Below, one piece after another: positions 1-45,628 of a stretch of DNA of 45,628 bases. Every line of letters begins with the position of its first letter. Position 1 is the first letter of the stretch. A program made the position numbers and the translations under genes. The stretch covers positions 1-45,628 of the forward strand of contig JANJVH010000061.1 of assembly GCA_024710195.1 (NCBI GenBank), written 5' to 3'. This DNA comes from Candidatus Rifleibacteriota bacterium. GTDB taxonomy: Bacteria > Muiribacteriota > Ozemobacteria > Ozemobacterales > Ozemobacteraceae. The notes below the pieces were generated by a model that saw nothing but the letters and a program-made list of their open reading frames with translations, ran no database searches and was not told the origin of the DNA.

Positions 1-269
1 CCGGCGATACTGGCCTGACCATGGAAATGAAGCTGATCGGCGAGTTTTTCAAGCCCGATCTGAGCTTTCTGCCTATCGGTGATCGTTACACCATGGGTGT
101 CGCATCAGCGGCGAAGGCGGTTGAGTTCGTGCAGACGCGGCGGGTGGTGCCGATTCATTACAACACTTTCGACTTGATCAACAGCGACCCGGTCGCGTTC
201 AAGGAAAAGGTCGGCGCTCTGGCCGAAGTGCTTATTCTAAAACCAGGCGAAGAATACAGCCTCGCTTAA
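1..269 (+). CDS. MBL-fold metal-dependent hydrolase (UPF0173/YtkL-like), C-terminal fragment; the gene starts upstream of the window
   Basis: The translation ...GDRYTMGVASAAKAVEFVQTRRVVPIHYNTFDLINSDPVAFKEKVGALAEVLILKPGEEYSL matches the conserved C-terminus of UPF0173 metallo-beta-lactamase-fold hydrolases (the HYNTF...ILKPGE motif). The ORF runs off the 5' edge of the window. Confidence 0.6.
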   Translation, partial: GDTGLTMEMKLIGEFFKPDLSFLPIGDRYTMGVASAAKAVEFVQTRRVVPIHYNTFDLINSDPVAFKEKVGALAEVLILKPGEEYSLA

Positions 270-340
270 GTGCGCGTTTGAACTTTGCTCAGAGTCACTA
301 ATTGCCACATATTAGTTCAAGGCTCGGCAATTTTTGAGTC

Positions 341-398
341 ATCCCTGCGGAAGCAGGGATCTAAGCCTTATCGATGAGATTCCCGCTTGCGCGGGAAT
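341..398. repeat. Pair of related 20-nt palindromic hairpin units (ATCCCTGC-GGAA-GCAGGGAT and ATTCCCGC-TTGC-GCGGGAAT) in a convergent intergenic region; REP-like
   Basis: Two perfect 8-bp stems with 4-nt loops lie 18 nt apart, and the two stems are related to each other in sequence. No T-run follows either on either strand, so they are unlikely to be simple intrinsic terminators. Confidence 0.4.
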
Positions 399-433
399 GA
401 CGAAAAACCCTGCAAATCTTGTGTGACAGTGGA

Positions 434-1738
<1,305 letters not shown>

Positions 1739-1825
1739 CGCTTCATACGCATCATTTTGCTGAACTGCGAGTTTGAAGGTGGCTGGGTAATGCTAGCGCA
1801 GGCATGAGTTTTCTTCAATGCTTTG

Positions 1826-1834
1826 TGCTATAAT
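1826..1834 (+). promoter_or_regulatory. Putative extended -10 promoter (TGcTATAAT) for the downstream hydrolase gene
   Basis: tgcTATAAT lies about 32 nt upstream of the ATG at 1866, in the divergent hflX/hydrolase intergenic region. Confidence 0.35.
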
Positions 1835-1865
1835 TTTCTAAACCTTTCTGCAGCCGGCCGTCGGC

Positions 1866-2621
1866 ATGCAGAATTTTGCGGAGGCTGGTGTGGCATTTCA
1901 GAGAACTTTTCATCTTCCCGGGCTCGATCTTGAGGCTTTGTGCGCCGGTGACCAGAATCATCATTCTGCTGTCATCATTCTTCACGGTCTGGGGGTTTCA
2001 AAAGAAGTTCAGCTGCCGGAACTCCAGCGTCTCAGAGCTTCGGGGTTTTTCGCCATCGCCGTCGATGCACCGCATCACGGTTCACGCCAGGATGGTCTGC
2101 TCGAAATATTCAGGGAACAGGCTGGCCATGCCCGGCATCATCTGCTGCTTTCGATCGTGCTGCAGCATGCTTCCGAAGTCAATCAGCTGATGCAGCAATT
2201 GCGCGCGAGCGGCAAAAAAGTCTGTGTTGTCGGCATTTCGATGGGCGGGCACGTGGCGTTTACGCAGCTGCGTATGGCCGAGAAGCCTGATCTTATCGCT
2301 CCTTTCATCGCCACGCCTGATTTTAGAACCCGTGAGCCGGCAGGCTTACTGCCGCCCAGCCCGGCAGAAACCTGTGGTCCGGCCGATCATATCGATGAAG
2401 TTTTTCCGGCTTCTCTGTTCATGGTTGCTGCCGGCAGTGATACTGTCGTCAGACCCGAGGCGGTGCGGGGCTTTGCTGAAAAGCTGCGACCGTTGTATCA
2501 GAGTGCACCTGAAAAGTTAGAGTATCACGAATACGAACTTTCTGAGCACATGATGCGGCCGGCCGACTGGTTCGACGCCTGGGAAAAATTCACCGAACGT
2601 CTGCAGCGCGAAGGCTTCTGA
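1866..2621 (+). CDS. alpha/beta-fold hydrolase (esterase/dienelactone-hydrolase-like)
   Basis: 251 aa. Contains HGLG (oxyanion region), the GISMGGHVAF nucleophile-elbow motif (GxSxG) and a C-terminal His. Its stop overlaps the start of the next gene (TGATG). Confidence 0.6.
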   Translation: MQNFAEAGVAFQRTFHLPGLDLEALCAGDQNHHSAVIILHGLGVSKEVQLPELQRLRASGFFAIAVDAPHHGSRQDGLLEIFREQAGHARHHLLLSIVLQHASEVNQLMQQLRASGKKVCVVGISMGGHVAFTQLRMAEKPDLIAPFIATPDFRTREPAGLLPPSPAETCGPADHIDEVFPASLFMVAAGSDTVVRPEAVRGFAEKLRPLYQSAPEKLEYHEYELSEHMMRPADWFDAWEKFTERLQREGF

Positions 2622-3394
2622 TGTTCAGTTTTTCGCCCATCGGCTACATGCGCTGCAGTCGCGGCTACCACCAGGAACAGCCGATGCAGGGCGTTCTTTC
2701 TGAATCCGAGGGCCATATCGAGCTGGTAAAGGGCTTTAACTACGAGCAGGGCCTTAAAGATCTCGAAGGTTTCGACCGGGTCTGGCTGCTGTATGTTTTT
2801 CATCACAACAGCAGCTGGAAACCTCTTACCAATCCGCCATACTCCGACGGGCAGGGTCGCAAGGGCGTTTTCGCGACCCGTTCGCCTTATCGCCCAAATC
2901 CGCTCGGGCTCAGCTGTGTCGAACTGAAGCGCATCAGCGGCAACCGCGTCTATGTCGCTGGTTCAGATCTGTTGAACAATACGCCGGTTCTCGATATCAA
3001 GCCTTATATCTGTGAATATGACAGTTTTCCGGGGTCGCGGCGTGGCTGGCTCGAAAATGTCATCAAAGAAAAATATGCTATCGACTTCAGCGCTGCTGCT
3101 GCCAGTCAGCTTGATTTTCTCAGCCGCCGGGGTGTAGACCTGGCCGGGGTCATAGATACGCAGCTGGGGCATAATCCTTTTGATGCAACGCGTAACAAAT
3201 TCGTTAAAACCGATGCGGGTGGAATTTTGCGCTTCAGAAGCTGGCGTATTCATTTCAGGTCTGACGAACGGCAGATTTTTGTCGATAGAATAGTATCGGG
3301 TTATGAAAGCTTCGATCGGCTGCTCGGCGACGACAGCAGCAGCGATCAGGCGGTTCATCGCGAGTTCTGCCGGCTTTTTCCTGAGGCTGGCTGA
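2621..3394 (+). CDS. trmO: tRNA (N6-threonylcarbamoyladenosine) methyltransferase TrmO/TsaA (YaeB family)
   Basis: 257 aa. Carries TsaA-like domain motifs: RSPYRPNPLGLSCVELK and DLLNNTPVLDIKPY. It has a roughly 90-aa C-terminal extension. Confidence 0.75.
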   Translation: MFSFSPIGYMRCSRGYHQEQPMQGVLSESEGHIELVKGFNYEQGLKDLEGFDRVWLLYVFHHNSSWKPLTNPPYSDGQGRKGVFATRSPYRPNPLGLSCVELKRISGNRVYVAGSDLLNNTPVLDIKPYICEYDSFPGSRRGWLENVIKEKYAIDFSAAAASQLDFLSRRGVDLAGVIDTQLGHNPFDATRNKFVKTDAGGILRFRSWRIHFRSDERQIFVDRIVSGYESFDRLLGDDSSSDQAVHREFCRLFPEAG

Positions 3395-3464
3395 GGTGTG
3401 TTGCGTGCCGTGCCGAAAGCTGTCACCAGCCGGCCGGTGATTTCAAAAATGCGGAGGAATTCTG

Positions 3465-3866
3465 ATGGGAACTCTTGTAACTGTTGGTGTTAATACCCTG
3501 GCTTTTTACCTTATTTCGAAGCTGGTGCCCGGGTTTAAAATCAAAGATGAGAAGACGGCGCTGATCATGGCGCTGGCTTTCAGTTTTCTGATGTTTGTCG
3601 GAACGCTGCTGGTGGCACCGTTTTTGATCATTGTCACCATTCTGCTTTCGGTTATTTCGATTGTACCGATAATTGGGCCGCTTCTCGCCGGCTCGGGGAT
3701 TCTGGTGACGACTTTTCTCGTGAGTTTTGGCCTGACCGCAATAATGCTGATTGCCATCGACAAAATGCTCGAAGATTTCGAAATGTCGTCGAAGCAGGTG
3801 GCGCTGGTCGCTTCGTTTCTGCTTGCGGTTTTGAATGTCGTCATCAGGGGCTTTCTCGGGGTTTAA
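3465..3866 (+). CDS. phage-holin-4_2 (DUF360, YvlD-like) small membrane protein
   Basis: 133 aa with 4 predicted TM helices. The N-terminal LISKLVPGFKI motif is typical of the Phage_holin_4_2 family. Confidence 0.55.
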   Translation: MGTLVTVGVNTLAFYLISKLVPGFKIKDEKTALIMALAFSFLMFVGTLLVAPFLIIVTILLSVISIVPIIGPLLAGSGILVTTFLVSFGLTAIMLIAIDKMLEDFEMSSKQVALVASFLLAVLNVVIRGFLGV

Positions 3867-4066
3867 GCAGAACAACAGCACAAATTCCAGAATTTTAACG
3901 GTAAAACCAATCAGGGTGCGGTTGCTGTGTTTCTTGCCCGATTTGTGACCAATGAGCGGTCAGATGTGCTATCATTAGATAACAACCTTTAATCAGCGGT
4001 CGCCTGAGATATGCCGATTCATGTTTCTTCTGATCAAAGTTGCATCTTATTCAAGGAGCCACAGAC

Positions 4067-4228
4067 ATGACTGGCAAGACCGGTGAACGTGTTGTAATTG
4101 GCGGCATCTACAAATGCCAGGAGCACCCCGAAGCGACGAAAACCTTCATCAAGGGAACGGTTTTTCTGCCCTGCGGTCGAGCAGGCAGCCACGGAACCAC
4201 CTGGATCCTGGTGAGAAAAACGCCCTGA
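4067..4228 (+). CDS. YjzC-like small protein (about 53 aa)
   Basis: ATG at 4067 is preceded by AAGGAG with a 8-nt spacer. The translation MTGKTGERVVIGGIYKCQEHPEATKTFIKGTVFLPCG resembles the YjzC family (G-x-YxC...G-FP). The ORF-track start at 4040 is an upstream TTG. Confidence 0.4.
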   Translation: MTGKTGERVVIGGIYKCQEHPEATKTFIKGTVFLPCGRAGSHGTTWILVRKTP

Positions 4229-4251
4229 AACGCTGAAAATAGAGCTTTAGA

Positions 4252-4291
4252 ATGCCTGAGGTCGTAATTACGGCTTCAGGCATCTTTTTTT
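4252..4291 (+). terminator. Rho-independent terminator after the yjzC-like gene
   Basis: The hairpin ATGCCTGAGGTCGTAA/TTACGGCTTCAGGCAT is followed by TTTTTTT. Confidence 0.55.
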
Positions 4292-4300
4292 GCACAGGTA

Positions 4301-4329
4301 TTGCACTTTTTCAAGCAAAGTTATAAAAT
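4301..4329 (+). promoter_or_regulatory. sigma70-like promoter TTGCAC-N17-TAAAAT for the zinc-finger mini-protein gene
   Basis: The -35 TTGCAC (4301-4306), a 17-nt spacer, and the -10 TAAAAT (4324-4329) are followed by a GGAGGA RBS and the ATG at 4360. Confidence 0.4.
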
Positions 4330-4359
4330 AATACATAGATATACGGAGGATGCACGAGG

Positions 4360-4575
4360 ATGAGTCACGAATGTACCAAGTGCCGGGGAACCGGAAAGTG
4401 TCCTGTCTGTGGGGGTTCTGGTAAGTTTGTCGAAGGCATCATTGCCGCCAGCAACATGTTCAAGGAGAAAGACATCTGTCCATTCTGCCGCGGAAACCAG
4501 AAGTGCAGCACCTGCAGAGGTATCGGTCAGATAGCTGTCGAAGGGCATGGGCTGTTGCGCCCGCGTTTCGGCTGA
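4360..4575 (+). CDS. standalone DnaJ-type cysteine-rich zinc-finger protein (4x CxxCxGxG), 71 aa
   Basis: CTKCRGTG, CPVCGGSG, CPFCRGNQ and CSTCRGIG form four CxxCxGxG repeats, as in the DnaJ CR domain. A GGAGGA RBS precedes the start. Confidence 0.6.
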   Translation: MSHECTKCRGTGKCPVCGGSGKFVEGIIAASNMFKEKDICPFCRGNQKCSTCRGIGQIAVEGHGLLRPRFG

Positions 4576-4583
4576 GAACCGGG

Positions 4584-5351
4584 TTGTTTAAATCAGTTTT
4601 ACGAATACTGCCAGCAGTTTTGCTGGCGGTGTTTCTGCTTTCGTCGGCTTTTGCAGCTGAAATCAGAGTTTACCGGCTCAATTATGCCCGACCTGAGTCG
4701 GTTGCTGCCGTCTGCACCAGTATTTTCGGCGGTCAGGGCACCTTTGTCGCTTCGGCGAATATCAATGCACTTGTCGTCAACACCGACGACAAAGAGCTTT
4801 TCAGGGAAATAGAGAAGCTGGTCGCGGCGCTTGACCGCAAGCCTGCTACGCTGCGCTTCTCGGTGCAAAGCCTTGGTGAGAGTCTCGAAACACAGCATCG
4901 ACTTAAAGCCGGGCCGGGTCGTGGGCCCGGATTCAATACTACCAGCAGTCGGTCATCGCGCAGTTCGCAACGAAGCGTGCTGGCGCTGGAATTTGCCAAA
5001 GCCGCTTTTACCGACGACCAGATCAGAATTTATTCGTTTCCGGGCTGGTATGGTGATGAGACCCATGTTCTGACGATTTCACACGGTATGAAGGTTTCGG
5101 GCCATGTTACCGAGGCCGGTCGCATCATGGTGCAGGTCTGGTATGCCGAAGACAGCGGCAGCGACACTGAGCAGCTGCTTACAGAGCTCGAAGTCGAGCC
5201 CGGCCAGTGGGTAGAATTTGGGGGCCTGACTCAGGGCGGCGCTGACCGTTCGCGCGCGACTGAGATTGGCAAAGACGGCGGTATCAACCTGAAAAAGGGT
5301 CGGGTTCAGACCGATCGCAGGTTTGCCATACGCGTTGATATGATCAGGTGA
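4584..5351 (+). CDS. secreted protein with a secretin-N (NolW-like) domain
   Basis: A putative TTG start at 4584 gives a signal peptide MFKSVLRILPAVLLAVFLLSSAFA. This is followed by IRVYRLNYARPESVAAVCTSIFGG...ASANINALVVNTDDKELFREIEKLVAALDRKPATLRFSVQSL, the pattern of the Secretin_N domain of GspD/PilQ. There is no secretin C-domain. The start codon is uncertain. Confidence 0.5.
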   Translation: MFKSVLRILPAVLLAVFLLSSAFAAEIRVYRLNYARPESVAAVCTSIFGGQGTFVASANINALVVNTDDKELFREIEKLVAALDRKPATLRFSVQSLGESLETQHRLKAGPGRGPGFNTTSSRSSRSSQRSVLALEFAKAAFTDDQIRIYSFPGWYGDETHVLTISHGMKVSGHVTEAGRIMVQVWYAEDSGSDTEQLLTELEVEPGQWVEFGGLTQGGADRSRATEIGKDGGINLKKGRVQTDRRFAIRVDMIR

Positions 5352-5353
5352 TA

Positions 5354-6277
5354 TCAGAAAATCGAGATGCCGGTGCGCGTCGTGAAGAGCTCGAGCGCTT
5401 TCATGCCGACCAGTGAGTTGCCATGCCGGTTCAGTTCAGGTGACCAGACGCAGATGCTGAACATCTTCGGAACCACGGCAACGATGCCGCCACCGACGCC
5501 GCTTTTGCCCGGCAGTCCGGCGCAGAAAGCAAACTCGCCCGATTCGTTGTAGAGGCCGCAGGTCTGCATCAAGGCATTGACGCGCTTTGCCTGGCTCTGG
5601 GTTAGAATCTGCTCACCATTTAAGGGATTAATGCCGCCATTCGCAAGGAAACTGAAGGCCCGCGCCAGGTCGACGCAGCTCATCATCAGCCCGCACTGAT
5701 GAAAATAGGCGTTGAGAACCGCCTCGACATCGTTTTCGATGTTGCCGAAGCTTTTCATGAAGTTTACCAGAGCGGCATTGCGATAGCCGGTCTCGCGCTC
5801 AGAATTGGCGACAACACTGTCGTAGCTGGTTTTCGGGTTTCCGGCCAGGCCCCTGACATAACTGAGAATGTCTTTGAGCGGGTTTTTGCTGATCGAAAGC
5901 AGGCAGTCGGTCGATACGAGTGCCCCGGCATTGATGAACGGGTTACGCGGAATGCCGTTCTCGTGCTCGAGTTGAACCAGTGAGTTGAACGAATTACCCG
6001 ATGGCTCGCGCCCCATGCGTGACCAGAGCTTGTCGCCCCAGGCCCGGAAAACCATCGAAAATACAAAAACTTTTGAAATGCTCTGAATTGAAAAGGGAAC
6101 CAGCGCATCGCCCGCCTGAAAAGTCTTGCCGTCAAGCGTCTGTACTGCAATACCAATCTGATTCGGGTCTACTTCGGCCAATGCGGGAATATAGTCGGCG
6201 ACCCGGCCCTTGCCGATCAGGCTTCTGGTTTCGCTGAGAATTTCTTCGATACAGGTCTGAAAATCGATGTTATTCAT
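5354..6277 (-). CDS. glsA: glutaminase A
   Basis: 307 aa with glutaminase family motifs throughout: YIPALA, SISKVF and the serine-dependent beta-lactamase-like fold. Confidence 0.9.
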   Translation of the reverse strand: MNNIDFQTCIEEILSETRSLIGKGRVADYIPALAEVDPNQIGIAVQTLDGKTFQAGDALVPFSIQSISKVFVFSMVFRAWGDKLWSRMGREPSGNSFNSLVQLEHENGIPRNPFINAGALVSTDCLLSISKNPLKDILSYVRGLAGNPKTSYDSVVANSERETGYRNAALVNFMKSFGNIENDVEAVLNAYFHQCGLMMSCVDLARAFSFLANGGINPLNGEQILTQSQAKRVNALMQTCGLYNESGEFAFCAGLPGKSGVGGGIVAVVPKMFSICVWSPELNRHGNSLVGMKALELFTTRTGISIF

Positions 6278-6292
6278 AGGCTGCTATGGCTG

Positions 6293-6814
6293 TCAGCACT
6301 TAACGCCGCTGGTTTCGCAGCTGCCGTCGCAGTTGTGACCGATTTCACCGGCAGTCAGCCCCAGGTATTCGCTGAGACGGCCATCGGCCTTCATCTGTTC
6401 GAATTCGGCGTCAGAAGTGACAATGCCGGCTTTTTTGAAAAGCCGCTTGAGAATTGCGTCCTGAATCGCCAGCTGCAGAGACCTGACCGCCAGCAGTGAG
6501 CAGTGGATCTTGCTTTCGGGCAGGCCGTCGAGCGCATCGACAACCTGCTGGTCGGTTATCTTGAGTGCATCTTCAATGCGCAGACCTTCGGCAATTTCAG
6601 CGGTGATGCTGGTGGTGGCAATCGCTGCCGGGCAGCCTTTGATGCGATACCTGATGGTTTCGACTTTCTGATTGTCTTCAGAAATGTAGACGGTCATTTC
6701 GACAAAATCACCGCAGTCGGGGTCGCCGATCATGCCGATACCGTGGTAATTTTCGAGGTGGCCGGTGCGGGTCGGGTTATAAAAATGCTGCATGACTTTG
6801 GCGCTGTAATTCAT
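6293..6814 (-). CDS. IscU/NifU-like Fe-S cluster scaffold protein with a Cys-rich C-terminal extension
   Basis: The N-terminal 125 aa match IscU (GDPDCGD, GCPAAIATTS, KIHCSLLA: three Cys ligands). The C-terminal approximately 45 aa end with HNCDGSCETSGVKC. A GGAG RBS precedes the start. It lies 15 nt upstream of glsA on the same strand. Confidence 0.8.
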   Translation of the reverse strand: MNYSAKVMQHFYNPTRTGHLENYHGIGMIGDPDCGDFVEMTVYISEDNQKVETIRYRIKGCPAAIATTSITAEIAEGLRIEDALKITDQQVVDALDGLPESKIHCSLLAVRSLQLAIQDAILKRLFKKAGIVTSDAEFEQMKADGRLSEYLGLTAGEIGHNCDGSCETSGVKC

Positions 6815-6880
6815 TTTTCTCTGGCTCCATCTGCGGCGAAAACAGAATGATTTTCGTCAGAAATTTTGTGACTGGCTATT

Positions 6881-7219
6881 TTAGAAGAGCGTGTCACACA
6901 GCTGGTCATTAACGGCCTGCAGGGCAGCTTCAACCGCTGATGTGTCGCCGTATACGGCGATCAGGGTCATGTGGGTTGGGCAGACGCCACGAATCTCGGC
7001 GACTTGCACTGCCGCTGCCTTTTCTGCGATGTCAGAAGCGGCGAGAATGGCCGAAACCGGGCCCTGAATCAGGCCGACGGCGTCGGTCGGCTGTTTGTAT
7101 TTTTCAAAATACTGATTATCGACGCGGCGACCTTCGAGAATCGCCCAGAAACCCTTTGATGGGCGCTTTACCAATCTGATGGTGACGCCAATGCTGCGAT
7201 TGCTGTTGAATTCGTTCAT
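6881..7219 (-). CDS. EutS/PduU-type (circularly permuted) bacterial-microcompartment shell domain protein
   Basis: 112 aa. DAVGLIQGPVSAILAASDIAEKAAAVQVAEIRG...LIAVYGDTSAVEAALQAV aligns with BMC-domain consensus and with EutS (GDVSAVEYALKQV). A GAGGGA RBS precedes the start. Same strand as the IscU-like gene and glsA. Confidence 0.5.
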   Translation of the reverse strand: MNEFNSNRSIGVTIRLVKRPSKGFWAILEGRRVDNQYFEKYKQPTDAVGLIQGPVSAILAASDIAEKAAAVQVAEIRGVCPTHMTLIAVYGDTSAVEAALQAVNDQLCDTLF

Positions 7220-7303
7220 TTCTTTCCCTCTTTGGGCCGGCTTTGCAGCCGTGCCCGGTTTTCTGGCACCGGCTGGAATTATAGCACAAATCGCCGTCAG
7301 GCT

Positions 7304-7340
7304 AAAATAAAACTCCCCCGCAGCGATTGCCGCAGGGGAG
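7304..7340 (-). terminator. Rho-independent terminator of the secreted-protein gene (minus strand)
   Basis: A GC-rich imperfect hairpin CTCCCCCGCAGCG/CGCAGGGGAG is followed on the minus strand by TTTTATTTT. Confidence 0.45.
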
Positions 7341-7354
7341 CACTTGAGCGGTGC

Positions 7355-7963
7355 TTATTTGTCGGTGTAATTAACGATGATGAAGGTCACTTCGTCAGCG
7401 CTTTTGCCGTCATTTTTGAAGTTCACGACGATCGGGTTGATGTCGTTGCCGCTGAAGTAGCCGCCCTTGAAGGCGTAATCAAGGTAGATGTTGATGGTGA
7501 ACAGCAGCAGATCTTTTTCATATTTGTGCAGGAACTGGCGGAAATTGTTGACGTTTTCTGCTTTCCAGGCCGGTGAGAGGTAATCCTGGTTGATCAGGTC
7601 GATGAGGTTGCCCATGTTGGCGGCTTCGACGACGTGCTCGTCCATGCCTTTGCCTTTTTCATGATATTCTTCATCGAGGAAACGGTTTACAGCCTGGGCG
7701 AGAATGATGTCGGCATCGCGTTCGCGTTCTTCGCGGCTCGGGAAAACCTGCATGCTTGAGCCATCAGCTTTGTGCCAGTAGGTGATCTGGTAGCGTACGG
7801 CGTTTTCAAAGTTGGCAGGCGCTTCGATGCGGCGTAGTTCGACGTCGTTGTAGGAGAAATTGTCTGACGCAAAGCCCGACTGCATAGTTGCGGCCAGCAT
7901 GAGAATCATAACAAAAAGACAGCGGAAAGACACTTTGCGTATGGTGGTGTACACGGGAGACAT
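7355..7963 (-). CDS. secreted hypothetical protein
   Basis: ATG at 7963 with an AAGAGG RBS. The signal peptide is MSPVYTTIRKVSFRCLFVMILMLAATMQSGFA. The region upstream in the ORF track lacks an RBS. No recognisable domain. Confidence 0.5.
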   Translation of the reverse strand: MSPVYTTIRKVSFRCLFVMILMLAATMQSGFASDNFSYNDVELRRIEAPANFENAVRYQITYWHKADGSSMQVFPSREERERDADIILAQAVNRFLDEEYHEKGKGMDEHVVEAANMGNLIDLINQDYLSPAWKAENVNNFRQFLHKYEKDLLLFTINIYLDYAFKGGYFSGNDINPIVVNFKNDGKSADEVTFIIVNYTDK

Positions 7964-8518
7964 TACAAAACCTCTTAATACATTGCTCCGGACGGTTTGC
8001 TCTGACGAGTTGCTCCGGGTTTTTTTGTGTGACGCGTAGTATAGCAAATATTGTGCCATCTTGCAACCCACATTTTTTATATCGGCATTTTTTACAAAAG
8101 TTTAGAGTCTTTTTATGCCTTTTTTTGTCTGAGTTTGTTTAAGTTTGTCTGTTTTTGTCCGGATCATCCTGTCATTCCCGCAGAAACATGAATTCCGGAT
8201 GATAAGCTGCACCGCCGAATCTGTGAAAAATATTCAATACACTCTTGTATAGATCCCTGATTTGCTTTTCGGGGGCAAAAGCGAAGGGGTTGCGTGGCAA
8301 TGTTTATTTTGCCTGTGAGATTTTGCCCGGCTGTGTTCAGAAAGTGTACATTCTGGTTAAATTTTGAGCAGAGTTTTTTCTAAGGCATCGGGCAGAAATA
8401 GCCTGGTCAGGTATACTGCTCCGGATGTCATAGGAGCCCGAAGCAAAAAAAATGCACGATTCCTAAATCCGTTCGGTTATTTCTGCGTTACTTTGATTAA
8501 CCGCAACAGGGGGAAATT

Positions 8519-9298
8519 ATGAGAACCAGGCAAATGTTGTTGTTTCTGGTGTTTCTTTGTTTGACTACATTCACCGGCACTCTGGCAGAGCGCTCTATCG
8601 TTCCGCCTTACGAGCCGATCGACAATCTGGTGCGGGTGACCGTAATCGGCGATGAGCGTGGGCCGCTGAGCGCTTACCCGGCGTACCGTTACGAAAAATA
8701 CATGCCTGATTCACGTCTGCGCATCACTGCTCGCCAGGGTGAACGCTATTCGATCAGGGTTACCAATACCTCGCGCCGCCGGATTGCACTGACGATTTCG
8801 GTAGATGGTCTGAATATCATCTCAGGCCAGCGCAGCTATGGCGGTTCAAACGAGAGTATGTATGTGCTCAACCCCGGCCAGACTGGTGATTTCGCCGGTT
8901 GGCGGTCGGGCATGAGTCATGTGCAGAGATTCTATTTTACCAGTGCCGGTGATTCCTACGCCGGTCGGCTTGGGCAAAGCGACCAGCTGGGACTGATCAG
9001 AATCGTTGCCTACAGTGAACGCCGTCCGGTGGCATACCTGCCTTACGACTCGCTCAGAAGATCAGAGGCTGAAAGTAAAAGTATGGTCGAAAGCGCCCCC
9101 GGTACCGGTTATGGCGAAAGTTCATGGTCGCCGGTCAGCGAAACCGACTTTAACCCGGAATCATACCCGGGTCAGACCGTCGAAATAAAATACGAATGGT
9201 CGGCACCGCGCTACTACGACCACGACCACGACCATGACCATGACCATGATTACGATCACCCGCACCGCGATTTTGCCGAACCGCCACCGGGTCGCTGA
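8519..9298 (+). CDS. secreted protein with a C-terminal (Asp-His)n metal-binding-like tail
   Basis: Signal peptide MRTRQMLLFLVFLCLTTFTGTLA. A GGGGGA RBS precedes the start. The C-terminus YYDHDHDHDHDHDYDHPH is encoded by a GACCAC/GACCAT hexanucleotide tract at about 9222-9265. Confidence 0.55.
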   Translation: MRTRQMLLFLVFLCLTTFTGTLAERSIVPPYEPIDNLVRVTVIGDERGPLSAYPAYRYEKYMPDSRLRITARQGERYSIRVTNTSRRRIALTISVDGLNIISGQRSYGGSNESMYVLNPGQTGDFAGWRSGMSHVQRFYFTSAGDSYAGRLGQSDQLGLIRIVAYSERRPVAYLPYDSLRRSEAESKSMVESAPGTGYGESSWSPVSETDFNPESYPGQTVEIKYEWSAPRYYDHDHDHDHDHDYDHPHRDFAEPPPGR

Positions 9299-9358
9299 TT
9301 TCAGCGGCTGGAAAACACCAGCAATCTGGCGACAGAAGAGAAAATAGATCGCATTGCG

Positions 9359-9392
9359 AAGAAACCGGGCCATTGGCCCGGCTTCTTATTTC
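9359..9392 (+). terminator. Rho-independent terminator
   Basis: The 13-bp stem AAGAAACCGGGCC/GGCCCGGCTTCTT has one mismatch and is followed by ATTT. Confidence 0.55.
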
Positions 9393-9411
9393 GACTGGTT
9401 AAATAAATGTG

Positions 9412-18485: not shown

Positions 18486-20693
18486 CTACCAGGACTGGCT
18501 TAATTCGGTCAGTTCTGATGAGTATTCGAGAATCGGAAAATTATCTTTTACGGTTATGGGACATTTTTTCCAGCTGTCGTCGGGAGTATCCTGCAGTTTC
18601 ATGATTTCGTCGAGAGTCATTCGAGCCTTTATTTCTTTAATAAGCTCGTCATCGTCAGCCGCAAGCTTTCTTTCGACTGACTCGCGGGTAAATACTATCG
18701 GCGATCGGGAAACGACATACATATATCCATTCATGAAGCTCATACAATAGGGGAAAACACTTTCAAGAGTTTTTCTTACCACCATTTGCTGTGCCTGATT
18801 GCCCTTCGAATTGGCGTAGACAAGAAAAATCCCGTTATCGGTCAACCGCTTTGAAACAAGTCTGAGGTATTCTTCTGACAGCAGGTTGCTGCTGCCAGCC
18901 TGCATGAGATACAGCGGCTGCTGGCTTATAAGCTGGAATTTTTTCTCGTCCAGAGCCATACCGGTTCTTGCATCCTGCCAGATAATCTCGCTTTTGGGGT
19001 TGGTAAGAATGCCCAGAGTTTGTTTCGGGTATTCCTGCATGATCAGTTTTATTGACCTGTTTATTTCATAGCTGCGGATTTTCTTTATCTGTGAAGATTT
19101 GGCAAGAGTTGCGGCGGTTATGCCCGTTCCAAGCCCCACGATCATGGCATCGTCGATGGGTGTGTCGGGAGCGCATAAGACCGGCACTACGGCAAGAATC
19201 CAGTTGTGCGAACCAATGTGGCTGCGCCCGTTAGAGAGGGCCGAATGCCAGAGACCATCCCAGATCATGTTTCCTTCAGGGGTAATCTCCGTGATCCCCA
19301 CCGGATCAGAATAAGTTGTGTATTGTTTGTTCGTGTGAGGTGCGACAGAACCATGTATGACCAGCAGAGAAAGAACAGCAATTATCGCTGCGGCCGCCCC
19401 GGGAATGCAGTATCTGTTGCCCCGGGCTGCTTTCGAGTTTCTTAAGAACAGCCAGATTCCGACGCCCAGCATTATTACCGCAAATATCCAGGCATTGAAA
19501 GCATGGTAGATGTTCCCGCCAATCATGGTTGTGACGACTACGCCAATGCAGCTGCCAATGGTGTTGAGCCCCATAAATTTGCCGACATCGGCCCCCCAGT
19601 TTTTGATAAACCGGTTCAACAGCTGGCCGAAAAGAATCCCGAAGACGGCGCAGGGCAGGTAATAGGACATTGTGCCAATTGTGAAGCTCTGATCTGGCGC
19701 GACCAGCCGGTCATACATGATCGAGAGAGGGGTGAATGAAACTGTCAGAGCGCCGATTATGATTGTCGGCAAAACCACGTCTTTGAGATGCCCCGAGAGC
19801 AGCACCCCGCAAGCCCATGCCAGCAGATAAAATGACAATATCAGCGCAAATGTGTGTGGTAAAGGCTCGCTGACCAGTGGTATTACCCTGAAGAGATACA
19901 TTTCGTAGCCGAGCGATACGAAGCCAAGAAAAAAAGTCGCCATTTCTTCATCTCTGAAATGCCACCATCTGGAAAATTGCTGCGTGTCATTGCTGTCATG
20001 CGAAGACTCGTCTGCTGCTGCGGCTGTCTTTTCAATCTCCGATGTTCTCAGGGTAAGTAGTAGCAGGGCTGCGGAAAGATTTAGAACGGCGGCAATAGAG
20101 AGGCAGAAGGTTTGCCCATAAAAGGGGAGAAGCTTCAGCCCTGTCAGCACAGCCCCGCAGAATGCGCCGGCGGTATTGATGAAAAACATGTGGTCTACGA
20201 GCCATGAATTTGCAAACTGCAGCTGGCGATGAGCCCCTTCAGAAGCGACAGGCATGGTCATGCCCATTAACGAACAGGGAATTATCAGCAGTGCGATTCC
20301 TGTCAGTGCATAAAGCAGCTTTATGGGAACTCCAAGAGATATGGCCGCCCGCTGAAAGGCAAAAACGCTGTCACTCATATCGATCTGCAGAAGCAAAAGC
20401 ACCAGTATGTTAACGACGAACAAAGCAGCTTCTATTTTAGCCAGGCTTCTGATCGGGTTTTTCAGCGATGATGCTTTTTTGCCAATGACCAGCGAGCCAA
20501 GCCCGAGGCCAGTCATGAAGACCAGCACAACAATCATGGAACTGATTGCGTCGGCGCCTCCAAGGTAAATCTTTATTGCCCGCTGCCAGACGACCTGGTT
20601 TACCAGCCCTGCAAAGCCTGATAAAAATAAGGTCAGGAACAACAAATTTTCTCTGGATTTTACGTTTTTGCCGGATTCGCTGGTTTTCATCAA
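18486..20693 (-). CDS. fused polytopic membrane (MFS-like) / spermidine-synthase-like (PABS fold) protein
   Basis: 735 aa. The N-terminus has about 12 TM helices. The C-terminus IVGLGTGITAATLAK...IRSYEINRS...LISQQP resembles the Rossmann fold of spermine/spermidine synthase-type aminopropyltransferases. Confidence 0.7.
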   Translation of the reverse strand: MMKTSESGKNVKSRENLLFLTLFLSGFAGLVNQVVWQRAIKIYLGGADAISSMIVVLVFMTGLGLGSLVIGKKASSLKNPIRSLAKIEAALFVVNILVLLLLQIDMSDSVFAFQRAAISLGVPIKLLYALTGIALLIIPCSLMGMTMPVASEGAHRQLQFANSWLVDHMFFINTAGAFCGAVLTGLKLLPFYGQTFCLSIAAVLNLSAALLLLTLRTSEIEKTAAAADESSHDSNDTQQFSRWWHFRDEEMATFFLGFVSLGYEMYLFRVIPLVSEPLPHTFALILSFYLLAWACGVLLSGHLKDVVLPTIIIGALTVSFTPLSIMYDRLVAPDQSFTIGTMSYYLPCAVFGILFGQLLNRFIKNWGADVGKFMGLNTIGSCIGVVVTTMIGGNIYHAFNAWIFAVIMLGVGIWLFLRNSKAARGNRYCIPGAAAAIIAVLSLLVIHGSVAPHTNKQYTTYSDPVGITEITPEGNMIWDGLWHSALSNGRSHIGSHNWILAVVPVLCAPDTPIDDAMIVGLGTGITAATLAKSSQIKKIRSYEINRSIKLIMQEYPKQTLGILTNPKSEIIWQDARTGMALDEKKFQLISQQPLYLMQAGSSNLLSEEYLRLVSKRLTDNGIFLVYANSKGNQAQQMVVRKTLESVFPYCMSFMNGYMYVVSRSPIVFTRESVERKLAADDDELIKEIKARMTLDEIMKLQDTPDDSWKKCPITVKDNFPILEYSSELTELSQSW

Positions 20694-20802
20694 GTTTCCT
20701 GTGTTTATCGGCCTGAAAATGGCCGGGGGATGGCGCTCATTATAACCCCTAACTGTGTGTGTGGCAATTCCTGCCGGGTTTATGCCTTTCTGTATAAAAA
20801 AA

Positions 20803-20838
20803 GCGCAGAGGGGTTCAACACGTGGAATCCCTCTGCGC
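20803..20838. terminator. Bidirectional terminator from the same sequence family as 18413-18444 (GCGCAGAGGGG TTCAACACGTGGAAT CCCTCTGCGC)
   Basis: A 10-bp GC stem is flanked by AAAAAA upstream and TTTT downstream. It terminates the minus-strand HTH gene. Confidence 0.6.
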
Positions 20839-20860
20839 TTTTGTCGCCTTTACTGGTGAT

Positions 20861-21196
20861 TTATTCGGAAGCCTTTGCCGGTGCAAGGTTTAAAGATTCG
20901 GCGAGCTGTTCGATCGTTGTTCTTCGCAGTTTCGCCCCTGATTTTTCGAGCAGGTCAAGGGCTACCACAGGAATGCCCATCTTGCCGGCCACTTCTTCCT
21001 GGGTGAGGTTCAGGCATTTACGCCATTCACTGACAAGAACGCGTCCGTCATCTTCGAGATTCATGTGACTCAGGTCTGCTCCTTCGAGGTTAACCGTCGA
21101 TGCTTTTATCAGGTCGAGAAACACTGAGTAAGGAAGAACTGCATAATCCTGGCCATTCTTCGAAACCTTCTTGTGATCGATCTCTTTATTTTTCAT
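20861..21196 (-). CDS. XRE-family HTH protein with an N-terminal Phd/YefM-like segment (antitoxin-like, orphan)
   Basis: 111 aa. WRKCLNLTQEEVAGKMGIPVVALDLLEKSG is an HTH_XRE motif. The N-terminus NGQDYAVLPYSVFLDLIKA resembles the YefM/Phd beta-strand/helix segment. Confidence 0.55.
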   Translation of the reverse strand: MKNKEIDHKKVSKNGQDYAVLPYSVFLDLIKASTVNLEGADLSHMNLEDDGRVLVSEWRKCLNLTQEEVAGKMGIPVVALDLLEKSGAKLRRTTIEQLAESLNLAPAKASE

Positions 21197-21555
21197 TGCC
21201 TGCCCCCCACGCCTTAATGTCGCTCTTACTTTTTGTCTCTCTAGGTTTGTGAAATAATCTTACAAATGATACCGCCCTGTATCCCGCAAGATTTATACCC
21301 ATTTATCCGTCGCAAAATATTCGAAAGGTTTACACTCTTCCCGGGGCGGCTGCAGCGTGGCCGGTATTGTGAAAAATCTCGCATGCGGCCAGCTCGAAAA
21401 ATTGAAAAATCGCCAATAATGTCGTTACAGCCAGTCCGGTTGTGCGACAAAAACGTCGCGCAACCCGCTGAAAAACATTGCCGGGGAAAAATTCCTTTAC
21501 GCAGCCCTGTAAAAAATTTTTGCAGGGAAAATTTCTTCGGTGGCTGAGCTTCGCG

Positions 21556-22644
21556 TCAATCCCAGATGATGCCGTCGACGTGGTCGATGCCGAGGCCGGG
21601 GGCTTCTGAGACTTTCAGCCAGGGACCTTCGATTTCGATGCCGCCATGTACCGGGTCGGTCGAACAGAGGGCGGGGCTGTCGAGGTCGCATCTGGTTATG
21701 ATGCTTCTGGCGCAGGCGAGGTGAGCGGCGGCCGTGACGCTGATCTTGGTTTCCATCATGCAGCCCAGAAAACATTCGACATTGTGCATCTCAGCGAGAG
21801 CGCAGATGCGCATGGCGCCACGCAGACCGCCGGTTTTCATCAGCTTGATGTTGATGTAGTCAGCGGCACCCATCGAGATGATCTTTTCGGCGTCGATGGC
21901 TGAAAAAACCGCTTCGTCAGCCAATACCGGGGTTTCGATGCTTTCTTTGACCATGCGCAGGCCTTCGAGGTCATGTGCCAGCACCGGCTGTTCGAGCAGT
22001 TCGATGCCGGTGATTTCTGACTCGATCTCGCGCATGATTTTTACGGCTTCGCGCGCGCTCCAGCCCTGATTGGCGTCGAGTCGCAGCACGGTCATCGGCC
22101 CGCAGGCCTCTTTAACCGCCATGATTCTTTCGATATCGAGAGCCGGGTTGAGGCCGACCTTGAGCTTGAGGATTCTGAAGCCTCTGTCGATGGCGATTCT
22201 GCTGTCGCGTGCCATTTCTTCCGGGCTGTTGACGCTGATGGTAAGATCGGTTTCGACCTGGTTGCGGTAACCGCCAAGTAGACGGTAAAGCGGTATCTGG
22301 TATTTCTTTCCGAACAGGTCGTAAATCGCCATTTCTACAGCGGCTTTGGCGCTGGTGTTCTTGACCATCGAGCTGTCGAGCGTATTGAGAGTGTCTTCGA
22401 GATTGGCGATTTCTTTGCCTTTCAGTTTTGGCAGCATGAATTCATGAATCGCCCCGCGCACACTGCCGATCGATTCACCGGTGATCGGCCCGGTCGGGTG
22501 TGCTTCACCGATTCCGGTTATGCCGGCGTCGGTCTCGACTGAGACGACAACCGATTTGATACTGTCGATGGTGCGCAGCGAGGTCTTGAACGGGGTGCGC
22601 AGCGGTACAGAGATCAGGCCTGTCTTGATATTGGTTATATGCAT
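21556..22644 (-). CDS. L-Ala-D/L-Glu epimerase (enolase superfamily, YkfB-like)
   Basis: 362 aa. Shows the enolase-superfamily barrel with KLKVG, LDANQGW and the catalytic Lys/Asp pattern of dipeptide epimerases. It is co-oriented with the NlpC/P60 gene upstream. Confidence 0.85.
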   Translation of the reverse strand: MHITNIKTGLISVPLRTPFKTSLRTIDSIKSVVVSVETDAGITGIGEAHPTGPITGESIGSVRGAIHEFMLPKLKGKEIANLEDTLNTLDSSMVKNTSAKAAVEMAIYDLFGKKYQIPLYRLLGGYRNQVETDLTISVNSPEEMARDSRIAIDRGFRILKLKVGLNPALDIERIMAVKEACGPMTVLRLDANQGWSAREAVKIMREIESEITGIELLEQPVLAHDLEGLRMVKESIETPVLADEAVFSAIDAEKIISMGAADYINIKLMKTGGLRGAMRICALAEMHNVECFLGCMMETKISVTAAAHLACARSIITRCDLDSPALCSTDPVHGGIEIEGPWLKVSEAPGLGIDHVDGIIWD

Positions 22645-22658
22645 TTTTTTCTCCGGTT

Positions 22659-24101
22659 TTACTGTTTCGGGCTTTCGCCAAGCACGAATTCACGCGCGGC
22701 ATAGATGCCTTCGAGGTATTTTCTGCCGTCAGATAGGAAAGTCGCCAGCAGCGGGGTAACGAAAACACATCTGGCGGTCGAACTCTTGAGCTTGCCATCA
22801 GCATCAGGAACTCTGAAACCGGCAAAATCATGGATTATGTAGTAATCGTCGCTGCGTTTACCCAGATAGAGCATGGCATGGCCGGCCATGTAAATCGGTG
22901 TGCCGGCCGGCAGCCGGTCGAAAATTGCCCGGCGCTCTTCGAGAGTCATCTCTTTTGTGAGACTGTGGGTTATGCCCACTGCCTGTTTGCCCTGTTCGCC
23001 GGCATTGCGTGGCAGCAGAACGCCCATGCTGCGGTAGTTGTCCATGATAAAGGCACTGCAGTCGCGGGTATTGAACATGCCGCCCCAGCCGTAACGCTGC
23101 CCGAGAAACTTAAAGGCCTGGGTGATGATGTTGCGTCTGGTCAACGGCAGATAGCCGACGCGCACGTCTTCGGAACGGGCAATCAGGCCGATTCTGAATT
23201 CGAGCTGCCCGTCAGTGCCACGTGCCGGCAGTTTAACCACGTAATTGCCTGCCGGGTGCTGGCCGTCGATATCCATGGGTATTTCAGCGGCTTCGGCCAG
23301 AGGAATTCTGGCGCCCATATCCAGCTGCAGCTCTGAAATTTCAGGGCGCAGCGGGTTGTAGCCGGTAAAAATGCCTTTGCCGGTAACGACCAGAAAATTT
23401 TTCGCGTCAAGATAGTCGAAGAGGGGTTTGCGCTCAGAAAAGGCTACCGCTTCTGCCGGAAGCCAGGCCAGATAATTGTATGACTGTGCAAACAGCCACT
23501 TTCCGTCGGCGCTGGTGTGCAGAATTGCCAGGGGTTCGACCGGGTAGAGAGCGGTTTCGATAAACATGTCGCTTTCGAAGTCTTTCGGTTCTGAAAAGAC
23601 CCGCTCAGCGGTCGGGAAAGCCCGCATTTCGGTGCGCCTGATGGTGATGCCGAACCTGACCTGGGTAAGATTGGCGATTTTTTCAAGATTGAGTTGCTTT
23701 TCGAGGGCGGCGTAAAATTCTTCGCCGACTTCCTGCCCGGCGAGATAGCGCTTGTTTTTTGGACGGGCACTGACTTTGCCGAGCATTTCCCTGAGCTTGT
23801 CGCCGCTGACGGCAGCCGGGTAGGTGCGCAGATCCTTGAGAACTTCGCATTCCTTGAAGCCGCGGCGATTGTAGCGTTCGATCTGAGCCGGCGTCATGAT
23901 AATGGCGTCAGGGCTGGCGATGCCGTCGAGCCAGAATGAGGCATAGAGCATCTCTTCGCTGACCCCGGGAATATTGAGTTCAAACTGCACGAAGTGTTTT
24001 TCGCTGTTCGGCCGGCACGCTGCAGCTGAGGCGGTGAAGCAGCAGCCGAAGATTGCCAGGACCGGAACACATATTTTCAACAGGCTTTTGAGGGTTTTCA
24101 T
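22659..24101 (-). CDS. gamma-D-glutamyl-L-diamino-acid endopeptidase (YkfC-like, two SH3b domains plus NlpC/P60)
   Basis: True start at 24101: signal peptide MKTLKSLLKICVPVLAIFGCCFTASAAA with a GGAG RBS. The C-terminal NlpC/P60 domain has DCSAFIMDNYRSMG (catalytic Cys) and His. The long 5' extension in the ORF track is Arg-rich and spurious. Confidence 0.8.
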   Translation of the reverse strand: MKTLKSLLKICVPVLAIFGCCFTASAAACRPNSEKHFVQFELNIPGVSEEMLYASFWLDGIASPDAIIMTPAQIERYNRRGFKECEVLKDLRTYPAAVSGDKLREMLGKVSARPKNKRYLAGQEVGEEFYAALEKQLNLEKIANLTQVRFGITIRRTEMRAFPTAERVFSEPKDFESDMFIETALYPVEPLAILHTSADGKWLFAQSYNYLAWLPAEAVAFSERKPLFDYLDAKNFLVVTGKGIFTGYNPLRPEISELQLDMGARIPLAEAAEIPMDIDGQHPAGNYVVKLPARGTDGQLEFRIGLIARSEDVRVGYLPLTRRNIITQAFKFLGQRYGWGGMFNTRDCSAFIMDNYRSMGVLLPRNAGEQGKQAVGITHSLTKEMTLEERRAIFDRLPAGTPIYMAGHAMLYLGKRSDDYYIIHDFAGFRVPDADGKLKSSTARCVFVTPLLATFLSDGRKYLEGIYAAREFVLGESPKQ

Positions 24102-24118
24102 CGAATTTGCTCCGTTGC

Positions 24119-25276
24119 TCAGATCATTGACAGAATTTTGCCGACGAGCAGTCCGCCGCCGGTGCCGATAACGTAGCCAACCATAGACATCAGAACGCCG
24201 ACCGGCACCAGCACTTCGCTGTAGGCGGCGGCAAGAATCGGGGCCGAGGCAACGCCGCCAATATTGGCCAGACTGGCGACGCCGCAGGTGAACAGGTCGA
24301 GTTTGAAGATTCTCGCAATCAGCGCCAGAAGAACCGCATGAATGACCAGAATCAGAAAGCCGCAGAAGATGTAGAACGGCGCCTGCGACAGTTCGGCAAA
24401 ATTGGCGCGTGAGCCGATCAGGGCCACAATCAGATAAAGCATCAGGCTGGCGAGCATCGAGATGCCCGAGGTCCTGCCAAGCGGGGTGAGGGCCGCAATG
24501 ATGCCGGCGGCGGTGGCGATGAGAACTACCCAGCTGTAGGTCGAAACGAACGATGAGATCGGCAGCATCGGTGCCACATACTGTGCAACGGCAGCGACCA
24601 TGAAGCTGGTACCGAGCAGCAGAATGAGATCGTGAAAGGTGGTTGGCAGTGGCTGATCGGTTTTTTCGCTCATCAGGCTGGCGCCGACCGCGTCGATCTG
24701 GCTGGTGTCGGCTTTGGTCCAGTTGTTGAAATGGCGGGCATAGGGTACCGCCATCAGCAGCAGCATAACCCATACCGCATAGTTGACCGAATCCATGATC
24801 AGGGTGTAGCCCATCTGTGAATCTGCGACTCCGAGTGCCAGCTGAATTGCGGCCATATTGCCGGTGCCGCCCATCCAGGAGCCGCAAAGGGCTGCGAAGG
24901 TTTTCCAGGTGTGCGGCTCAAAGTGACCTTTGAAAAGAAAATAGACGACGATGAAGCCGGTGGCGATCGTGAATGAGGCTGAGAAAAAGCCCAGCAGCAT
25001 GCGCGGCCCGAGCTTGAGAATCTTCTTCAGGTCGCAGTGCAGCAGCATCAGAAAGATCATTGCCGGTAGAATGTTGTTTTTGAGCTGGGTGTAGTAAAAG
25101 TTGATTTCGTCGGTCTGTTTCCAGAAGCCGAGAGTCGACAGTGTCATCACCAGAAAATACAGCACGACGATGCCGGGCACATATTCGAAAAAAGTGCGAA
25201 ATTTCTTGTCGAGCTGCACGATTACCGCTGCAATGAACAGCAGTGCCGCAATGAATGCAAAGCCACTTTCAATCAT
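24119..25276 (-). CDS. DUF819 family polytopic membrane protein (putative murein-peptide permease)
   Basis: 385 aa with about 10-11 TM helices and a DUF819-like architecture. It heads an operon with the YkfC-like and YkfB-like genes, separated by 17-nt and 14-nt gaps. Confidence 0.65.
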   Translation of the reverse strand: MIESGFAFIAALLFIAAVIVQLDKKFRTFFEYVPGIVVLYFLVMTLSTLGFWKQTDEINFYYTQLKNNILPAMIFLMLLHCDLKKILKLGPRMLLGFFSASFTIATGFIVVYFLFKGHFEPHTWKTFAALCGSWMGGTGNMAAIQLALGVADSQMGYTLIMDSVNYAVWVMLLLMAVPYARHFNNWTKADTSQIDAVGASLMSEKTDQPLPTTFHDLILLLGTSFMVAAVAQYVAPMLPISSFVSTYSWVVLIATAAGIIAALTPLGRTSGISMLASLMLYLIVALIGSRANFAELSQAPFYIFCGFLILVIHAVLLALIARIFKLDLFTCGVASLANIGGVASAPILAAAYSEVLVPVGVLMSMVGYVIGTGGGLLVGKILSMI

Positions 25277-25544
25277 CCGGGTTTCTCCCTGTTTAAGCCT
25301 CTACCGCCCGGGTGTTTTTATGCAGAATCGTGCAATCATGCTTATGTTGATCAGTTTCAGCCCGTCAGACTTCTTGCTGATACGCATCTGCATTTTTTGT
25401 GAATTGGCGGTCGGTGTGTACGAACCCCTGAATTATACCGTTAAACCGCCAACAAGCAAACTTTTTCACCACATCTCAGGGCAAACTTACCAGTTTTTCC
25501 CTTTTGAGTCATCCGCTGTCCACAGCAGGGCAATGGCATCCCGA

Positions 25545-26309
25545 TTAAGGCTGCTTGAGGCAGAGCCGCGGCATCAATGCGAACACTCCCCAGCCAAGAT
25601 GTTCGCGTGTGTAAGCAGCGTGACGTTCGGGCTCGGAAGCTAGTTTGGCCTGCACCTCTCCGGCCAGTTCATCATTTGGATTGGCTTCAAGCCATCGGCG
25701 CATTGTGAGCCATTTGGCCGCCTCGTATCTGTCCCAGCCATCCTGATTGGCCAGCACCATTTCAACAACGTCGTAGCCCAGGCGGCTGAAAGACGCGAGC
25801 AGTTCCGGCAGTAGAAGAAAGTCAGAAATTGCCCTGGCCAGACACTTTCTGGCGATATCCTCCGTTGACGGCAATTGCCGCCAGTAAGGTTCGCCGATGA
25901 GGATAATGCCTCCGTTGCACAGGCTGCGCGCAAGAAGTTCGATGGTGCCGGCGACTCCTCCTGCGATCCAGGTCGCACCGATGCAGGCGGCCACATTGAC
26001 TTTCCTGTCTGAAACGTAACCCGCGGCATCCCCATGAATGAATTTGACGCGATCAGTGACTCCCAGTTCTTCTGCACGGCGATTCGCCTGCTCGCTGAAC
26101 AGCTGGCTCATATCGATGCCTGTGCCGACAATACCGTGGTCGCGGGCCCAGGTGCACAGCATCTCGCCTGAGCCGCTGCCGAGGTCTAAAATACTGTCTC
26201 CCGGTTTCAGGCGCAAAGCCGCACCGAGAGTGGAGAACTTGTCGGGTGAGAATGGGTTGTGAATTCGGTGCGCACTCTCCATGATGTTGAATATCCGTGG
26301 GATGTCCAT
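25545..26309 (-). CDS. class I SAM-dependent methyltransferase
   Basis: Start MDIPRIFNIM at 26309, 13 nt after the upstream gene. Motif I ILDLGSGSGEM is followed by the post-I acidic residue and motif II. Confidence 0.7.
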   Translation of the reverse strand: MDIPRIFNIMESAHRIHNPFSPDKFSTLGAALRLKPGDSILDLGSGSGEMLCTWARDHGIVGTGIDMSQLFSEQANRRAEELGVTDRVKFIHGDAAGYVSDRKVNVAACIGATWIAGGVAGTIELLARSLCNGGIILIGEPYWRQLPSTEDIARKCLARAISDFLLLPELLASFSRLGYDVVEMVLANQDGWDRYEAAKWLTMRRWLEANPNDELAGEVQAKLASEPERHAAYTREHLGWGVFALMPRLCLKQP

Positions 26310-26322
26310 TGTGTAAATGTCC

Positions 26323-27246
26323 TCAGCGGGTTTGCTGCTGCAGGGCCGTGCAGGCGGCCTGATCGAGAATGGTCGGGAAATAGATCTGCGCGAAGCCGGG
26401 CATGTCGATCTGTTTTTCTCTGCCGGTTGCCAGATCGCGGACGATCGTTTCGAAACGGCCGTCTCTGAGCGAGCGGTAGATGAGAGTGCTGCCGTCAGAA
26501 CTGGTCGAGGGCTGCCAGTCATACATGCGGCCGTTGGTGATGTTTTCGTATTCCCAGTGGCCGGTGCTGTCTTTGAAAAGTTCGAAAACGCTTCCGGTCT
26601 GGCCGACTCTTCTGACGAAAAACATGCGGCCGGTCGCGGCGTTGACATGACTCTGCCAGTTCTGCCCGCCCCTGACGATTGTCTGCTCATTGCCACTGCT
26701 GAGCTCGCGGTGGTTGATAGTAAAACCTTCACTGGTAACCCGTGACAGCATTATCAGATCAGGGTTCAGCCACGCCAGCTGGCCGCCGGCCAGATCTTCA
26801 AATTCGAAGGGTTCGAAGCCGCCATCAGGGTAATTGACAACACCGGTCTGAACGAAGCCGTTGCTGAGAGCTCTGACGCAGAGAATGCGGTCGTCAAATG
26901 GCGACGGAACCGGCCAGCCGAGACTGCCGAACGGGTCGTTCAATTCCCAGACGGTTTTGCCCTGGCTGTCGAGTGCCACCAGACCGTAATTGCCGTTCTG
27001 CTGCTCTCTCGATGCCAGAATAAGCTCTTTTTGCTGCCACCAGCAGGCATTTCCTTCTTTCTGCGGGGTTTTAGACAGATTGACAGCCCTGCCGCCGTTC
27101 GCTTCGGGAACCCAAAGGTATATATCTGAAGATTCATTGACGACGCCGACAAAAAGCAGGCCGGCGGGTATTTCCTGGGCAGAAGCGGTTATGGCGGTTA
27201 TCAGCATGACTGCGAGCAGCATTAATTTTTTCACGGGGTACCTCAT
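26323..27246 (-). CDS. secreted hypothetical protein (beta-propeller-like)
   Basis: Signal peptide MRYPVKKLMLLAVMLITAITASAQE. It contains repeated Gly/Asp/Trp-containing beta-strand segments. No firm family assignment. Confidence 0.45.
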   Translation of the reverse strand: MRYPVKKLMLLAVMLITAITASAQEIPAGLLFVGVVNESSDIYLWVPEANGGRAVNLSKTPQKEGNACWWQQKELILASREQQNGNYGLVALDSQGKTVWELNDPFGSLGWPVPSPFDDRILCVRALSNGFVQTGVVNYPDGGFEPFEFEDLAGGQLAWLNPDLIMLSRVTSEGFTINHRELSSGNEQTIVRGGQNWQSHVNAATGRMFFVRRVGQTGSVFELFKDSTGHWEYENITNGRMYDWQPSTSSDGSTLIYRSLRDGRFETIVRDLATGREKQIDMPGFAQIYFPTILDQAACTALQQQTR

Positions 27247-27377
27247 TTGATAAAGTTCCAAAAACGATAATATCACAAAATTTAGTGAGTTTGTCCTGCA
27301 AGCCATGCTTCGTTTCTGCTATGATTTTTTGAGAAATGTGATACTTTTTAAAGAGGAACACAAAAAGGGGGGCAGCT

Positions 27378-28184
27378 ATGGTTGAAAAGATTCAGCTTGT
27401 ACCCGGTTCGGTTACGAACCACGGCAAAGCGTCAGGTAAAGGCAGAAACGCCGACAAGGGCTCCGGTGGCGCTGCTCTTCAAAATCTGAATGTTGATGAA
27501 TTTGGTCTTTCCGGCGATGCAAAAAACAAGGTGATCTGGGCCCGGTCGCAGTTCGAGCTGAATTATCAGGTTCTGCGCTCGGTTAACTCAGCTAACGGTT
27601 TTGAGACCTCACGGGAAACCTTTTCTTTCCGCTCTGCCTATGAATTCATGCAGCGTGCCTCTGGTGAAGAGGCGACCGTGCCGGTCCGGGAAGGCAGCGA
27701 CACCCCGGCAACCGAAGAAACTGGCGAAGAAGATCAGCTGACCGCCCTGCAGGAATATTTTTCTCCAGAAAATACCGCCCGTCGTATTCTAGACGTGGCA
27801 ACCAGTTTTTTTTCGCTGAGCGAGGTTTTTAAAGCCGAAGGCGAAAGTGAAGCCTCCCGTCAGAAATTTGCCGATTTTATCGGTGGTGCCATCAGTGAGG
27901 GTTTTCGTCAGGCCAGGGCAATTCTCGGCGAGCTGCCGGAGGACGTCAAAGCCGGTATCGATAAAACCAACTCACTGGTTTTTGCCGGTCTCGATGATTT
28001 TGTGAAAAACGGTATCGATCCCGAAAAGGCCCGGTCGGGTGGTGTTTTTGAGAAAATTGCAGCCTATCGCCGCGAATCGGCGGCACAGCTTGCCCGCAGT
28101 CTGAAGCAGACAAATGCGGTTGCCTACAACGCCAACGGCGAGATTCAGACCCCGGTTGACCCGAAAGTTTCGACAAAAGGCTAA
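27378..28184 (+). CDS. acidic hypothetical protein
   Basis: 268 aa. An AAGGGGGG RBS precedes the start. Glu-rich with no TM helices and no confidently recognised domain. Confidence 0.45.
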   Translation: MVEKIQLVPGSVTNHGKASGKGRNADKGSGGAALQNLNVDEFGLSGDAKNKVIWARSQFELNYQVLRSVNSANGFETSRETFSFRSAYEFMQRASGEEATVPVREGSDTPATEETGEEDQLTALQEYFSPENTARRILDVATSFFSLSEVFKAEGESEASRQKFADFIGGAISEGFRQARAILGELPEDVKAGIDKTNSLVFAGLDDFVKNGIDPEKARSGGVFEKIAAYRRESAAQLARSLKQTNAVAYNANGEIQTPVDPKVSTKG

Positions 28185-29185
28185 TTACGCTTTTTAGCCG
28201 GCCGGTTTTTGCCCGCCGCCGTTTTGGCGGCGGTTTCGGTTATCAGCCAGTTTTTGCTTTCCGCCGGCAATTCAAGACGGGCGGGAACACTTTCGAATTC
28301 GGTCTTTTCGTTCATGCTGACTTTGGCAAAGCTGGCAGCGGTCTCTGATTCCCATTTGAAGTTTTCGGGGCCCCAGTTTTCGGGTTCAAGCTCGAACTCG
28401 AGCTGCAGGCCGTCTTTTTCGACTTTAAAAATTCTCAGACCGTTAAAATCGTAGGCCGCGGTAATATCGAGACCGGCGACTGCAACCCGGCTGCGCTGTG
28501 GCGAAAAGATCGGGCGATCTCCGAGGTTGAAGGTTTTTCCGGTGGCTTCGCTGACAAAAAAGTGCTCAGAACCTTCATACAGCTGGGCATAAATCAGAAA
28601 CAGCCCCTCAGGCTGAACATAATCGATGCAGTAATACATTACATGCGATTCACCGCCGCTGTCATCGCTGGTGAATTCCACTTTGCGGTCACCGGCGCAG
28701 TTCAGGCGCAGTGTCTTACCTTTTCTGACTACTTTAGCCGAAAACCGTCGCAGAACTGTCTTTTCGTCAGTTTCGGCCTCGTTGTCGACAAAATCCGTGT
28801 CGGCCGGTGGATTCTCTGAATCTTTGTCTGCATCTGCTGTTGCCGATTTGACCGCGAGTTTTCCGGTAGTTTCAGCTTTGCGGGGTTCCGGTTGCGATGA
28901 ATTTTCCTGGACAAAGCCGCCAAATACCCAGCCAGTGTGGGCACCCGAACTGACTTTGAACCAGTTGCTGCGTTTGCCCTCTATCTGCTCTTCAGGGCCG
29001 TTTCTGTCGATTACCTCGACTTTTGTTCCCTGCCGCAGTTTTACGATCAATTTTGCATTTCTCGCCGGTTTTTCACGCAGGCTCAGCCCGCTGGCAGCAG
29101 CAATTACCGCCGACTCACCGGCAAGCGCGAGCCCGCTTCCCCAAAACATCATTGCGGCAAGCAGCAGATTAATTCTGTTTTTCAT
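28181..29185 (-). CDS. secreted SH3b-domain protein
   Basis: ATG at 29185 with an AGAGGGG RBS. Signal peptide MKNRINLLLAAMMFWGSGLALAGES. It carries an SH3b-like module (LSLREKP...VKLRQGTKVEVID...WFKVSSGAHTGWVFGGFV). Its 3' end overlaps the convergent gene by 4 nt. Confidence 0.55.
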   Translation of the reverse strand: MKNRINLLLAAMMFWGSGLALAGESAVIAAASGLSLREKPARNAKLIVKLRQGTKVEVIDRNGPEEQIEGKRSNWFKVSSGAHTGWVFGGFVQENSSQPEPRKAETTGKLAVKSATADADKDSENPPADTDFVDNEAETDEKTVLRRFSAKVVRKGKTLRLNCAGDRKVEFTSDDSGGESHVMYYCIDYVQPEGLFLIYAQLYEGSEHFFVSEATGKTFNLGDRPIFSPQRSRVAVAGLDITAAYDFNGLRIFKVEKDGLQLEFELEPENWGPENFKWESETAASFAKVSMNEKTEFESVPARLELPAESKNWLITETAAKTAAGKNRPAKKRN

Positions 29186-29452
29186 GCTGAACCCCTCTGA
29201 ATAAATCATCAGTTCATTAAATCATACATTTTTAAAATGATAAACGTTAGACCCGAAAAAAATATCCGCCGCCAGTTTTGCCGTTGCAATTGTTTGTGAA
29301 AATTTTCCGTTGAAATGCGGATGTATTTTGCAAATCAGCGGCAGTTTTTGCAATTTTTGAATTGCGGAACATTTTGCTGATACGTTAATATGCCCTTATT
29401 AAAGTTTTATGAAGCCTTGAGGAGTTGTTTTTTTTCTGCCGTTGTGCACGGA

Positions 29453-29474
29453 TTAAGCCTGCATGCAGGTTTAA
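29453..29474. promoter_or_regulatory. 22-bp near-perfect palindrome TTAAGCCTGCATGCAGGTTTAA (12-bp perfect core CCTGCATGCAGG): putative operator upstream of the DUF485-actP operon
   Basis: It lies about 60 bp upstream of the DUF485 ATG (29532), has dyad symmetry typical of a dimeric transcription-factor site, and is preceded by TTGCAA repeats at about 29280-29375. Confidence 0.4.
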
Positions 29475-29531
29475 CAGGGATATTGCTGTTCGCCAAACTA
29501 TAGAGGGCATAAAAAAGCCCCAGGAGGAATC

Positions 29532-29825
29532 ATGTTTCACGAACCTGCCGCACAAAGCGGCAAAGATCCGGCTGCCTCGTTCAAGACCCTGCTGGGGGTC
29601 AAAATGTTTGTCGTTTACGCCCTTGTTTACGCCGGTTTTATCGGTATTAACGTCATCAGCCCGCTGGCCATGGAAAAAGAAGTATTCTGGGGTCTGAACC
29701 TGGCCGTAGTCTACGGTTTTGGCCTGATCTTTCTGGCCCTGATCATGGCGCTGATCTACAATCAGGCCTGCAATGCCAGAGAGGCTGCGTTGATGGCTTC
29801 CGGCAGCGAAAAGGCGGGTGAATGA
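29532..29825 (+). CDS. yjcH: DUF485 (YjcH-like) inner-membrane protein
   Basis: 97 aa with two TM helices. An AGGAGG RBS precedes the start. It overlaps the actP start by 8 nt, which is the canonical yjcH-actP arrangement. Confidence 0.8.
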   Translation: MFHEPAAQSGKDPAASFKTLLGVKMFVVYALVYAGFIGINVISPLAMEKEVFWGLNLAVVYGFGLIFLALIMALIYNQACNAREAALMASGSEKAGE

Positions 29826-31746
29826 CATGGAAGTAATGCCCGTAGTCTTGTTTGCTGCCTTTGTCGGCCTGGTTCTCGGTCTTTCGTTCTATTTTGCCCG
29901 TCAGGCAAAGTCGGCCGCCGGTTATTATGCCGCTGGTGGCAGTATTCACTGGTTCGTTAACGGCATCGCCTTCGCCGGTGACTATCTTTCGGCCGCTTCG
30001 TTTCTTGGCATCTGCGGCATGATCGCCACGGCCGGTTACGACGGCTTTCTCTACTCGATCGGCTACCTGGCCGGCTGGATCGTCGCACTGTTTGTCGTGG
30101 CCGAGCCAATGAAGCGCCTTGGCAAATACACCTTCACTGACGCCCTCGACGCCAAGTTCAACTCTAAGGGTATTCAGCTCGCCGCCGCGCTCAGTACCAT
30201 TATTGTGTCGCTGTTTTACCTGATTCCGCAGATGGTCGGTGCCGGCGTTCTCATTACGCCCCTGCTCGGCTTTCCGCACTATATCGGGGTAATTCTCGTC
30301 GGTATCATCGTCATCACTATCGTTGCCACCGCCGGCATGACCTCGACAACCTACGTGCAGTTTCTCAAGGGCGGCCTGTTGATAGTGTTCTCGCTGATTC
30401 TGGTGGTCGTAACCCTGAATCAGGGCCTGACTACCACGCCAGATCAGGGTGGGAAAAAGCCTTTCTATCAATACAGAACGCTCGATGCTTCTGAAGCGAA
30501 CGGCAGTCTGCAGCTCAGCGATGCTTCATATCAGGTTGCCGGTCAGCGCGAAGTTGACGGCCTGACTCTGGTTAAGCTGCTGAAAGACGGCAAAATCAGC
30601 TGGTGGAATCGTGAAACCGCCGCAGCCAACGGTCAGTTCATCCTCAGGGAAGCCCAGTGGGTTATACAGAAGGCCGATGGCACGAAAATCATCAACGGTG
30701 AGGCCGCTTCGGCCGAGAACACTCTCAGGCCGATCGGCAATCTCGAAGTCATCAGGGGAAAAACCGGTGAAGAAGCAAGAATACCCGCAGTCGGCCCGGC
30801 CGAATTTCTTGCTGTCATCGGCCACCCCGAGTCGAAAGTTAAAACCTGGAAATCGGTCAAGTTTGCCGAAGACCTCGATTCTGTCACGGTTCACGTTTCA
30901 TCTCTGATCCCCGGGAACCGTATTTTGCGCCCTGGTCTTAAGTTCAAGGTCGATGGCAGCTTTCTGCAGAAACTCGATTTCGTTTCGCTGATGCTGGCTC
31001 TGTTCCTGGGCACCGCCTCGTTGCCGCATATTCTCATTCGCTACTATACGGTACCGAGTCCGGCGGCCGCGCGCAAATCGACGATTATCGCCATCGCCGC
31101 CATTGGTACCTTCTATGTTCTGACCCTGTATATGGGCCTTGGCGCCATGGTTAACGGCACTATCAATCTGGCCGACAACAACATGTCAGCGCCGCTTCTG
31201 GCAAAGGCTTTCGGCACTTTTCTGTTCGCGATGATTTCGGCAATCGCCTTTGCAACCGTTCTCGGCACCGTCAGTGGTCTGATTGTAGCCGCCTCAGGCG
31301 CAGTTGCCCACGATCTTATGGATAGATATCTCGGTATGAACCTTTCAGAAGAGCGCAAGGTAAGGGCCGGCAAGATTTCAGCCTTTGCCATCGGCATCGT
31401 CAGTATTTTTCTGGGTATCATCTTTGAAGGCATGAATGTCTCGTTTCTCGTCGGCTGGGCCTTTTCGGTCGCCGCATCTGCCAATCTGCCCTCGATCATC
31501 ATGCTGCTGTTCTGGAAACGCACCACCGCCGAAGGCATTATCGCCTCGATCGTGACTGGCGTAATTTCGGCCATGGGCCTGATTCTGCTGTCACCAAGCA
31601 TGTACAAACTCTACGGTCTCGATGCTGCCACTGCCCCGGGTCCTATCGATAACCCGGGTGTGTTCTCGATTCCGTTGAGCTTTGTGGCTCTGGTCGTCGT
31701 TTCGTTGCTTACCGGCAGCAAAAAGGAAGCATCAGCTTCGGTCTGA
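29818..31746 (+). CDS. actP: cation/acetate symporter ActP (SSS family), with an approximately 140-aa insertion in an extramembrane loop
   Basis: 642 aa with SSS-family TM helices; LPHILIRYYTV corresponds to the ActP LPHILMRFFTV motif. An extra soluble segment (about residues 200-370) is absent from E. coli ActP, which is 549 aa. Confidence 0.85.
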   Translation: MNDMEVMPVVLFAAFVGLVLGLSFYFARQAKSAAGYYAAGGSIHWFVNGIAFAGDYLSAASFLGICGMIATAGYDGFLYSIGYLAGWIVALFVVAEPMKRLGKYTFTDALDAKFNSKGIQLAAALSTIIVSLFYLIPQMVGAGVLITPLLGFPHYIGVILVGIIVITIVATAGMTSTTYVQFLKGGLLIVFSLILVVVTLNQGLTTTPDQGGKKPFYQYRTLDASEANGSLQLSDASYQVAGQREVDGLTLVKLLKDGKISWWNRETAAANGQFILREAQWVIQKADGTKIINGEAASAENTLRPIGNLEVIRGKTGEEARIPAVGPAEFLAVIGHPESKVKTWKSVKFAEDLDSVTVHVSSLIPGNRILRPGLKFKVDGSFLQKLDFVSLMLALFLGTASLPHILIRYYTVPSPAAARKSTIIAIAAIGTFYVLTLYMGLGAMVNGTINLADNNMSAPLLAKAFGTFLFAMISAIAFATVLGTVSGLIVAASGAVAHDLMDRYLGMNLSEERKVRAGKISAFAIGIVSIFLGIIFEGMNVSFLVGWAFSVAASANLPSIIMLLFWKRTTAEGIIASIVTGVISAMGLILLSPSMYKLYGLDAATAPGPIDNPGVFSIPLSFVALVVVSLLTGSKKEASASV

Positions 31747-31753
31747 CACCGTC

Positions 31754-31788
31754 GGCAGTAACCCTGGCAGCAGGGTTACTGCCTTTTC
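31754..31788 (+). terminator. Rho-independent terminator after actP
   Basis: The perfect 13-bp stem GGCAGTAACCCTG/CAGGGTTACTGCC has a 4-nt loop and is followed by TTTT. Confidence 0.65.
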
Positions 31789-31801
31789 ACAGGACGCAAT
31801 A

Positions 31802-34345
31802 ATGAAGAATTTTATCTTTCGCAGCATTCTGCCGACTTTTCTGACGATTCTTCTGTTCGTCTGGGCTATTTTCTTTTTTACGCTGCCGGCGCTCGAAAAG
31901 AGCGTTCTCGATCAGAAGCGCGAGATGATCAGAGAGCTTACCAACTCGGCCTGGAACATTCTCGCCAACTTCGAGCATGACGAACGAACCGGCGTAATGA
32001 CCCGCGAACAGGCTCAGAAGCTGGCGATCGAGTCTGTGAGAAACCTGCATTACGGGCAGGGAATGAAAGATTACTTCTGGATCAACGACATGCAGCCGCG
32101 CATGATCATTCATCCCTATCGCACCGATCTCAACGGTAAAGATCTTTCTGCAATCGAGGATTCGTCTGGAAACCGCATTTTCGTTAAATTCGTCGATCTG
32201 GTAAAACGCAGCAGCGCCGGCTATGTTGAATATCTATGGCAGTGGAAAGACGATGCCACGCGGATTTCGCCGAAGCTGTCGTATGTTAAGGGTTTCGAGC
32301 CCTGGGGCTGGATAATCGGCACCGGCGTCTATCTCAACGACGTGCGCCAGGAAATCGCCTCGATCAGAAATTACCTGCTCGTTATTTCGACCCTGATTCT
32401 CGTGCTGGCCTCGGCATTGCTGGCCTTTCTTGTCGCCGGCAGCTACCAGAACGAAAGACAGAGAGAGCGGGCCGAAGCCAGTCTGCGTGCGAGTGAAGAG
32501 AAATACCGCCTGCTCGTTGAATCGGCAGGTGAATACATGATCATGTCGCTTGGGGCCCAGAAGCTTTTCGCCAACTGCAGCATGCTTGGTCTTCTCGGTT
32601 ACAGTGCCGAAGAGTTTGCGCGCCTCGATATTTCTCAGGTGGTCGAGATGTCGGCTGCCGAGATCGAGAAGGGGCGGTCTTTTCCGGTTGCGATGATGAG
32701 TGGCGAACTCAGCCCGATTCAGTATGAGTCGTATCTGGTCGGCAAAAACGGTGTCAGACATCATGTGATGATCTCGCTGTCGAGTATTCCGCAGGGTGAC
32801 ATGCCCGGCTTTCTGATGATCGCCTCTGAACTCACTTCGCAGCAGGAACGGGTGATCAGACAGGACCGCCTGCTCGAAGAACTGCAGCAGAGCCTGCTGT
32901 ATTTTCACCAGCGGGTAACCGACATGGATACTCTGCCGGCAGTCATCTGCCCTGAAACCGTTTCTCTAGAAGAAATTGGCCGGCATTTTGAGAACGATGC
33001 GGTTACCGCCGTGCTTATTGGTAACGATGCCGGTTCGGTCAAGGGTGTACTGATGCTTTCGGCATTTCTCAGGCAGCTTTTTGCTGCTGGTGCCGCGGCA
33101 CCGACAACAGTGCTGGCCGGGCAGCTTGAACCGGCCATCATTGTCGACGAAGATTGTCTGCTTTTCGATGTTTTTCTGCAGTATGAGAAGAACGGCTACC
33201 GGCCGGTATTTTTTCGCAATGCAGCCGGCGAGCTGAGAATGATGAACTATCGCAGTTTTATTTCGCTGCAGCGCTATTCGCCAACGGTGGCGCTGCGGCA
33301 GATTCAGGCAGCACCCGACAACGATAATCTGGCCAGAAGTGCCGGTATTCTGCCTGAACTGGCGCGCATTCTCATCAACAATAAAACGGCAGTCAGTCAG
33401 GTCAATCGCCTGATCACCGATTTTGCTGACATGACCATGGTGCGGGCGATAGAGCTTGCTGTTGGCAAGCTTGGGCGGCCGCCGGTCGAGTTCTGCTTTC
33501 TTGTTCTCGGCAGTCAGGGGCGCCGCGAGCAGACTCTGTGCACCGATCAGGACAACGCCATTCTCTATGCCGATCCCGAACCCGGCCAAGAAGAGCGGGT
33601 CGCCGGCTATTTCAGGGTTCTGGGTGAAGAGGTCTGCAATCTTCTAAATCGCTGCGGGTATGCCTATTGTGAGGGCAAAATCATGGCCATGAACCCGGTC
33701 TGGTGCCAGCCCCTGAAAAAATGGCAGGAGCTGTTTTCGGGCTGGATAACAGCGCTTGAAGCAGAAGACCTGCTGCAGACAAAGATTTTTTTCGATTTTC
33801 GCCCGGTAGTTACCCCTTCTGCCAGGTCTGACGGCTATGCAGCGCTTATCGACCAGCTGCAGCGACACCTCGAAGCCGAGCTGGCAGCCAACCCGCGCTT
33901 CTTTTTCCTGCTGGCGCGCAATATTCTGCAGTATGAGCCGCCGATCGGTGTTTTTGGTAACTTTATTGTCGAAAATAAAAGGCATAAAACCGATGTGCTC
34001 GACATCAAGTCGGTCATGAACCTGGTTGTCGATTTTGCCCGGATTTATGCCCTGAAACATGGTTTGAAGGAACGCAACACGCATGAGCGGCTGAAGGCCC
34101 TGCGAGAAGCCGGTATTTTTTCTGATCAGAGTTATTACGAGCTGAAAATTGCGCTGAGTTATCTGATGCGCATCAGACTCGACAAGCAGGCCGTTTCGAT
34201 CGACCAGGGGCTGTCGCCCGACAATTTTGTCAGCCCCGACCTGCTGACTTCGATCGATCAGAAAATTCTCAAGGAAATTTTTGTGCAGATCAAGAATTTT
34301 CAGGTGCGTCTCAGTTACGATTTTACCGGCATGATGAGCAACTGA
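31802..34345 (+). CDS. membrane sensor: sCache_2-TM-PAS-CBS pair-DUF294 nucleotidyltransferase-DUF294_C
   Basis: True start MKNFIF at 31802. A TM helix is followed by a periplasmic Cache (YFWINDMQPRMIIHPY...YVEYLWQWKD...KLSYVKGFEPWGWIIGTGVYLNDV) and a second TM helix. The cytoplasmic part has a PAS-like segment, CBS-like segments, a Pol-beta-type NTase core (GS...D.D motif in LVLGSQGRREQTLCTDQDNAILY) and a C-terminal helical DUF294_C-like region. Confidence 0.75.
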   Translation: MKNFIFRSILPTFLTILLFVWAIFFFTLPALEKSVLDQKREMIRELTNSAWNILANFEHDERTGVMTREQAQKLAIESVRNLHYGQGMKDYFWINDMQPRMIIHPYRTDLNGKDLSAIEDSSGNRIFVKFVDLVKRSSAGYVEYLWQWKDDATRISPKLSYVKGFEPWGWIIGTGVYLNDVRQEIASIRNYLLVISTLILVLASALLAFLVAGSYQNERQRERAEASLRASEEKYRLLVESAGEYMIMSLGAQKLFANCSMLGLLGYSAEEFARLDISQVVEMSAAEIEKGRSFPVAMMSGELSPIQYESYLVGKNGVRHHVMISLSSIPQGDMPGFLMIASELTSQQERVIRQDRLLEELQQSLLYFHQRVTDMDTLPAVICPETVSLEEIGRHFENDAVTAVLIGNDAGSVKGVLMLSAFLRQLFAAGAAAPTTVLAGQLEPAIIVDEDCLLFDVFLQYEKNGYRPVFFRNAAGELRMMNYRSFISLQRYSPTVALRQIQAAPDNDNLARSAGILPELARILINNKTAVSQVNRLITDFADMTMVRAIELAVGKLGRPPVEFCFLVLGSQGRREQTLCTDQDNAILYADPEPGQEERVAGYFRVLGEEVCNLLNRCGYAYCEGKIMAMNPVWCQPLKKWQELFSGWITALEAEDLLQTKIFFDFRPVVTPSARSDGYAALIDQLQRHLEAELAANPRFFFLLARNILQYEPPIGVFGNFIVENKRHKTDVLDIKSVMNLVVDFARIYALKHGLKERNTHERLKALREAGIFSDQSYYELKIALSYLMRIRLDKQAVSIDQGLSPDNFVSPDLLTSIDQKILKEIFVQIKNFQVRLSYDFTGMMSN

Positions 34346-34357
34346 CAGGAACAAGCG

Positions 34358-35083
34358 ATGCTATTGATAATTGGTGACGTGCATGGGCGGTTTCAGGTGA
34401 TCAATGAGCAGATTGTGCACGCTGAAACTCACTGTGGCTGCCGCGTCGATGCCGTAATCGTGCTCGGCGACATGGGCATTTTCGTCGACACGCTGCGGCG
34501 TTTTTTTGTCGATGCGAACCAGCGCTTTTTGCGGCCGGTATACTTTGTCGACGGCAACCACGAGGAATTTTCGTGCTTTGAGTCGCTGATCGAAGAATAC
34601 CGCGAATTCTTTACCTGGCTGCCGCGCGGCCGGGTGACCGAAATATGTGGTCGGCGGTTTCTGTCGCTCGGTGGCGCCTGTTACATGGATGCGCTTAATT
34701 CGCCCTGCGGCTCTGAAATTCTCGATCATGATATTGACCGATGTCTGCGCAACCCGCCAGATGCGGTTGACATGATCGTTACTCACGATTGCCCCGAGGG
34801 CATTGGTGTTTCGGGTACCCCGGGGTTTGAATTCTACGGAACACCCGGCTTTGCGCGCAGTCAGGAGCTTGTAGAGCATTTCAAGCCCTGCCGCTGGTTT
34901 TTCGGGCATCATCATCGCTGGTTTCATGCGTCTATTGCCGGAACCGACTTTCACGGCCTGCCCGAAAGCTGGAAAGGCTTCGGTCTGCTCGATGAAAACA
35001 TGAATTATCAAAAGGTTGAAAACAGCATAAGCCTTAAATCAGACAGCTGGCTGCAACGTTTATTGCAGTTTTTTATCGGCTGA
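34358..35083 (+). CDS. calcineurin-like metallophosphoesterase
   Basis: 241 aa with GDVHG, GDMG, GNHE and GHHH motifs (PF00149). It lies 13 nt downstream of the DUF294 gene. Confidence 0.7.
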   Translation: MLLIIGDVHGRFQVINEQIVHAETHCGCRVDAVIVLGDMGIFVDTLRRFFVDANQRFLRPVYFVDGNHEEFSCFESLIEEYREFFTWLPRGRVTEICGRRFLSLGGACYMDALNSPCGSEILDHDIDRCLRNPPDAVDMIVTHDCPEGIGVSGTPGFEFYGTPGFARSQELVEHFKPCRWFFGHHHRWFHASIAGTDFHGLPESWKGFGLLDENMNYQKVENSISLKSDSWLQRLLQFFIG

Positions 35084-35100
35084 CTCCTTCGTTGTGCGCC

Positions 35101-38100
35101 TCAGACGAAAATGCGATTGAGCAGATGGCTGAGCTCGCGCAGGCTGTAGGGCTTGTGAATAAAGCCACACAGGCCCTTTTCCTGCATCATTTCGATGTCT
35201 TCTTCTTTTGAAAAACCTGAGGCGAGAACGACCTTGACGTCGGGGCAGATGCTTTTAAGGCGCTCGAAACATTCGCGACCGTTCATTTCGGGCATGATCA
35301 TGTCGAGCAGCACCAGCCTGATATTCTGCCGGTCGGCTTTGAAAGCTTCGATGCCTTCACTGGCCGAGGCTGCGGTTATTGCCTCATAGCCGAAGTGTCT
35401 GAGAATGTCGGCGGCGGTTTCTCTGATGATTTTTTCGTCGTCAATGACGAGAATAGTCCCCTTGCCACGGTGAATGGCTTCATTTGTGTCTTCTTCGTGG
35501 CACTGAAGATTCGACAATGGCAGAAGAATGTTGAAAACCGCACCATTGCCTGGTTCGCTGTAGACGGAAATGGCGCCGAGGTGTTGCCTGATAATGCCGA
35601 AGCTGACTGCCAGGCCAAGCCCGGTGCCCTTACCTGAGGGTTTGGTAGTGAAGAACGGCTCGAAAATGCGCGGAATATTCTCGGGGCTGATGCCGATGCC
35701 AGTGTCGCGCACCTGAATCTTTATGTAGAGGCCGGGCTCAAGCTCGTGCGCGTGCGCGGCGATTTCGTCGAGCTGAATGCACGAACTGCTGAATGACAGG
35801 GTGCCGCCGTCGGGCATTGCATGGCTGGCATTTATGCCGAGATTTATAAAAACCGTCTGCAGCTGTGAAAGGTCGCCGTTGACGATCGAGTGGGGCGCCT
35901 GCAGTTGCTGCTCGATTCTGACTTTCTTGTCGATGCTGCATTCGAGCAGAGCGATGGCTTCATGCACCGCATTATGAACGTCTACCGGAACCGTGCTGAG
36001 AGGCTTCTGGCGGCCAAAGGTGAGCAGTTTCTTTATCAGGTCGGTAGCCCGGTGCGAAGAATCGAGAATAATGTTCAGAAATTTTTTCTGCCGCGGGTTG
36101 TCGCCGGCTTCCATGAACAGAAGTTCGGCTGCACCCATGATGCCGCCCAGAACATTGTTGAAGTCATGAGCGATGCCGCCGGCGAGCTGGCCGACCGCAT
36201 CCATTTTCTGCGCCTGCTGCAGCTGCTGTTCAAGCTTGCGCTGTTCGGTAATTTCAAAAAAGGCGACGACAAAATGATCGGGTTTATATTGAAAGGCCAG
36301 CCCGTCATACCAGCGGTTGTTCAGCGGCAGATGCTGTCTGAATCTGAAGGTTTTGCCGGTTCTGGCGACCCTGCCATAGTTGCCTATCCAGTCGAACGGG
36401 TCGTTTTCTATGCCGGGAAAGGCTTCTCTGACGGTTTTGCCGCGCGGGTCGACACCGGTCAGATTCACATAATTTCTGTTCGCATCGATGAAATGGTAAT
36501 CAAACGGGTTGCCATTTTCATCATAGATCATGCGATGATAGGCAACCCCGAGCGGCCCATTTTCAAACAGCGCGTTGAATTTCCACTCGGCTTCCTTCAG
36601 CTTCTGATGAATCAGGTACTCTTCGGTTATGTTTCTGAAAACGACAACCATGCCCTTCAGTTTCCCGTTTTCGTCGTGAATGAGAGAGGCCTGCTCGGAA
36701 ATATGGTGTTCATCGCCATTTTTATTTATAAGAATGATGTCTTCAGAAGTCCTGAAATGTCTGGTGTTCTGAACAGCTTTTTGAACAGCGGATTTGCACC
36801 TGCCGAGCGTTGAGCCCGGGTTGACCTGATAAATCTCGCTTATATCGCGGTTAATGGCCTCTTCAAGTTTCCAGCCGGTTATTTCTTCGGCGGCCGGGTT
36901 CATGCCTTTGATCGCGCCATTGGTATCGGTCGAAATTACCGCATCGGCGATCGAATTCAGCGTCGTACGGTGCTTTTCTTCTTCACTTTTAATCTCTTCA
37001 AGCAGTTGATCGCGGTCTTCAATTGCACATTTTATCGAGGTTACCATCGAGTTCAGACAGCGCCCGAGTTTGCTGATTTCCTTAATTTCGCTTCTGGGAA
37101 GCTCGATAGCGCCAATTCCTTCTGATTCGATGCGTGCTGCCGCCGCCGCGAGTTCCTGCAGTGGCCGGCTCAGGCTGTCTGCAAGCATCGATGCGAGTAT
37201 TGATGACAGCGAGAGGAGCAGGGTGAGAATCAGCAGGATTTTCCAGCGCAGGCGATAGAGCGGGCTTTTCAGCTCTTCTGTATATACGGATGCGACGATA
37301 TACCAGTCGAGTGGTTTAAAATGAAAAGCACAGGCTGTTTTCTCGAAGAGTGCCTTTTTGTCGCTGCCGGGTTTCTGCCATCTGTAAGAGAGCATTTCGC
37401 CCGGCCGCCCGGCAATCTGTACCAGCTGCCGCAGAATCGTTTTTTCGTGCTCCGGGTCCTGAAAACCCTCGGGCCCCTTGCCCTCGTAATCAGGGTGGAC
37501 AAGTATGTTGAAGTTTGCATCGAAAAGAAAAAGATAGCTGTTTTCAGAAATTTTCACCTTGCTGAAAGCCTTTTTCAGTTCTTTGATTATAGCTTCCATG
37601 CGCAGTTGACTGTCGGTTTCGATGTCGTCCATGTAGATGCCGGCGCCGATAATCCAGTTCCAGGGTTTGAAGAGCTTCACGTAAGAAAGCTTGGCTTTTA
37701 TTTCGGCGGTTCCTGAGGCGGTTGGTTTCGGCCAGAGATAGTCGACAAAACCTTCGCCATCTTCAGAGCAGGCCTGGACAAAAGCATTGAACAGGTTTTC
37801 TTTGCGACCCAGTGCATTGTTGAACAGGGGGTCGCTGCTGTCCATTCTCTGTCCTTCAAGCTCTGGCATTGCCGGGTGAGCGATAACCCGCGGATTCGGA
37901 CTTTCTGCGGTGTTGACCCAGATGTAGCCGGTGCCGTCGGCATAGCGGAAATGCCGGATTCTATGCAGAAAACGTTGCTGGGCGGTCGCCTCGTCGAGCT
38001 GACCATTGATAATCTGCTGCTGGTAACTCTCTGCCATGCGGCTGGTGATTTCGACGATGTTCTGCAGATTCTGCTTACGCTCTCTGGTCAGCGATTCGCG

Positions 38101-45628: not shown

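Follow-up and report, generated by a model that had tools for sequence, protein, structure and literature searches.

A GrpU-type permuted microcompartment shell gene in an operon with an unusual IscU-like Fe-S scaffold gene in Riflebacteria

Comparison of gene neighbourhoods points to a robustly conserved operon link, in the Riflebacteria, between a gene for a GrpU-type bacterial microcompartment (BMC) shell protein and a gene for an unusual IscU-like Fe-S scaffold. This operon is apparently undescribed so far, as a literature search, with most subscription journals outside its reach, found no description of a pairing of a shell protein with IscU. We analyzed it in a window of 45,628 nucleotides, by which we mean the whole stretch of DNA under study, from this host group (Rifleibacterium/Ozemobacteraceae). 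The operon is present there as a unit of three co-directional ORFs on the minus strand, coding for a BMC-domain protein of 112 aa, an IscU/NifU-like protein of 173 aa and a glutaminase of 307 aa (Table 1). The best reading of these data, which we give about an even chance of being right, is that the shell protein is a satellite Fe-S tile of the SPU7 BMC and that the IscU-like protein is its cognate cluster-loading scaffold.

Table 1. Features of the three-gene unit and its surroundings, in window coordinates
Feature	Position	Strand	Basis
GrpU-type circularly permuted BMC-H (BMC-Hp), 112 aa	6881..7219	-	Pfam, phmmer against PDB, AlphaFold2 and Foldseek
Pore loop G78-V-C80-P81-T-H83, predicted to ligate Fe-S at the centre of the hexamer	6971..6988	-	Alignment, GrpU motif, model
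Spacer of 66 nt, left by deletion of a short TrmO_N-like gene	6815..6880	-	Alignment with L013 and L014
IscU/NifU_N-type Fe-S scaffold with C-terminal extension, 173 aa	6293..6814	-	NifU_N profile, ligands, AlphaFold2
C-terminal extension of the IscU-like protein, residues 120-173	6296..6457	-	Alignment, AlphaFold2
glsA glutaminase, 307 aa, final gene of the unit	5354..6277	-	NF002133
Intrinsic-terminator-like hairpin, 13-bp stem with 9 G-C pairs and T-rich tail	7312..7341	-	

A GrpU-type shell protein and its pore

An earlier note on this DNA had described the 112-aa protein as a permuted BMC shell protein of EutS/PduU type, a description that would lose its ground if the protein did not score against the Pfam BMC profile (PF00936). 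It scores 38.3 bits, above the gathering cut-off of 24.5 (E 1.3e-9), and the match runs from residue 47 to 106, equivalent to profile positions 1-60 of 75, behind a 46-residue N-terminal extension. In the AlphaFold2 monomer model (pLDDT 85.6) an extra strand (13-18) and a helix (22-31) precede the core, and the best Foldseek matches of this model are all permuted BMC proteins: GrpU (4OLO/4OLP), permuted PduA (5HPN), permuted HO BMC-H (6NLU), EutS and PduU. The partial Pfam match, the model and the Foldseek search all agree with the permuted fold that had been proposed, and as modelled the protein is a single-domain circularly permuted BMC-H (BMC-Hp).

The EutS/PduU part of the proposal did not hold, since in a phmmer search of the PDB the protein matched GrpU with E 7.6e-17 (4OLO) and 2.1e-11 (4OLP), as against 0.084 for PduU and 0.15 for EutS. 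GrpU entries also take Foldseek ranks 1-5, with TM scores of 0.79-0.88 (target-normalised) for 4OLO/4OLP. PduU and EutS are alike in permutation and size, a likeness at the general fold level, but their sequence similarity to the window protein is weak and they have neither a pore Cys nor an Fe-S cluster. GrpU, a shell protein of glycyl-radical BMCs, is the best match in sequence and structure, and shares with the window protein the size of about 100-115 aa, the permuted topology and a lone Cys in the pore loop, set in a G-x-C-P motif whose Gly, Cys and Pro are invariant. By these comparisons the closest family is GrpU, and GrpU-like proteins are kept across the Riflebacteria with 59-99% identity. 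For annotation, the gene should be named GrpU-type, not EutS, and regarded as a known SPU7 satellite to which the glutaminase is irrelevant.

The pore loop lies in the model between strands 72-76 and 86-91, and all 31 aligned sequences have G78, C80 and P81. Ferlez (2019) defined the GrpU pore motif as G-X-C-P-Q-N/H and found the pore Cys to be required for the 420-nm Fe-S absorbance. The window protein departs from that definition, reading G-V-C-P-T-H, with Thr in place of Gln and with Gly, Cys, Pro and His as in the motif; its clade has the motif G-V-C-P-[T/S]-H (33 GVCPTH, 5 GVCPSH and 1 GVCPSQ). Given the homology with GrpU and the invariant pore Cys, the shell protein is very probably Fe-S-loaded, a possibility that the earlier note had raised by analogy with PduT. 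The likeness with PduT is that of a shell protein whose pore Cys ligates an Fe-S cluster as a proposed electron conduit. PduT, however, is an unpermuted tandem-domain BMC-T trimer with a [4Fe-4S] cluster held at the pore by three Cys ligands, and its partner is the flavoprotein PduS, whereas that of the window protein is a scaffold. The single-domain window protein scores 18.4 bits against the NCBIfam eut_PduT model (TIGR02526), whose cut-off is 250.3.

Motifs for shell tiling at the edge of the subunit are also retained, as near-matches. K67-A-A-A resembles KAAN and K18-R-P-S resembles (P/A)RPH, in both cases similar and not identical, and they are nearer to the motifs of basal BMC-H than are those of 4OLO (KAVG, KSPT). 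In the GrpU-like alignment D63 and K67 are invariant, and conservation of K18 and P20 is 90% or more.

The operon and its IscU-like partner

The three ORFs lie as the earlier note had placed them, on one strand and separated by 66 and 15 nt (6815-6880 and 6278-6292, respectively), and the peptides that it quoted (DAVGLIQG, AEKAAAVQV, AVYGDTSAVEAALQAV and HNCDGSCETSGVKC) are each found in the translations. The terminator-like hairpin upstream of the unit would close a 238-aa gene, so that the GrpU-like gene should start a new transcription unit; together with the short gaps, this suggests that the GrpU-like gene, the IscU-like gene and glsA are transcribed as one. A sigma70 scan gave no promoter match between the terminator and the GrpU-like start codon. 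A GGCAC-like element of a sigma54 -24/-12 promoter was seen by eye upstream of the GrpU-like gene, and was discarded for its wrong spacing to the GC. Pfam scans of 30 ORFs and phmmer searches of BMC-H, BMC-T and EutN references against the ORFs of at least 50 aa detected no other BMC-H, BMC-T or BMC-P gene in the 45.6-kb window, and no glycyl-radical enzyme, activase, EutN, aldehyde dehydrogenase or PduL, which bears out the earlier impression that other shell and signature-enzyme genes are missing from it. An 849-aa ORF (15844-18393) has a size fitting a glycyl-radical enzyme, but is Major-Vault-Protein-like.

The 173-aa protein matches the NifU_N profile with 111.2 bits (cut-off 22), and its scaffold ligands C34/D36, C61 and H104/C105 are all invariant. 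It shares the NifU_N fold and the three Cys, Asp and His ligands with IscU and clostridial-type NifU, and differs from them in a C-terminal extension that adds about 50 residues; its scores stay below every NCBIfam equivalog cut-off (NifU_clost 126.9 against 187.9, IscU 88.5 against 192.4, SufU 45.4 against 92.5). In the AlphaFold2 model (pLDDT 89.4) the extension consists of two short helices (135-151) followed by a disordered tail with H160-x-C162-D-G-S-C166, and this disorder is as expected of a mobile arm. Conservation of the C-terminal Cys motif beside BMC genes, which had been put forward as a check, was found for H-x-C-D-G-S/T-C, invariant in 25 of 25 sequences, but not for the final C173, which is variable. 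Among the matches listed, the long form of the protein is confined to the Riflebacteria and a few relatives, and long-form IscU-like and GrpU-like proteins have similar numbers of sequence clusters.

For the clade of the window protein (CP[T/S]H) we compared the gene neighbourhoods at 40 unique loci with those at 51 canonical CPQ[N/H] GrpU loci. A NifU_N/IscU-like gene lies directly downstream at about 31 of the 40 clade loci and at none of the 51 canonical ones, so that the coupling of the BMC gene to an IscU-like gene, first noticed in the window, extends through the clade. BMC neighbours have the opposite distribution: 48 of the 51 canonical loci sit in glycyl-radical BMC (GRM) loci, as against 0/40 in the clade, and no BMC gene was found within 10 kb at any of 43 Riflebacteria-type loci. 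Canonical grpU occurs 'almost exclusively' in GRM loci with EutN next to it, whereas the window gene is outside any GRM locus with the IscU-like gene next to it. Within the clade the gap between the GrpU-like and NifU_N genes is -4 to +17 nt, or a TrmO_short gene stands between them with 4-nt overlaps, and the adjacency, often with overlapping stop and start codons, is held across GrpU identities of 72% to 100%. Pairs that are not adjacent still share one cluster (L012) or one region of about 10 kb.

The 66-nt gap in the window is, by alignment, what a deletion has left of a short TrmO-like gene. Loci L013 and L014, whose GrpU-like proteins are 99-100% identical to that of the window, retain at this place a TrmO_N-like gene of about 170 aa, and the spacer keeps about 35 nt from its 5' end, in which the ATG has become ATA, and about 25 nt from its 3' end. 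The same deletion allele is present in L094, L096 and L097, and L015 has lost the TrmO-like gene by a separate, independent deletion. The adjacency of the GrpU-like and IscU-like genes has thus outlasted two independent deletions of the gene between them.

A satellite shell tile with its own scaffold, and other readings

Lone GrpU-type copies are already catalogued in this phylum. In the catalogue of Sutter et al. (2021) the clade is a BMC-Hp of GrpU type, "found by itself in a satellite location" relative to SPU7 loci, with the Riflebacteria labels grpU-like1 / Hp_sage, SPU7 (sat) and the members A2W80_05930 (P0021, 81-83% identical), CVV42_03805, CVV41_09040 and OZSIB_2457. The window gene is of the same clade as these lone satellites with a pore Cys, though the catalogue says 'by itself' and has neither the IscU-like and TrmO-like operon partners nor the diverged pore motif; on microcompartments of Riflebacteria or Rifleibacterium we found nothing in the literature beyond it. 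The SPU7 main locus, made up of BMC-H, BMC-P, AldDh, PTAC, pfam02502 and PduS/T, is reported for O. sibiricus and HGW-Riflebacteria-1 and -2, with PduT and BMC-P genes in HGW-Riflebacteria-1 and O. sibiricus (Sutter et al. 2021). The earlier note had called the gene an orphan and its coupling unusual, while allowing that a complete BMC locus elsewhere would make it a dispersed ordinary shell gene. It does stand alone within the window, but the SPU7 loci of the phylum and the catalogued lone satellites weaken both words. With no BMC gene within 10 kb at the 43 loci, it is the genome-level co-occurrence recorded in the catalogue that connects the gene with a compartment.

In the satellite reading, the GrpU-like protein, encoded away from the main locus of the SPU7 sugar-phosphate-utilisation BMC, would assemble as a hexamer with six Cys80 residues around its central pore, where they hold an oxygen-labile Fe-S cluster, and would serve as a minor shell tile with a redox-active or electron-conducting pore in a compartment that also carries the Fe-S pair PduS/PduT. 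The co-transcribed IscU-like protein, as cognate maturation scaffold of the shell protein, would assemble the cluster on its canonical Cys/Asp/His site, and the flexible H-x-C-D-G-S-C tail may help to deliver the cluster to the GrpU pore or ligate it transiently there. The short TrmO_N-like gene would have belonged to the ancestral operon until its recent deletion here, with the glutaminase as an operon passenger. The reading draws on the family, fold, conserved Cys, interface motifs, operon conservation and deletion scar described above. An Fe-S cluster in GrpU and SPU7 compartments in the phylum are known from the literature; incorporation into an SPU7 shell in this organism and transfer of the cluster from the IscU-like protein are inferred. 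Counted against the satellite reading are the lack of BMC genes near these loci, the occurrence of the tailed IscU-like protein at places with no GrpU gene beside it, the replacement of Gln by Thr or Ser in the pore motif, which takes it off the GrpU definition, and the MrpORP-like, Nitro_FeMo-Co and sigma54-activator genes near deeper-branching relatives, which resemble a cytosolic metallocluster module. Both crystal structures of GrpU are cluster-free, and six symmetric Cys make an odd ligand set for the pore cluster. The clade offers an experimental handle on the nature of that cluster, on its stoichiometry and function, and on how Fe-S clusters are inserted into assembled or assembling shell proteins: a shell protein tied to its own U-type scaffold with a flexible His/Cys arm. 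The co-expressed pair may yield stable holo-GrpU for structural and redox work, and may supply a portable "cluster-loading" part for the engineering of electron-conducting BMC shells.

The same genes could work outside any compartment, with the GrpU-like hexamer serving in solution as a carrier of Fe-S or other metalloclusters, or as a redox partner, in a sigma54-regulated cytosolic cluster-biogenesis module. We hold this to be possible, if on the unlikely side. Besides the IscU-like protein with its tail, the module would include a carrier of MrpORP/ApbC type, a protein with a Nitro_FeMo-Co domain, DUF364 and the short TrmO-like protein. It would be akin to the Desulfovibrio ORP (orange protein) cluster, and in Rifleibacterium would have been reduced to GrpU-(TrmO)-IscU. 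The complete lack of BMC neighbours in the clade and the divergence of its pore motif from canonical GrpU argue for it, as do several loci: the gene order at L012 is Nitro_FeMo-Co, GrpU, a sigma54 activator, an MrpORP-like gene (376 bits) and NifU, that at L005 is GrpU, TrmO_short, a sigma54 activator and an MrpORP-like gene, and at L008, L036 and L048 both Nitro_FeMo-Co and MrpORP-like genes stand within 8 kb. ORP clusters are sigma54-dependent according to the literature and contain these same families (the activator, the MrpORP-like P-loop carrier and Nitro_FeMo-Co); a BMC-domain protein or IscU is, however, not known in them, and ORP-type genes are absent from the window. The Riflebacteria genome GWC2_50_8 is catalogued as 'fragmented (sat) (omitted)', that is, its main locus was not found. 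Against a soluble carrier, the inter-hexamer motifs K67AAA and K18RPS, which it would not need, are nearly invariant, SPU7 is present in every catalogued Riflebacteria genome with a called BMC type, and shell genes in satellite positions are a common feature of BMC systems (Sutter et al. 2021). That the CP[T/S]H clade is a cytosolic carrier or assembly platform for a pore-ligated Fe-S (or ORP-like metallo-) cluster, working with the tailed scaffold and ancestrally with SAM-binding TrmO_N-like, MrpORP-like and Nitro_FeMo-Co partners under sigma54 control, seems to us doubtful. If true, it would constitute a new branch of anaerobic Fe-S biogenesis on a shell-protein fold, and such recruitment of a BMC fold to metallocluster handling in the cytosol, outside compartments, would be rare.

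The remaining alternatives concern the partners of the shell protein. The IscU-like protein might be the general U-type Fe-S scaffold of the phylum, adjacent to GrpU through shared regulation (iron, sulfur, redox) or drift of gene order. The Riflebacteria-labelled NifU_N matches are indeed all of the long form, with no short form from the phylum among 120 listed, and no cysteine desulfurase is adjacent to the IscU-like gene at any locus examined. Furthermore, O. sibiricus-type genomes and P0123 have the tailed form away from GrpU, which weakens a strict association and means that the protein is not strictly dedicated to GrpU. The persistence of the adjacency through sequence divergence and two deletions, and the proximity of the non-adjacent pairs, nevertheless make a general scaffold improbable. 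Very improbable, in our opinion, is a role as microcompartment cargo, with helices 135-151 as an encapsulation peptide and the protein as a luminal scaffold maintaining the clusters of PduS, PduT and GrpU. Encapsulation peptides are amphipathic helices at a protein terminus (Sutter 2021), the modelled extension places short helices C-terminal to the IscU core, and SPU7 is rich in Fe-S proteins; but typical encapsulation peptides have poorly conserved linkers, whereas this extension is highly conserved and ends in a Cys/His motif, and P0123 has the same extension outside any BMC context.

The functional coupling to glutaminase that had been suspected from the window, in which shell protein, Fe-S scaffold and glutaminase would form one unit that connects the BMC fold with the metabolism of glutamine or nitrogen, is scarcely credible. 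The narrow same-strand gap speaks for it, as does the recurrence of the order GrpU/IscU/glutaminase at L009, L013-L016, L032 and L094-L097. The adjacency is lineage-specific, however: a glutaminase lies downstream at just 8 of the 40 unique clade loci, those of the Rifleibacterium sub-clade and L032, and is absent at the loci of HGW-Riflebacteria-1 and -2, R. amylolyticum, O. sibiricus and others. This distribution largely rules out the coupling, and the glutaminase neighbour is incidental. Its product is an ordinary GlsA equivalog, with 386.9 bits against the Pfam Glutaminase profile, 458.8 against NF002133 (cut-off 368) and 418.4 against TIGR03814 (cut-off 255.4).

A GrpU-type shell protein in a three-gene operon

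The earlier note's row of three co-directional genes, with spacers of 66 and then 15 nt, was confirmed, and it lies on the minus strand. The gene upstream ends in a terminator-like hairpin, so that the 112-aa gene starts its own transcription unit. The 173-aa protein scores under all curated NCBIfam equivalog cut-offs, and the glutaminase is an ordinary GlsA.

Features in the window and at compared GrpU-containing loci (L handles)
Feature	Position	Strand	Remarks
112-aa GrpU-type BMC protein	7219..6881	minus	Pfam BMC, 38.3 bits (gathering threshold 24.5)
173-aa IscU/NifU_N-like protein	6814..6293	minus	Pfam NifU_N, 111 bits
307-aa glutaminase GlsA	6277..5354	minus	Pfam Glutaminase, 387 bits; NCBIfam NF002133, 459 (cut-off 368)
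Strong hairpin	7341..7312
66-nt gap	6815-6880
Full-length TrmO, 257 aa	2621-3394
71-aa Cys-rich ORF	4360-4575	plus	Repeated CxxCxGxG motifs, DnaJ-type zinc finger-like
282-aa Secretin_N-domain ORF	4503-5351	plus
259-aa secreted-looking protein	8519-9298	plus	No Pfam match
Flavodoxin-like + 2x[4Fe-4S] ferredoxin fusion, 301 aa	9412-10317	minus
Major-Vault-Protein-like ORF, 849 aa	15844-18393	plus	Pfam MVP_shoulder (104 bits), Vault_3
783-aa VIT + VWA protein	38859-41210	plus	Vault protein inter-alpha-trypsin domains
L012	5571-9323		Nitro_FeMo-Co, GrpU, sigma54 activator, MrpORP-like carrier, NifU
L005	10001-13181		GrpU, TrmO_short, sigma54 activator, MrpORP-like
L008, L036, L048, O. sibiricus			PadR, GrpU, TrmO_short, TauE; Nitro_FeMo-Co and MrpORP-like nearby in some
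L007, L039, L109			Nitro_FeMo-Co, GrpU, 4HBT thioesterase
L013, short TrmO_N-like gene	9931-10443
L037, lone GrpU	7060-7398
L044, lone GrpU	9974-10297
L046, lone GrpU	5985-6290

The 112-aa protein had been described as a permuted shell protein of EutS/PduU type; the permutation stood and the family did not. The BMC profile is matched at positions 1-60 of 75 only, behind a 46-residue N-terminal extension, which is a signature of circular permutation, and in an AlphaFold2 model made from 31 homologues (pLDDT 85.6, pTM 0.78) the core is preceded by an additional N-terminal strand and helix. The top PDB sequence matches are GrpU, an Fe-S-binding permuted shell protein (4OLO, E 7.6e-17; 4OLP, E 2.1e-11), against 0.08 for PduU and 0.15 for EutS, and in Foldseek GrpU again comes out on top, ahead of engineered permuted PduA and HO BMC-H, with EutS and PduU after these; the EutS/PduU family was consequently rejected.

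GrpU is defined by the pore motif G-X-C-P-Q-N/H (Ferlez 2019, PMC6325248). The pore loop of the window protein reads G78-V-C80-P-T-H, with G78, C80 and P81 invariant in the 31 homologues, and differs from the canonical motif by a change of Gln to Thr or Ser throughout its close clade. [quoted passage not shown] 2021, PMC8217296), for which K67-A-A-A and K18-R-P-S stand here, invariant or nearly so in the same homologues; their retention argues that the protein may still tile with other hexamers.

The gene had also been called an orphan, and it is indeed alone in the window: Pfam searches of 30 further ORFs, and phmmer searches of all ORFs of at least 50 aa with BMC-H, BMC-T and EutN references, found no second shell gene, pentamer gene, glycyl-radical enzyme, aldehyde dehydrogenase or PduL in the 45.6 kb. 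At the level of the phylum, however, a complete BMC locus exists elsewhere, which is what the earlier note had named as counting against its reading. Homologues with 59-99% identity come from MAGs of Candidatus Riflebacteria, Rifleibacterium and Ozemobacteraceae, and this clade, with its lone GrpU-type gene, is already in the catalogue of Sutter et al. (PMC8217296) as OZSIB_2457 (O. sibiricus), A2W80_05930 (P0021 in our set; Riflebacteria GWC2_50_8), CVV42_03805 (HGW-Riflebacteria-2) and CVV41_09040 (HGW-Riflebacteria-1), all labelled grpU-like1, Hp_sage, SPU7 (sat), a satellite of a sugar-phosphate-utilisation microcompartment. Genes described for the main SPU7 locus are AldDh, PTAC, a pfam02502 enzyme, a single BMC-H, a BMC-P and paired PduS and PduT (PMC8217296). 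In one MAG, two short contigs (CAZMWO010000512.1, L027; CAZMWO010000786.1, L028) each carry a different GrpU-like gene, with 78% and 80% identity to the query; they represent either paralogues or a mixed-strain bin.

Conserved neighbours of GrpU

Looking up exact proteins, together with single scans of a genome collection and of metagenomes, gave 114 loci, which were annotated by phmmer against reference proteins and collapsed to 91 unique GrpU cores. Among the 40 cores of the CP[T/S]H clade none has BMC, EutN, activase or PduV genes within 10 kb, and about 31, the window counted, have NifU_N directly downstream, so that the pairing with an IscU-like gene is conserved. The 51 canonical CPQ[N/H] cores include 48 with such BMC context, usually with EutN immediately downstream of GrpU, and none with NifU_N in that place. 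The short TrmO_N-like gene occurs in about 20 CP[T/S]H loci, and the genes of the Riflebacteria operons are closely packed, overlapping by up to 4 nt or leaving at most 17 nt between them. The proposed coupling to glutaminase did not hold: it is found in only 8 of the 40 CP[T/S]H cores, and is therefore a trait of one sub-clade, outside the conserved module. A second lone GrpU lineage, from unclassified MAGs (L037, L044, L046), has the canonical motif G-[VI]-C-P-Q-H and flanks free of BMC genes, with galactokinase-like, class II aldolase-like and pseudopilin-like neighbours.

The IscU-like partner keeps the canonical ligands invariant (C34 and D36 in CGD, C61 in GCPAAIA, H104 and C105 in HCS), and adds a conserved C-terminal extension of about 50 residues. 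Its model (pLDDT 89.4) has an IscU core, a long helix at 104-128 and two short helices at 135-151. The Cys motif noted earlier at the C-terminus survives as H-x-C-D-G-S/T-C, present in 25 of 25 operon partners and located in a disordered tail, while the terminal Cys first singled out is variable. Among the matches listed, the long form is found in no phylum but Riflebacteria until identity falls to about 50%, below which there is an abrupt drop to ordinary 125-145-aa NifU proteins of other phyla.

The 66-nt gap is a deletion scar. In L013 and L014, whose GrpU is 99-100% identical to that of the window, a 170-aa TrmO_N-like gene occupies its place; of this gene the window retains roughly 35 nt at the 5' end, where ATG has become ATA, and roughly 25 nt at the 3' end. 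The same allele occurs in three metagenome contigs, a 99%-identical contig retains the gene, and L015 has lost it by a different deletion. The pairing of GrpU and IscU thus persists although the intervening gene has been lost more than once. This TrmO_N-only paralogue, a presence/absence polymorphism (window, L013, L014, L095) among genomes whose GrpU is 99-100% identical, scores above the NCBIfam TrmO equivalog cut-off, and its overlap with the GrpU stop codon in deeper lineages measures 4-8 nt; the window also encodes a full-length TrmO.

Satellite tile or cytosolic module

Our preferred reading, held with evenly balanced confidence, is a satellite GrpU-type tile co-transcribed with its own scaffold. 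The 112-aa protein would be an Fe-S-bearing tile in the shell of the SPU7 microcompartment of Riflebacteria; its family, fold, invariant Cys and interface motifs are observed, the Fe-S cluster of GrpU and SPU7 in the phylum come from the literature, and we infer incorporation into a shell in the window organism. The IscU-like protein would be the cognate U-type scaffold, its flexible His/Cys arm building or delivering the pore cluster; operon conservation and the deletion scar are observed, and a hand-off of the cluster is what we infer. TrmO_short would be an ancestral, dispensable partner, and the glutaminase probably an operon passenger.

The main rival, possible but on balance doubtful, is that the CP[T/S]H clade acts in the cytosol, as part of a metallocluster module and not of a compartment. 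The main evidence for such a function is the gene set of the deeper-branching GrpU loci in the table, where L012, L005 and L109 bring together the GrpU-like gene with Nitro_FeMo-Co, a PAS-sigma54 activator, an MrpORP/ApbC-like Fe-S carrier (376 bits against NF041136 in L012, under the cut-off) and the tailed NifU. The set resembles the orange protein (ORP) cluster of Desulfovibrio, which is sigma54-controlled (Pardoux et al. 2019, PMC6345978). A more interesting case, exaptation of the BMC fold, we hold unlikely. That the IscU-like protein is merely the general scaffold of the phylum seems improbable. In favour of that reading, GrpU is not always adjacent to it: in an O. sibiricus-type genome the tailed gene lies beside DUF134, DUF5320, DUF364 and Nitro_FeMo-Co, in a region syntenic with the GrpU flank of L011, and P0123, a more remote protein with the tail (38% identity), is encoded between a sigma54 activator upstream and DUF364 downstream, in a neighbourhood that lacks GrpU. 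Still less probable is that it is encapsulated cargo, and a true functional coupling of glutaminase to GrpU-IscU, given its sub-clade distribution, is hardly to be expected.

The searchable literature yielded no earlier description of the diverged GrpU pore motif, of its perfect context split from canonical GrpU, or of a conserved GrpU operon with a tail-bearing IscU-like scaffold. The operon makes the construction and nature of the GrpU pore cluster directly testable.

Other genes in the window

The flavodoxin-ferredoxin fusion, two genes upstream of the operon, may be one of the soluble redox partners for which docking on GrpU has been proposed; its synteny is kept in L009, and its adjacency is not conserved in more distant loci. 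The C-terminal tail of the 259-aa protein is an (HD)n repeat, YDHDHDHDHDHDYDHPH, that could bind metal, and the protein has a 258-aa homologue at the equivalent position in L009. The Cys-rich ORF overlaps the start of the Secretin_N ORF, and the pair, an insertion relative to L009, ends 2 nt from the opposite-strand glsA stop codon. This bacterium also encodes a Major-Vault-Protein-like ORF, with the VIT and VWA protein 20 kb away.
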